Notes: generated by a model from the letters alone, not told the origin. DNA of 64,000 bases from Bryobacterales bacterium (GCA_965226245.1 CBDDCL010000015.1:3574515-3638514); one strand, 5' to 3'; positions 1 through 64,000 are shown, counted from the stretch's first letter. Numbers and translations: made by a program.

Positions 1-1192
1 AACCGCCGCCCTGAACCAGAACCTCCGGCGGCCGCGGACGAGAGTTGTAGTTCGAGGCCTGGACGAAACCATAGGCGCCGCAGGTGCAGATGGCCAGCAG
101 GTCGCCCGGCTGCGCATCGGCCATCTCACGGTCACGCGCCAGGAAATCGCCTGTCTCGCAGACCGGGCCGACAACATCGGCGACGATCAGCGAGCCGCTC
201 CGCTTCCTCAGCGGGATGATCTCGTGGTGCGACTGATATAGCGATGGCCGGATCAAGTCGTTCATAGCGGCGTCGACGATGACAAATTCCTTCTTGCCGC
301 TTCGCTTGCGGTAGAGGACCTTTGACAGCAGCACGCCCGCTTGGCCCACGATCGAGCGGCCCGGCTCCAGCATCAGCCGCAGTTCCCTGCCCTGGAGGAC
401 GGCGGCCAGCGCCTTTGCGTGCCCCTCGACCGATGGGGTGTTCTCACTGTCGCGGTAGGAGACAGCCAGCCCTCCGCCGAGATCCAAGTAGCGAATCCTT
501 ACCGCAACGCTGGGCAAGCTTTTCGCCAGATCAACAAGAGCTTCCAGCGCCTTGAGAAACGGCCCCGAGTCGAAGATTTGCGAACCGATGTGGCAGCTCA
601 CGCCCTCCAGGTGCAGATAGGGGTTTGAAGCGAACTTTCGGTAAATCCCGAAAGCCTCGTCTCGTCCGACACCAAACTTGTGTTCATGTAGTCCCGTGGC
701 GATATAAGGATGTGTTGCGGCGTCAATATCGGGATTGACCCGCAGGGCGACAGCGGGCCGAACACTGCGCTGTTTCGCGATTTCCGCCAGCAGCGCCAGT
801 TCGGGCTCCGACTCACAATTGAAGTAGCCGACACCGGACTCGAGCGCGTAGTCGATCTCCGAGCGAGTCTTGCCAACTCCGGAGAAAACCACCTTGGACG
901 GATCTCCGCCCGCCTCGATGACGCGGTAGAGCTCTCCGCCCGAGACGATGTCGAACCCGGCGCCTTCCGCGGCGAGGAGCGACAACACGCCAAGCGACGA
1001 ATTGGCCTTGACGGCGTAGTGAACCTCGTGGGGGATATCTTGGAGGCTTTGGTCGTAGGCCCGGTAATTGGAAACGATTGCACTGCCGGAGTAGACGTAG
1101 ACCGGCGTGCCGAACTGTTCAGCGATGGCGGCGAGCGAGACGTCTTCACAGAGCAAGTGGTCTTGGTGGTAGTTGAATCCGAGAGTGGGCAT
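1..1192 (-). CDS. lysA: Diaminopimelate decarboxylase (3' end runs off the window)
   Basis: Manual translation from ATG at 1192: MPTLGFNYHQDHLLCEDVSLAAIAEQFGTPVYVYS...HYAVKANS...HIGSQI...EPGR...VVGPVCETGDFLA...GAYGFVQASNYNSRPRPPEVLV. Missing from the ORF track because no stop lies inside the window. Confidence 0.95.
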   Translation of the reverse strand, partial: MPTLGFNYHQDHLLCEDVSLAAIAEQFGTPVYVYSGSAIVSNYRAYDQSLQDIPHEVHYAVKANSSLGVLSLLAAEGAGFDIVSGGELYRVIEAGGDPSKVVFSGVGKTRSEIDYALESGVGYFNCESEPELALLAEIAKQRSVRPAVALRVNPDIDAATHPYIATGLHEHKFGVGRDEAFGIYRKFASNPYLHLEGVSCHIGSQIFDSGPFLKALEALVDLAKSLPSVAVRIRYLDLGGGLAVSYRDSENTPSVEGHAKALAAVLQGRELRLMLEPGRSIVGQAGVLLSKVLYRKRSGKKEFVIVDAAMNDLIRPSLYQSHHEIIPLRKRSGSLIVADVVGPVCETGDFLARDREMADAQPGDLLAICTCGAYGFVQASNYNSRPRPPEVLVQGGG

Positions 1193-1237
1193 GGTCACTG
1201 CAAGAAAAACCCGGTCAGCGACCCCGCGAAGGGCCGC

Positions 1238-1438
1238 TCATTGCCCGGCCCCTTCGCCCTCGCTCTTCAATAAGACCGCGAATATTCGGTGGTCGCCGAC
1301 CTTGCGTACCAGCTCGCGGAGCGCCTCCAGAAGCTTGTCGAGATTCGTGGTGTATCTGGCCGCGATCTCTGAAGCTTCGACGAGGATTTCGAGCGTTTCG
1401 GCCTCTTGCTGGACCGCTGCCGTGAATGGGGACGGCAT
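1238..1438 (-). pseudogene. 66-aa GAF-like helical fragment, probably a truncated sensor/phosphatase gene
   Basis: ATG 3 nt after the deoC stop. LEILVEASEIAARYTTNLDKLLEALRELVRKVGDHRIFAVLL resembles the first helices and strand of a GAF domain and then stops. Confidence 0.45.
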
Positions 1439-1440
1439 GG

Positions 1441-2331
1441 TTACCCCGTGCCCCCGGTTGGAATTCCCGCGGCCGCTGCCTGTTCGACGATGCGGACGCC
1501 GGACGACGCGCCGATGCGGGTGGCGCCGGAGCGCATCATCAATTCCATGCGCTGGTAGGAGTTGATGCCGCCGGCGGCCTTGATCCCCATCTCGCCGCCG
1601 ACCACACGGTGCATGAGAGAGACATCCGCTGGATCGGCGCCGGCGGCACCGAAACCGGTCGAGGTCTTGACGAAATCCGCCCCGGCCAGCTTGGCGAGCA
1701 CGCAAGCGGTTATCTTTTGCTGCTCTTTGAGCGAGCCCGTTTCGAGAATGACTTTGACAACGGCGCTGGCTTGGTGAACAAGTTCCGCGAGACAGCGGAT
1801 ATCCGTGAACACCAGGTCTTCGTTGCCGGACTTCAGGGCTCCGACATTGATGACCATGTCCAGTTCTTCGGCTCCCAGCTTGAGGGCTTGCTCGGCTTCA
1901 GAACACTTCACGGGCGTCAACGAGGCCCCGTGCGGGAAGCCAATCACGGTGCATGTCTTGACGCTCGAACTCCGCAGTTCCCGGACCGCTCTCGCCACCC
2001 AGGTGGGCTGGATGCAAACAGTCGCGAAGCGGTATTTTCGCGCCCCGGCGCAGAGCTCGATGATCTCGGCTTCGCAAGCATCAGGGCGCAGCAGGGTGTG
2101 GTCGATGAGGCTGGCGACGCCCTCTTTGGGTGGCGCCCAATCGGGGCAAGCTACGGCGGTTTCCGCAAGAGCCTGAGGCAGCGAGGCAGGCGTCCCGGCA
2201 CCATTCGCCGGGGGCTCGCAGCCGCGCAACGCCCCGGCAGAACCGGCGCCATTGGCAGGCACGTGGCCCAATTTCGCGAGCAGTTCGTCGCCAACCAGGC
2301 GGACGATTTCATCGAGTTCGTGCTGCGTCAT
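1441..2331 (-). CDS. deoC: Deoxyribose-phosphate aldolase with ~70-aa N-terminal extension
   Basis: IDHTLLRPDA, VIGFPHGA, ELDMVINVGALKSG, VKVILETG, FVKTSTGF, IKAAGGI, GATRIGASS motifs. Confidence 0.95.
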   Translation of the reverse strand: MTQHELDEIVRLVGDELLAKLGHVPANGAGSAGALRGCEPPANGAGTPASLPQALAETAVACPDWAPPKEGVASLIDHTLLRPDACEAEIIELCAGARKYRFATVCIQPTWVARAVRELRSSSVKTCTVIGFPHGASLTPVKCSEAEQALKLGAEELDMVINVGALKSGNEDLVFTDIRCLAELVHQASAVVKVILETGSLKEQQKITACVLAKLAGADFVKTSTGFGAAGADPADVSLMHRVVGGEMGIKAAGGINSYQRMELMMRSGATRIGASSGVRIVEQAAAAGIPTGGTG

Positions 2332-2587
2332 GGTGAGTCCCCGAGGCTGTCACCCGCGGCGGATTCAAATCCACAAAGGGGGCCGCCGGACACACTGAAA
2401 CCGAGGGAGTAGCGGAATTCCTAATTGTAGCGGACAGGGCTGGGAACGACTTTCCAAAGTTAGAAAGTTGGAGAGTCTGTCGTCCCGCAGGGTTTGCATT
2501 CAACCGGCTCCGCGACCGCATTCAGACGTTTCCATGAGCGATTCACTCGCTCTGGGCCGATAACGCTAGTGGATACGCGCAATCTGC

Positions 2588-5296
2588 TCACTCCACGGCC
2601 AGGGTCACCACGGGACTGGCTTGTCCCGCGATCGAAACCACGAGGTCGGCTTCCCCGGCGGGCAGGCCTGCCGGTACCACGGCATTGACCTGATACAGAC
2701 TCGTAAAGCCCGGGGTCAGGCCCGCGAACAGTACCCTTGCCGGGCGGCCGCCAATCGTTACCGTCACATCCTCCGCCGTCCGCGCCAAAGGCGAGGCGGG
2801 CGCCGGCTCCCCGCTGGCCACTTCGGGAGAGACGGCGCCTAACCCCGTGCCGTAGATGATAATGGCATCGCCAGCCTTAACCGGCCTCGCCAGCGTCACG
2901 ATCTGGAAATTCGCATTTTGAATCGAGCCGGGACCGCTGCCGGAAGCGTTCCGCGTAAATACTCCCGGTCTCGCCACGTTGACCAATACAGGTTCCGGCA
3001 CCCCCAGACTGCCGGCGTCGGTGCGCCGAACCAGCAGCGGCAAGCTCTCGTTGAGGCGGTCCGCCACCTCGAATGGAAGAACGGCGTTGACTTGGTCTTC
3101 GCGGGAGAACAAGATCGGCAGAGGCCGCCCGCCTAGAATCATTTGCGTCCCCGCCAACTCGGTTGGCAGCGGGACGCTGCTTGCTGAGCGGCCCCCACCG
3201 CTGGCGGGTTCGCTCGACAGGTTGCTGCCGAAGATCGAAACGATCGTTCCGGGCGCAAGCGGGTCCACAACGAAGCTCGCGCCATGGACCACCCCTCCCG
3301 CTGCGATCCGCGGCGGTGAGGAGGAGTTGGGACTTACCGACAGCGCTTGCGTGAGCGCTGCGCTGATGCCCGCGGGGTCGGTGGCGGTTACGGTGACGGT
3401 GGCCATCGAGGGCAGGTCCGCCGCGGGTACGTTCCAGGTTGCGGTCCACAGGCCCGAACCCGCGTGCCCTAATGCCAGACTGGGGGAAGCGATACTGGCG
3501 AAGTCGACGACGACCGAGCCGTCCGTCATCTTGTTGGCGCAGTTGTCCACAACTTCCACCTCGATGGCGGCCGGCCAGCCGGCGGGAATCGAAGACGTGC
3601 CTCCCAGAACCTTGAACACCGGAGCAACCTCCGTTCGAGAGCATCCGGCCTGAGACACGGGATTGGGTGGCTTGAGACTTGTCACAGCTTCTGGAGAGAC
3701 CACGAGCAGCACTTCCACGGCGCGGGTCAGCCCGCCATCGAATTGGAGCCTCAGCAAGCCCCGATAGATACCGGCGTCGAGCCCTTCGAGCAGAACTTCA
3801 ACACCAATGTTTGTAGGTTCACCGGGGCTGACAATTCCCTGCGCGGCTGTGGGCGCCAGCCAGCCGCCTCCCGTCAACGTCAGCCCTTGCAGGGTGAAAG
3901 CGATCGAGCGGCTGGTCAGATTCGAAATTCGAAAACTTTGCGGGGAGGGCGCGGGGTCCGCGGGCGTTGAAGCGAAGATCAACCCCCTGGGATCAACGAT
4001 GGGCCCAGGGTCCCGATCTCCTTCGAGAAGATTCAGCACCACTGTCGTGAACCGCGGCGAGTTAGCTGCATCGGGGGCCGCCACTTCCAGCAGACCGTAG
4101 TAGACGCCTGGGGTCAGCCCTTGCGTACTGACAGCGACATCCACTGTCGCGGGAACTGAGGGTTCGCTGGCGCCCGTTAGGGGGGTTGCAGTCAGCCAGC
4201 CGCCGCCCGACAGCGTATCCAATCCGATGTCCCATGCCATCACACCCAACCCATCGTTGAACACGCGCAGATTCTGGACGGGCACGGCTCCGCCTCCCGC
4301 CACACCCGTGAATGTCAGTCCCCTTTGCGAGAGACGAAGTAACTGCGAACGGCTGCTGATCGCCATGGCCACGGGCGCCACCAGATCGCAGGTGGGACAC
4401 GTCTGCTGCGCTGCGGCGTTCGCAGGGGTCGCGATCACGATCTCTCCTAAATAAGTATCAGGAGCCAGGCCTGCAGGGTTCGCCTCGACCGTCAATGTCA
4501 CCGGCGCCTCAACAGTGACCTCTCCCGAAAGCGGCGAGACGGAAAGCCACGGGCTTGAAGACAGCCCGGCCGCATCGACTTGAAAGCTCGCCGAGCCTCC
4601 GCCCTTATTCAAGACGAGAAGCCTTCGGACGGCCGCCGGCGATTGCTGGACAAAGGAATACGACAGGCGGCTGGGTCGCACGCTCAGCCGCGGCTCCAGT
4701 GAAACAATACCTGCCCCGTGCAATGCGACGGTGTGCGAGCACTCCGCAATCCCTTCATCTCTGATATCGAAGAACGTAATGGTTCCTTCGACAGGACCCG
4801 GCTCGAACGGCGTAAAGAACAAAAACAGGTCCAATTCTGTTTCGGAAATCCGCTCGAATGTTTCGAGAACATCAAACTCTTCGTGGCTGCGGTTGGCTTG
4901 AATGAGCAAGGCCGTTTCACTGCCTACAACCCGAAGTGTTTGCAAAGGCGATTGGACGTCAACAAGAACGGGCCCGAAGCCGATCGCCGGCGGTGCGACG
5001 GAAACGATTCTGCAGGCCTGCTGCTGCGGCCCGAAGATGCTGACCGTCCAGTTGTCGATACCGCTGTTGCGACTGTCCTCACCGTCCCCCCCCAGTCCAG
5101 GAGACACCTCACCGCCGCTGGCCGGAAAGTTACTGACGGAAGCAAAGCCGAATTGGAGAGGCGGCGCCTTATCAGAGAAATTCAGGCACCTCGGTCCATC
5201 TCCAGCGACTCGCGTAAAGTCTCGTGTTTCGAGACCGCTTCGGCCGAACGGAGTCCAGTCGCGTCTCGAGATGCGATCTCTCGGGGAACGGTAATA
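2588..5296 (-). pseudogene. 3' part of a large secreted/surface protein (BACON-like repeats, Solibacter-type TIGR03437 C-terminal domain), separated from its 5' part by a MITE
   Basis: Frame of ORF 2588..5107 stays open up to the element end at 5296. It has repeated WLSVSPLSG/WLTATPLTG BACON-like units and the C-terminal LAPGTIVSIFGSNL...QVNAVLPF...FAGLTPGFTSLYQVNAVVP signature. Confidence 0.85.
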
Positions 5297-5828
5297 CCTG
5301 AATTATGCATTGCGGGGTGCACCTGAGGAGGGCTGAGCCGCAAGGGACCATTGGGGAACGCCCGAAAACATGGGGTAAAAAGGTAGGCTGGCAAAGATTC
5401 CAGCTTCACCAGCCAACCCAAAGGAGGTCACCCAAATGGTTACCAAGCGAAAACAGCATAGCTCCCAAAGGGCCGTCAAACAAGGCCCAGCCGTGACGGT
5501 CTCGCAGCCCAATAAAATCGGGGCATCCACGCCTTGACAACTTCCGCGGCAGGAAGCCGACTCCCTACGGCGGCTTGCCGCCGGTAGTCGAGAGGGCGTT
5601 GATCTGAGAGCCTGGCTATGCGCTATGCATAAAATTTTATGCACTGGCCGCAACGTACTGGAAACACGCCACTTCGGAGCGGGGTTTTGCCGACGCGGAT
5701 TCTGGGCGGGAGGGGAAACCGGGGACGGAGAAGCCAAAAGACCAGTTGCCGAGCTCCCACCTTACGACGGCCGTCAAGCCGCTACGAACGCAGCCGCACT
5801 CGCAAAGCGAATCTGTGCATAATTCAGG
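5297..5828 (+). mobile_element. 532-bp non-autonomous IS1380-family derivative (MITE-like)
   Basis: Terminal IRs CCTGAATTATGCA / TGCATAATTCAGG. 5-bp direct repeat TAATA at 5292-5296 and 5829-5833. Contains the degenerate transposase start (MVTKRKQHSS...PNKIGASTP*) and 3' end, both similar to the full element at 46604-48401. Confidence 0.92.
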
Positions 5829-6232
5829 TAATACGTATTGTTTTGAAAGATCAGCAGATAGTACGTGGAGTCAAAGACTGTGCGTGATTCAAGGTTTTTC
5901 AGGTCGTAACTGTGGTCAATGCTGGTGATGCGTCCGCTTTCCGACGGGTCGTAGACAGCGTCCCCGCGAAGGTGAGCCACGTGAATCTCTACGCCGGTCG
6001 ATTTCGTCTCACCCTCATGCTTAATCCGGCGGAACGCCCCGGGGTTGCCCCTGTTTGGGTCTTGCCTCGCCTCAAACTTCGCGGAGCTTCCGGCCTCATT
6101 GACGATGATCTCCGCCGTCCAATCTGAGTCGTTGAAGTCTTGGTCGGAAAAAGTGACGGTTTGTGCCGCTCCGTTGAGGCCCGTCAGCGCGAGTATGGCT
6201 ACGACCCAGGCAGCTTGTCGTTGATGTTGCAC
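5829..6232 (-). pseudogene. 5' part (signal peptide plus N-terminal domain) of the MITE-interrupted surface protein
   Basis: GGAGG RBS then GTG at 6232; MQHQRQAAWVVAILALTGLNGAAQ signal peptide. Removing the MITE and one TAATA joins ...NNTYY to YRSPRDR... in frame with the 2588 ORF. Confidence 0.85.
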
Positions 6233-6284
6233 TATGGTTTCCTCCGTCGCGGCTCTGGGTCCCCACACGGCCCGAAATGAAGAC

Positions 6285-7640
6285 CTACACTTTCTCGGGT
6301 ACTACATACGGCTGGCGGTAGGCGCGCGTGAGCAGCTTGGACGCCTGTGCGTCGCCGATGACGGTTTCCGTTTTCGAGTCGAAGCGGATGGTGCGGCCCA
6401 CGCGGCAGGCGATGTTGCCCAGGTGCGCCAGAACCGACGACTTGTGTCCCTCTTCGACATCGGCGTTGAGGTCGCCTGGGTTGCGGCCGCGCACGGCCTG
6501 GATGAAATTGTCGAAGTGCGGCTGATTGGCGATTTTGTCGGTTGGATCTTCGGCGTAGGGGCCGGGCTTCTTTTGCTTGCCCAAGCAGCTGTAGTAAGCC
6601 GTGTAGTGCGGGAAGACGAGATAGCCCTCCGAGCCGTAAAAGATCAGCCCCGTGCAAATGCCATGGGTCTGCCACTTGCCGCCGATCTCGGCCTCGGTGT
6701 TCGTGATCCAGGGCCGAATCTCGAACTCCAGCACCAGGCCGCGGCCCTCGTAGCGGTAGGAGGCCGTCTGCATGTTCGGCGTTTCTTGATCGTCGTCGTG
6801 GATGAACTTTCCGCCCATGGACTGGATCGTGCTGGGGTGATCGTCGAGGCCGAGCCCCCAGCGCATCATGTCGAGCTGGTGAACGCCCTGATTGCCCAGC
6901 TCGCCATTGCCGTAGTCCCATAGCCAGTGCGTGCGGCGATGGAAACGCAACGGCGAGAAGGGCTTTTTGGGCGCGGGTCCCGTCCACAGGTCGTAGTCCA
7001 CGCCGGCGGGCACGGCCTCGGGCTTGTCCTTGCCGATCGGAGGGCGCCATTTGTAGGCCAAGCCGCGGGCCAAATAGACGTCACCAATCAGACCTTCCTT
7101 GAGCCGGCGCATGCCCTCGATGATGTTCGGACTGCTGCGGTTTTGGGTGCCGTGCTGAACGACGCGGTTATACTTGCGGGCAGCCTCGACGGCCTTGCGG
7201 CCCTCATAGACATTGTGGGAAAGCGGCTTTTCGACGTAGACGTCCTTGCCGGCCTGACAGGCCCAAACCGTTGCAAGCGCGTGCCAGTGGTTCGGTGTCG
7301 CGATGGTCACGGCGTCAATTTCGGGGTCGTCGAGAAGCCCGCGAAGATCGGTGTGGGTTTTGGGGCTGTTGCCGGAGAGCTTTTGGTATTCGCTGAAGCG
7401 TTCATTGAGGACGGACTCGTCCACGTCGCACATGGCCGCCAGCTCGACATTCTGTTTTTCAAGATTGTGGATCGCTTGAATGTGGCTACGACCGCGGCCT
7501 CGAAGGCCGATAACGCCCACGCGGATGCGGTCATTCGGGCCGAGGCGGTTTGCGGCGATGGCAGGGGTTGCCAGCACGGACGCGCCGGCCGCCACGGTCG
7601 CGGTTTTGCTCAGAAATTCTCTTCGATTGGCGTCTTTCAT
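6285..7640 (-). CDS. Gfo/Idh/MocA family oxidoreductase with Tat signal
   Basis: NRREFL twin-arginine motif, RVGVIGLRGRG Rossmann fold, DAVTIATPNHWHA, KDVYVEKP, GNQGVHQLD. Confidence 0.93.
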   Translation of the reverse strand: MKDANRREFLSKTATVAAGASVLATPAIAANRLGPNDRIRVGVIGLRGRGRSHIQAIHNLEKQNVELAAMCDVDESVLNERFSEYQKLSGNSPKTHTDLRGLLDDPEIDAVTIATPNHWHALATVWACQAGKDVYVEKPLSHNVYEGRKAVEAARKYNRVVQHGTQNRSSPNIIEGMRRLKEGLIGDVYLARGLAYKWRPPIGKDKPEAVPAGVDYDLWTGPAPKKPFSPLRFHRRTHWLWDYGNGELGNQGVHQLDMMRWGLGLDDHPSTIQSMGGKFIHDDDQETPNMQTASYRYEGRGLVLEFEIRPWITNTEAEIGGKWQTHGICTGLIFYGSEGYLVFPHYTAYYSCLGKQKKPGPYAEDPTDKIANQPHFDNFIQAVRGRNPGDLNADVEEGHKSSVLAHLGNIACRVGRTIRFDSKTETVIGDAQASKLLTRAYRQPYVVPEKV

Positions 7641-7852
7641 AGTGGCCTCTTTGCCTGGTTCGGTTTGTAACGACCCTTGGAAGTCGGCTTGGCTGGTTTC
7701 ATTCTACTGCTTAGGTCCCGGCAAACGCCTTCCAGTGGGGCCCACCCGGCGCTGCCCGAGGATCAATCTGCTGGATCCCGAAGCGCCCATGCGTCAGCAG
7801 GCCGCTCAATGCGGGACCCGTCAATTGCGCTGTTGCTGCTTGTCGCGATCCC

Positions 7853-8036
7853 TTAGCCCGCTTTTCTCACCACCTGGCGAGGCGAAGTGCGTGAGAGGCC
7901 CGTCAGTACGAGGCGCGCGCCGCTTGACGAGCGGAGGCATACTTGACAGTACGTTGAGCACGGCGAGCAAGTGCAACGAAGTAATGGCGGGCCTAACGCG
8001 TGCTTCGGCCGGCAGGTGGTGAGAAATGCGGGTTAG
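7853..8036 (+). repeat. ~57-bp imperfect inverted repeat pair enclosing a ~70-nt spacer (MITE or structured RNA)
   Basis: Arms 7853-7909 and 7981-8036 align at 44 of 57 positions by manual count. TTAG occurs at 7853-7856 and 8033-8036. Confidence 0.75.
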
Positions 8037-8068
8037 TTGAAACGGCGGCGCTGGTACGATGTAAACGC

Positions 8069-8641
8069 GTGAACGCCGACACCGGAACACACTACTTAGC
8101 CGACGCACTGTTGCGATTTCGGTCTCTTCGCAGACTGGCCGAGCGGGCTATTGACCAGCTTGACGAGGCACAGTGGTTCATTGAGCTCGCGCCGGGCGCG
8201 AACAGCATCGCCCACTTGATGAAACACCTGGCGGGGAACATGAAGTCTCGGTGGACCAAATTCCTGACCTCGGACGGCGAGAAGCCTGACCGGAATCGCG
8301 ACGAGGAGTTCGAAATCGGTCCGGCGGATACCGCCGATTCGTTGAGGCGCAATTGGGACGAAGGTTGGGCCTGTCAGTGGTCGGCAATCGAGCGGCTTGG
8401 GGCCGAAGATCTCGACAAGACAGTTCTGATTCGCAACGAGCCGCAGTCGGTAATCGAAGCAATCAATCGGCATCTCGGCCACTGTGCGATGCACGTGGGG
8501 CAGATTGTCCTGATCGCGAAATGCCTGCAGGGTAGGGACTGGAGAACGCTGTCCATCCCGAGGGGTGGGTCGGACGAATTCCTTCAGGCGATGAAACAGG
8601 GCAAGCGAACGCTTGGAAACAAGGGGATGTTCGACCCTTAG
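8069..8641 (+). CDS. DUF1572 family protein (DinB/YfiT-like)
   Basis: NSIAHLMKHLAGNMKSRWTKFLTSDGEKPDRNRDEEF and HCAMHVGQIV motifs. GTG start at 8069 is an estimate. Confidence 0.85.
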   Translation: MNADTGTHYLADALLRFRSLRRLAERAIDQLDEAQWFIELAPGANSIAHLMKHLAGNMKSRWTKFLTSDGEKPDRNRDEEFEIGPADTADSLRRNWDEGWACQWSAIERLGAEDLDKTVLIRNEPQSVIEAINRHLGHCAMHVGQIVLIAKCLQGRDWRTLSIPRGGSDEFLQAMKQGKRTLGNKGMFDP

Positions 8642-9138
8642 CCGCGACGCGAGAACCCTCCTTTCTTTCTTTCTTTTTCGTGACGGCTTGCGGGGGTGAA
8701 ATTGCCTTCCGCAGAATCGAGAGGCCCCATTTCCGCTGTTGGGGCAAAGTGTGTTGTTTTCGGCGACTCTCCCGTGGCTTTTGGAATACTATGCACGTTA
8801 AAGTGCGACGCTGGGCGTTGTGGCATGATTTCCGGAGAGACTCGTAAGTCGTTTATTGTCAGTGGACTGTGAGCGCATATTGCAGTTTTTTACAGAAAAT
8901 GTAAGGGTTTGGGGATTTTTTGGTCCTCGCAAAGCGCAGTTCTACTTTTCTTGATTTATCCATGATCGTTTGTGATTCGATTGATTCACCGTTATCAGGA
9001 TAGCGTAGCTGTTGGGGGTATTCTTGCCGGGCGGGCGAGATGTGTTGAAAACACAGGGAATATTTTTCTTGAAGTCTTGTGACTGATTCGGAGATTTCGC
9101 GAATTGGGAGGGACCAGCCGTTGCCAACGGCTGGTTTT

Positions 9139-10299
9139 TCACCCACCCCAAGCCCCGCGGCCGGCGTCGAGGAGAACAGCGAGTGTCTGCTCGGCGGCAC
9201 GCTGCCAGGTGCGGCGTTTGGCCTTTTCGAGTCCGCGGGCGACGATCTGCTCGCGGCGGCCCAGGTCTCCAAGCACCGTTTTCATGCCCTCGCGGATCGC
9301 TTCCGTTGAGGCCGGGTCGAAGAACACGGCCGCGCCGTCAGCGATCTCGCGCAGCGGTGGGATGTCGGAGCAAGCCACCGGCAGACCGGCCGCCATCGCT
9401 TCGAGTACGGGAATCCCAAAGCCTTCAAAGGTTGATGGGAAAACCAACGCTTCAGCGAATTTGAACAGTGCTAACAAAACTCGCCGGGGCTGCCATCCCA
9501 GCAAGTGGACGCGCTCGTCGAGGCCTGTGCGGCGCAGATGCCGCTGGACAGCCTTCCAAGATTTTCCCGGCAAACCGGCCACCACGAGATGCTCGATGAA
9601 ACCATGTTCCCCGAGTTGCTGGTAGGCGTCCAATAGCCGCTCCCAGTTTTTGTGCGGGTGGAGGGTGGATACCGCCAGCAAATAGCGCTGGGGTGGAATT
9701 CCGGCCTCGGCGAGCAAGGACTCCTCGTAGAACGGGTTGCTGCTCAGACCCAAGAAGTCAGGTTCAACGCCGTGATGAATGGCCCGGACCTTGGACGCCG
9801 GCACGCCGTAGGCTGTAACGACGTCGCGTTTCGAGGCCTCTGACGGCGTGATGAGCCAGTGAGAATGGCGCACGCCGGACCAGACCATCAGATCCCAGGC
9901 CAGGCGCTCGAGTGCGCCAAAATTGCCGGGCTGCTTCTTGTGCTGCAGGTCATGGATGACGGTGACCTTGCGGGCGCTCGTCAGCAGCGGCGCTGTAAAG
10001 CCCGGGGAAAACATCACGTCGAGACGGCGCGAAAACGCTTGTACGGGAAGCACGGTCTGTTCCCAAAGCAGGCGCGCGGGACGAAAGCGGGCGGGCAGAC
10101 GGGCCACGACCGGCTGGAAATTCCGCGTCCGCGGACACAAGTCCTGGCCCGTCTCTCGATTCGTAAAGATGAAGTATTGGTTGTGCTGGTCAATCGCCGC
10201 CAGCGCGGAAAGCAGATTCCGGATGTAGATTTCGGTGCCTCCGACGCCGCCGGGGATCAGGTAGAGCGCGTTCACGCCGATTTTTAATGGACGGGGCAT
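9139..10299 (-). CDS. Glycosyltransferase family 4
   Basis: IGVNALYLIPGGVGGTEIY, VTVIHDL, HPHKNW, FPSTFEGFGIPVLEAMAAGLPVACSDIP. Likely start MPRPLKIG at 10299 rather than 10461. Confidence 0.92.
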   Translation of the reverse strand: MPRPLKIGVNALYLIPGGVGGTEIYIRNLLSALAAIDQHNQYFIFTNRETGQDLCPRTRNFQPVVARLPARFRPARLLWEQTVLPVQAFSRRLDVMFSPGFTAPLLTSARKVTVIHDLQHKKQPGNFGALERLAWDLMVWSGVRHSHWLITPSEASKRDVVTAYGVPASKVRAIHHGVEPDFLGLSSNPFYEESLLAEAGIPPQRYLLAVSTLHPHKNWERLLDAYQQLGEHGFIEHLVVAGLPGKSWKAVQRHLRRTGLDERVHLLGWQPRRVLLALFKFAEALVFPSTFEGFGIPVLEAMAAGLPVACSDIPPLREIADGAAVFFDPASTEAIREGMKTVLGDLGRREQIVARGLEKAKRRTWQRAAEQTLAVLLDAGRGAWGG

Positions 10300-10358
10300 G
10301 CAGGCCGCGGCGGGGGAACCACCATGATAGCTTTTGCTGTCGCTTCGACTAGCAAACT

Positions 10359-10790
10359 GGACCCCGCCTGCTACAATGAGAACGGTGGGAACAAGCAAGG
10401 TAGCGACAAGCTGATGTGGCGCACGTCTCCAGACGTGCCGTGTCGCCATTCCTGGCGACATGTCTTAGTTTGTCTTAGCTGGCAGTGGCCCCCGGCCCGA
10501 GTCACCGCCAATCCGCCAGCCGAGGCCAGCGACAGGAATACCTCAAATCTGCAAGAAAGCCTGTCGTTTTACTAGGGAACCTGCCACGGTCCCACCGCCG
10601 ACTGCAACCCCGGTCACTGAAAACAAAAACATTATCGGTTGACACCATGACGAGGCGTCGAAAATGGCCCAGATCCTGCCATATTCTGCCATTCTCTGCC
10701 ATTTCCGGACATTTTGTAAAGAAAATTTATACCTCACCCGGCAACCTCTTTGTTTCCACCACTTCGCCAGGGACCGGCCACTGACATCCC
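10359..10790 (+). repeat. Dispersed ~430-bp element, copy 1
   Basis: Colinear with 18271-18693 over its whole length, with identical blocks such as GGACCCCGCCTGCTACAATG, TGTCTTAGTTTGTCTTAGCT, GTCACTGAAAACAAAAACATTATCGGTTGACACC and CAACCTCTTTGTTTCCACCACTTCGCCAG. Confidence 0.9.
10369..10377 (+). promoter_or_regulatory. Extended -10 box TGcTACAAT at the start of repeat copy 1 (same at 18281-18289)
   Basis: TGnTACAAT. The same 9-mer lies just upstream of coaD (63021-63029, minus) and of the 57174 gene (57205-57213, minus). Confidence 0.55.
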
Positions 10791-10989
10791 GGCATGCCGC
10801 TTTGCCCAGCATAATGCAGGTCAAACCGAGCCGCGCACGCCATTCTCTGCCATTTCCGGACATTTTGTAAAGAAAATTTATACCTCACCCGGCAACCTCT
10901 TTGTTTCCACCACTTCGCCAGGGACCGGCCACTGACATCCCGGCATGCCGCTTTGCCCAGCATAATGCAGGTCAAACCGAGCCGCGCAC
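10688..10989. repeat. Exact 151-bp tandem duplication
   Basis: 10688-10838 is repeated at 10839-10989 (GCCATTCTCTGCCATTTCCGGAC...GAGCCGCGCAC). Confidence 0.92.
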
Positions 10990-11001
10990 GTCAGCAAGCG
11001 G
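10979..11001 (+). repeat. REP-like short element
   Basis: GAGCCGCGCACGTCAGCAAGCGG, similar to copies at 14601, 18706 and 27032. Confidence 0.55.
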
Positions 11002-11090
11002 TTGCCGTGGCGCCGGAAAGTAGCTAGGGACCGGCTAGAGAGCCGGTCCCTGCGGCCGGGCCGCGAACGGAGAGATGCTAAGATCCTAGC

Positions 11091-12104
11091 TTGCAAGCCC
11101 CCCGCGCGTCGGTCATCATTCCTACTATTTCAGCGGGCGAAAAGCTGGCTCGTTGTCTTCACTCCTTGCGGAATCAGACTTTCCGGGAGTTCGAGACGAT
11201 CGTCATCGACAATAGCGGGCACGGGGCCGCGGCCGAGATTGCCGCCGCCTCCGGCGCAAAACTCATCGAGAACAAGACCAACGCTGGCTTTGGCCGCGCG
11301 GTGAACCAGGGTATCGAGGCCTCCGAGGGTGAGTTCGTCTGCACGCTCAATGACGACGCTTACCCGGCGCCTGAGTGGCTGGGGAGTTTGGTCAGCACTT
11401 GCGAGAACCAGGAGCGTACCGGAATGTGCGCCTCGCAAATTCTTCTGAGGGATCAGCCGGGGCGGCTCGATTCCACGGGACTTGACATCTATGGCGACGG
11501 GACGACGAAGCAGCGCGGGCGCCGCCGGCCCGGAGATCCCTCCGGCGAACCGAGCGAGGCCTTGATCCCGAGTGGCTGCGCGGCTCTTTACCGGCGCTCG
11601 ATGCTGGACCAAATCGGCCTCTTCGACGGCGACTACTTTCTCTATTGCGAGGATACGGATCTCGGCTTGAGGGGCCGCCTGGCGGGCTGGAATTGCCTCT
11701 ATGTCCCGGGGGCCGTGGTCGAGCACGACTATTCGTCCTCGGCCGGACGGGCATCGGCCGATAAAGCTTACTTTGTGGAACGCAATCGCCTCTACACGGT
11801 CATCAAAGTATTCCCTGTTGGCCTATGGCCGCTGGTCCCCTGGTATTCCGCCTGGCGATACGCCGCGCATCTGTGGGCGATGATCCGGGGGCGGGGCCTA
11901 GCCTCTGAATTCGCCGGCGGCGGGGAAAAGTGGTGGCGTCTTGCAATAATAGTATTGTCTGCTCACTGCAGCGTCTTGCCGCAAGGAGCCAGGCTGCTTC
12001 GCAAGCGCCGCGCGATCCAGCGCACGGCGGTCCTCAGCGGGTGGTCTTTCTGGCGGCTCCTGAGGCGGCACTACACTAGGGCGAGCGAGATTGCGGCGCA
12101 GTAG
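11091..12104 (+). CDS. Glycosyltransferase family 2
   Basis: SVIIPT, VIDNSG, NAGFGRAVNQG, LNDDA, FDGDYFLYCEDTDLGLR. Confidence 0.92.
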   Translation: MQAPRASVIIPTISAGEKLARCLHSLRNQTFREFETIVIDNSGHGAAAEIAAASGAKLIENKTNAGFGRAVNQGIEASEGEFVCTLNDDAYPAPEWLGSLVSTCENQERTGMCASQILLRDQPGRLDSTGLDIYGDGTTKQRGRRRPGDPSGEPSEALIPSGCAALYRRSMLDQIGLFDGDYFLYCEDTDLGLRGRLAGWNCLYVPGAVVEHDYSSSAGRASADKAYFVERNRLYTVIKVFPVGLWPLVPWYSAWRYAAHLWAMIRGRGLASEFAGGGEKWWRLAIIVLSAHCSVLPQGARLLRKRRAIQRTAVLSGWSFWRLLRRHYTRASEIAAQ

Positions 12105-12169
12105 ACCACCAAGGCCGTGAGCCGAACCATGGGCGTGGCACGAGCAACGCCCTTGGCAAATCCTCAGCG

Positions 12170-12904
12170 ATGAGCAGTGATACGCCATCTTTGCTGGTAG
12201 TCGTCCCGGCCTACAACGAAGAGGGCGCGGTCGGTGGCGTGATCCGGTCCGTGCGAGAGGTGCTTCCTGGCGTGCGGATCATTGTGATTGACGACGGTTC
12301 CTGGGACGAGACGGCACGTGTCGCGGAGCGCGCGGGGGCTGACGTGTTCCGGCTGCCTCATCATCTCGGACTGGGCGGAGCCGTACAGACGGGCTACCGC
12401 TTTGCTTTCGAGCACGATTACCAGCGAGTGGTGCGGGTTGACGGCGACGGTCAGCACAATCCGGCGGACATCAAGAAACTATTGGAGGCGATGGATCAGG
12501 GCGACTACGACATGGTCAGCGGTTCACGCTTTCTGGCGCCTAACGGTTACCCGACCCGGACAGTGCGCCGCTTCGGCAGTCTCATATTTTCGTGGATTCT
12601 GTACCCGATTCTGGGAAAACGCATAACCGATCCGACATCCGGATTCGTGGCCGTCAACCGCAGAGCCTTGGAGGTATTCAGCGGGAGTTTCCCGCTCGAA
12701 TACCCGGAGATCGAGGCTCTGGTGGTGCTGAAGCGCAAGGCGCTACGATTCAGTGAAGTGCCCACCAAGATGTTTCCGAGGCGCAGCGGGCAATCGACGA
12801 TCAACAGTTGGACGGCGGCCTATTATATGGTTCGCGTGTTGCTCGGCGTCTTCGTGAACGTCATCAAATACGAACGCCGTTACCATACAGGGAAGCGAGG
12901 CTAG
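12170..12904 (+). CDS. Glycosyltransferase family 2 (DPM1-like, possibly polyprenol-phosphate glycosyltransferase)
   Basis: VVVPAYNEEG, VIDDGSWDET, LGLGGAVQTG, VDGDGQH, DPTSGF. Confidence 0.92.
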   Translation: MSSDTPSLLVVVPAYNEEGAVGGVIRSVREVLPGVRIIVIDDGSWDETARVAERAGADVFRLPHHLGLGGAVQTGYRFAFEHDYQRVVRVDGDGQHNPADIKKLLEAMDQGDYDMVSGSRFLAPNGYPTRTVRRFGSLIFSWILYPILGKRITDPTSGFVAVNRRALEVFSGSFPLEYPEIEALVVLKRKALRFSEVPTKMFPRRSGQSTINSWTAAYYMVRVLLGVFVNVIKYERRYHTGKRG

Positions 12905-12907
12905 CGC

Positions 12908-14455
12908 ATGGAGCAAATCCGCGTCGTCACGATTGTCTTTTGCCTGTTGCTGCTGCTTCAGATCGTGCGGTCGGTCCGGCGCGAGCACATCCGGGTAGAG
13001 TACTCGATGGCGTGGTTCGGCGTGGCGGTGTTGCTGTTAAGTCTGTGCCTATCCAAAACAGCTCTGAACTGGCTTTCACGGATATTTGGAATTTACGATT
13101 CCCCCTTGGTTTTGCTGGTTGTCGCCGGGGTGCTGTTCCTGTTTATCTTTTACCGGTCTTCGATTCAAGTTTCCGGTTTGAAGGATCATAATATCGTTTT
13201 GGCTCAAAAGATAGGCCTGCTGGAGTGGGAGCTGAAGCGTCAGGGGGTTCAGCTCGCTCAACTGCGAGAGCAGAAGGGGGGGGAGAGCGTCCAGATTCAT
13301 CGGGAGTGGAGAAACGTGCACATTCTCTATGACGGCACTCCCCTGTTGATGCGCAGCGCGGGGGTCAAGAACTACCACTATTCGCTGCTGAAGAATCTGA
13401 TCCCCAGCATCAGCCCTCACCGGCTTAGTTTGTTTCCCTTCCTGCGGACGCTGGCGCCCAATAGAAACGACCGGTCTAACTACGCCCGGCTGCGTACCTC
13501 GTGGCGGCTTGGAGCCGTGCTGGGCTCCAACTATCTGGGCTTTCCGCTGGCTGACTTCGGCGCCCGCCGGGCGGATTTATTTCACGCAACCCAGCATGTT
13601 TGGAAGCTGCCAGGAGGCAAGTGCTTGACGTCGATGGTGCACGATGCCACGCCGCTCACTTTGCCCGAGTGCCACACGAAGTCGAACATTCGGTACTTTC
13701 AAGCATTTGTCGGCGACACGCTCCACCGTCTGCATCGCATCCTGGTCCCTTCCAATGCGGTGAAAACGTACCTGGTCGAGGAATTGAGAGTTCCCGAAAG
13801 TAAGATCAGCGTTGTGTACCACGGCGTGGAAGAGCGGTTTTTCGAGAGCAGCGCGTCGGCGCATTTCTTGGTCCGCCGAAAATACAATTTACCGGACAAA
13901 TATGTCCTTTTCGTCGGCACGCTTGAACCGCGCAAGAATATTGTGCGGCTCGTTGAGGCCTACTCTTCGATGCCGCGGGGACTGCGCCGGGAACACCCTC
14001 TCGTGCTGGTGGGCAGTTTAGGCTGGAAATCCGGTGAGATCAAACGCGCGCTTGCGAAAGCTCCGGAGGTTGTGGTTCTGGGACACGTGAAGCGCGCTTT
14101 GTTGCCACAGATCTATCACGGCGCTTCGCTTTTTGCGTTTCCTACGTTGTATGAAGGATTCGGATTACCTCTGCTAGAAGCGATGGCCGCCGGATTGCCG
14201 ATTGTTACGTCTAATGCGGGGGCCGCTCCGGAGGTAGCTGGTGACAGTGCAATTCTCGTCGACCCTTTGAGCGTGGCCGAGATCGGCAACGCAATGGAGC
14301 GCATCCTGGGCAATGTGCAAATGTCGAGCGCTTTGGGTGGCGCCGGCCGCCAGCGGGCGCGAGCTTACACCTGGGAAAAGACGGCCGCTCAGACCAAAGC
14401 TTTCTTCGAGACGGCTTTGGGATCGCAGCGGCAGACTTACATCCGTTCGCGATGA
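12908..14455 (+). CDS. DUF2304-like membrane domain fused in frame to a GT4 glycosyltransferase
   Basis: Residues 1-~115 are three hydrophobic segments ending in a LAQKIGLL coiled coil. From GTG 13316: HILYDGTPLL...MVHDA...GTLEPRKN...LYEGFGLPLLEAMAAG. Confidence 0.85.
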   Translation: MEQIRVVTIVFCLLLLLQIVRSVRREHIRVEYSMAWFGVAVLLLSLCLSKTALNWLSRIFGIYDSPLVLLVVAGVLFLFIFYRSSIQVSGLKDHNIVLAQKIGLLEWELKRQGVQLAQLREQKGGESVQIHREWRNVHILYDGTPLLMRSAGVKNYHYSLLKNLIPSISPHRLSLFPFLRTLAPNRNDRSNYARLRTSWRLGAVLGSNYLGFPLADFGARRADLFHATQHVWKLPGGKCLTSMVHDATPLTLPECHTKSNIRYFQAFVGDTLHRLHRILVPSNAVKTYLVEELRVPESKISVVYHGVEERFFESSASAHFLVRRKYNLPDKYVLFVGTLEPRKNIVRLVEAYSSMPRGLRREHPLVLVGSLGWKSGEIKRALAKAPEVVVLGHVKRALLPQIYHGASLFAFPTLYEGFGLPLLEAMAAGLPIVTSNAGAAPEVAGDSAILVDPLSVAEIGNAMERILGNVQMSSALGGAGRQRARAYTWEKTAAQTKAFFETALGSQRQTYIRSR

Positions 14456-14600
14456 GGAGAACTTGGGATCGATCGGTTAGGTTAGGTTTCGGTCACTACC
14501 AGCCCGCGGGCCTGGCCCATGGGCACTCCCTGACGCGGACGAGCCGCCACCAAAGAGGGGATCGTGACCGCTGGCGGATGAGGCGCGTCGAAGCGGCTAA

Positions 14601-14623
14601 CCCCTCCCTCACGGTCGGGGCTC
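14601..14623 (-). repeat. REP-like short element just after the ftsH stop
   Basis: Reverse complement GAGCCCCGACCGTGAGGGAGGGG. Confidence 0.55.
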
Positions 14624-14628
14624 CGAGG

Positions 14629-16554
14629 TTAGGCGGGGGAGGGCTGCTCGCCTTCGGAGAGTCCGGGGACTCCCTTCGGCTGTGGGGTGTCGGGCCGCAG
14701 CACTTCCTGTTGCGGGACCGCGGGCTCCTCACTTTCTTCTGGATGAGTAATTGCATCTAACTCGCCGCCGGCGAGCAATGTCATCACCTCATCGCCTTCG
14801 AGAACTTCCCGTTCCAGAAGAGCCTCGGCGATCTTGACCAGAGCATCCGAGTTCTCGGTGATGACCTTCTTGGCTACGTCGTAGCCTGTTCTGACGAAGC
14901 TTCCCACCTCGGCGTCGATATGAATGGCCGTCGCTTCACTGTAGTCGCGGTGCTGCGCGATTTCGCGGCCGAGGAAGATTTGCTCTTCCTTCTTGCCGAA
15001 CGTCAGCGGTCCCATCGAACTCATGCCCCACTCGCAGACCATTTGGCGAGCCATCTCGGTCGCCTGCTCGATGTCGTTGCCGGCCCCGGTCGTTATGTGA
15101 TCGAGGAACATCTCTTCGGCGATGCGGCCGCCCATGAGGATGGCCAGGCGGGTTCGGAGAAACTCCTTGGTGTAGGTATGCTTGTCGTCCAAAGGCAACT
15201 GCATCGTCACGCCGAGAGCGGATCCTCGCGGAATGATCGTGACCTTGTGCAGCGGATCGGAGTTCGGCAGCAGGCCGGCCACCAGAGCGTGCCCGGCTTC
15301 GTGGTAGGCCGTGTTTTTCTTTTCCTCATCGGTGAGGATCATGGAGCGGCGTTCGGCCCCCATCATGACCTTGTCCTTGGCCAGTTCGAAGTCGTGCATG
15401 GTGACGACCTTGCGGTTCTGGCGAGCGGCGAAGAGGGCTCCTTCGTTGATGAGGTTCGCCAGGTCGGCCCCCGTGAAACCGGGAGTCCCGCGCGCCAGCA
15501 CGTGCAAATCGACATCGGTCGCAAGAGGAACCTTGCGTGTATGGACGCGGAGAATACCCTCGCGTCCCCGCACGTCAGGACGACTCACAATGACACGACG
15601 ATCGAATCGGCCGGGGCGCAGCAGGGCTGGATCGAGCACATCGGGCCGGTTCGTGGCCGCGATGAGGATCACCCCTTCGTTGGCATCAAAGCCGTCCATC
15701 TCAACCAAAAGTTGGTTGAGGGTCTGCTCGCGCTCGTCGTGACCACCGCCCAGTCCGGCGCCCCGATGGCGTCCCACGGCGTCGATCTCATCGATAAAGA
15801 TGATGCATGGCGCGCTTTTCTTGCCTTGCTCGAACAAATCGCGGACCCGGCTGGCGCCGACGCCCACGAACATTTCGACAAAGTCGGAACCTGAAATCGA
15901 AAAGAACGGGACGCTCGCCTCACCGGCGATTGCCCTGGCCAGAAGAGTTTTTCCTGTTCCGGGGGGGCCGACCAGGAGCACTCCTTTCGGTATCCGGCCT
16001 CCGAGTTCCTGAAACTTTTGGGGCTCACGCAGGAACTCGATGATCTCCTGCAGCTCTTCTTTGGCCTCTTCGACCCCGGCGACGTCCTTGAAAGTGATTT
16101 TCTTCTGCTGGCTCGTCAGCAGCCGCGCACGGCTCTTGCCGAAGCTGAGAGCCTTATTGCCGCCGGCTTGCATTTGCCGCATCATGAAGATCCAGAATCC
16201 GAACAAAAGGATGAACGGCGAAGCATTGATCAGAAAGCTCAGCCAAGTCGGCGTGCTGGATTCCTTGACCTCAATGATCACGCCGCTATCTTGCAGAACG
16301 TCAATGATGCCTGGATAATCGGACGGCAGCACCGTGCGCAGGGTATCACCGCTACCCTTGAGTTTTCCGGTGACCTGGTTCCCGTTGCTGATCGTGACGG
16401 ATTCGACGCTCCCCGCTTTGACCTCTTTATAGAATTCCGTGTAGGTGAGGTGCTTTTCACCGGCAGCGTTGCCTGTCTGGACAACCCGCCAGAGCAGGAC
16501 CGCCGTGCAAAGCATCACGACCCAAAAGACCGCTGTTTTCACTGTGGAGTTCAC
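14629..16554 (-). CDS. ftsH: ATP-dependent zinc metalloprotease FtsH
   Basis: Two TM segments, GPPGTGKT Walker A, IIFIDEID Walker [27 protein letters not shown] zinc motif. Confidence 0.98.
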
Positions 16555-16656
16555 AGGCTTGACTCCTCCGCTACCCCCATCTTGAAATACGCAGCTAAAG
16601 CGGGAGGTCTACTTGTATAGACGCGTCCTGGCATGAATTCGATTCCACCAAACTGG

Positions 16657-18087
16657 TCAGGCACTTTCGATCTCCGCAACCTCTAGTACAACCCGGCTGC
16701 CTTCGTCGGCGGCGTAGGCCGCCGCGGCGCCGAAATCGCGAACCCAAACGATCTGATCGGACGCCCCGTTGAGCGCCTTGTCGCCGACGGTTCCAACAAT
16801 CACGGGCCAGCCGCCGCGCTGCCACATCGCGACCTTGCTTTCCTGGAACAAGGACTTGATCTTTTTTGACCCTGTTCGACCCTGCGGCTGGTAGCAGTCT
16901 CCCGGCCGCCAGTTCCGTATTCGCAGCGGCTTCGGGACCTTATCCCAGTCGAGTACACTTCGACGCTTCCTATTATAGCCCTGCCGGGGCTTGAGGTTCT
17001 CTCGGTTATATAACTTGAGTGTAACTAAGGTTGCACCCCAAGGTCCGGCGAAAGATCCCGGAGGATCAATGAGGAAGCTGTAGTCTCCGGCGGTAGTTTC
17101 GACCCCAGGAGAGGTTCTGGCCAGCAGAATTTCATTGAACGAACGGGAGACACGCAGTCCAGGAAGGTCGGTCTGTCCGCTGCCCGCAGCCCCGGAGGCT
17201 AGCCTTAGAATCGACTCGACGTGCTCGAATCCGATGCCGCGCAAGTCACCGCGAGCCCTTTCGATGGCTTGCCGCAGGAGTCTGCGGCCGACAGCAAGCG
17301 GGAGAGAACTCAGAGCATCAGTTCGGAGCCGGATTCCTAGCGCGTCCTGTGTGAGGTGCTCGGACGCCAGGCCGGGAAGCATACTATTCCAGTAGTCTTC
17401 CTCGCCCTGCGCCCATTGGGCAAGTTGCCCCAGCAGCCGCGGAAGATTGGGGTTCCACTCGCTCGTGAGCCGCGGCAGGAGCTGATGCCGGATTCGGTTG
17501 CGGTCGCGATCCAGGTCACGGTTGCTCTCATCTTCCCGCCATTTGAAGCCACCGGTTTCTAGATAGGCCAGCACTTGTTGCCGGGTGACCCCGATGAGCG
17601 GGCGGACGATGGCGCCATCTAGCACTGGGCGAATCCCGGCGAGGCCGGCGCTTCCGGAGCCCCGCAGCAACCGCTGCAAAACCGTCTCGGCTTGGTCGGA
17701 AAGCGTATGCCCGACGGCAATTTTGTCAAACCGCCCCTGGCCGGTCAACTGTCTGAAGAACTCATATCGGACGGCGCGGCCGGTTTGTTCGAGATTATCC
17801 CCGCTCGTTGCGGCTTGGCGGGCGATGTCGACCGAGGTCGAAATGAATGGAAGCCCGGCATGGGTGGAGAGCTCAGCGACGAATTGCTGGTCCTGCTCGG
17901 AGGCGCCGCCGCGCAACTGATGGTTGACGTGAACCACTCCCAGCGTGATTCCGAGGCGGTGGCGCAACTCCAGCAAGCAGTGCAGCATGGCCACCGAGTC
18001 AGGACCGCCCGAGACAGCAACGCCCACAGCTTCGCCTGCCTCGAGCATGTGATGCTTGGCGATGGTTTGGGAGACCTGCGGGGTCAC
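16657..18087 (-). CDS. tilS: tRNA(Ile)-lysidine synthetase (start uncertain, 18087 or 18138)
   Basis: VAVSGGPDSVAML, VNHQLRG, AVGHTLSDQAETVL, RPLI, EDESN, RNRIRH, RNWRPGD C-terminal domain. Confidence 0.95.
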   Translation of the reverse strand: MTPQVSQTIAKHHMLEAGEAVGVAVSGGPDSVAMLHCLLELRHRLGITLGVVHVNHQLRGGASEQDQQFVAELSTHAGLPFISTSVDIARQAATSGDNLEQTGRAVRYEFFRQLTGQGRFDKIAVGHTLSDQAETVLQRLLRGSGSAGLAGIRPVLDGAIVRPLIGVTRQQVLAYLETGGFKWREDESNRDLDRDRNRIRHQLLPRLTSEWNPNLPRLLGQLAQWAQGEEDYWNSMLPGLASEHLTQDALGIRLRTDALSSLPLAVGRRLLRQAIERARGDLRGIGFEHVESILRLASGAAGSGQTDLPGLRVSRSFNEILLARTSPGVETTAGDYSFLIDPPGSFAGPWGATLVTLKLYNRENLKPRQGYNRKRRSVLDWDKVPKPLRIRNWRPGDCYQPQGRTGSKKIKSLFQESKVAMWQRGGWPVIVGTVGDKALNGASDQIVWVRDFGAAAAYAADEGSRVVLEVAEIESA

Positions 18088-18270
18088 AGTATCATTATTG
18101 ACTAACCCCAATACTGTCACCCAGGAAGAATATGACACCCAGCCGCGTGAACGCGGCTTTGGCTTCCAGCCTCAAAACCCTGCTTCCGGTAACCGATCAT
18201 CAAAATATTCCCGCGGCCCTGTTTCTTCAAGCACTTAGACTCCATTCGCCCGCGCCGCAAGCCAAAAAAC

Positions 18271-18693
18271 GGACCCCGCCTGCTACAATGCGAATAGTGG
18301 AAAGAAGCTAAGGTGGCGACAAGCTAATGTGGCGCACGTCTCCCGGCGGGCCGCGTCGCCATTCCTGGCGACATGTCTTAGTTTGTCTTAGCTAGCAGTG
18401 GCCGCTGGTCCGAGTCGCCGCCAATCCACCAGCCGCGGCCAGTGACAAGAATACCTCAATCCGCAAGAAAACCCGTCGTTTTGCCAGGGAACCTGCCACG
18501 GTCCCGCCGCTGGCTGCACCCCGAGTCACTGAAAACAAAAACATTATCGGTTGACACCCATGACGAGGCGTCAAAATGGCCCGAAACCCTGCCATTCTGT
18601 GCCATTTTCGGCCATTTTGTAAAAAAAATTTATACCTCAGCCGACAACCTCTTTGTTTCCACCACTTCGCCAGACCGTGGCCGCTGACATCCC
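18271..18693 (+). repeat. Dispersed ~430-bp element, copy 2
   Basis: Colinear with 10359-10790; lies between the tilS start and the fabV stop. Confidence 0.9.
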
Positions 18694-18705
18694 AGCGTCG
18701 CTTGA

Positions 18706-18728
18706 CCCGTCGCTTGCGCTCTGGGCTC
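18706..18728 (-). repeat. REP-like short element just after the fabV stop
   Basis: Reverse complement GAGCCCAGAGCGCAAGCGACGGG. Confidence 0.55.
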
Positions 18729-18734
18729 TGTTGG

Positions 18735-19931
18735 CTAAAGCGGGACGTCGGTCTCGGTCAGCGCTTCGTAGTCGACGCCGTCTACCTGGAATCCGAACAA
18801 GTTGCTGAATTCTTTGCGGAAGCCGGCGACATCCGAGATTTCCGAAAGGTTTTCGGTTGTCACGCGGCCCCACAGATCGGCGACCGCTGACTGCACGTCT
18901 TCTTGCATTTCGAGGTTGTCGAGACGAATCAGACGTTTGGCGCCGGTGGCGACTTCTTTGCCCGCGGCCAAGTAGTCAAAACATAGCCGGCTGATCTGCT
19001 CGATCGAGCCTTCATGCGTGCCCTTCTGCTTCATCACCCGGAAGAGCAAACTGATGTAAAGGGAGACGACGGGGATAGCGGCCGAGGCCTGCGTGACGAC
19101 AGCTTTGTTGACCGAGACCCAGGCGTGCCCGCCGATCCGCGACGACAGCTCGGCGTCCAGCGAGTGTGCGGTCTGCTCTAGATCTTTCTTTGCGATTCCA
19201 ATCGTCCCATGACGGTAGATGGGCCAGGTGAGCTCGGGACCGACGTAGGAATACGCCAACGTTCTCGCTCCGTCCGCGAGAAGGCCCTCGCTGAGCAGCA
19301 GTTCGATCCAGAGCTTCCAATCTTCGCCACCCATGACGGCAATCGTATCGGCGACTTCCTGTTCTGTTGCCGGCTCGATTGTGACCTTCTTCACGTCGCC
19401 GGTGGAAAAGTCCACTGTTTTGTCTGTAAAGGGCTCACCGATTGTCCTCAGGGCCAAGTTGAACGTTTGGCCCGTGCGGGGGTGTGTGCGGCGCGGGGAG
19501 GCCAGGCTGTAGACGACGAGGTCGACTTTTCCCAGGCCCCGGCGGATGAGGCCGATCGTCTGTCGCTTGCCTTCGTCTGAAAAGGCATCGGCGTTAACTC
19601 CCTCGGCCCAAAGACCGGCTTCTCTTGCCAAGCGGTGGAGTGCGACGGTGTTGTAATAGCCGGCTGAAGCTGTCCTCCTGCCTTCCGGCGGCCGTTCGAA
19701 AAAGACACCGAGCGTCTTGGCGCGGAAGCCCCAGGCCGCCGCGATTCGGGTGGCTAGCCCGTAGCCGGTCGAGCTGCCGATGACGAGGACGTTTTGGGGG
19801 CCGATTGTGCCCGCGGGGCGAGCCTGGAGAACCGCATCAATCTGATGTTGGACGTTGCGGGCGCAGCCTTGCGGGTGAGCGTTGATGCAGATGAAACCTC
19901 GAGAGCGTTGCTTTACGGTCTGTTGTGGCAT
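18735..19931 (-). CDS. fabV: Enoyl-ACP / trans-2-enoyl-CoA reductase FabV
   Basis: RGFICINAHPQGC, VLVIGSSTGYGLA, TASAGYYN, YSLASPRR, VMGGEDW, YSYVGPELT, GTIGIAK, KAVVTQASAAIP. Confidence 0.95.
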   Translation of the reverse strand: MPQQTVKQRSRGFICINAHPQGCARNVQHQIDAVLQARPAGTIGPQNVLVIGSSTGYGLATRIAAAWGFRAKTLGVFFERPPEGRRTASAGYYNTVALHRLAREAGLWAEGVNADAFSDEGKRQTIGLIRRGLGKVDLVVYSLASPRRTHPRTGQTFNLALRTIGEPFTDKTVDFSTGDVKKVTIEPATEQEVADTIAVMGGEDWKLWIELLLSEGLLADGARTLAYSYVGPELTWPIYRHGTIGIAKKDLEQTAHSLDAELSSRIGGHAWVSVNKAVVTQASAAIPVVSLYISLLFRVMKQKGTHEGSIEQISRLCFDYLAAGKEVATGAKRLIRLDNLEMQEDVQSAVADLWGRVTTENLSEISDVAGFRKEFSNLFGFQVDGVDYEALTETDVPL

Positions 19932-20031
19932 GGGGTCGGGTTGCCGCTGGCGTTTGAGTGCGCGTTATGGGCGTTTAATACGCGTTACGGGCGTTGGGCA
20001 CGCGTCGCCGCTGCGCGGCAACGGGCCGGCA

Positions 20032-20817
20032 TCAGGTGTGGGTCAGGTAGTCCATCCGGCCGCCGTCCGCCATCAAGTACTGCCCAGTCATGAAGCTCGT
20101 TTTGTCGGAAGCCAGAAACGACACCACATGAGCGATATCTTCCACCTCGCCTGGACGGGCCAGCATCGATCTTGATGACACGGTTTCGAGGATTTGTTCC
20201 ACTTGCTCCGGCGGTTTCCCGCCGGTGGTCATGTCGGTGACGGTAAATCCGGGAAGAACCGCGTTGACGGTAATTCCATGCTTGCCAAAGTCAAACGCGA
20301 AACGCTTTGTCAGAATCGCTACTGCCGCCTTCGTCGCGGCGTACATCGTGGTCCCAGGGAAAGCGGTTCCCATGGCGGCATTGGACGAGAGGTTAATGAT
20401 GCGGCCGTACTTGCGCTCGATCATCGATGGGACGACGGCGCCCGTGCAATGGAGCACACCCTTGACGTTGACTCCCCACATGCGGTCGAGGTCCTCTTCT
20501 TTGTAGTCGAGCAGTTCGCCGGGGATCAGCAGGCCGGCGTTGTTGACGAGGATGTCGATGGGGCCGAGTTCTTTTGTGACCTGCCCGGCCATGGCTTCGA
20601 CGGCGGTCTTATCGGCGACATCCGCCTGTATCGTGATGGCTCGCCCTCCGTGGCCCTCAATCTCAGCGGCTGTCTGTCGCGCGGCCTCGGCATTGGCGCG
20701 GTAGTTGACGGCAACAGCGGCGCCATTGGCCGCCAAGGCCTTGGCGATGGCGCGGCCGATGCCTCGCGAGGCGCCTGTTACGAGCGCGACTCTGCCGTGC
20801 GCGATGTCTGAACCCAT
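20032..20817 (-). CDS. SDR family oxidoreductase (FabG-like)
   Basis: VTGASRGIG, LVNNAG, YAATK, NAVLPG, ADGG. Confidence 0.92.
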   Translation of the reverse strand: MGSDIAHGRVALVTGASRGIGRAIAKALAANGAAVAVNYRANAEAARQTAAEIEGHGGRAITIQADVADKTAVEAMAGQVTKELGPIDILVNNAGLLIPGELLDYKEEDLDRMWGVNVKGVLHCTGAVVPSMIERKYGRIINLSSNAAMGTAFPGTTMYAATKAAVAILTKRFAFDFGKHGITVNAVLPGFTVTDMTTGGKPPEQVEQILETVSSRSMLARPGEVEDIAHVVSFLASDKTSFMTGQYLMADGGRMDYLTHT

Positions 20818-21025
20818 ATTGCCTCCGGTTCAACATTCTAACCAGTTTCCAGAGCGAGGCTGTTTTGGGCTGCGGCTCAGGCGGCCGCCAATCCACTTTG
20901 GTGCTACCAGGCCCCCAGGTCGAATAGTGTTGAAGGGCGATGATAATGTCCCCTTGAGAGGGCGATAGAAATGTCCCCTAATCTAAGGCTCCAGAAAGGA
21001 GGAGCCGAGATTGGAGAGGACATGG

Positions 21026-22291
21026 ATGAACGACAAGGAATTGAGACGGGGCGAGGTGCTGGGCCGGGTGAAGCGAGGCGAGTTAAAGCTGAGCGAGGCG
21101 GCGCAGGTGCTCGACATCAGTTACCGCCAGAGCAAGCGGATCTGGAAGCGCTACAGCGCGGGAGGGACAAAAGCATTGAAGCACGGCAACGTGGGCCGGG
21201 TATCGAACCGGGCCAAGCCAGCGGAAGTTCGCAAGCGAGTGCTGCAACTGGTGCGCGAGAACTACTCCGGCGAACCGCACGAGCGCTTCGGGCCTACTCT
21301 GGCGGCCGAGCATTTGCGAAAGGACCACGATCTGCAAGTATCGGTGCGGGCACTGCGGCTCTGGATGCTCGCCGAGGGTCTGTGGAGCCGCCGCCGCAAG
21401 CGCCAGCCGCATCGCCAGCGGCGGCAGCGCAAAGCGCACTTCGGGGAGCTGATCCAGGTCGACGGCTCGCACCACCGATGGCTCGAAGATCGCGGCCCGA
21501 AAGGTTGCCTGATGAACTTCGTCGACGATGCGAGCGGCCGGGCGCTGTGCCGCTTCTCGAGCGAAGAGACAACTTGGGCGGCGGCCGATCTGCTCGAAGC
21601 CTGGGTGCGTCAATACGGCGTTCCGAAGGCGTTGTATTGCGACTGGAAGAACGTCTACAAGCGCCAGCCGACGTCGCGCGAAGCGCTGGAAGGCATCGAG
21701 CCCGAGACGCAGTTCGGGCGCATGTGCGCCAAGCTGGGGATCCGCATCATCGCGGCATCGTCGCCGCAAGCCAAGGGCCGCGTGGAGCGGCATCACGGCA
21801 CCCATCAAGACCGCCTGATCAAGAAGATGCGACTGCAAGGTATCTGCGATTACGAGGCGGCGAACCGCTATCTCGGCGAGCAATATCTGGGGGAACACAA
21901 CGCCAAATTTGTCTGCGAGCCAGCGGCGGAAGCGGACTTTCATCAGCGCCCGCCCAAGCGTCTGGACTTAAAGTGGGTGTTCTGCTTGGAGGCCGAGCGA
22001 GTCGTCTCCAACGATCGGGTGGTCCGTTTCGAGAACCGCTTCTTACAGTTGAAACCGAAGCGCAATCAGGCTCTGGGGGCGGGGGGGAGAGTCACCGTGC
22101 AGCAAGCGCGCCAGGGCGAGTTGCAGGTGATCCACGAAGGCCGAGCGGTGGCCTTTGAAGAGATCACGTGGCCCGAGCCGAAGCCGCGCCCCAAGCCGAA
22201 ACAACAAGCGGCCCGGCAGCGGCCCAAGCCGGCGGCGGACCACCCTTGGCGTAAGTTGCTGCGGTCGAAAAAACGTGCGGCGACGACATAA
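21026..22291 (+). CDS. DDE transposase (IS1202/ISNCY type, rve-like core)
   Basis: N-terminal HTH, FGPTLAAEHL, GELIQVDGSHHRW, VDDASG, YCDWK, SSPQAKGRVER..HQDRL. Confidence 0.92.
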   Translation: MNDKELRRGEVLGRVKRGELKLSEAAQVLDISYRQSKRIWKRYSAGGTKALKHGNVGRVSNRAKPAEVRKRVLQLVRENYSGEPHERFGPTLAAEHLRKDHDLQVSVRALRLWMLAEGLWSRRRKRQPHRQRRQRKAHFGELIQVDGSHHRWLEDRGPKGCLMNFVDDASGRALCRFSSEETTWAAADLLEAWVRQYGVPKALYCDWKNVYKRQPTSREALEGIEPETQFGRMCAKLGIRIIAASSPQAKGRVERHHGTHQDRLIKKMRLQGICDYEAANRYLGEQYLGEHNAKFVCEPAAEADFHQRPPKRLDLKWVFCLEAERVVSNDRVVRFENRFLQLKPKRNQALGAGGRVTVQQARQGELQVIHEGRAVAFEEITWPEPKPRPKPKQQAARQRPKPAADHPWRKLLRSKKRAATT

Positions 22292-22300
22292 AAAAGGCAG

Positions 22301-22441
22301 GGCTATGGAAATGACGGGACGGATGGAAAGCGTGGAAAACCTCAGCGAGCAGCGCAGAGGGTTCGCATCGCAACGACAGGTTTCCCACCCTTCCCACCGT
22401 CCCTTGGAAATCGCTGACGCGATTTCCACATTCCCACAGCC
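22301..22441. other. Multi-stem palindromic cassette inside the IS right end
   Basis: Outer arms 22301-22313 / 22429-22441, long hairpin 22316-22341 / 22379-22403, hairpin 22405-22428. Confidence 0.7.
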
Positions 22442-22634
22442 CCGACGACGACGATTATCTCTTACGAACTTACAAACAACAAAACGAAGGGGACATTTCT
22501 ATCGCCCTACCGCCGGGGACATTTCTATCGCCTCTTGACACCCCCAGGTCGAATAGATGACATTGGACACCAGGGATAGTAGACTGCTCACAGCAGGTCT
22601 TGCCGCCGATCTGACCGCAGGCTCGTCATGCAGT

Positions 22635-22662
22635 TTGTATTACAGCACGGTAGGAGTATAAT
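22635..22662 (+). promoter_or_regulatory. Putative sigma70 promoter upstream of glgP
   Basis: TTGTAT-16 bp-TATAAT. Confidence 0.45.
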
Positions 22663-22744
22663 TCAAGGTTTTGCCACCGTTTGCGCTCGGTCGTAAGATT
22701 GTCAGGGAACGGCGGAGAGCAGGCGTTTTTTCGGATGAGTCCGT

Positions 22745-24483
22745 TTGGCAGCCGCTAAACCGGTCGAGGAGATGAGAGCCATAAAACCACGTGTGTTGCA
22801 CCCGCCGAAGGTGGCGTACTTCACGATGGAAGTCGCGCTACACCCGAAAGTTCCAACGTACAGTGGCGGCCTTGGGGTGCTGGCCGGTGATACGTTGCGT
22901 TCGGCGGCCGACCTCGGTGTTTCGATGTTCGGCGTGACCCTGCTCCACAGAAGGGGTTATTTCAATCAGAGTCTGGACAAATCCGGCAACCAAACCGAGA
23001 ACCCGGTCGAATGGGATCCAAGTGACCATCTCGAACCCATGGATCCGCTGGTGACGCTCACTCTGGCCGGGAGGCCCGTTCACGTTCGTTGTTGGCGCTA
23101 TCCGGTTCACGGTGTCAACGGGCACTTGGTCCCTGTTTACTTCTTGGATACGGATGTGAGCACGAACAACGACTGGGATCGCGGAATCACGGGCTCTTTG
23201 TACGGAGGGGACGAGTATTACCGCCTTTGCCAGGAATTCGTTCTTGGGGTCGGCGGGCTTCAGATGCTGCGCCAGCTCGGGCACACCGATATCGAGAACT
23301 ATCACATGAACGAGGGGCACTCGGCTCTGCTGGTGCTGCGTCTGCTCGAAAGACAGCTTTCCAAGAGCGGACGGCGGTTTCCCGGTGAAGAGGATCTGGC
23401 CGTGCTGCGAAAGAAGTGCGTGTTCACCACCCACACGCCTATTCCGGCCGGCCATGACTCGTTTCCCGAAGAGATGGTGCGGCGAGTGCTCGGCGATGAC
23501 AGAACAACGTTACTGTTTTCGACGGGCTTTTCGGGCTCCGACGAACTCAATATGACGCGTCTGGCGCTGCACCACTCGAACTACGTGAACGGCGTGGCGA
23601 TGAGGCACGGTGAAGTTTCGCGCAAGATGTTTCCGAAGTACCGCATCAAGGCGCTGACCAACGGCGTTCATGCGATGACTTGGCTGTCGCGGCCGATGCA
23701 GGAAGTCCTCGACCGGGAGATTCCGGAATGGCGCCACGACAACATCTACCTTCGCTACGCCATCAACATTCCTCTCAGGGATATTCGCGAGGCCCATGCC
23801 CGGGCCAAACGCACCTTGCTAAACGCTTTGCATGACGCCACCGGCGAGCGGCTCGAAGAAGACGTTTTTACGATCGGATTCGCTCGCCGGGCGACGGGTT
23901 ATAAACGCGCGGATCTTTTGTTTCGTGATGCCAAGCGGCTGGAAGAGATCGTCAAGAAGGCAGGGAAACTTCAGATCATCTATGGCGGCAAGGCGCATCC
24001 CCGCGATGACGGCGGAAAAGATCTCATCCGCCGGGTTTTCGCGGCTGCTGACAAGCTTTCTGCCTCGATCAAGATCACCTACGTCGAGAACTACGACATC
24101 ACTTGGGGAGCGATGATCTGCAGCGGCGTTGACCTGTGGCTGAATACCCCCGAGAAGGAGCGCGAGGCATCGGGTACAAGCGGGATGAAGGCGGCTTTGA
24201 ACGGCGTGCCGAGCCTCAGCGTATTGGATGGCTGGTGGCTCGAAGGGCACATCGAAGGAGTGACAGGCTGGTCGATTGAAGACGGCGGGGAGGGCGAAGC
24301 CGGAGAGGCTGCTTCGCTTTACGAGAAGCTGGAAAAGGTGTCCTTCCAATGCACTACCACGACCCGGACGCTTATGCCAAAGTGATGCGGTCGGCGATTG
24401 CGCTCAACGGGACGTTCTTCAATACCCAGCGGATGGTGATGCAATACGTGTTCAACGCCTATTCGACGGCGAATGGGGCGTAG
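22745..24483 (+). pseudogene. glgP: Alpha-glucan phosphorylase with a 1-nt frameshift near 24340 (real lesion or assembly error)
   Basis: VAYFTME, YSGGLGVLAGD, HMNEGH, FTTHTP, TNGVH, IGFARRATGYKRADL, EASGTSGMKAALNG. The conserved C-terminus LPMHYHDPDAYAKVMRSAIALNGTFFNTQRMVMQY continues in another frame to TAG 24481-24483. Confidence 0.85.
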
Positions 24484-24603
24484 GTTTCCGGGGGTGGCGA
24501 TCGTGAGAGATGCTTGTCCCGGTCCTCCCGCGCATGATTGGCTTGATTGTGGCTTGATCGTCGCGGCTTCGCCCCCGGTCCGTCGCTATACTCTTAGGCA
24601 GAC

Positions 24604-24897
24604 GTGGCGCTGTCGAACCCGGTATTGCTTTCGAAGCGACAAGAGCTTTTGGACGCAGCCCGCCGCCATGGGGGGGCCAATCTCCGGGTCTTCGGTTCGA
24701 ACGCCCGCGGCGAGGATCGGCCCGAAAGCGACTTCGACTTCCTAGTTGATTGCGGCCCCCACAGGCCTCCCTTTTTCCCGGGCGGTTTGCAGGCGGCTCT
24801 CGAGGAAATCCTCGGCCGAAAAGTAGATCTGGTCACGGAGTCGTCGCTGCACCCGAAGATTCGCGGCCGGATCTTGCGGGAAGCGCTTCCGTTGTGA
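24604..24897 (+). CDS. Minimal nucleotidyltransferase (MNT-type antitoxin)
   Basis: RVFGSNARGEDRPESDFDFLV, LEEILGRKVDLVT. Confidence 0.88.
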   Translation: MALSNPVLLSKRQELLDAARRHGGANLRVFGSNARGEDRPESDFDFLVDCGPHRPPFFPGGLQAALEEILGRKVDLVTESSLHPKIRGRILREALPL

Positions 24898-25058
24898 CGG
24901 AACAGGACCGGCTATACCTGGAGCATATCCTCGACTGCATCAGCCGGATAGAGGGCTACGCCGGACCCGGTCGAGACGCGTTCCATTCGCGGACGATCAT
25001 CCAAGACTCGGTCGTTCGCAACCTTACATTTGATCGGGGAGTCGTCGAAGCGGGCTAG
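24894..25058 (+). pseudogene. Truncated HEPN/DUF86 (HepT-like) toxin
   Basis: GTGA overlap with the MNT stop; MTEQDRLYLEHILDCISRIEGY...IQDSVVRNL. A shifted frame gives LIGESSKR, then the sequence meets the convergent gene before any RX4-6H motif. Confidence 0.75.
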
Positions 25059-25906
25059 CCCTGGACCACCGGGTTTTCGAGAATGCCGATGCCGTCGATT
25101 TCGACTTCGACGATGTCTCCGGCTTTCATTGGGCTGGTGCTGCCCGGCGTTCCGGTATAGATCACATCGCCGGCGGAAAGCGTAATGTAGCGGCTGACGA
25201 AGCTCACAATAGCGGCCGGGCCGAATATCAGGTCATTCACGCGCTGCTTCTGCATCACCTTGCCGTTGAGGCGAAGCTGAATCCAGGACTTGTCGTAGTC
25301 GAGCCCGACAGCGATCGCCGGCCCCAGCGGCGCGAAGGTGTCGGAACCCTTGGCGCGCCACCATTGAACGTCCTTCTTATCGCCTTTTGACCCGCCCTGC
25401 CAGTTGCGGTCGCTGACGTCGTTGCCGCAGGTGTAGCCCAGGATGTAGCCGGGCGCGTCTTCTTCGGAGACATTGCGGGCGGTCTTGCCCATGACGATGA
25501 CGAACTCGGCTTCAAAATGGACGTCCTTCGCGCCCTTGGGGATGACGATATCACCGCCCGGGTGCTGCAAGGCGGTCAGCGGCTTGTAGAAGATTTCAGG
25601 GTTTGCCGGAGGTTCGCGCTCACCTATGTGGCTGCCGTAATTGAGTCCAACGGCAAGCACTTTAGTCGGCTCGATGGGATAGAGTAGCTTGACGTCCGCG
25701 GTCTTCACTTTTTCGCCGGTTGGCTTGCGGTCGCCTAACAAATCGCCTTCGATTTTCTCGATCGTGTCGCCGGAGAGAATTCCGTGGGAGACGCTGCCTC
25801 CCTGCTCGAATCGTACGTAAAGAGTGACTCCGTTTGAAGCTTTCTGGGCCATTACCGCACCTCCAACTGCTAATGCTGTCATGAATGTTCTACGGGTTGT
25901 TGACAT
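25055..25906 (-). CDS. Fumarylacetoacetate-hydrolase-family protein with Tat-like signal
   Basis: TRRTFM, KVLAVGLNY, PEIFYKP, HFEAEF, GYTCGNDVSDR, WRAKGSDTF, GDVIYTGTPG. Confidence 0.9.
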   Translation of the reverse strand: MSTTRRTFMTALAVGGAVMAQKASNGVTLYVRFEQGGSVSHGILSGDTIEKIEGDLLGDRKPTGEKVKTADVKLLYPIEPTKVLAVGLNYGSHIGEREPPANPEIFYKPLTALQHPGGDIVIPKGAKDVHFEAEFVIVMGKTARNVSEEDAPGYILGYTCGNDVSDRNWQGGSKGDKKDVQWWRAKGSDTFAPLGPAIAVGLDYDKSWIQLRLNGKVMQKQRVNDLIFGPAAIVSFVSRYITLSAGDVIYTGTPGSTSPMKAGDIVEVEIDGIGILENPVVQG

Positions 25907-25948
25907 GGCTGACTCGTTTGCTGACTCGGGGGCTGAATCGCGTCTGAA

Positions 25949-26815
25949 TCAGCCGGCGACGACTTTGTTGCGGAGAACGCCGATGCCGTCGATCTCGACT
26001 TCCGCTACGTCGCCCGGTTTCATGGCGCTGGTTTTACCGGGAGTTCCAGTGAAGATCACGTCGCCCGGCAGCAGCGTCACGTACTGGCTGATGAAGCTGA
26101 CTGTCAACGGCGGTTTGTGAATTAAGTCGACGAGGCCCTGCTCTTGCTTGACTTCACCGTTGAGACGCAGCCGAATGCTGGACTTTTCGTAATCCAAGCC
26201 GACCGCGATCGCCGGACCCATCGGGGAGAAAGTTTCCGCGCCTTTGGCACGCCACCACTGCATGTCCTTTTGATCGCCCTGCGAACCATTCTGCCAGTTC
26301 CGCTCGCTGACGTCGTGGCCGCAGGTGTAGCCCAGGATGTGGCTGGGCGCTTCCTCCACTGAGATGCGCTGCGCCTTCTTGCCGATGACGACGACGAACT
26401 CCGCCTCAAAGTGAACATCTTTGGAGTCCGCAGGCAGCACGATGTCGCCTTCGGGATGCTGCAGCGACGTGATCGGCTTGTAGAAAATTTCGGGGTTGGC
26501 CGGCAGGGCGCTATCTTCGCCGATATGACTCTTGTAATTGCCCGCCATCGCCAGCACCTTTGACGGCTCGATGGGGTACAACAGCTTGACGCTGCTTGCT
26601 TCGACCGTCGTACCGTTGGGGGTTCGGCTGCCAAACAGATCACCGTCGATCTCTTCAATCGTGTCCCCGCTGAGGACGCCGAACTTCACGCTGCCGCCTT
26701 GTTCGTAGCGTACGTAGCGAGTGACTCCAGGGTAGGGATCGGGGGCGGACGAACAAGCCCAAGTCGATAAACCACCGGCTATGGCTGCCAGAAAACTTCT
26801 TCTCGATGAACGCAT
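25949..26815 (-). CDS. Fumarylacetoacetate-hydrolase-family paralog with Tat/lipoprotein-like signal
   Basis: GGAGGA RBS then ATG 26815; SRRSFLAAIAGGLSTWAC; KVLAMAGNY, HFEAEF, GHDVSER, WRAKG, GDVIFTGTPG. Confidence 0.9.
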   Translation of the reverse strand: MRSSRRSFLAAIAGGLSTWACSSAPDPYPGVTRYVRYEQGGSVKFGVLSGDTIEEIDGDLFGSRTPNGTTVEASSVKLLYPIEPSKVLAMAGNYKSHIGEDSALPANPEIFYKPITSLQHPEGDIVLPADSKDVHFEAEFVVVIGKKAQRISVEEAPSHILGYTCGHDVSERNWQNGSQGDQKDMQWWRAKGAETFSPMGPAIAVGLDYEKSSIRLRLNGEVKQEQGLVDLIHKPPLTVSFISQYVTLLPGDVIFTGTPGKTSAMKPGDVAEVEIDGIGVLRNKVVAG

Positions 26816-26948
26816 ACGTCCTCCTGAGATATACCGCGCTAGTGTAGCAGAAGCCTCCTCAGAGATGGGCGCGGGCGGAGCGGCCAAGCGCAGCCAGAAC
26901 TGCTAGCTGCCCTTCGATTTGACCCAGGCTCCCGCCTGGGGCTCTGAG

Positions 26949-27036
26949 TCTTCGTCCTGAGGCCTTTGCTTCGCTCGCAACGGCTGACCCACTCTTCGTC
27001 CTGGGGCCTTTGCTTTGCTCGCAACGGCTGACCCAC
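26949..27036. repeat. 44-bp tandem repeat (2 copies)
   Basis: TCTTCGTCCTG(A/G)GGCCTTTGCTT(C/T)GCTCGCAACGGCTGACCCAC at 26949 and 26993. Confidence 0.85.
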
Positions 27037-27055
27037 TCGCTTGCGCTCGGGGCTC
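27032..27055 (-). repeat. REP-like short element just after the Gfo/Idh/MocA stop
   Basis: Reverse complement GAGCCCCGAGCGCAAGCGAGTGGG. Confidence 0.55.
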
Positions 27056-27067
27056 TGAATCCGCACC

Positions 27068-28444
27068 CTACACATTCTCCGGTACAACAAATGGCTCGCG
27101 GTAATCGCGTTTGAGCAGCTTGTTGGCCTCGTCATCACCTGGGAACCGCTCTGCCTTGGCGTCGAACTTCAGCTTGCGGTTCGTGCGGTAGGAGATGTTG
27201 GCCATGTGGCACAGCGCCGCCGATAGGTGTCCCACTTCGACGTCGCAATGCAGATCGGTGTGTTTTCGGCTTTTGACCGCGTCGAGAAAGTTCGCGAAGT
27301 GCGCACCGCGCTCCCCGGCGGCGGACATCGACGGTCCCGGCTCGCGCTTTTCACCCAGGTAGGTCGCGAAGCCGCGACTGTTGAGGGTCATGTAGCCGTC
27401 AGCCCCGAAAAAGAGGTTGCCGACGGTGTTCATGTTTCCGTCCGGGTCCTGCATGCCGGCCTCGCCGCCAGTAGGCAGTCCGCGCACCTCGAACACGATT
27501 TGGCTGTCAGGATACTCGAAGACGGCGGTTTGCGTATTGGGGGTCTGCTGGTCGTCGGGATAGATGTAGTGCCCGCCCGATGAGTAGACGGCCGGAGGAA
27601 GTTCCTCCTTGCCAAGGCCCCAGCGGGCGATATCCATCTCATGCACGCCTTGATTACCGATGTCACCGTTGCCGAAATCCCAGTACCAATGCCAGTTGTA
27701 GTGGAAGCGGTTTTCCTTGAAGTCGAGTTCTTGCGAGGGGCCCAGCCAAAGGTCATAGTTGACGCCGGGCGGAACCGGGCTGGCTGACTTGGCGCCAATC
27801 GACTTGCGGCGCTTGAAGCATAGTCCGCGCGCCATATAGAGCTTGCCAATCACGCCGTCGTTTAGCAATTCGATCGCACGGACTTTGTGCTGGGTGCTGC
27901 GGCCCTGGTGGCCAACCTGCACGATGCGCTTGTATTTGCGCGCCGCCTGGACCATCTTGCGGCCCTCGAAGATGCTGTGAGAGGCGGGCTTTTCGACATA
28001 GACGTCCTTGCCCGCCTGGCAAGACCAAATCGTCGCCAGAGCGTGCCAGTGATTCGGGGTGGCGACGGACACGGCATCAATGCTGTTGTTCTCGAGCATC
28101 TCGCGCAGGTCTTCGTACTCGGCGGGTTTGCGTTTTTGGAACTCGAGTGTTTGCTGAGCGGCACGTTCGACAACCGCTTGGTCGATGTCGACGACGGCGG
28201 CGACTTCGGAGCGCTCGTCGTGCGCAAATCCGCGGATGTGGGCTTTTCCGCGCCCGCGAACTCCGATGCAGGCGATCTGGACGCGCTCGTTCGCCCCCAT
28301 GACTTGGGAGTAGGAAGCGGCGGTCATTGCGGCCGCGGCGGTTCCCGAGGACTTTAGGAAGTTGCGGCGGCCAAGTGGCGCCCGCGGCGCTGATTGCGTG
28401 GGGCGCGTTTTCCGCGCCGACAGTTTCGTCTGGGTTATTGCCAT
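27068..28444 (-). CDS. Gfo/Idh/MocA family oxidoreductase with Tat signal
   Basis: GRRNFLK, IACIGVRGRG, DAVSVATPNHWHA, DVYVEKP, GNQGVHEMD; paralog of 6285..7640. Confidence 0.93.
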   Translation of the reverse strand: MAITQTKLSARKTRPTQSAPRAPLGRRNFLKSSGTAAAAMTAASYSQVMGANERVQIACIGVRGRGKAHIRGFAHDERSEVAAVVDIDQAVVERAAQQTLEFQKRKPAEYEDLREMLENNSIDAVSVATPNHWHALATIWSCQAGKDVYVEKPASHSIFEGRKMVQAARKYKRIVQVGHQGRSTQHKVRAIELLNDGVIGKLYMARGLCFKRRKSIGAKSASPVPPGVNYDLWLGPSQELDFKENRFHYNWHWYWDFGNGDIGNQGVHEMDIARWGLGKEELPPAVYSSGGHYIYPDDQQTPNTQTAVFEYPDSQIVFEVRGLPTGGEAGMQDPDGNMNTVGNLFFGADGYMTLNSRGFATYLGEKREPGPSMSAAGERGAHFANFLDAVKSRKHTDLHCDVEVGHLSAALCHMANISYRTNRKLKFDAKAERFPGDDEANKLLKRDYREPFVVPENV

Positions 28445-28611
28445 GACAGGCCTCCTATGATTCTTGGCTCACTGCATACAAAGCGTATCACAGGCGGCAA
28501 GCGTGATCAACGATGGCAACTCAGGTCGAGCCGGAGCTCTTGCGAGTTCTCGCTAAGCGGCATGGCGTTGACGTTTGCAGTACGACTAGCAACTGCAACC
28601 GACGCACTGAT

Positions 28612-28641
28612 TTGACGCTACCCCGAGCCCGAACGTATACT
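28612..28641 (+). promoter_or_regulatory. Putative sigma70 promoter of the tRNA-tuf operon
   Basis: TTGACG-18 bp-TATACT, about 130 nt upstream of the first tRNA. Confidence 0.55.
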
Positions 28642-28773
28642 AAGAACTGATCGGCCTGCTGGGCTCGGGTGATGTGGATCGATCCCGGGAAGAGCAGGAG
28701 CGATGGCAGAGTCCGTCGGCTCAGGCGTTGAGCCGTATCTTCCGTCTGAGCTATCATATACAGGTCTGTCGGC

Positions 28774-28849
<76 letters not shown>

Positions 28850-28928
28850 GTTGTCTGCGTTGCTGATTCAAGAACGATTTCCAGGAAAATCCCAGGAGTG
28901 GATTGGGGGTAAAACTCGAACGGTTTCG

Positions 28929-29003
28929 GCGGGAGTAACTCAATGGTAGAGTCACAGCCTTCCAAGCTGTTGGTTGCGGGTTCGATCCCCGTCTCCCGCT
29001 CCA
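28929..29003 (+). tRNA. tRNA-Gly(TCC)
   Basis: GCGGGAG acceptor, loop CTTCCAA, GTTCGA, CCA. Confidence 0.96.
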
Positions 29004-29038
29004 GGCTGTAGCTTCCCTAAGCCGCTGGGCAGTGACGG

Positions 29039-29114
<76 letters not shown>

Positions 29115-29211
29115 GCGACCCGGACAGGCTGCCCTGTGACACGCGGCCGCGCGGTCACGAAGTAGTGGCTAGCGAACAGGAAGATCCCGGTCAAGGAGAG
29201 TATTGAGTTAA

Positions 29212-29298
29212 GGACGGGTAGCCGAGTGGTCAAAGGCGGCAGACTGTAAATCTGCTGGACACAGTCCTACGGAGGTTCGAATCCTCCCCCGTCCACCA
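29212..29298 (+). tRNA. tRNA-Tyr(GTA)
   Basis: GGACGGG acceptor, loop CTGTAAA, long variable arm, GTTCGAA, CCA. Confidence 0.96.
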
Positions 29299-29376
29299 CG
29301 ACGCCCGTTAGAGCAAGACGCTGAAAAGCACGGCACGGGACCTCGAACCGCAGAGGTCCAAATCGGAGAGCAAGCG

Positions 29377-30564
29377 ATGGCGAAGGAGAAATTTGACCGC
29401 AGCCTGCCGCACGTGAACGTGGGGACAATCGGCCATATTGACCATGGCAAGACCACGCTGACGGCGGCCATCACGAAGGTTTTGCAGAAGAACGATTCCA
29501 GCGTGTCGTTCCGCTCGTTCGACTCGATCGACAACGCCCCGGAAGAGAAGGCCCGCGGCATCACCATCGCCGTGTCGCACGTCGAGTACCGCACGTCGAA
29601 CCGGCACTATGCGCATGTCGATTGCCCCGGCCACGCCGACTACATCAAGAACATGATCACCGGCGCGGCGCAGATGGACGGCGCCATCCTGGTGGTGGCG
29701 GCGACCGACGGCCCGATGCCCCAGACCCGCGAGCACATTCTGCTGGCGCGGCAGGTGGGCGTGCCCTACGTCGTGGTGTTTCTCAACAAGTGCGACGCGG
29801 TGGACGATCCCGAGCTGCTGGAGCTGGTGGAGCTGGAAGTGCGCGAGCTGTTGACGAGTTACGACTTCCCGGGCGATGACATTCCGGTCGTGCTGGGCTC
29901 GGCGCTGAAGGCGCTCGACGGCGACTCCGCAGCCGAGCAGGACATCGCGAAGCTGATGCAGGCGGTGGATGATTACATCCCGACGCCGAAGCGCGAGAAG
30001 GACAAGCCGTTCTTGATGCCGATCGAGGATATTTTCTCGATATCGGGGCGCGGCACGGTGGTGACCGGGCGTGTCGAGCGGGGCATCGTGAAGGTGGGCG
30101 AGGAGATGGAGATCGTCGGTTTCCGCGAGACGCAGAAGCGCGTGATCACGGGCGTGGAGATGTTCAAGAAGCTGCTGGACCAGGGCGAGGCGGGCGACAA
30201 CGTGGGGCTGCTGGTGCGGGGCTTGGAGAAGGACGAAGTGGAGCGCGGGCAGGTGGTGGCGAAGCCCAAGTCGATCACGCCGCACACGAAGTTCAAGGGC
30301 GAAGTGTACGTGCTGAAGAAGGACGAAGGCGGGCGGCACACGCCGTTCTTCAACGGCTACCGTCCGCAGTTTTATTTCCGCACGACGGACGTGACCGGCG
30401 TGGCGCAACTGCCGGAAGGGACGGAGATGGTGATGCCAGGCGACAACGTCGGCATGAGCGTGGAGCTGATCAGCCCGGTGGCGATGGAGAAGGGACTGCG
30501 ATTCGCCATCCGTGAAGGCAGCCGCACCATCGGCGCCGGCACGGTCGCCGAGATTATCGAGTAA
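29377..30564 (+). CDS. tuf: Elongation factor Tu
   Basis: [44 protein letters not shown]. Confidence 0.99.
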
Positions 30565-30638
30565 GCGGAAAGAAACCGCCCGGCCCGTGAGACGGCTCAA
30601 GAAACGCCCGGCGCGGAGAGCGAAACGAGGAGACTGAC

Positions 30639-30791
30639 GTGGCACGAGAGACCATCATTCTAGAGTGCACGGAAACGAAGGACCGCAACTACACGACCAC
30701 GAAGAACAAGAAGAAGACTCGCGGACGCCTGGAGCTAAAGAAATATTGCCCGCGCCTGCGCAGGCACACTCTGCACCGGGAAACAAAGTAG
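30639..30791 (+). CDS. rpmG: 50S ribosomal protein L33
   Basis: Manual translation from GTG after GAGGAG: [50 protein letters not shown]. Confidence 0.96.
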
Positions 30792-30865
30792 CGGGTCGGC
30801 AAGTACGTTCGGACGCCCCGGTTTTTGTGAGTTCCACGGAGGTTCAGCATCGGCGGAACGAGTTC

Positions 30866-30940
30866 AGGGGCGTAGGTTCAACGGTAGACCAGCGGTCTCC
30901 AAAACCGCGAGTGGGGGTTCGAATCCCTCCGCCCCTGCCA
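30866..30940 (+). tRNA. tRNA-Trp(CCA)
   Basis: AGGGGCG acceptor, loop CTCCAAA, GTTCGAA, CCA; usual position before secE. Confidence 0.96.
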
Positions 30941-31008
30941 CATCTTGAGGTTGGCCGTGAAAAGCGGCAAAGCGGCGGGAAGTAAGCAACTAAGCAAAGA
31001 GCGATTCC

Positions 31009-31281
31009 ATGGCAACAGTAGCCAAGGCGAAGCAGGCATCACAGGGTGGTGTCATGGGTAAGATCAGCGGGGTCAAGGATTGGCCCGCCCGCTTCCGCAG
31101 CTATACGGACGGCTTGAAGCGGGAAATGCGCCTGGTGACCTGGCCCGGCAAGAAACAAGTTCAAGCGACCACCGGAGTCGTCCTGGTGACGGTTTTTATT
31201 TTTGCCTTTTACTTTGGCGTCGTCGATTATGTGCTGACCTACCTTCAGACCATGCTCTACGACTATTTCATCGGCAGCTAA
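31009..31281 (+). CDS. secE: Preprotein translocase subunit SecE
   Basis: EMRLVTWP followed by one TM segment; between tRNA-Trp and nusG. Confidence 0.95.
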   Translation: MATVAKAKQASQGGVMGKISGVKDWPARFRSYTDGLKREMRLVTWPGKKQVQATTGVVLVTVFIFAFYFGVVDYVLTYLQTMLYDYFIGS

Positions 31282-31297
31282 CGCTAGAGGCGGACCC

Positions 31298-32566
31298 GTG
31301 AGCGAATTAAACAAACCGGCGGAACTCAGCGAATCCGGGCAGGAAGAACCGGCCAGCGAGCAGCAAGCTGCCGCGGGGGCAGGCGAGGGCGTGCCTAAAT
31401 CCGGGGAAACTCCCGGGGGCGAGGCTGTGGCGTCTGCTTCCGGGGAGGAAGGAACTTCGATCGACGAGGAGACCGCGGAGTTGCCTTCACCATCAGCGGC
31501 GACTGTTCCCGAGCCGGCGGTTTCTTCCGCGACGGACGCCGAAAGGTCCGAAGCTTTGCCGGCTGAAGCCGAGGGTGAGGCGGCGGGCGGGGCGGGGGAA
31601 TCTTCAGAGTCCGCCGCGACCGAGCCCGGGGGTGCTGTCGAGGCCGAGCCGCAAGACGCACCCGAGGAAGTAGCGGCGGAAGCCGGCGAAGAGCCGGAAG
31701 GACCAGCGGAGGAGGTTGCCGCGGAGACCGAACCGGCTGTTGAAGCGGAGGCTGCCGCTGAAGCGGCGGCGTCCGAAGCTGAAGCCGAGGCCGAGCCTGC
31801 TGCGGAGGCCGAACCGGCTGTTGGGGCGGAGGCTGGCGTTGAAGCGGCGGCACCTGAAGCTGAAGCTGAGGCTGAGCCCGCCGCGGACGCAACGCCAGGC
31901 GCCGAGGCCGCGCCGACCCCAGAGACCGAACCGGCTGTTGAGGCAGAGGTTGCCGCTGAAGCCGCGGCGGCCGAACCTGAAGAGGAAGCTGAGGCGGAGA
32001 CCGCGACCGAACCCAAGCCGGCCGGAGTGCCGGGGATCGATTGGTACATCATCCACACCTATTCCGGATTCGAGAACAAGGTGAAGGAGAGTCTTCGCAC
32101 GCGCGCGGACGCTTTCGGCTTTAACGATCGCATCGGCGAGATCCTGATTCCAACCGAAGACGTTGTTGAGATGCGCAGCGGGAAAAAAATCACGAGCAAG
32201 CGAATGCTCTATCCGGGCTATGTCTTGCTGCAACTCAAGATGGACGACGAGCTGTGGCACATAGTCAAGAACACGCCCCGCGTGACGGGTTTCGTGGGCA
32301 GCGGGCCGACGCCGACTCCTCTGACGGCGGGCGAGGTGAACCAGATTCTCTATCGCCAGACGTCCTCGGTTGAAAAGCCGCGGCCTAAGTTGACGTTCGA
32401 GCGAAGCGACCGGGTCAAGATCATCGACGGGCCGTTCACGAACTTCACCGGCACCGTGGAGGAGGTCAATCCCGACCGGAACACGCTGAAGGTCATGGTC
32501 ACGATTTTCGGACGAGGCACTCCGGTCGAGTTGGAGCATTTTCAAGTCGAGAAAGAGCGGCTCTAG
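31298..32566 (+). CDS. nusG: Transcription termination/antitermination factor NusG with ~245-aa acidic low-complexity N-terminal extension
   Basis: Core [14 protein letters not shown]...YPGYVL...[10 protein letters not shown]...[14 protein letters not shown]...[10 protein letters not shown]. The upstream open frame is Ala/Glu/Pro-rich. Confidence 0.93.
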
Positions 32567-32584
32567 TCGCGCTCGGAGCGAAAT

Positions 32585-33013
32585 ATGGCAAAACGGATCA
32601 CGGGGCAGATCAAGTTGCAGATCATGGCTGGGAAGGCTACGCCGGCACCACCGGTGGGTCCGGCCTTGGGTCAAGCGGGCGTCAACATCATGGACTTCTG
32701 CAAGGCCTTCAATGCCAAAACGGCGGAGAAGGAGTTGGAGGGGCTGATCGTTCCGGTCGTCATCACCGTTTACCATGACCGCTCCTACTCGTTCATTACC
32801 AAGACTCCCCCGGCCGCGGTGTTGATCAAACGGGCTGCCAATCTGGCGAAGGGCTCCGGCGAGCCGAACCGTAACAAGGTCGGCCAGCTCACGCGGGCGC
32901 AGGTGGAAGAGATTGCCAAGAAGAAGATGGCCGACTTGAACAGCCACGATCTCGAGGCGGCAGTGCGGATCATCAGCGGAACCGCCCGCAGTATGGGAGT
33001 GCAAGTGGTTTGA
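32585..33013 (+). CDS. rplK: 50S ribosomal protein L11
   Basis: [45 protein letters not shown]. Confidence 0.99.
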
Positions 33014-33069
33014 GAGTTCTGGAAGTAAACTTTTTTTTGTCTTTGTAAACTGATTCGGTTGGCACGGAC

Positions 33070-33110
33070 CCAGTGGGAGGCTGCTCCGCAAGCGGCCGTC
33101 TGGACCAAGG
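33070..33110 (+). promoter_or_regulatory. Putative L1-binding autoregulatory RNA site before rplA
   Basis: GTGGGAGGC...GCCGTCTGGACCA between rplK and rplA resembles the L1 mRNA target; recognised by eye only. Confidence 0.4.
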
Positions 33111-33118
33111 GTGAAACT

Positions 33119-33817
33119 ATGGCGAAGAAGAGAGGCAAGAAGTACCTCGCTGTTCTCGAAAAGATTGAAGAAAAAGCCTACCCTCTCAGCGAGGCGATCC
33201 CGTTTCTCAAAGAGAACACGGTCTCCGGGTTTGACGAGACGGTTGAAGTCCACATGAACCTGGGGGTCAACCCCAAACACGCGGACCAGATGGTACGCGG
33301 AACAATCGTGCTGCCCCATGGTCTGGGCAAGTCGAAACGCGTGCTGGTCATTGCCACCGGTGAGAAAGCGGCCGAGGCGGAAAAAGCCGGCGCGGACTAT
33401 ATCGGCGGAGAGGACATGGTCAAGAAAATCCAGTCGGAGGGCTGGCTGGATTTTGATGCCGTCGTCGCCACGCCCGACATGATGAAGTTTGTCGGCCGGC
33501 TCGGCCGGATTCTCGGTCCGCGGGGCCTGATGCCTAATCCCAAGACCGGCACGGTGACGATGGACGTCGCTCAAGCCGTGAACGAGATCAAAGCGGGCAA
33601 GGTGGAGTTTCGGGTCGACAAGGGAGCCGTGATTCACACACCGGTCGGGAAGCTGAGTTTCAGCCACGAAAAGCTGACAGAGAATGCAACGGCGCTCATC
33701 CAGGCAGTGGTGAAGGCAAAACCCTCGGCAGCCAAGGGGCGTTACGTTCTGGGCACGAGCATTTGTTCGACCATGGGGCCGGCTTTGAAGCTCAACGTAT
33801 CGGATTTGACCAGCTAG
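33119..33817 (+). CDS. rplA: 50S ribosomal protein L1
   Basis: [43 protein letters not shown]. Confidence 0.99.
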
Positions 33818-33830
33818 GGACTGTAGAACC

Positions 33831-34364
33831 ATGAAGCAGAAAACGGACAAGAACGCCGACCTTAAACGAATCAAGAGCGATCTCGATGATTATCCGACCG
33901 TGCTGATTTGCGCCTTCGAGGGGCTCAAGGTTGAGGAAGACTTTCAGCTTCGCAACCAGGTGCGCGAGGCCGGGGGGCGCTACCGGGTTATTCAGAACCG
34001 TCTGGCCCGGCTGGCATCGAAGGACACTCCTTTCGAGGAATCGCTGGGGGATCTGCGGGGCATGACGTCGCTTGCCTGCGCGGGTGAGGACCCGTTGAGT
34101 TTGGTCAAGACGCTGGTGGCCTACGCCAAGGAGCACCCGTCGTTCCAGTTCAAGTCCGGAGTGGTTGAAGGCCGAGTGCTTGATGCTGACGCGCTCAATC
34201 AGCTTGCGACCCTGCCGGGCAAAGAGGCGATCTACGCCAAGTTGCTGTTCTTGATCAACGCCCCGGCGCAGCAATTGGTGAGCGTGATCAATGCGCCCGC
34301 GCGCGATCTGGCGATCGTGATCGATCAAGGCGTCAAGGAAAAGAAGTTTCCCGCGCAGCCCTGA
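33831..34364 (+). CDS. rplJ: 50S ribosomal protein L10
   Basis: LRNQVREAGG.YRVIQNRLA, LATLPGKEAIYAKLL; position. Confidence 0.97.
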   Translation: MKQKTDKNADLKRIKSDLDDYPTVLICAFEGLKVEEDFQLRNQVREAGGRYRVIQNRLARLASKDTPFEESLGDLRGMTSLACAGEDPLSLVKTLVAYAKEHPSFQFKSGVVEGRVLDADALNQLATLPGKEAIYAKLLFLINAPAQQLVSVINAPARDLAIVIDQGVKEKKFPAQP

Positions 34365-34498
34365 TCCGTACCCGCGATTCCCCTGCAGGGGTCGCCGCTG
34401 GTTCCGGGGGCAGGTCAGTTTTGTTCAGCGGCCCGCGTGCCGCTGACTTACTTTGATTTCTAAAAAGAGATTCTCATTCATAAGGAGCTAGATCAAAA

Positions 34499-34873
34499 AT
34501 GGCGGATGTAAATGCAATTGCCGAATCGATTCAGGAGCTTACGCTGATGGAGGCCGCCGACCTCGTCAAGACGTTGGAAGAGAAGTTGGGTGTGTCGGCG
34601 GCTGCCGCGGTGGCGATGCCCGCGGGGGGACCCGCTCCCGCTGCCGAGGCTGCCGAAGAGCAAACCGAGTTCGACGTCGTTCTGACGGGAATCGGCGGCA
34701 ACAAGATCTCGGTGATCAAAGCGGTTCGCCAAGTCACCAGTCTCGGTCTCAAGGAGGCCAAAGACCTGGTAGATAACGCACCCAAGCCAGTGAAGGAAGG
34801 CGTCACCAAGGAAGAAGCCGAGGCCCTTCAGGCGAAGCTGACCGAAGCCGGCGCGACCGTCGAGCTGAAGTAG
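34499..34873 (+). CDS. rplL: 50S ribosomal protein L7/L12
   Basis: [40 protein letters not shown]. Confidence 0.99.
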
Positions 34874-34948
34874 CGTTGCGTGGCCGGGAGCTGTCTCGAT
34901 GCCGCGGCGGCGAAGCGGCCGGGTTTTTTAATTCGGCCCGGCTCACAA

Positions 34949-34977
34949 TTGAACTTAGCGAGCGCAGGTGTTATAAT
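34949..34977 (+). promoter_or_regulatory. Strong sigma70-type promoter upstream of rpoB
   Basis: TTGAAC-17 bp-TATAAT with extended -10 (TGtTATAAT). Confidence 0.65.
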
Positions 34978-35354
34978 CTATCTGTCGGAGCCCGTGGACT
35001 CTTCGATACTCTTTCCCACTAACCCGTTTCTAGAGGCTGCCTGAGTACGTGTATCCGGTACTAGGAAGGTTGTTTCCGGAGTGCCTGCAAGCCGGGGGGC
35101 TTCTGTGCCTTGCAGGCTGATGAGCCGGTCACGGCGGGGCGAAGGGGTGGAGTGACGTCGAATCCTCAATTTCCGGCGCCCGGAGATCGATTCAACCCTT
35201 TCAAAACTGCGCTTCTGACGAAGCTTTGAGCGCACGCCAAGTCTGATAGGCGTGTCAAACGTGTTTAGCGCGTTTTTTTATTGCGCTTTGCGATACCAAT
35301 GTCGTCCTGCCGGATACGGCGGGCGAGTCCGGACCACTCGGGAGTTTGACCTAC

Positions 35355-38300
35355 ATGCCTTCGACTACCGCCAATGGTTTACGAGTCAATGGTTCCTCAA
35401 GCGGGCGTCACGATTTTTCGCGGATTGTGACGGCAATTCCGATTCCGAACCTGATCGAAGTTCAGAAGAATTCCTACGAACGCTTCCTCCAAATGGACCA
35501 CCTCCCCAGCGAACGGGACGACACCGGTTTGCAGGCGGTGTTCAACTCGGTGTTTCCGATCGGCGACTTCCGCGGTTTGAGCGAACTCGAGTTTGTGGAG
35601 TATTCGATCGGTGACTGGGAGTGCAAGTGCGGTCATTTGCGAGGTCTCCATCATCTCCGCTCGACGTGCGGGCGTTGCGGTTCGACGGTCAAGACCGACC
35701 CTTATGGCCCAAGCGAAATCAGCTGCGGGCAGTGCGGCTCCTACAACGAGAACGTTGTCAATTTTTGCACGAAATGCGGTGATCCGGTTGGTCTCAAGCT
35801 CAAGTACGACGTGGATGAGTGCCAAGAGCGCGGCATGACTTTCGCCGCTCCGCTGACAGTGACCATCCGCCTGACAATCTTTGAGAAAGATCCCGACACA
35901 GGGGCAAAGAGCATCCGGGACATCAAAGAGCAGGAGGTCTTCTTCGGGGAGATCTCCCTGATGACCGAGCGCGGCACTTTTATCATTAGCGGCACCGAGA
36001 GAGTGATTGTTTCCCAGTTGCACCGCTCCCCCGGGGTGTTTTTTGAGACCGTAAACCGCCGTTCGTACTTTCTCGGCAAGATCATCCCTTACCGCGGCAG
36101 TTGGGTGGAGTTTGAGTACGACGCGAAGAATCTTCTTTATGTCCGGATCGACCGTAAGCGGAAGTTTCTTGGAACGGTCTTTCTAAGAGCACTGGGTCTC
36201 AACACGGATGAAGACATTCTTCGCGGCTTCTACAAGGCCGACACGATTACGATTGACGGCAAGCGCCTCTATCGCACGGTCTCGGAAAGTCTGGTCGGGA
36301 CCCGGCTCACCGAAGCCGTGACGAACAAGAAGAGCGAGGTGATCGTACCCAAGGGGCGCAAGCTGACCCCGCACGTGCTGGGAGAAATTCAGAAAGCCAG
36401 CATCAAGCGGCTCCCCACATCCACGGCGGATCTGGAGGGAGCTTTTCTGGTTGCGGACATCGTCGATCCGGGAAGCGGCGAGGTATTGGCTGAAGCGAAT
36501 AGCGAGATTACCCCCGAGAAGGTCGCCGCCCTGATGGACTCGCCGATCAAGCAGTTCGAGGTGTTTTACGCCGAGCGCGACGCGGTCGGCCTGGTTCTCT
36601 CGACGACCCTCAAGAAAGACACCGTCAAGACGCAGCAAGAGGCTCTGGTCGAGATTTACCGCAAGCTTCGGCCCGGTGACCCGCCCACTCTTGAAACCGC
36701 GACCCAGCTCTTCAAGGGGATGTTTTTCGACTCCAGAAAGTATGATTTCTCGCGAGTCGGGCGCATGAAGTTCAACATCAAGCTCCACGACCGCATGGAC
36801 GCCAGCTCGCTCGATAGGAGGACGCTGGAGCCGGAGGATTTCTACGCCACCATCGCGTATTTATTGAAGCTGCGCCGCAACATCGGCGAAGTGGACGACA
36901 TTGACCATCTGGGCAATCGCCGGGTGCGGGCGGTCGGCGAGCTGCTCGAGAATCAATTCCGCATCGGTCTGGTGAGGATGGAGCGTGCCATTAAGGAGAA
37001 AATGTCCGTCTACCAGGAGATGGCGACGGCGATGCCTCACGACTTGGTGAACGCCAAGCCGGTGATGGCCGCGATCCGGGAATTCTTCGGATCGAGCCAG
37101 TTGTCGCAGTTCATGGACCAGACGAATCCGCTTTCCGAGATCACGCACAAACGAAGACTTTCAGCCCTGGGGCCGGGTGGCCTGTCCAGGGAAAGAGCCG
37201 GCTTCGAGGTGAGGGACGTTCACCCGACCCACTACGGCCGCATTTGCCCGATTGAAACGCCCGAGGGGCCCAACATCGGGCTCATCAGTTCGCTTTCTTG
37301 CTTTGCTCAGATCAACGAGTACGGTTTCATCGAAAGCCCTTACCGCAGGGTGTCAAACGGAGTCGTGGTCAGTGAAGTGCAAGTCGTGAGCGGAGGCGAC
37401 ACGGACCTCAAACCGGGAGCTGTTCTGACGCGCCGGGAAGCCGAGAAGGCGAACCGGGCGCTTGGGGCTCGCAAGCGGCACGCTGAGTTTGAATCCTATT
37501 GCAACTATCTTTCCGCCTGGGAGGAAGATCGCTACGTTATCGCCCAGGCCAATATCGAAGTCGACGGCAAAGGAAGGATCGTGCCTGAGCTGGCGAACTG
37601 CCGGGTAGCGGGCGACTTCCAGCTCAAGCGCCGAGCCGAGATCGAGTATGTCGATGTGAGCCCGAAGCAGCTCGTTTCCGTGGCCGCCAGTCTGATTCCT
37701 TTCTTGGAGAACGACGACGCGAACCGCGCCCTGATGGGTTCGAACATGCAGCGCCAGGCCGTCCCGCTGCTGCGTGCGGACGCACCGCTGGTTGGCACGG
37801 GCATGGAAGAGGTCGCCGCTCACGATTCCGGCGCCGTTGTCCTGTGCCGCCGTGACGGCGTCGTGGATTCGGTCGACTCCGAGCGCATCATCGTGAGGGT
37901 GACTGGAGCCGGACACGAAGGCCAGATGTCACGTGAGGTCGGCGCGGATATTTACCAACTCGTAAAGTTCAAACGGTCGAACCAGAACACCTGCGTCAAC
38001 CAGAAACCGATCGTTAAGAAAGGCGATGTGGTGGGCAAGGGGCAAGTCCTGGCGGACGGGCCTTGTACCGCCATGGGTGAGTTGGCCTTGGGGCGCAACG
38101 TGCTCGTCGCCTTTATGTCCTGGCGCGGCTACAACTTTGAGGACGCCATTCTCGTCAGCGAGAAACTGGTCAAGGAGGACTACTACACCTCGATCCACAT
38201 CGAAGAGTTTGAGGTCGAGGCACGTGACACCAAGCTGGGCCCGGAAGAGATCACCCGCGACATCCCGAATATTTCGGAGAGCTTTCTTCGAAACCTCGAT

Positions 38301-39671
38301 GACAGCGGCGTGATCCGCATCGGAGCGACGGTTCGTCCGGGCGACATCCTCGCAGGCAAGGTGACGCCCAAGGGGGAGACCCAGCTTACTCCGGAGGAGA
38401 AGCTGCTCCGTGCGATCTTCGGCGAGAAAGCCGGCGATGTGAAAGACGCCTCGCTGTACTGTCCGCCCGGGATCAGCGGTACCGTTGTGGACGCCAAGAT
38501 CTTTTCCCGCAAGGGCCAGGAAAAGGACGAGCGGGCCAAAACGATCGAGGCGACGACGGTTGCGCGGTTGCAGCGGAACCTCGATGACGAAAAGAGGATC
38601 CTCTACGACGAGCGCTCCAAGCGCTTGGCCGCGATGCTCGAAGGCAAGGTCGTTCAGGCCGACTTGCACGACGACCGCACCAATAAGAAGTTGCTCGAAA
38701 AGGGCGCTGCGCTGACTCGCGACATGCTCGAAAACCTGCGGGCCCGCGACTTGAAGCGGATGCGGATCAAGGAGAAGGATCTCGACCTGAACGAACGCAT
38801 CGACGAAATCGAAGAGATGACGGTGCGCCAAATTCAGGTGCTCGAGAAGCTGACCGACGAACGCGTGGCGAAGCTCAAGAAGGGTGATGAGCTTTCCCCG
38901 GGCGTCATCAAGATGGTCAAGGTCTACTTGGCCATGAAACGGAAGCTCTCGGTGGGCGACAAGATGGCGGGCCGCCACGGCAACAAGGGCGTGATCGCCC
39001 GCATCCTGCCCGAGGAAGATATGCCCTTCCTGCCCGACGGAACGCCTATTGAGATCGTGCTGAATCCCCTGGGCGTGCCTTCGCGAATGAATGTGGGGCA
39101 GATTCTCGAGACTCACCTGGGCTGGGCCGCCGCGGCGCTGGGCCTCAAATTCGCCTCGCCCGTGTTTGAAGGTCCTGGAGAGGCGTTAATCAAAGACCAG
39201 CTTAAAAAAGCCGGGCTCCCTGTTTCCGGCAAATCGACCCTTTTCGATGGTCTGACTGGTGACGCCTTCGAACAAGAAGTGACCTGCGGCTACATTTACA
39301 TGCTCAAGCTGTCGCACTTGGTGGACGACAAGATCCATGCCCGCTCCATCGGACCCTACTCGCTGATTACGCAGCAGCCTTTGGGCGGCAAAGCGCAATT
39401 CGGCGGACAGCGATTCGGCGAAATGGAAGTGTGGGCTCTGGAAGCGTACGGCGCCGCTCACATTTTGCAGGAGTTGCTGACCGCTAAGTCGGATGACGTT
39501 CATGGCCGGGCGAAGATCTACGAGGCCATTGTGAAGGGCGAAGCGGCGCTGGAGCCCGGCGTTCCGGAATCGTTTAATGTCTTGATCCGCGAGCTGCAAT
39601 CGCTGTGTCTCGATGTGGAACTGGTCAAAAAACAGCAAGACGTGATTCAAACGGCGCTGGCTGCTGACTAG
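35355..39671 (+). CDS. rpoB: RNA polymerase beta subunit (with Cys-rich insert)
   Basis: [63 protein letters not shown]. Confidence 0.99.
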
Positions 39672-39724
39672 CGCCGCGAAGACGAACACCTAACTCTTGA
39701 AAGACGCCTGGAACGGAGGCTACC

Positions 39725-42700
39725 TTGTATCGATCCAGTCCCTATGACCGTGCGAGCGTGATTGCCGATTTCGATAGTATCCGGATTGGCCTGGCATCTC
39801 CTGAAAAGATTCGGAGCTGGTCTCATGGCGAAGTGCTCAAGCCGGAGACGATCAATTACCGTACGTTTAAGCCGGAAAGAGACGGGCTATTTTGCGCCAA
39901 GATATTCGGTCCCACGACGGATTGGGAATGTCTTTGCGGCAAATACAAGCGAATGAAGCACCGCGGGGTCATTTGTGACAAGTGCGGTGTTGAAGTCACA
40001 CTCAACCGGGTGCGCCGCGAGAGGCTCGCTCACATCGAACTGGCTTCACCTTGTTCCCATGTTTGGTTCTTCAAAGGCCTCCCGAGCCGCATTGGCCAGT
40101 TGCTGGATATCAGTTTGCGGGAACTGGAGCGGGTTCTCTACTTTGAAGCTTTCGTCGTCGTTGACCCGGGAGAGGTATCTGCCCTGACCGCGGGAGAGGT
40201 TCTCAGCGACGAACGGAAACGGCAACTCGATCAGGAATTTCCAGGCCAATTTGTGGCCCTGATGGGCGCCGAGGGCATCAAGGAGCTGCTGAAGAAGATC
40301 GAGCTGAACGGGTTGGCGAAAGAGCTTCGCACCAAGATGAAAGAGGAGACTTCGCTTCAAAAGAAGCTCAAGTTCACGCGGCGGCTCAAGGTCGCCGAAG
40401 CTTTTCGCAAGTCGGGCAACAAGCCCGAGTGGATGGTTCTCGATGTAATTCCCGTCATTCCGCCCGAGCTTCGGCCGTTGGTTCCGCTCGATGGAGGCCG
40501 CTTCGCGACCTCCGACCTCAATGATCTCTACCGGCGGGTCATCAACCGCAACAACCGGCTAAAAAAACTCATGGAGCTGAGCGCTCCCGACGTCATCGTG
40601 CGCAATGAAAAGCGCATGCTGCAGGAGGCGGTGGATGCGCTGTTTGACAACGGCCGCCGCGGACACGTGCTTCGCGGCGCCAACAATAGGCCGCTCAAGT
40701 CTCTCTCCGATACGTTGAAAGGCAAGCAAGGCCGTTTCCGCCAGAACCTTCTCGGTAAGCGCGTCGATTATTCCGGACGGTCCGTGATTGTAGTCGGGCC
40801 CGAATTGAAGCTGCATCAGTGCGGCTTGCCCAAGCAGATGGCGATCGAGCTGTTCAAACCGTTTATCTACCAGCGCCTGGAGCAGCGCGGGCACTGTACA
40901 ACGATCAAACAGGCGAAAGAACTGGTCGAGCAGCAGGACGGGGTCGTCTGGGACATCTTGGAAGAGGTGATCAAAGATCATCCCGTTCTTCTCAACCGCG
41001 CGCCCACCCTGCACCGGCTCGGCATTCAGGCCTTCGAGCCTGTTTTGGTCGAGGGCAAGGCTATTAAGATCCACCCGCTGGTGTGCACGGCCTTCAATGC
41101 GGATTTTGACGGGGATCAAATGGCGGTTCACATTCCGCTGTCGCCGGAAGCTCAGGTCGAGGCGGAAGTCTTGATGCTGAGCGCCAATAACATCCTTTCG
41201 CCGGCCAATGGCGCCCCGATCACCACGCCTTCGCAAGACATGGTGCTGGGCCTGTATTACCTCACTAAAGCGCGGCCCGGAGCCAAGGGCGAAGGACGCA
41301 CCTTTGGAAGCACCGAAGAAGTGATCTTGGCGCTGGAGATGGGCGAAGTCGCGACGCTCACGCCTATCAAGCTCTACTACACCGGACGCGTGATTGACCT
41401 GGTCAACGCTTTCGATAACCAGAACATTCTCCATGCAGAGCCCGTCGAGTTCAGGAAGCAACACATGGACACGACGGTCGGCCGGGTCATTCTCAATGAC
41501 CATGTGCCGGACAGGATGCCATTTATTAACGGTATCCTGAAGAAAAAGGGTCTGGCGCAACTGGTTCAGTACTGCTACCTTCAGTTCGGCCGTGAGCAGA
41601 CCGTCACGATGCTCGACAAGTTGAAGGATCTGGGCTTTGAATACGCCACGAAAGCGGGAATCTCCATCGGTATTGACGACATGGTTGTCCCGGCGGAAAA
41701 AGCGCGCCTGGTCAAGGGAGCGCAAAAGGAAGTGATGGCCGTTGAACAGCAGTATCTCGACGGCGCCATCACGCACGGTGAGCGCTACAACAAGATCATT
41801 GAAATTTGGTCGAAGGTCACCGAGCGCGTCTCGGACGAGATGTTCGAAGGCATGGAATCCCAAGACAACAGCGGAGCTGAGATCAACCCGATCTACATCA
41901 TGGCCGACTCCGGGGCGCGCGGATCGAAGCAGCAGATTCGCCAGTTGTCCGGCATGCGCGGGCTGATGGCCAAGCCCAGCGGCGAGATCATCGAGACGCC
42001 GATCACGGCGAACTTCCGCGAAGGCCTGAACGTGCTGCAGTACTTCATTTCAACGCACGGCGCACGCAAAGGATTGGCCGATACCGCGCTGAAAACCGCC
42101 GATTCGGGCTACCTCACCCGCCGTCTTGTCGATGTTGCGCAGGACGTCATCATTACGGCGCCGGACTGCAATACGAGCGAGGAAATCTTTGTCGAGCCGA
42201 TCGTCGAGTCGGGAGAGATCATCGAATCCCTTCGAGACCGCATCGTAGGACGGGTTTCCCTCGAAGAGATCAAAGACTATGAAGGCGATACCATCGTCGA
42301 AGTCAACCAGGAAATCACCGAGGATCTGGCGGCGGCGATCCAAGCCGCCGGCATTGAGCGAGTCAATATCCGCTCGGTGCTGACGTGTGAAGCCGAACGC
42401 GGTGTTTGCCGCATGTGCTACGGGCGCAACTTGGCCACGGGACGCTTGGTCGAGCGTGGCGAGGCGGTCGGAGTGATTGCGGCTCAATCGATCGGGGAGC
42501 CCGGAACGCAGCTCACCATGCGGACGTTCCATATCGGCGGAACGGCCACGCGAGTCAGCGAGCAGTCGACGCAAGACGCCAAGTCGGACGGGTTCGCGAA
42601 GTTCATCGGGATCACCACGGTTCGCAACAAAACCGGCGACCTGGTCGCCATGAACCGCAACGGCATCCTGGCCATTGTGGATGAACAAGGCCGCGAGAAA

Positions 42701-43942
42701 GAGCGCTATCAGGTGGTTTATGGCGCCAAGTTCCGGGTGGCGGACGGTGACCCGGTTACCGCAAACCAAATCTTGCTGGAGTGGGATCCCTACACTTTCT
42801 CGATTCTGACCGAGGACGGTGGAAGGTGCCACTTCGTTGACTTGCAGGAAGGCGTTTCGCTGCAGGAGCAGATAGACGAAGTGACCGGCATGTCGCAGTG
42901 GGTCGTAACGGATTCACCTGATGAGAAGCGGCAGCCGCAGATTGAGATTCGCGGCGGCAAGGGAAAGACGAAACGGAAGTATCTGATTCCGACGAACGCC
43001 CACCTGATGGTTCGCGACGGAGACGACATCCACGCCGGGGACGTGCTGGCGAAGATTCCTCGCGAAACCACGAAGACGAAGGACATTACCGGCGGCCTGC
43101 CTCGCGTAGTGGAATTGTTTGAAGCGCGGCGGCCCAAAGAAACAGCCGTCATCTCGGAAATCGACGGCGCTGTCCGCTATGGCGAAATCTCCAAGGGGCA
43201 GCGCAAGATCTACGTCGTGGCCGAGAACGGAGAAGAGCGCGAGTATTCGCTGCCACGCGGCGTGCACATCAATGTCCAGGAGGGGGAGCGTGTCCAGGCC
43301 GGCGAGCCGCTGATGGACGGGCCGCGGGATCCGCACGACATCCTGGCGGTTCTCGGCGAAAAGGAACTGCAAAAGTATCTCGTCAACGAGATCCAAGAGG
43401 TCTACCGTTTGCAGGGTGTCAACATCAATGACAAGCACCTTGAAGTCATCGTTCGTCAGATGATGCGCTGGATCAAGGTGGAAGAGGTCGGCGACTCTGA
43501 GTTCCTGCTGGAGCAAGTCGTGGATAAATTCAAATTCCAAACCACCAACAGCGCCTTGGGAGCCAGCGGCGACGAGCCTGCTATCGGACGGCCGCTGCTG
43601 ATGGGAATCACCAAGGCGTCTCTGGCGACGGATTCGTTCATTTCCGCCGCCTCGTTCCAGGAGACGACGCGCGTTCTCACGGAAGCTTCGATCAGCGGTC
43701 GCGTGGATTATCTCCGCGGCCTCAAGGAGAACGTCATCGTCGGACGCCTGATTCCCGCCGGTACGGGTCTCGACATTTACCGCCGGGTGAAAATTGCCGG
43801 CGAAGACGAGCCCGAAGAGATTGTTCCCGAAGTCGAATACCTGAGCGGCGTTCCCGGCTACGGTGACGAAACTCCCATCGAGTACCCCGCCGGACTGGCC
43901 GAGGAAGCTGTTCCCGAGACCCTGGCCCCTCCCGCGGAATAG
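39725..43942 (+). CDS. rpoC: RNA polymerase beta' subunit
   Basis: [44 protein letters not shown]. Confidence 0.99.
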
Positions 43943-44205
43943 ATCCATCCGGGGCCCTCGGCCGGCCTCCAACGTTGCCGGTGGAGGGGTTGTCCCTATC
44001 GAACCGGCCTCCGTAAAACGAAAAGCCGCGGGCTAGCGCGCTCGTCTGACTTGCCGCGCTGGGTGTTGCCGGACACACGTTCGCTTCTCGAAAAGCCAGT
44101 CTCGCCCCGAAACTCGCCGGGGCTCAAGTCTTGACAAGACCATCCTTTATAGGATATCGTAGTTTCAGTACTTACTGAAAAAACAATAATAACAGGAGAA
44201 ATGCT

Positions 44206-44553
44206 ATGCATGACGCTCACACGTTTCTGCTGGGGCTGGCCATTACGGTTGTGTTGAGCTTTGCCGTCGTCTGGTACCTGAAATCGGGTCTCAAGGGCAT
44301 CTTGCTAGATCTTTGCGGAACCGAGCGAAGGGCGGAGTTCTGGATGGTATTCACGAACGTCACCTTGATACTGCTGCCTATCGTGTTTGCAATGCAGTTC
44401 CATTCCGTCACGGAAGAAAACGTTTCGGCGGTTTTCGCAATCAGCTACCAATTGAAATGGAGTTTTGTTGGACTGGTCACATCGGTGCTGGCTATTGGGG
44501 TAACAGTGAGCCTGTTTATTCGCTGGGAAACGGCTAGAGCTAGCGGCAAGTGA
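44206..44553 (+). CDS. Hypothetical three-TM membrane protein
   Basis: AGGAGA RBS; three hydrophobic stretches, LCG..RAEFW motif; TTGACA at 44131 upstream. Confidence 0.7.
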   Translation: MHDAHTFLLGLAITVVLSFAVVWYLKSGLKGILLDLCGTERRAEFWMVFTNVTLILLPIVFAMQFHSVTEENVSAVFAISYQLKWSFVGLVTSVLAIGVTVSLFIRWETARASGK

Positions 44554-44720
44554 CAACATCAGGAAAGACTCAAGGCTCCGGGGATAGCTGGGCACACCGC
44601 CAAACGGTACGGAAAAACACCGCCGGGACACTCTGTTTGTCAGACGTTCGCGGCTGATTCGCGCCGCTGCCGAAGCCGCCGCGCAGGTGCGATACGATTA
44701 GTTGCACAGCCTTTCAGCCT

Positions 44721-46472
44721 ATGGACTTTGCACAGCACGTCAAGTCGTCCGTCGATATCGTCGGCGTGTTGGGGGAATACGTCCGTCTCCGCAAACAGGG
44801 CCCCGATCGGTTTGTGGGACTGTGTCCTTTCCACACGGAAAAGACCCCTTCTTTCTCCGTTCATCAAGGCCTCCAGATCTACAAATGTTTCGGCTGCGGG
44901 AAGGGAGGCGACGTCTTTTCATTCTTGATGGAGTTACAGGGACTCAGCTTCTATGAGGCTCTGAAAACGCTCGCCGAGCAGCATGGCATTCCCATGCCGC
45001 GGCGCCAGTTTGGAGAGCTTGCGGACGAAGAAAGCGCCCGCCGCGCCGCCCTCTACCGAATGCACGAGATCGCTCAGGAGGTGTTTCGGAAACAATTACA
45101 AAGTCCCCCGGGCGCGCATGCGCTAGAGTACACCAGACGCCGCTCTCTCAGCGAAGAAGTCATCGCCGAATTCGGTCTTGGCTATGCTGCCGCCAGAAGC
45201 CGGCTGATCGATCACTTCCAGCGCGAGGGCTTGCCGGACAAGCACCTCGAGGAGTCCGGATTGGTATCGAAGAGCCGCGAAGGCACGGGATTCTACGACC
45301 GATTCCGGGACCGTTTGACCTTTCCCATCAGCAACGAAAATGGCCGCATCGTGGCTTTCGGCGCCCGAGCCCTGGCCGCGGACCAGCAGCCGAAATATCT
45401 CAATTCCGCTGAAACGCCGATCTATAAAAAGAGTTCTATTCTCTACAATCTGCAACGCGCCAAGGTGTCGATGCGGAAGCAGAATCGAGTCATCCTTGTG
45501 GAGGGTTACATGGATGTCATCGGCGTCCACGCGGCCGGATTCCCGTCCGTCGTGGCGACTTGCGGGACATCCCTCACGTCCGAGCAAGTGCGTGCCCTTC
45601 GACGTCACGTGGAGCTGGTCGTGATCAACTTCGATTCCGATTCGGCCGGCAAGAGCGCCGCGCAACGTTCCATCAACCTTCTGCTCGAAGAGGGTTTGAG
45701 CGTGCGAGTGCTGACGCTGCCCGATGGCCTGGATCCGGCCGACTTTTGCCAGAAGCACGGTTCGGACGCTTACCGCGCGCGTCTCGAAAACGCTCCGGAC
45801 TACTACATTTGGCTGGCGGACCGCGCGCGTGAACAGTTTGACATGCACACCTCGGACGGCCGCGTGGGCGCCTTTCGGTTCCTCATGCCGTCAATCCATC
45901 TGCTTCCCGACAAACTGAAGCGGGCTTCGCTAGCCGACGAGCTGGCGAACCACCTGGCGATCCCGCCGGGTCTTGTATTGGAACAGTTCCGGCGGGCAGC
46001 CACCGAGCGCCGGTCCGCGCCTCTCGACGCTGCCGCGACGGATCAGTTTTCGCCGGGAGAGAGCCTGCTGCTGAAACTCTTCTTGAAGTCCCCGGAGGCT
46101 CGCCAGGAAATGTTGCACGGCGTCGCTGAGATAGCGGCATCCGAGGATCTTCCGAGCGCCAAGATTTTCGAGGCGTTGAGGGTAGCCGAGTCATCCGAAG
46201 AACCGTTTCAGTACGCGGCTGCTGAAGGCCGCCTTGAAGAGAAGGATCGCAAACTTCTCTCGAAGATCGCCTTTGAAGAAGATGCCCACTCTTGTTCACT
46301 CGATGATGGACGGCAAGCCTGCGGCGCACTGCGTGTGCGGAGTTGGGAGCGGCGCTATCGATCCGTTCGCAGACAGATTGCGGAGGCCGAAAAGTCGGGA
46401 GACCGCCGCCAGGCGTTGCGGCTTCTTCAGCTCAAAACCAAGCTGGAACGCGAAAGAAAAACAACGTTTTAA
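44721..46472 (+). CDS. dnaG: DNA primase
   Basis: CPFHTEKTPSF..CFGC zinc finger, KYLNSAET, VEGYMDV, TCGTSLT, FDSDSAG, DPAD. Confidence 0.98.
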   Translation: MDFAQHVKSSVDIVGVLGEYVRLRKQGPDRFVGLCPFHTEKTPSFSVHQGLQIYKCFGCGKGGDVFSFLMELQGLSFYEALKTLAEQHGIPMPRRQFGELADEESARRAALYRMHEIAQEVFRKQLQSPPGAHALEYTRRRSLSEEVIAEFGLGYAAARSRLIDHFQREGLPDKHLEESGLVSKSREGTGFYDRFRDRLTFPISNENGRIVAFGARALAADQQPKYLNSAETPIYKKSSILYNLQRAKVSMRKQNRVILVEGYMDVIGVHAAGFPSVVATCGTSLTSEQVRALRRHVELVVINFDSDSAGKSAAQRSINLLLEEGLSVRVLTLPDGLDPADFCQKHGSDAYRARLENAPDYYIWLADRAREQFDMHTSDGRVGAFRFLMPSIHLLPDKLKRASLADELANHLAIPPGLVLEQFRRAATERRSAPLDAAATDQFSPGESLLLKLFLKSPEARQEMLHGVAEIAASEDLPSAKIFEALRVAESSEEPFQYAAAEGRLEEKDRKLLSKIAFEEDAHSCSLDDGRQACGALRVRSWERRYRSVRRQIAEAEKSGDRRQALRLLQLKTKLERERKTTF

Positions 46473-46603
46473 CGACTGAAAAGTTAGCTGAAGTTGTCTA
46501 GAGATTTCAGGCCGGCGGTGCGGATAACAACTGAAAATCGTTGCGCGGGCAACTGTAAAACGCTTACATGACAAAGGACGCCTGGAGAAAATATCCGATA
46601 TCA

Positions 46604-48401
46604 CCTGAATTATGCACAGGTTCGGCGTAGCCATCGCCGATGGAGTTGTGGCGGTAGCGGCAGTCGTGTCAACTCAGTGATTTAGCAAGTCGTCTTTTCT
46701 GCTGTTTCCTTCCCGGTTTGAGCCGCCTCCCAATTCCGGGCGGGCAAAAGCGGGCTCGCAAACGGCATGTTCCCAGTAGCTTGCGGCCCGTGCATAAAAT
46801 TCTATGCGCAGCGCCCCTCAACGCAGCGCACCCTCCACCACCGGCGCGCAGCTCGATCCCGGCGGCGCCATCGCCCGCAGCCGCCGCATCAGCCGCTCGA
46901 ACAGGCCCTGCTCCTGGTACTGATCGCTGTAGCTGATGCCCGTTCTGCCGGCATGCCGCCAGATCTTGGCCGCCACGAACAGAAAGCGCAGCCGCGCCGT
47001 CGCCAGGGTGGTGTGGCGCAGCTTCTCCGGGGTGGCGTCGGCTTCGCGCTGGAACAGCAGCAGCCAGCAGTTGAGGTTGTAGGCCAGCATGACCAACTGA
47101 AAGTGATTGCGGTTCATGTCAAAGCGGCGCGAAGGATGGGCCGCCAGCCCGGCGTCGTTGTTGGCTTCTTTGATGAGGTTCTCCGCCCCAGCCCGCTGGT
47201 TGTAAAACCACGCCACCGCCGCGATCGGCTCGGTGAGGTTGGTGACGAACACGCGGTAGGTGTAAGCGCTGGTTGCAAACAACTGATATTGCTCGACTTC
47301 GTCGGTTTCCGGCTCCTTTTCATAACGCAGCGCGACAAAGCGGCAGGCCCTGCCCCAGCCTTGCGGCTGGTAGAGGAATTCGCACTCCGCCGCAGCGTCG
47401 CTGTGGGGCGAGGGCTTCCATTCCGCTTGCTGCAACTGCTCGACCAGTCGCCTGGTCTTGCGCGCCACGATGACGAACTGACAATGCGCTTGTTCGTAGG
47501 CTGCCACCGCTTCCCAGCAATAAAAGCCGGAATCGGCCCGCGCCAAGATCCGCTTCACACTGGCCGGCAAAGCCTGGAAAGCACTTTCGAGGTGCGCCGC
47601 GATCTCTTTGCCCGTGGGCCGGTCGCCATTGTGCAACCCGCCCATCAGGTATTCGCGCGTCTCGGCCAGGAAGGTCAGTATCGGCTGGTAGCTGCGCTTG
47701 CCCTTGTTCTTGGGGTTGTAGCTCTTGCGCCCGCCCATCTGCTGGCCGTAGAGGGTGTGCACGGTGGTGTCGGTGTCCAGCGTCACCGTGGTCAACCGCA
47801 CGTTGGCCGCCGCCCAGGCTCGTTCGCGCAGTTGGCGCTGCATCGACAGGATCTGCCGCGCCACGTTGAGATGCAGCGAGGCCAGAAAGCGCCACAGCGT
47901 GGATTGCGGCGGCAGCCGCGTCACTTGCAAGATGCCGGTCAGGATGGGGTCGCGCGCGATGAAGCGGAGTTGGTTGAGCCGCGCAAAGCCGACATAGAGG
48001 CCCAGCACGAGGGCCAGCACAAACTGGTAGAGGCTCATCACACGGGTGATTCGTTTGACGCTGAGGGTTTGTTCCAGCAGCTCTTGGAAGCCGAGTTTTT
48101 CGAGCAGGGTGGCGACCGGCAGCAGGCCGCCGTAGGGAGTCAGATTCTTGCCGCGGAAGTGATAGGGCGTGGAAGCCCCGATTTTATTGGGCTGCGGAGC
48201 CGTCGCGCCGCGGCCTTGTTTGGCGGGGTTTTTGGAGCTATGCTGTTTTCGCTTGGTAACCATTTGGGTGACCTTCTTGGGGTTGGCTGGCGAAGCTGAA
48301 ATCTTTGCCAGCCTACCTTATTACCCCATGTTTTCGGGGGTCGCCCAATGGTCCCTCGCGGCACAGCCCTCCTCAGGTGTACCCGCAGTGCATAATTCAG
48401 G
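46604..48401 (-). mobile_element. Complete IS1380-family insertion sequence, 1798 bp
   Basis: IRs CCTGAATTATGCAC / GTGCATAATTCAGG; 5-bp direct repeat TATCA at 46599-46603 and 48402-48406. Confidence 0.93.
46818..48263 (-). CDS. IS1380-family DDE transposase
   Basis: LTPYGGL, LDTDTTVHTLYGQQ...SYQPIL, RADSGFY, FYNQRAGAENLIKE. Confidence 0.93.
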   Translation of the reverse strand: MVTKRKQHSSKNPAKQGRGATAPQPNKIGASTPYHFRGKNLTPYGGLLPVATLLEKLGFQELLEQTLSVKRITRVMSLYQFVLALVLGLYVGFARLNQLRFIARDPILTGILQVTRLPPQSTLWRFLASLHLNVARQILSMQRQLRERAWAAANVRLTTVTLDTDTTVHTLYGQQMGGRKSYNPKNKGKRSYQPILTFLAETREYLMGGLHNGDRPTGKEIAAHLESAFQALPASVKRILARADSGFYCWEAVAAYEQAHCQFVIVARKTRRLVEQLQQAEWKPSPHSDAAAECEFLYQPQGWGRACRFVALRYEKEPETDEVEQYQLFATSAYTYRVFVTNLTEPIAAVAWFYNQRAGAENLIKEANNDAGLAAHPSRRFDMNRNHFQLVMLAYNLNCWLLLFQREADATPEKLRHTTLATARLRFLFVAAKIWRHAGRTGISYSDQYQEQGLFERLMRRLRAMAPPGSSCAPVVEGALR

Positions 48402-48837
48402 TATCACACAACATGTTTCAGCCAATCGTGCTGATATCTCAGAGGGAATCCGCCGCTACAAAGATAAAGTGTTTCGCTCGGAATAGGCGTGCCGCAAGTA
48501 CTACCCGGTTTGCCGCCATGTTGACATGGCGCTGTAGCGTTTGTTGTAGAATGATAGCACCTTGTTGGGGAGCTTAACGAGCGATCGGGCAAGTAGCGGC
48601 GAAACGGATCACACCAGTCGAGGCTGGCTACAGTGTTCTTAAGCGCGCCGACAGTTACCCGAACCAGGGGCACTGTGGCAACCAGGAGGCTGGCGGGGAA
48701 CGCGGACCTGGCGCTTAAGCCGGCGGTTCTTCTGGGAAGCGCAGGGTTGACCAATGAGGCGCGCCTCTCGGCTAGATTGCCTCGACACCGCGCACCGAGC
48801 GTCGGGTGAAGCCGGGGAAGTTCGGGAACCAATTACA

Positions 48838-50451
48838 GTGGATTCAGAAACGAGCAAAAGTCCAAGAGGCGTGACCGAAGTGGAAAGATTGCTCGGCAAC
48901 TACGATGCCCGGCAGCTTGAGACCATGCCAGAGACGCCGACGGGCACGGAAACCGACGAGACCGACTCCAGTTCGCCCGACACGGCCGAAGAGTCCGAGC
49001 TAAATCTTACTCCTGATGCCGCACCGAAAACGACAGACCCGGTGCGCATGTATTTGCGCGAGATGGGCGCGGCGCCGCTTTTGACCCGCGAGGGAGAAGT
49101 AGAGATCGCGCGCCGTATTGAAAGCGGCCGGATAGCGGCCCTAAAAGCCCTGTCGCGTTGTCCCCTCACAGTCCGTGAGCTAGTCTCGGTGAGAGATGAG
49201 CTGGCAACGGGCGGGCGTTCGATCCGGGACGTCGTCTTGCTCAATTTCGATGACATCAACGAAGACTTGTTGAGCTCGAAGGGGCAGAACTTTGTTGAGG
49301 CCGTCAATGACGTGGCGCGGCTCCAAAAAAGCGGAGAAAAGGCCCGCCGCCGCCTGCGAGTGATTTCTCGCAGCCAGAAACCCGTTGAGACTCGAAAGCT
49401 GGCGATGGAGCTGGCGCGGATTCGAATTCGGATCTCGAAGAAGATTCGTGATCTTGAACTTTCCGATCATCAGAAAGACCGTTTGGTTGGGCAAATTCAA
49501 AAGGTCGTTGACACCCTCAAAGCGCTCGAAAAGCCTCTTGCCATACACCAGCGTGATCTCGAGCAACTGCCTCGCGGGCGCGGTGACGAAGCCCACAAGC
49601 TTCGCGCTGGGATTCGCGCTCTGCATCAGAAGATCAATCACCTTGAAGACGATTCCGGTTGCGGCTCCAGCGAACTCAGAACGACTTTGCGCATTATCCG
49701 CAAGGGCCAGTTGAAGGCCGAGATTGCCAAACGGGAACTCGTCGAAGCCAATCTTCGCCTTGTTGTTTCGATCGCAAAACGCTACGTAAACCGGGGACTC
49801 CAGTTCCTCGACCTGATTCAGGAAGGCAATCTCGGGCTGATGAAGGCCGTCGACAAGTTCGAGTATCAGCGCGGATACAAGTTTTCAACGTACGCGACCT
49901 GGTGGATCCGCCAGGCGATCACTCGGGCGATCGCTGATCAGGCCCGAACGATTCGCATCCCGGTCCACATGATCGAGACGATCAACAAAGTCATCCGCAC
50001 TTCCCGCAAACTCGTTCAAGAGTTGGGCCGCGAACCCAGCAGCGAGGAAATTGCCGAACGCATGGGCGTTCCGGTACCCAAGGTCCGTCGCGTTCTGAAA
50101 ATTGCACAAGAGCCGATTTCAATCGAAACTCCGGTCGGCGAAGAAGAAGAGTCACACTTGGGCGACTTCATTGAGGATCAGCAACAACTCTCTCCCGCGG
50201 ATACCGTAATCAACCTCAACTTGCGGGCGCAAACCGGCCAAGTGCTCAAGTCTCTCAGCCTGCGGGAGGAAAAGGTCATCATGATGCGTTTCGGCCTGGA
50301 AGATGGCAGTGAGCACACCCTCGAGGAAGTCGGCCAGCGCTTCGCCGTGACTCGCGAACGCATTCGCCAAATCGAAGCCAAGGCCTTGCGCAAACTGCGC
50401 CACCCAAGCCGCAGCAGCCGCCTCAAAGCCTTTGTCGAGGGCGAAGAGTAG
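48838..50451 (+). CDS. rpoD: Primary-type sigma70 factor; region 1.1 apparently reduced (start uncertain, 48754 or 48838)
   Basis: [11 protein letters not shown] (1.2), [14 protein letters not shown]...[29 protein letters not shown] (2), [24 protein letters not shown] (4); follows dnaG. Confidence 0.92.
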
Positions 50452-50639
50452 CGGCCCCGCGAAGAACCTCCCTCACCCCCGCCCAGGCAGTTGTGTTCGC
50501 ACGGTGTCGCTTCCCTGCCCCGTGCTAGCATCGATTCTGAGCTTGCGGCCGGATGCCGGTGCCGCATTGAACTTGATAGGTCCCTTCGAAGTTGGGGTTC
50601 GGCTTGTCCCAATAGAGTCCGGTGACCCTCGGCGCAACC

Positions 50640-51311
50640 AACGGCACAACGGCATCAAAACCCCTCCAAATGCGAGTCGCTCATCACCCGCGTCTTCGTC
50701 GTCACCTTGGGTTCGCTCGAAGCCGTTTGCACGCTGGCCCCGCTCGGCTGGTCGAGCGTCGCCCGCCGGCAGAGCCGACCCCGCCCGCGCGCGGCTGATG
50801 CGCAGCTCGCCGGTCTGCGGCCCGAAGTCTGGGCCAACGCAAACCGCTCCTGCGGCCGAAAGCGCAGCTCCGCGGGACGAATCTCGCGGCCCTCGAAGCC
50901 CCACATGATCTCGGCAACCGAAACACCCTTGCCCAGCGCGTCCAGCAGCTCGCAGAACACGTTTTCGCAATCGGCCAAGTTTTCGAGCACGTCGCGCACC
51001 GCGTCCGCGATCCGCTCATCCGGCGCCGCATCCGATGCCGCCAGCACGCGCCGGGGTTTCGACAGCACTCCCTCTTTGCGCGTTTCCAGCACGCCCGCGA
51101 AAAAGCCGTCCTTCTCTTCCATGCCGCGGTAGTGATCCATGCCGTTGTCGCGGAGCATGTTCTGCCAAATCTGGCTCGGGTCTTCGCCCGTCCGCGAGCG
51201 GCACATGCGCTGCCACACCGTGCCCCTGCCCGACAGCACGTCGGCCGGCGTGACCTCTTCGGTGAGCCGCAAGTCGCCGCGCTTCAGTTCGACTGCTTCT
51301 GGTTCAGGCAT
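50640..51311 (-). pseudogene. N-terminal remnant of a DUF935 / Mu gp29-like phage portal gene
   Basis: MEEKDGFFAGVLETRKEGVL and LLDALGKGVSVAEIMW...RPQERF resemble DUF935. A frameshift near 50835 continues as GPQTGELRI; the C-terminal part is absent. Confidence 0.7.
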
Positions 51312-51703
51312 AATTATAATTGCTCAGGGCCGTGCTTTTGCCGCCGCCCCTGTCTGCTGTGCTCGTTGCGCTTGCGCCGCTTTTCTTGCCGCGCCATTTG
51401 CCGCCACTCGAATCCGAACATCTTTCAGAGCTGTCGTCGAAAGCGGCTCTGATCGGATAGGTCCAATAAGCTTTGACACGAAGTGTGCAGGAGCGCGTAG
51501 TGAGGGAAATCCGCAGGCTGCGTGCGAAGTGGCGGGAACTGGAAACGGAGCCACGGACACGGCTAAACGGGCACGAAGGGGAAAACCCCAGATATAGCCA
51601 AGCAGGCGTGCTTCTGGGCCACCACGCCAGTTCCCGACCCTGCCGGGATATCTCGACAGTTATCCGTGAGGCCTCTGGGTTTCGGGATCGTGGAGCGACG
51701 AAA

Positions 51704-51755
51704 CCTGTACCGTATCAATCTGCTCCAACCCTGTACCGTATCAATCTGCTCCAAC
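51704..51755. repeat. 26-bp perfect tandem repeat upstream of the TonB-dependent receptor
   Basis: CCTGTACCGTATCAATCTGCTCCAAC at 51704 and 51730. Confidence 0.85.
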
Positions 51756-51779
51756 CATTGATACAATCACGAACCTACG

Positions 51780-54245
51780 ATGATTACTTGTCTGGTCGCG
51801 CATTGTGGGAGGACCCGGCGTTCAGAACGGCGGTTCGTTGTGTGTGCATTGTGGATCGTCACCGGGATTGCGGTCGGCGCATTGACCGCAGTCGCCCAGG
51901 ATGCGCCCTTAGGCAGTATTCAAGGTACCGTCGTTGCACGTGCGGCTGGCCGTGCAGTTCCCGGCGCAGTCATCCAGGTCGAAGGCACAGCGATGAGTAC
52001 AGTCGCCAATGCCGTGGGCCGCTTCGCAATCGACAACGTGACCACGGGAGAAACGGTCATCGTTGTGCAGGCCCCAGGGTTCCTGGACCTGCGCGTCCCT
52101 GGACTACAGGTCGAAGCCAATCAGCCGCTAGAACTCCTTGTCGAACTTGAGGTGACTCCGAATTTCATGCAGCGCATCCAAGTGACTGCGACTAAGTCGG
52201 CCCTCAGTATCGGAGAGGTTCCGGCGCAAACGGACGTGGTGGACCGCGAGACAATCGATCGCAGAGGTGATCAGGAGCTAACGCAGGCGATCGCCCACAT
52301 TCCTGGGGTCGTGATCAGCACCCAAGCGGGTTCATTCGAATCGGTTGCACTGCGTGGAATGCCTCGCGACGGCAATGAGTTCACCACCACTCTGCTGCTG
52401 ATCGATGGGGTGCCGCAGACGGACTCACGCAACAGTGCTCGGGTAGTTAATTTGCCGATCAACGACGCCAGCAGTATCGAGGTGGTGCGTGGCCCTAATT
52501 CGGCGTTGTACGGCCGCACCGCCGTTGGCGGGGCGATCAACGTGCTCACCGCCGATCCAACGCCGGCGCACCAGCTCAGTGTGGACTTCACCGTCGGCGA
52601 ATTCGGAATGCTGAAAGGCGTGGGCAGAGCCTCGGGACCGGTGGGCCGCTGGGGCGGCTACTACGCCTCGATTGCACGGGAACATAACGACGGCTACTTC
52701 ACGGGTCCGATCGACTTCGATGTCGACAAAACGGCCGTGTTCGGAAAGCTCACGTTCATGCCCGACACCAAGTCGTTTGGCAGCGTCAGCATCAACAGCG
52801 TCGTCTCGGACAACAGCACTCCCACCAACGTCCCGATCATCGACGGACAGTTGTTGAGTGATCTCGACCCTCGCTTCGACCGCCGCACCAGCCTGAATTT
52901 TCCGGGCCCCAACTATCGTCAAGAAGAACGGCGATTCACCCTCAACTACACCCGGTCGCTTGCCGAATGGGCGCGGCTCGTGGAGGTATTCGGGTACCGC
53001 CCGATCCAATACAAGTTCATCGACGATGGCGACGTGATCGGAGGACCCTTCGATCTCGAAGCGAACACGCTAACGATGTTTCCCTTCGAGCTGCAAACCG
53101 ACGAGGACATCTTCTATCAGGAGTTGAGATTCGAAGCGACACCGAAACTCGGTCCGGTCAAGAGTTCCCTGATCGTCGGCGGATCCTACGAGCGAACCAG
53201 CGGCTTCAGCGCGGGCAATCTGATCTTTACCGACCCCGATCTGTTCGGCTGGACGCTGAACTATCTGAATCCGATCTTCCCCCCTCGAGACGAGTGGCAA
53301 TTCTTCCGCTTTGGCGGCAATGACTACAACTTGGGCATTACCGGTCTCTTCGCTCAGTACATGATCGAGCCGACCAACCGCTGGGTGATGACGGTGGGAG
53401 GCCGATACGATCGCTTCGCACTCGATAACACGCTGACTTTCCGCGACGGTCGCCCCATGGTCGAAGACAAGTTCGACGCGTTCAGTCCGAAACTCAGCTC
53501 GATGTTTAAGCTCCTGGGCGCCGGGAACGACGCTGGACCTGCGGTCAACGTCTATGGAACCTACTCTCAAGCGTTCCTTCCACCGCGCCGTCCCAGCCAG
53601 TTACGGCCCAGCGACGAGCAGATCGAGTTGATTCCAGAAGAGATTGACAACTATGAAGTGGGTGTCAAGGGCAACGTCCTGGACGGTGCACTCTCGTTCG
53701 AGGGGGCTTATTTCTGGATGCGGCGCGACGGCATCGTCACCACGGTGCGTCAAGGCCCGTTCTTTCTTCCCACCAACGCGGGCGAGCACAAATACAGAGG
53801 ATTCGAGACAGGTGTCCGCTGGTTGGCATCCCCAAAAGTGGCGACTTACCTCAACGCGTCGTTTTACAGGAACCGATTTGGTGACTTCGTGATCGAGTCG
53901 TCGGGAGGAGATACAGTGTTGACAGGCAACCGCCTGCCGATTTCGCCGGATCGAGTGATCAATGGCGGCGCTACTTTTTCACCGGTACCGCTCATCGATT
54001 TCACGGTCGACGTGAAGCACATTGGCGCCGTGCAAATAGACCAGCGCAACACGTTCGAACTTGACCCCTACACGCTAGTAGATGCGGCCTTGACATGGCG
54101 CCGCGGCCCGCTGCGGGTGACGCTCTCCGCACACAATCTCTTCAACACGGAGTATTTCTGGTACGGCGACATCTCTGGTGGCCAGTCAGCAGACATCGGG
54201 CGGCCACGTCAGATACTCCTCACGACGTCGTTCGTTTTCAAATGA
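51780..54245 (+). CDS. TonB-dependent receptor with N-terminal carboxypeptidase-regulatory-like domain
   Basis: Signal peptide, GSIQGTV, IQVTATK, plug LRG...LLIDGVP...IEVVRGPNSALYG..GGAINV, barrel ending NLFNTEY...RQILLTTSFVFK. Confidence 0.93.
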   Translation: MITCLVAHCGRTRRSERRFVVCALWIVTGIAVGALTAVAQDAPLGSIQGTVVARAAGRAVPGAVIQVEGTAMSTVANAVGRFAIDNVTTGETVIVVQAPGFLDLRVPGLQVEANQPLELLVELEVTPNFMQRIQVTATKSALSIGEVPAQTDVVDRETIDRRGDQELTQAIAHIPGVVISTQAGSFESVALRGMPRDGNEFTTTLLLIDGVPQTDSRNSARVVNLPINDASSIEVVRGPNSALYGRTAVGGAINVLTADPTPAHQLSVDFTVGEFGMLKGVGRASGPVGRWGGYYASIAREHNDGYFTGPIDFDVDKTAVFGKLTFMPDTKSFGSVSINSVVSDNSTPTNVPIIDGQLLSDLDPRFDRRTSLNFPGPNYRQEERRFTLNYTRSLAEWARLVEVFGYRPIQYKFIDDGDVIGGPFDLEANTLTMFPFELQTDEDIFYQELRFEATPKLGPVKSSLIVGGSYERTSGFSAGNLIFTDPDLFGWTLNYLNPIFPPRDEWQFFRFGGNDYNLGITGLFAQYMIEPTNRWVMTVGGRYDRFALDNTLTFRDGRPMVEDKFDAFSPKLSSMFKLLGAGNDAGPAVNVYGTYSQAFLPPRRPSQLRPSDEQIELIPEEIDNYEVGVKGNVLDGALSFEGAYFWMRRDGIVTTVRQGPFFLPTNAGEHKYRGFETGVRWLASPKVATYLNASFYRNRFGDFVIESSGGDTVLTGNRLPISPDRVINGGATFSPVPLIDFTVDVKHIGAVQIDQRNTFELDPYTLVDAALTWRRGPLRVTLSAHNLFNTEYFWYGDISGGQSADIGRPRQILLTTSFVFK

Positions 54246-54255
54246 GGTGTTCCTG

Positions 54256-55839
54256 ATGGCTATCCGGTTGCCGCGGTTCGCCATTCGAAGGGCGCTCATC
54301 TACACGCATCGCTGGTTGGGCATCGCCGGCGGGTTACTCTTCGTGGCATGGTTCGTCTCGGGGCTAGTGATGATGTACGCGCGCATGCCCAGCCTGGCGC
54401 CGGAAGAGCGTCTGATGCGGTTGCCGGTGTTGGATCTCTCCGAGCTGGCTGTCGCGCCGGCCGATGCAGCCCAAAGCGTCAGCTTCCAGCCCGACCGGCT
54501 TCGTGTGGGCATGCTCGGCCGCCGGCCCGTGTACCGCTTTGTGCGAGGCGGCGAGTGGTCCACCGTCTTTGCGGATGACGGGCAGCCCCTGCGCGGACTG
54601 ACGGCCGAGCAGGCGATGACGCTTGCACGCCAATTCGGACCCGAGTTCGCGCAGAGCGTTCAGTACGATGTGCACCTGACGGATCCCGACCAGTGGACCC
54701 TTCAGCTTCGTGGTCTGATGCCGATGCATCGCATCGCACTGGGCGATTCCGACGATACCTGCATCTACATTTCCGATCGCACAGGCGAAGCTGTGATGAA
54801 AACTACGCGCTCCGCTCGACGCTGGGCTTACGCGGGCCCCGTGCTGCACTGGCTCTACTTCACGCCTTTTCGGCGCCAATCTAGCCTGTGGATCAATGCC
54901 GTCATCTGGCTGTCGATAGCCGGCTGCCTACTGTCGCTGTCGGGACTCCTATGGGGAATCTGGCGGTACTCCCTAACGACTCGCTACCGCCTGAAGGGTG
55001 TCCATGCCCGTTCACCCTACGCGGGCTTGATGCGCTGGCACCATTACGCCGGCCTGATCTTTGGGCTCACGACGTTTACCTGGATACTGAGTGGCTGCCT
55101 TTCGCTGGATCCGTGGAGCTGGCACCCGAGCACCTCACCGACGCGGCAGCAGAGGGAAGCCGTTGCCGGGGGGCCACTGCGGCTCGATCTGCTGACTCCT
55201 GCACGGATGCGCGTGGCGATCGATGCGATTCGATCTTCGTTTGCCCCCAAGGAGCTCGAACTGGTGCAGTTTAGAGCCGAGCCTTTCCTTTTCGCTTATC
55301 GTGCCCCCTCGATCAGCCAAACCGAGCACTGGCAGCGTAGCGGTCCATCGACGTTTCTTTCGGCAGTTCAACCGATAAAGCATCTTGCCATCTCGGCCGT
55401 TGCGCCGGAGCGAGGGACATTCACGCGATTCGATGATGACGACGTGCTTGCGGCGGCCCAAGCGGCGATGCCCGGTATCGCTGTCGAAGACGCGACGTGG
55501 CTGCAAGAATACGACGACTACTACTACGGACGGAATCGTGAATTTCCTCTTCCGGTTCTTCGCCTGCGCTACGGCGATCCTCAGGAAACGTGGCTCTACG
55601 TTGACCCGCAACGGGGGCTGATCTTGCGCAAGGAAGAGCGACTCACCCGCGTCAACCGCTGGCTTTATCATGGGTTGCACAATCTGGACTTTCGATTCCT
55701 CTATTACCGGCGGCCGCTGTGGGACATCGTCTTAATTGTGCTGAGCTTCGGTGGGATTGTGTTGAGCGTGAGTTCTATGGTGCAGGCGTGGCATCGGCTC
55801 CGCCGACACACGCACCGTCTGACCGGCGGGCGAATGTAG
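54256..55839 (+). CDS. PepSY-associated TM helix domain protein
   Basis: HRWLGIAGGLLFVAWFVSG, HWLYF, WHHYAGL..TWILSG, RWLYHGLH; typical TBDR partner. Confidence 0.88.
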   Translation: MAIRLPRFAIRRALIYTHRWLGIAGGLLFVAWFVSGLVMMYARMPSLAPEERLMRLPVLDLSELAVAPADAAQSVSFQPDRLRVGMLGRRPVYRFVRGGEWSTVFADDGQPLRGLTAEQAMTLARQFGPEFAQSVQYDVHLTDPDQWTLQLRGLMPMHRIALGDSDDTCIYISDRTGEAVMKTTRSARRWAYAGPVLHWLYFTPFRRQSSLWINAVIWLSIAGCLLSLSGLLWGIWRYSLTTRYRLKGVHARSPYAGLMRWHHYAGLIFGLTTFTWILSGCLSLDPWSWHPSTSPTRQQREAVAGGPLRLDLLTPARMRVAIDAIRSSFAPKELELVQFRAEPFLFAYRAPSISQTEHWQRSGPSTFLSAVQPIKHLAISAVAPERGTFTRFDDDDVLAAAQAAMPGIAVEDATWLQEYDDYYYGRNREFPLPVLRLRYGDPQETWLYVDPQRGLILRKEERLTRVNRWLYHGLHNLDFRFLYYRRPLWDIVLIVLSFGGIVLSVSSMVQAWHRLRRHTHRLTGGRM

Positions 55840-55867
55840 CACGATTTACTGTCCCAGTCTGGGAAGG

Positions 55868-56100
55868 TTAAAGCCCTCGCCTTTCAGCGACGGCTTCAGC
55901 TAGCGCGCCGCTTGATAGGCTTGGGGGATGGCGGAATACCAACGCGGCGCGCACACGGTGTTCGAGATCCACCTGCACTTGGTGTGGATTACGAAGTACC
56001 GCCGGCCAGCCCTGACGAGGGAGGTAGGACTGCGAGTGCGCGATCTGATTCGCGACATTTGCGCGCAGCACAAAGTGAAGATTCTGAAGGGTCGCACCTT
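55868..56100 (+). mobile_element. IS200/IS605 left end plus truncated tnpA
   Basis: Imperfect hairpin AAGCC-C-TCGC-ctttca-GCGA-C-GGCTT near 55872; MAEYQRGAHTVFEIHLHLVWITKYRRPAL...ICAQHKVKILKG from 55928, truncated before the HUH motif. Confidence 0.8.
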
Positions 56101-56160
56101 GTTATGCGCAAAGCCAGGGGCCTCCCGCCTCGACCCGAGGCATGGCTAGCGGTGGAAATG

Positions 56161-57174
56161 CTACTCACCATTTCCGGAGCTAGCCTCCTGCCCGCGCGCG
56201 CCCGCGAGCATGCCCTCCATCGAGTAGTTACCCTCGTGGCAGGCGTACTCGTAGATCGCATCCTCGCTCTTTTTGAGCGGGATCATCGCCGTCCAGGGGC
56301 GAGTCCAGGTCGTCGGATCTTCCACCGTGACCTCGTACTCCAGCGTCTCGGGTCCGGCGCGCGTGAAGCGTTCCACCAGCCGCAGGTTCTCCGCCGATCC
56401 TCGGAACGAGCTCTTGGGCGAGTAATTCCGGGTCTCGACGACCAGCGTATCGCCCTCCCAGCGGCCGCGCGAGTCCCCGTGCCACTGCCGTAACCGCTTG
56501 TCGATGTGCGGCCGTCCGTCGAGCGGGATGATGCGCACGTCGTGGATCATCTCCGTCAGGATGGCCACCGAGCCGGGTGTCTGGAAGATTTGATAGTAGC
56601 TGTTGTAGCCGGCGCCCAGCCGGGGCACGCCGAACGTGATGCAACGCTCGCCGAGGCTGCGATCCTCGGGTCCGCGAGGCGGACGGCGCCGGTTGGCGGT
56701 TTGTTCGGCGTGTTTGGCCTGCCCCTCGGGAGTCAGTTCGGGAATCCTGCCGTCGGGCGGATCGATAACCAGCGAGGTTCGGCTGTCCGAGAACTCCCGC
56801 TCGACGACCCAGAACTGGTTGTAGTTGCCGGTTTGGGCATCGCTCGAGGTGAAGCTCTTGGCATCGCTGAGGGCAGCGGCAAAGACGCTGTCGCCGAAGG
56901 CGGCGTCGCCCGCCTCGTTACTGAAGAGCTTGCCGGCTCGCTCCTTGAGCTCGGCCAGCTCTTCGTCGCTGAGCGCGGCCTTGCCAGCCAGCTGGTCCGG
57001 CCGCTCGAGCGGCGTGGCGTTGTTGTTCGCCCAGACTCCCTGGAGATCCGGCTGGCCGTCCGGAGTTCGGGGCGTGGTCCAGGAATCCCCATCGCCTGCC
57101 GCGAGCGGGAGCGCGGCGACGATCGAGACTAAGCTGGTCAGGATCGCGAGCCGAGCGAACGATCGATTGCACAT
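56161..57174 (-). CDS. Uncharacterised secreted protein (PDLxGxW ... YACHEGN family), paralog 1
   Basis: GAGGAG RBS, signal peptide, RTPDGQPDLQGVW, ERC, WHGDSRGRWEGDTLVVET, YEYACHEGNY. Confidence 0.85.
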   Translation of the reverse strand: MCNRSFARLAILTSLVSIVAALPLAAGDGDSWTTPRTPDGQPDLQGVWANNNATPLERPDQLAGKAALSDEELAELKERAGKLFSNEAGDAAFGDSVFAAALSDAKSFTSSDAQTGNYNQFWVVEREFSDSRTSLVIDPPDGRIPELTPEGQAKHAEQTANRRRPPRGPEDRSLGERCITFGVPRLGAGYNSYYQIFQTPGSVAILTEMIHDVRIIPLDGRPHIDKRLRQWHGDSRGRWEGDTLVVETRNYSPKSSFRGSAENLRLVERFTRAGPETLEYEVTVEDPTTWTRPWTAMIPLKKSEDAIYEYACHEGNYSMEGMLAGARGQEASSGNGE

Positions 57175-57418
57175 AGGAGCCTCCTCGCTGGGGTGACTTT
57201 GGCCATTGTAGCAATTCGGGGCGGTCGGAAGCAATTACGAGTGGAGAGGACCGCCAGGACGCCTCGCGGCAGGATCTGCTCTACCCTCTTGACAGACCAA
57301 CTCAAGAAGTTTTGTCCGGCGCCCCCGTCACCTCGCCGCCGGGGTACGTGCCCGACCCGCACACGACGTGCGTATCATTGCGCTGCACGGGACGTCCCCT
57401 CGGGAGTTTCGACTCCTA

Positions 57419-58438
57419 CTATTGCTTCTTCGCGGCTTCCGCGGCGGCCTTCTCGTCGGCGCGCGCTCCAGCAAGGAGATTGAACATGCCGTAGTTGCCC
57501 TCGTGACAGGCGTACTCAAATAACGGACCCTCGGTCTTCCTCATGGGAAACACTGCTTTCCAGGATCTCGTAAACGATTCCGGATCCTCGATCGTGTATT
57601 CGTAGAGGAGTGTGTCAGCGTCGACGCGCGTGAAGCGTTCGACCACGTGCATGTTCTCGCCGGATCCCCGGAAGTTCGTCTTGCCGGTGAGATTGGTCGT
57701 GTCGACGACCAGCGTATCACCCTCCCAGCGACCACGTGAGTCTCCCATCCACTGGCGGATGCTGGGGGAAAGATGCGAGCGCCCGTCCAGCGGGATGATG
57801 CGAGAATCGTGGACCATCTCGTTGAGAATCACCACGTATCCAGGAGTCTGGAAAAGCTGCATAATGTTGTTGTAGGCGCTTGGACTCATTGGCGGTCCGG
57901 AGTTGAACCCCACGAGGCAACGCGCGCCCACACGGCGGTCCTCCGGGCCGTGAGCGGGGCGCCGCCTAACCTCCGCCACAGCGTCCGCCCTCTTCCGCGC
58001 CTCCTCCGTCAAGGAAGGAATCCTCCCATCCGGCGGATCCACTATCAGCGACGTTCGCCTGTCCGGTACGACCTTGGTTCCCCGGTCAAACCAGTACTTG
58101 TTATAGCTGCCAATGCAGTCGACGAAATTCGGGGAGTCTTTACAGCGATCCGGGATCTCGAGGCTTTCCACGCGAGTTAGCGCTGTTCGCTCTTCCAGTT
58201 CAGTCGCTTCCTTTCCCGTAAGAACCTGTTTCCCCGCCAGCTCACTGGGGCGTTCCAAGGGCGTAATGGTGCGGAAGTCCCATATTCCCCGCAGGTCGGG
58301 CTCACCCCACGCTGTGCGTGGCGGAGTCCGCGCGTCCGCGGCTGTCTGGGCCTGGGCGGCTACGGGCGCCGGCCCCAGCGACACGATCGCGACCACAGTC
58401 GCCACAACCAATATTAAACCGCGACATCGATGGCTCAT
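57419..58438 (-). CDS. Uncharacterised secreted protein (PDLxGxW ... YACHEGN family), paralog 2
   Basis: AGGAGG RBS, signal peptide, RTAWGEPDLRGIW, ARC, WMGDSRGRWEGDTLVVDT, FEYACHEGNY. Confidence 0.85.
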   Translation of the reverse strand: MSHRCRGLILVVATVVAIVSLGPAPVAAQAQTAADARTPPRTAWGEPDLRGIWDFRTITPLERPSELAGKQVLTGKEATELEERTALTRVESLEIPDRCKDSPNFVDCIGSYNKYWFDRGTKVVPDRRTSLIVDPPDGRIPSLTEEARKRADAVAEVRRRPAHGPEDRRVGARCLVGFNSGPPMSPSAYNNIMQLFQTPGYVVILNEMVHDSRIIPLDGRSHLSPSIRQWMGDSRGRWEGDTLVVDTTNLTGKTNFRGSGENMHVVERFTRVDADTLLYEYTIEDPESFTRSWKAVFPMRKTEGPLFEYACHEGNYGMFNLLAGARADEKAAAEAAKKQ

Positions 58439-58468
58439 CTGAATCCTCCTTTTCACCTGCTTCGAGGT

Positions 58469-59269
58469 TTATCTCTGTTTCTTTTCGAGCGGCCGCAACT
58501 CGATGCGGCGATAAAACAGCTCCGCCCCCTCGGACTGAAACAGAATCTTTCCCCTCGTCAGGCTGGCATCGGTTCCTTCCATGACGAGGGTTCCGTTTAC
58601 CCAATACCTGACCTGATCTCCGTCAGAGACCATTTCGAGGACGTTCCACTCTCCGCGAGGCTTTTCGACTTCTTTTCCCGGATCACGGTAGCCGAGAGGC
58701 GCTTTGTAGGCGGCCCCGCCCGGCCGCCACGGGGTCTTGTTGAAACGATCGAATTGAATACCGCTATCGTCGGGCTTCGTTACGCCGTTGACCGTCAGCT
58801 CGGTCCCTCCGACGAGGATGACGTCACCTGTGCTGCCCTCCATGATCTGAAATTCGATCGATTTTGGCCAGATGGAGCCCGGACCGACGGTTCCGACGCC
58901 CGTCGCGTGATAGAGAATGCCGCTGTCGCGCGCCAGGTCCTTCCGGGGCGCGTGCGTCGCTTCGCCCCACTTGAACTCTGCCCGCAAATAGTAATCGCCG
59001 TAGTCCTTTTTGGTGATGAAATACCCATATGGGGTTCCCGAGACGTGAACCATGCCGTCATGAACCCGAAAGACCCCATCCGGGTCATTGTTGAGACCCC
59101 TGTCGCGGACAACCGTGTCGAATTGCTCCAGGCTCTTGCCGTCGAATAGCCAAATGGGCTTCCCGGTTGGCGGAATATCGGCCGCGGGAAGCGTTGCCGC
59201 GAACGAGAACGACGCCAGGAAGATCATCACATGACGAATCGATCGGTGTCCAATCTGGATCATGATCAC
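58469..59269 (-). CDS. DUF1080 family protein (3-keto-disaccharide hydrolase-like)
   Basis: Signal peptide, LFDGKSL, YYLRAEFKWG, DSGILYH, EFQIMEG, GEWNVLE, FQSEGAE..YRRIEL. Confidence 0.88.
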   Translation of the reverse strand: MIMIQIGHRSIRHVMIFLASFSFAATLPAADIPPTGKPIWLFDGKSLEQFDTVVRDRGLNNDPDGVFRVHDGMVHVSGTPYGYFITKKDYGDYYLRAEFKWGEATHAPRKDLARDSGILYHATGVGTVGPGSIWPKSIEFQIMEGSTGDVILVGGTELTVNGVTKPDDSGIQFDRFNKTPWRPGGAAYKAPLGYRDPGKEVEKPRGEWNVLEMVSDGDQVRYWVNGTLVMEGTDASLTRGKILFQSEGAELFYRRIELRPLEKKQR

Positions 59270-59369
59270 TGCTCCTTTTTCAATCTAGTTTAGGTGAGTC
59301 GCCCAAGCCACCTATGCGTCAGTATACATCCGCGCTGCCCCGAATACCACGTCTTTTTGCGCTGGCTTT

Positions 59370-59480
59370 CGTCCTCCTCTCACCCAAATGTCTTGTTTCC
59401 CCACTGCGATTGGACTGAACAGCAATCGCAGTTCCGTCCGGCGACCAGGAGGGTACAGAATCGCCGAAGCCACTCTGGGC
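59370..59480 (-). pseudogene. TolB/PD40 beta-propeller repeat fragment
   Basis: DSVPSWSPDGTAIAVQSNRSG, then a shifted frame QDIWV. Confidence 0.5.
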
Positions 59481-59489
59481 GAGCGGGCA

Positions 59490-59615
59490 GCGGCTGGCTG
59501 ACCGCACTTCTCGCACTCAAACACGTGGCCGTCCAAAGCCTGGGTGCGGCAGGCTGTGATGTCGGAGAGAACCCGGCGTTGCTCGACCGAAGTCGCCACT
59601 TGGCGGCAGAAACGT
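59490..59615 (-). mobile_element. IS91-like transposase zinc-binding-domain fragment
   Basis: EQRRVLSDITACRTQALDGHVFECEKCG matches the IS91-type CRT..LGGH..C..CG motif. Confidence 0.65.
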
Positions 59616-59659
59616 TTCTGGTGGGTTCTCACGACAGCGGCCAGTGTGAGCCGCTGCCT

Positions 59660-60065
59660 GCTCACGGTGTGGGTGTGGTCAGCCGCTCCTGGCGGAGTTG
59701 CCGGCGGGTGCACAGCCGCGCGGTGAAGCAACGTTCGTGGCGCGACCTGCCGTTGCGGAAGGCGCGGCTTGTGCTGCGCTACCGGCCTCGGCGGGTCAAC
59801 TGCGAGCGTTGCGGAGCGGGCACGGAAGCGTTGCCCTGGGCCGAGCCGTGGGCGCGGGTGAGCGGCGCACTGGCCGCATCGCTGCCAGACCATTCAGGTG
59901 GTGCTGATGGACATGTGGGCTCCCTATGCCAAGGCGGTGGGTGGGAACGCGCCGCGGGCCCAAGTGCTGTTCGACCGTTTCCATCTGGTGCAACATCGCA
60001 ACCACGCCGTCGACGAAGTGCGGCGATCCCGGCTGCGCCGCCTCAGCCGCAAGGAGAAGGTGACT
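59660..60065 (+). mobile_element. ISL3-family transposase remnant (two fused fragments)
   Basis: RSWRDLP...RPRRVNCERCG...LPWAEPWARV, then VLMDMWAPY...VLFDRFHLV..AVDEVRR in another frame with the middle deleted. Confidence 0.75.
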
Positions 60066-60185
60066 ACTAAGCTTGCTTTTCAGTTCAAGGAAGATCTGAC
60101 GGGTCTTGCCCGATCATTTTGTGATTACTGTTCGTCCGTTGGTCCGCGTTGGTCAGTTGTCCTCCTATTGGAGACCGGTCGCGGC

Positions 60186-61337
60186 TCAACTTGACAAGAT
60201 TAGCCGGCGAATCCGGTCAGCCGCGGCGCCGGCTTCGTCGAGCTGCTTCTGAAGGTCCGCGACATCGGGCAGATAGCTTCGAATCATCGTCGTGGCGGAA
60301 CTGGGAATAAGGGTGAACGGCCCCGCATCCGCTGGGATTAGATAGGCATCCGCCGCGCGATAGGCAGGGTCTGGGGTCGAGCCGCCCCCGCCGCCAACGG
60401 ACCCCTCCCCGCGCGAGGCGCTTGGCGTTAGCCGCCCTTCGCCGCCTGTGAACAGCAGCAGGTGGGCTCGTTTCGGATCCGCAACGTAGGAAACCGGCTT
60501 CTCATATACGATTCGCTCCACGGCGAAATGCGGGCAGGCTACAAGCAATTCTCGGCGCCACTCGTCGTCCTGAAAGCTTACGGGCGGAAAGCGAAAGGGC
60601 TCTTGCGGCCCGGGATAAGGCTGTTGGCGGGTGACGGCCACCGCGCGCTCGATGTGCAGAGCCCTCGGTTTGCCGTCGTCCCCGAGACGGTCGAAATCAT
60701 AAAAACGGTAGGTCAGGTCGGAGTTCTGCTGGATCTCACACAAGATAAGTCCCGGGCCGATTGTGTGCGGCGTTCCCGGTGGAACGAAAAAGGCCTGCCC
60801 CTCGCGGACTTCAATCCAGTTCAGATAGTTCTTGATTTCTCCGGTTTCCGCGGCCCAGCGCAGCTCATCGCTGGATAGCTTCCGAGTCAGACCGATCGCC
60901 AATCGCGCGGCAGGCTCGGCATGCACGATGTACCAAATCTCGGTCTTGCCCGGACCACCCTCATGTTCCAGCGCATACTCATCCGCCGGGTGTACCTGAA
61001 CCGACAACTGATCGGACGAAAAGATGAACTTCGCAAGAATCGGGAAGTACGCTTGCCCGCTCCCCGGCAAGCCCTGCTCAGCCTGCCCAGCCGATCGCCG
61101 GCTCATCGCAACAGGCTGATAGGAAGTCCCCATCAAGCGCGGACCAAACTCCCTCATCAAGCTGCCGAGGGTTCGCCCCCGCAGCGGCCCGTTGGCAATC
61201 TGGTTCTCTTCGAAACTGAACCACAACTCCCCAATTGGAGACGGCTCTTGCCGCGGGAGGAGTGGCGCCAGGTCACGCTTGCCCCAAATCTTCTTGCGAA
61301 ACGAGGGGGGCAACTTGAGTGGGTAGAGATCGGTCAA
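60186..61337 (-). CDS. manA: Class I mannose-6-phosphate isomerase (cupin)
   Basis: KIWG, IGELW, FPILAKF, LSVQVHPAD, GKTEIWY, HTIG, EIQQNSDLTYRFYD. Confidence 0.88.
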   Translation of the reverse strand: MTDLYPLKLPPSFRKKIWGKRDLAPLLPRQEPSPIGELWFSFEENQIANGPLRGRTLGSLMREFGPRLMGTSYQPVAMSRRSAGQAEQGLPGSGQAYFPILAKFIFSSDQLSVQVHPADEYALEHEGGPGKTEIWYIVHAEPAARLAIGLTRKLSSDELRWAAETGEIKNYLNWIEVREGQAFFVPPGTPHTIGPGLILCEIQQNSDLTYRFYDFDRLGDDGKPRALHIERAVAVTRQQPYPGPQEPFRFPPVSFQDDEWRRELLVACPHFAVERIVYEKPVSYVADPKRAHLLLFTGGEGRLTPSASRGEGSVGGGGGSTPDPAYRAADAYLIPADAGPFTLIPSSATTMIRSYLPDVADLQKQLDEAGAAADRIRRLILSS

Positions 61338-62509
61338 GACAGCTCGGCGACGAAGTCCCGTATCCGGGCGATACCTCGTTCCAGTTCATGCATGGAAGTC
61401 GCGTAGGAGAGCCGCACGTGCTCGCTCGTTCCAAATGCTTCACCCGGCACGACCGCCACGTGAGCCTGCTTCAGAAGCGCGGTTGAAAAGTCCAGCGCGC
61501 TGTTGATTCCGCCTTTACCAAAGCAACAACTGATGTTTGGGTAGACGTAGAACGCGCCGCCTGGCAGCGGACAGCTCAGGCCGGGAATATCTCTGAGCGC
61601 TTGGACCGCATAGTCACGGCGGCGGCGGTATTCCTCGAGCATCTGGCCGACCGAGTCCTGAGAGCCCGTCAAGGCCTCGATCGCTGCCTTCTGGGCGATC
61701 GATGTGACGTTGGAGGTCGAATGGCTCTGCAGCTTGTTGATCGCACCGATTAACTCTTTTGGCGCCAAAGCATATCCCACCCGCCAACCTGTCATGGCGT
61801 AAGTCTTTGAGAGGGACCCCGCTACCACCACGTTGGGCTTGGCGCCATCGAGCGAGGCAATCGAAAAAGGTTCGCTGTCGTAAACAAGTTTGCAGTAGCA
61901 TTCGTCGGTCAAAAGCATGACGCCCCGGCTCGATGTGAGGGCGTGGATTTTCTCAAACTCCTGCCGCGATAGCACTGCCCCGCTGGGGTTATTGGGCGAG
62001 TTGATGACAACCAGCTTGGTCCTGTCTGTCAAGGCATTTTCGATGGCCGAGGCTGTCAGCCGGAAGCCATCCTCTTCGCTGGTGACAACCTTTACGCACG
62101 AGCCGCCGTGGTAGTTCACGACGTCGAAAAACGTCACCCAGTAAGGGGCCGGCAAAATCACTTCATCACCTTCATCAATTAATGCCGCCATCGTATTGAA
62201 AATGACGTGCTTGCCGCCTACGCAAACAATGCATTCGGAAGGATCGTAAGAGCTGCCGAAATTGTTCGCGTGATACTCGCAGATCGCTTTCTTCAGATCC
62301 GGAATGCCGCCCGCCGGGGTGTATTTGGTGAAATTGTCATCCAGGGCCCGGACTGCGGCCTGCTTGATATTGCCGGGGGTCGGAAAGTCCGGCTCGCCCG
62401 CTCCGAAGGCCACGACGTCTACGCCGGAGGCCTTCAGGCGCCCTGCCTCCGCAGTCACTGCCATCGTGGCCGATTCGCTGATTCCCTTGACTCTTTGTGT
62501 GAGTTCCAT
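61334..62509 (-). CDS. PLP-dependent class I aminotransferase (aspartate aminotransferase-like)
   Basis: GEPDFPTP, KYTP, NSPNNPSG, DECY, SLSKTYAMTGWRVG, GAFY, RLSYATS. Confidence 0.93.
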   Translation of the reverse strand: MELTQRVKGISESATMAVTAEAGRLKASGVDVVAFGAGEPDFPTPGNIKQAAVRALDDNFTKYTPAGGIPDLKKAICEYHANNFGSSYDPSECIVCVGGKHVIFNTMAALIDEGDEVILPAPYWVTFFDVVNYHGGSCVKVVTSEEDGFRLTASAIENALTDRTKLVVINSPNNPSGAVLSRQEFEKIHALTSSRGVMLLTDECYCKLVYDSEPFSIASLDGAKPNVVVAGSLSKTYAMTGWRVGYALAPKELIGAINKLQSHSTSNVTSIAQKAAIEALTGSQDSVGQMLEEYRRRRDYAVQALRDIPGLSCPLPGGAFYVYPNISCCFGKGGINSALDFSTALLKQAHVAVVPGEAFGTSEHVRLSYATSMHELERGIARIRDFVAELS

Positions 62510-62515
62510 ACTTAT

Positions 62516-63007
62516 CTAAAAGCTGCTTCCTTTCTCTCTCAAACGCGCCTCCACAAGCGGCGGCACCAGGTCCCGGATGTCACCTCCGAGCCGCCAGACT
62601 TCTTTCACCAGGCGTGAACTGAGATAGCTGTAGGCCTCGGCCGGAAGCATGAAGATTGTTTCCAACTCGGGGTCCAGCTTGCGGTTCATCAATGCCATCT
62701 GAAGCTCGTACTCGTAGTCGGATACAGCCCGAATCCCCCGTAAGATCATTTGTGCGCCCCTTTGGCGGGCATAGTCGACCAGCAGAGTGTCAAAGCTGTC
62801 GGCCTGCACGTTCGGCAGCCCCGAAACAGCCTCCTCGAGCATTTCCAAACGCTCTTGGGGAGAAAAAAGCGGCTGCTTCGAGTCGTGTTTGAGGACTGCG
62901 ACGATCACCTGATCAAACAGCCGCGCCGCGCGGTTGATCAGATCCAGATGTCCGTTTGTCAGCGGATCAAAGGACCCCGGGTAAATAATGACGTTTTGCT
63001 TCGCCAC
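62516..63007 (-). CDS. coaD: Phosphopantetheine adenylyltransferase
   Basis: YPGSFDPLTNGHLD, RGIRAVSDYEYE, SSRLVKE. Confidence 0.98.
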   Translation of the reverse strand: MAKQNVIIYPGSFDPLTNGHLDLINRAARLFDQVIVAVLKHDSKQPLFSPQERLEMLEEAVSGLPNVQADSFDTLLVDYARQRGAQMILRGIRAVSDYEYELQMALMNRKLDPELETIFMLPAEAYSYLSSRLVKEVWRLGGDIRDLVPPLVEARLREKGSSF

Positions 63008-63125
63008 CTCGGAACACGCTATTGTAGCAATACTTCATTCTCTAACATTTCCGGATCTGACCTTGACTGCTGGCGACCGAGCCAGCGGCAGTTGTTGCAC
63101 TGAAGCGCTTGAAAAGGAGAGCAAA

Positions 63126-63440
63126 GTGATCGTCACCAATACTGAGACCGTGCCGGGCAAGACCATCGTCGAGTTCTACGGCATGGTCAGTGGCAGCACC
63201 GTTCGCGCCAAGCATGTGGGGAAAGACATTCTGGCTAGCCTGAAGAACCTCGTTGGCGGTGAACTGACGAGCTACACTGATCTGCTCAACGAGGCCAGGC
63301 AGGAAGCGATGCAGCGGATGTTCCAGGAAGCGGAATCGGTCGGGGCGAACGCCGTTGTCAACATCCGCTTCTCTACCAGCTCGGTGGCGCAAGGCGCGGC
63401 GGAGTTGTTTGCTTATGGGACCGCCGTAAGGGTCGAATAG
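63126..63440 (+). CDS. YbjQ/UPF0145 family protein
   Basis: MIVTNTETVPG, GGELTSY, GANAVVNIRF, AYGTAV. Confidence 0.92.
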   Translation: MIVTNTETVPGKTIVEFYGMVSGSTVRAKHVGKDILASLKNLVGGELTSYTDLLNEARQEAMQRMFQEAESVGANAVVNIRFSTSSVAQGAAELFAYGTAVRVE

Positions 63441-63454
63441 CCAGGGAGGCTGAC

Positions 63455-63928
63455 TTGACGGACTCGCTTTTCAACATCGGTCTTCTCCTATTCCTTCTCC
63501 TGCTGGGGTACTTCGCGGGGACGTATCTGGAGCGCCGCCACTACATCTCTATCCGGCAGCGCGAACAGGACTTGCTGAAAATTCCCGTGGTCAACTTCCG
63601 GTCCGTGCCCCTGAGCTGGCAGGTTGAGTCGAGTGGTTTGGCTAGCGGCAGCGTGGTCGTTTCGGTTGACTATTTCAAGCGCTTCCTGGCCGGGTTGCGC
63701 ATACTGATTGGCGGCAGAGTCAAGTCTTATGAAACGTTGCTGGATCGGGGCCGGCGTGAGGCTCTCTTGCGTATGAAAGAGCAGGCGATTGCCAACGGGT
63801 ACGACGCGGTCATCAACGTTCGCCTGGAGACGTCGCGGTTGGCGAACGCGAACGGACAGGGCATGGCGGGAGTCGAAATTCTTGCCTTTGGAACAGCGGT
63901 CAAGCTGGTGAATCCAGCAACGGCCTGA
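63455..63928 (+). CDS. Membrane-anchored YbjQ/UPF0145-like protein
   Basis: N-terminal TM, GGRVKSYE, REALLRMKE, DAVINVRLE, AFGTAV. Confidence 0.88.
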   Translation: MTDSLFNIGLLLFLLLLGYFAGTYLERRHYISIRQREQDLLKIPVVNFRSVPLSWQVESSGLASGSVVVSVDYFKRFLAGLRILIGGRVKSYETLLDRGRREALLRMKEQAIANGYDAVINVRLETSRLANANGQGMAGVEILAFGTAVKLVNPATA

Positions 63929-64000
63929 CCGATGGCCCTGACCTCAGCCCGTCGGCAGTCCAGCAACAGAGGCGTGGACGGGAGTTCACGCTCCGCGTAT

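Follow-up and report, generated by a model that had tools for sequence, protein, structure and literature searches.

Results and Discussion

Two copies of a non-coding element in the window

The window, a stretch of 64,000 nt (64 kb) from a Bryobacterales bacterium, carries two copies of a non-coding element, both between genes (Table 1). Homologs of its TilS protein assign the window to this order; exact look-ups of its TilS, GT4, and FabV proteins and of P0001 gave no record. Copy A has a divergent GT4 gene on one side and a GT2 gene on the other, and copy B has the start of tilS-ftsH on one side and the end of fabV on the other. A preliminary description of the window had reported two colinear copies, and reading and aligning both regions bore out the colinearity. 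It had judged the copies to be ~80% identical by eye, a value that measurement raised to ~88% for the aligned block and to 85% for the 3' 330 nt. The element that it had delimited at 10359-10790 and 18271-18693 is real, but its extent was under-called. The limits of copy A are based on the two-copy alignment, a family-profile match obtained with nhmmer (10332-10811), and, at the 3' end, the alignment with two copies from other contigs (L074 and L073). For copy B, homology with L074 and L075 reaches left to ~18163, and the nhmmer match covers 18243-18705. Copy A is followed by a perfect tandem duplicate, which comprises its own 3' end and 23 nt of flank and was recovered as a second nhmmer match (10836-10962).

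Across the shared core, the two copies differ by 54 substitutions (35 transitions and 19 transversions) and by four indels, three of 1 nt and one of 10 nt, the last because copy B has one phased repeat fewer. No frame is open in both copies, stops fall in all six frames of one or both, and the substitutions show no 3-nt periodicity. A protein-coding gene or pseudogene was ruled out on these grounds, as there is neither a common open frame nor a codon-position bias. A template/variable repeat pair of the DGR type was also considered and rejected, since the changes are not adenine-specific when the substitution list is inspected by eye. With no common ORF, no Rfam match, and no terminal inverted repeats, the earlier view of an unannotated non-coding element was upheld.

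Table 1. Positions of the two element copies, their modules, and the adjoining tandem duplicate in the window
Feature	Position	Strand	Remarks
Element copy A	10346..10815	+	5'-truncated, without the ~105-nt AT-rich upstream stretch
Promoter block GGACCCCGCCTGCTACAAT, copy A	10359..10377	+	Exact in both copies; extended -10 with TG at 10369-10370 and TACAAT at 10372-10377
Purine-rich length-variable segment	10384..10420	+	GACA-type motifs, including AGCGACA
Hairpin 1 (GCACGTC-TCCA-GACGTGC)	10421..10438	+	Covariation
Hairpin 2, stem CGTGTCGCCA/TGGCGACATG, loop TTCC	10439..10462	+	10-bp stem, then T-rich tail TCTTAGTTTG
Block Y CACTGAAAACAAAAACATTATCGGTTGACA	10616..10645	+	Near-invariant; left arm of an imperfect inverted repeat, partner at 10734-10758
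Four 10-bp-phased direct repeats TGCCAT/GGACAT	10677..10712	+	TGACAT in most other copies
Block Z GACATTTTGTAAAGAAAATTTATACCTCACCCGGCAACCTCTTTGTTTCCA	10708..10765	+	Longest near-invariant stretch, ~50 nt
Perfect tandem duplicate of 10688-10838	10839..10989	+	151 bp, 100% identity
Element copy B	18163..18705	+	Full length, including the 5' AT-rich extension
Promoter block, copy B	18271..18289	+	Exactly the same 19-mer as in copy A
Double hairpin, copy B	18334..18375	+	Hairpin 1 with one mismatch and one wobble; hairpin 2 exact
Three 10-bp-phased repeats TGCCAT/GGCCAT, copy B	18590..18615	+	From the two-copy alignment and motif count

A dispersed family with a fixed module order

A wider homology search, which the preliminary description had proposed, confirmed the element as a family, with 11 further copies on 11 unrelated contigs. 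Full copies were obtained by nhmmer and BLAST (L055, L049, L052, L032, L059, and L072) and by protein search (L074 and L075). The incomplete ones are L024, in which the 5' region is replaced, L073, which lacks the 5' half, and L033, which is internally deleted. No locus is common to any two copies. The L074 copy lies between a patatin gene and a cpaB-tad operon, the L075 copy between a DUF4198 gene and a 3-keto-disaccharide hydrolase gene, and the L073 copy adjoins an IS. Despite identities of 52-85% between copies, Blocks P, H, Y, and Z have stayed near-invariant.

The modules follow one another in a fixed order. An A-tract-rich stretch leads into Block P, which ends in ...AACCGAAAAACCGGACCCCGCCTGCTACAATG, and this is followed by a purine-rich segment and by the double hairpin with ATGTCTT. 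After the hairpins come a variable GC-rich stretch and then Blocks X, Y, and Z, which include three or four G(A/C)CAT repeats.

Because gene callers predict ORFs on the element, L073, L074, and L075 could be retrieved by a protein search with a 99-aa ORF of the window, to which they are 76-87% identical at the translated level. These ORFs are spurious. They are called as "hypothetical proteins" of 160-175 aa, and three such ORFs without a Pfam match were the sole "homologous proteins."

Known families did not account for the element. Only five tRNAs pass the Rfam gathering threshold in the window, Rfam 15 gave only chance-level matches of 13-17 bits on copy A at E<=10, and nothing was found inside the element at E<=1 in six loci with full copies. 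There was no match in the plasmid (PLSDB) and phage (INPHARED) collections, and none of the IS copies within the fetched loci matches the element. A scan of the genome collection with TGTCTTAGTTTGTCTTAG returned only chance 18-mers in unrelated phyla; this motif is window-specific.

A putative promoter block and a variable purine-rich segment

Block P is preceded by an AT-rich, A-tract-rich stretch of ~100-150 nt in copy B, L074, L075, and the metagenome copies, and this stretch is missing from copy A. The preliminary description had read the 9-mer TGCTACAAT as an extended -10 pointing into the element, a reasonable interpretation of the sequence, and had seen the same 9-mer before coaD and the gene at 57174, where it does lie 20-35 nt upstream of both starts. 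TGCTACAAT occurs four times in the window (0.17 expected), and the 19-mer GGACCCCGCCTGCTACAAT occurs exactly twice in the 64 kb (0.02 expected). The TGCTACAAT block is near-invariant in the family, being kept in 9 of the 10 block-bearing copies, which elsewhere are only 52-65% identical. The same fraction, 9/10, carries a sigma-70 extended -10 sequence (TGnTAnAAT). We infer a start site near 10384 in copy A and near ~18296 in copy B.

A TGCTACAAT-type motif precedes three protein genes, namely coaD, the 57174 gene, and an ORF in L078, an IMG/VR contig in which an identical promoter 20-mer lies ~60 nt upstream of this ORF. Its position there supports promoter function and shows that the block is also a reusable module. 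In viral contigs, the promoter 20-mer recurs (L078) and the element itself is absent.

The purine-rich segment that follows is 30-300 nt long in the family alignment. It is rich in GGGGACA, GCGACA, and GACAAG motifs and sometimes holds other inserted repeats, with a sense-strand enrichment of GACA and TGACA. In the window, its AGCGACA motif duplicates the 3' arm of hairpin 2. A mutually exclusive pairing had been proposed on this basis in the preliminary description; it shows no covariation, and the supposed partner is a mismatched GGGGACA in most copies and deleted in L075. Two other features described at the outset turned out to be peculiar to the window copies. The outer stem GACAAGCT/TAGTTTGTC is absent from L074 and L075, the closest relatives, and from the wider family, and the 10-bp repeat of TGTCTTAG fails in the same way, as none of these has its second TGTCTTAG.

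The double hairpin as a selected structure and a solo module

Both hairpins had been recognized early. Hairpin 2 is indeed exact in both window copies and hairpin 1 is intact in copy A, but the latter is weakened in copy B. The hairpin 19-mer GTCGCCATTCCTGGCGACA occurs exactly twice in the 64 kb (0.02 expected). A check for covariation had been suggested, and in 38 distinct sequences, hairpin 1 does show compensatory changes, at 3 of its 7 pairs. Its covariation score was reached by 0/500 shuffles, and no slid control approaches it. The preliminary description had named, among the outcomes that would speak against its proposal, an Rfam match and a family of only two copies with neither a transcript nor covariation; no Rfam family matched, and there are more than two copies. 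The invariance of hairpin 2 is partly forced by the search pattern that retrieved the loci. The two stems together contain 52 G.U vs 8 A.C pairs on the sense strand, and this excess assigns the fold to the strand that would be transcribed from the TGCTACAAT promoter. Selection acts on the double hairpin as a sense-strand structure.

For the unit as a whole, the consensus fold consists of the two hairpins, with no other conserved structure. A helix closing the 5' and 3' ends received no support, as cognate ends gave -11.9 and non-cognate ends -10.4 kcal/mol. A terminator scan flagged hairpin 2 with its tail (TCTTAGTTTG/TGTCTTT) in copy A, L055, and L074, and did not flag copy B. The U-tract after hairpin 2 is imperfect, and the tail is not conserved among solo copies of the module, many of which have none. 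Canonical U-tract terminators are present in such organisms (L033). An imperfect or absent U-tract alongside canonical terminators elsewhere suggests that the role of the hairpins may lie in RNA stability or processing and not in termination.

In a metagenome scan, the hairpin was detected at 51 loci, some of which also hold a second copy. There are ~50 solo copies, most of them 30-130 nt past the stop codon of a co-oriented gene. Hairpin 2 lies a median of 91 nt past the stop codon, and several solo copies lie at only 15-45 nt. With genes called by a codon-usage model that reproduces the window genes, the gene upstream of a solo hairpin was co-oriented in 28 cases and opposite in 8 (P = 0.0012), and the orientation of the downstream gene was mixed (22 vs 14). 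Such a placement after genes is typical of REP elements and terminators. Several loci contain two or more hairpin modules, which in some (L035, L048) form inverted pairs. As a module, the double hairpin is generic, abundant, and located 3' of genes, and it is not a signature of the element.

A 3' module with near-invariant blocks

The sense strand is A/C-rich all along the element; the 3' module of ~330 nt has A 0.29, C 0.31, G 0.20, and T 0.20, with a C/G ratio of 1.25-1.8 in every copy. TGACA (32 vs 4) and AAAAC (60 vs 8) are strongly biased to this strand. The excess of A over T and of C over G spans the whole element, including the DNA upstream of the promoter, so a longer transcript and a DNA-level bias fit equally well.

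Identity in this module is 85% between the window copies and 52-65% against the metagenome copies, with the blocks almost unchanged. Block Z is conserved in an alignment of 9-11 copies that are otherwise 52-70% identical, and a 1-nt T-run indel inside it argues that it is non-coding. The conservation of Blocks Y and Z exceeds what any promoter would require. The phased repeat motif has 7 matches in the window (0.5 expected), all within the element copies, and the repeats are found at the homologous place in L032, L049, L055, L073, L074, and L075.

No conserved RNA fold was found for the 3' 330 nt on the sense strand (-0.9 kcal/mol), and the antisense strand of the 3' half yielded only the invariant inverted repeat between Block Y and the tail of Block Z, without compensatory change. 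This repeat is at the same place in all 11 copies, and its mismatches are A.C on the sense strand. The module also contains promoter-like hexamers, both in the sense direction (CTGACA-N16-18-TATAC/TACACT) and, in the window subfamily, in the antisense direction (TTTACA-18-GAGAAT). The right end of the element has no terminator, no hairpin, and no conserved 3' structure. Judged by these properties, the 3' module looks like protein-binding DNA or unstructured RNA.

Neighboring genes and empty sites

The right-hand neighbor is co-oriented with the element in 8/12 copies and convergent in 4/12 (copy B, L059, L072, L073), with divergent or tandem genes on the left. Seen at both window copies in the preliminary description, a head-to-head arrangement with a minus-strand gene is not a property of the family. 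The neighboring genes have unrelated functions (GT2, tad pilus, PhoD, L21, a symporter, an outer-membrane barrel [OMP], sulfatases, and an ICL-family enzyme). The downstream start codon in L052 and L032 falls within the last few nucleotides of the element. Mixed orientation and unrelated neighbors argue against a gene-specific leader, and the unit is autonomous relative to its neighbor genes.

Several ideas about regulation were considered and set aside. A common regulon of the downstream genes was dropped in view of their unrelated functions. A link to the Pho system, which PhoD beside L055 and the TGTCA-type repeats had brought to mind, concerned one locus only, and the repeat motif occurs nowhere else in the window. 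Resemblances judged by eye to sigma-54, sigma-28, and ECF promoters, boxA, and ops, and likewise to IHF sites, the DnaA box, parS, and the 16S 3' end, were partial or not conserved across subfamilies.

The element is absent at orthologous sites in four close relatives. The tilS|fabV site lacks it in L010, L011, and L012. In L010, the tilS-ftsH and fabV DNA is 90-95% identical to that of the window, and ~150-220 bp of unrelated sequence lie between tilS and fabV; in the more distant L011 and L012, these genes are 66 bp apart. The L010 intergenic region has no significant similarity to the element (score 30 vs 26.7 +/- 4.2 for shuffles). The GT4|GT2 site lacks copy A in L069-71 and L079, where the GT4 protein is 87-90% identical and the flanking DNA ~84-90% identical. 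The left edge of copy A is reproducible, since homology to the empty sites of L069 and L079 stops at 10344-10346; it resumes at 11038 or 11073, with unrelated filler between. The "empty" sites (L010, L069, L079) thus carry 146-188 bp of unrelated filler and do not represent precise excision, and no target duplication, excision scar, or clean junction is readable in them. Intergenic sequence in such genomes is replaced wholesale from one close relative to another.

As the preliminary description had stated for the window, the element has neither terminal inverted repeats nor a target duplication: no repeat joins the two ends in four copies, and the flanks of nine copies show no direct repeat. 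No Y1/Y2 transposase gene is consistently near the copies. Their surroundings are intergenic mosaics of other repeat families, IS copies, and group II introns. Taken together, the scattered and truncated copies, the empty orthologous sites, and the repeat mosaic suggest that the element is mobile or turning over.

Interpretation and alternative explanations

These data are best read as a family of dispersed non-coding repeats in Bryobacterales-type Acidobacteriota, modular in build and with a defined orientation. The preliminary description had proposed a promoter-bearing structured RNA. The non-coding family, the promoter block, and the hairpins in that proposal stand, but a structured RNA of 430 nt is not what the data show, as the 3' 330 nt have no conserved fold and the hairpin is generic.

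We tentatively favor a more specific account, in which the element is a dispersed non-coding cassette whose 5' part would be a small transcription unit ending at the hairpins; from the sequence, we consider this a serious possibility. A conserved promoter and a hairpin pair lie within 30-300 nt of each other on the same strand, and the pair marks transcript 3' ends elsewhere, which together suggest such a unit in the 5' module. The extended -10 TGCTACAAT, which in full copies follows ~100 nt of A-tract-rich DNA, would fire rightwards. Its product would be a short purine-rich RNA of ~85-95 nt in the window copies and up to ~300 nt elsewhere. This RNA would end, or be stabilized, at the double hairpin and UGUCUU tail, which would make the 5' module a small-RNA gene. 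The downstream 330 nt would most likely act as DNA or as unstructured read-through RNA, in either case as a protein-binding or promoter-like control of adjacent sequence. The cassette may spread or turn over between intergenic regions through mobilization in trans or through recombination among mosaic repeats. Block Z, the best-conserved part of the element, is left without a defined role by the sRNA model.

The transcript might instead be much longer, a single non-coding RNA of ~400-600 nt that spans the element and uses its A/C-rich tail as, for instance, a protein-titrating sponge or Rho-loading region, with the hairpins as a stabilizing domain at its 5' end or within it. This is unlikely but credible, as it would explain the strand-asymmetric composition along the full length, the repeated TGACA and AAAAC motifs on the sense strand, the conservation of Blocks Y and Z beyond the needs of a promoter, and the weakly U-rich tail of hairpin 2. 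The skew, however, also covers DNA upstream of the promoter, and the Y/Z mismatches are A.C on the sense strand. Such an RNA would also lack a terminator or conserved structure at its right end and a closing helix, and its fold would amount to the two hairpins only.

Dispersal could also be a property of purely selfish, non-autonomous DNA of the REP/BIME or PATE kind, long for its type, mobilized in trans and without any RNA function; the promoter and hairpins would then be incidental or needed for transposition alone. The unrelated loci, the empty orthologous sites in relatives with ~84-95% identical flanking DNA, the truncated or deleted derivatives (L073, L033, L024, and copy A), the repeat-mosaic setting, and the abundance of the hairpin module are all as expected of such DNA. 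We nevertheless find this explanation somewhat improbable, because the blocks are invariant in copies of 52-65% overall identity, which speaks for selection beyond recent proliferation. The G.U bias likewise reveals a selected single-strand fold of defined polarity, although ssDNA intermediates could also explain it. The usual marks of mobility, namely terminal inverted repeats, a target duplication, a hairpin at the right end, or a consistently nearby Y1/Y2 transposase, were not found.

A cis-acting leader or attenuator, controlling the right-hand gene in a switch-like manner, would fit the 8/12 copies with a co-oriented downstream gene, the start codons in the last nucleotides of the element in L052 and L032, and the upstream (G/A)GCGACA of the window subfamily, a duplicate of the hairpin 2 3' arm. 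We regard it as very doubtful, given that 4/12 copies face the 3' end of a convergent gene and that the genes downstream are unrelated in function. Most copies have a mismatched GGGGACA in place of the competitor motif, which is deleted in L075; the alternative pairings show no covariation, and between the hairpins and the gene lie 330 nt without structure. Finally, a 3' module that serves as an invertible or recombinase-bound DNA switch between the Block Y and Z-tail inverted repeats is hardly probable at all: an imperfect inverted repeat of 14-25 bp does bracket ~85-125 bp in all 11 copies, with the phased repeats and promoter-like hexamers inside it and several surface-structure genes nearby (GT cluster, tad pilus, outer-membrane receptors), but the inner segment has the same orientation in 12/12 copies, the arms are short and imperfect, no recombinase gene accompanies the element, and the neighbors include housekeeping genes.

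Returning to the cassette with a small transcription unit in its 5' part, a far-reaching form of it would be a portable sRNA gene. Here, a promoter-sRNA-terminator unit joined to a protein-binding module would disperse through acidobacterial genomes without encoding a protein and would rewire the expression of neighboring genes; we hold this to be clearly unlikely. It might act by titrating a GACA/TGACA-binding regulator or an RNA-binding protein. If true, it would represent a mobile regulatory RNA family in Acidobacteriota, which are among the most abundant bacteria in soil. To our knowledge, almost no sRNAs are known in this phylum, and its non-coding repertoire is almost unexplored.

The REP-like double hairpin marks many gene 3' ends in Bryobacterales-type genomes, which makes it helpful in annotating them, in predicting operons and terminators, and in tracing the lineage through metagenomes. 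The cassette places a strong-looking, conserved promoter and phased repeats beside unrelated genes, among them, in the window, the essential tilS-ftsH operon and a cluster of glycosyltransferase genes. Should it be transcribed, the phylum would have in it one of its first described multi-copy families of sRNAs or regulatory cassettes, and if it is merely selfish DNA, it still explains annotation artifacts in the form of spurious hypothetical proteins.

Comparison with known systems

The closest functional parallel to the double hairpin is offered by REP sequences, a survey of which (the GTAG and CGTC families) includes no family from Acidobacteria (Di Nocera et al. 2013, PMC3733652). Like REP/BIME sequences (PMC3733652), the double hairpin is abundant, intergenic, and found mostly downstream of co-oriented genes; it also occurs singly, in tandem, or in inverted pairs, and its transcription into an RNA hairpin is plausible. 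In function, it therefore fits the definition of a REP as a high-copy, extragenic sequence mainly 3' of genes. It does not fit the sequence definition, as its consensus GACGTGGCGC...CCGTGTCGCCATTCCTGGCGACAT has no unpaired GTAG or CGTC and the CGTG before hairpin 2 is paired. The module further differs from REPs in having two different hairpins in fixed order instead of one 20-40-nt palindrome. No RAYT gene was seen, and among the few neighboring ORFs scanned with Pfam, none is Y1_Tnp. Nothing among REPs corresponds to the composite of 0.45-0.8 kb with its promoter and unstructured tail.

Within the same order, the Solibacter-1 motif of Solibacter usitatus is a multi-copy candidate RNA or repetitive element that its authors, too, suspected to be a repeat (Weinberg et al. 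2010, PMC2864571). It differs from the element in having a three-stem junction and an unrelated sequence, and BLAST of this motif against the window and all loci gave no match.

The element was also compared with several general classes. It lacks the terminal inverted repeats and target duplication that characterize MITEs. The IS200/IS605-derived PATEs have subterminal hairpins at both ends and insert 3' of a fixed tetra- or pentanucleotide; the hairpins of the element are confined to the 5' third, with none at the right end. It is not a riboswitch or structured cis-leader by the usual standards, with only two hairpins conserved and unrelated genes downstream.

A broader resemblance is to the pneumococcal BOX and the neisserial Correia/NIME elements, which are modular, length-variable, and gene-less and can bring promoters and RNA hairpins beside unrelated genes. 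The element shares their modular, length-variable, gene-less nature and their scattering between genes. Correia elements are defined by terminal inverted repeats with a TA target duplication and BOX elements by their boxA-B-C modules; unlike them, the element has none of these features and no sequence relationship to either.

The same promoter segment upstream of unrelated genes, within and across genomes, is also reminiscent of putative mobile promoters. Unlike these, one third of the copies have no gene to drive, and a terminator-like hairpin lies directly past the best promoter. The apparent order of a promoter, a short purine-rich RNA, and a GC-rich hairpin with a U-containing tail recalls sRNA genes with a Rho-independent terminator, and the several paralogous element copies per genome recall multi-copy sRNA families. 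The element departs from sRNA genes in that the length of its "body" varies tenfold and conservation is highest outside the putative sRNA. A search of the literature returned no description of such an element, and its sequence points to a previously undescribed family of dispersed intergenic repeats or regulatory cassettes.

Tandem duplication and annotation of element copies

Copy A of the element has undergone a tandem duplication at its 3' end, and the duplicated part comprises some of the phased G(A/C)CAT repeats plus the near-invariant Block Z. Because the repeats of this duplication are 100% identical, the sequence implies what would be a very recent event.

At four loci from other contigs (L072 and L073-L075), "hypothetical proteins" of 160-175 aa without a Pfam match have been called on non-coding element copies. 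These proteins are an annotation artefact, and the spurious annotations serve as a handle for locating element copies.

Coordinates of the duplication at copy A, paired solo double hairpins and other features of the window
Feature	Locus	Positions	Details
Tandem duplication	window	10688-10989	151 bp, perfect; copy A 3' end plus 23 nt of flank
Paired solo double hairpins	L035	174-242	
Paired solo double hairpins	L048	754-895	
Paired solo double hairpins	L040	3187-3281	
tRNA cluster	window	28774-30940	Thr-Gly-Thr-Tyr, then Trp
Repetitive coding stretch	window	31562-32013	Ala/Glu-rich

Intergenic mosaics and other insertions

The intergenic mosaics that contain the element also hold other repeat families (window 11011-11050; L073 ~10110-10136; L055, L033, L020 and L043). 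Among these sequences, GCGCCGGAAAGTAGCTAG is common to the window and L073, and a hairpin, GGGACCGGCT-AGAG-AGCCGGTCCC, lies at window 11027-11050. In some element copies, the variable segment is interrupted by inserted CCGTGAGGGAGCGGTTTCC-type repeats. The element copy at L024 has other sequence in place of its usual 5' region, and group II intron domains (1585-1852, + strand; Rfam RF02001 and RF01998) adjoin it on the 5' side.

An IS-like insertion at window 20961-22532, with imperfect terminal inverted repeats of 37 nt and an ORF of ~421 aa lacking a Pfam match, is missing at the corresponding site in the relative L010. In another relative, L011, an insertion of ~850 nt (20336-21190) splits a Ser/Thr kinase gene after codon 23; part of it matches window 48680-48776 at 86% identity, and the insertion may represent a further mobile element of non-coding or intron-like type. 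The window also contains inverted repeat pairs between 5315-5699 and 46735-48384 (78-89% identity, spaced 41-43 kb apart). A 44-bp tandem repeat occupies window positions 26949-27036.

Promoter block and hairpins in other contexts

On an IMG/VR viral contig (L078, 1304-1323, - strand), the 20-mer GGACCCCGCCTGCTACAATG recurs exactly, with an A-tract ahead of it and an ORF ~60 nt downstream; beyond this 20-mer, the remainder of the element is absent from the contig. At L055 (3805-3934 / 4063), a PhoD-like phosphatase gene lies 130-260 nt downstream of one full element copy. The phased G(A/C)CAT repeats give TGTCA on the opposite strand, resembling Pho-box cores, and this likeness together with the PhoD neighbour, seen at one locus, may be a coincidence.

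The element copy at L072 (~11470-11520, - strand) has a ~36-nt insertion in the loop of hairpin 2, itself hairpin-like, with the stem retained. Solo double hairpins were found as one tandem pair, 76 nt apart, and as close inverted pairs, an arrangement that is REPIN-like.
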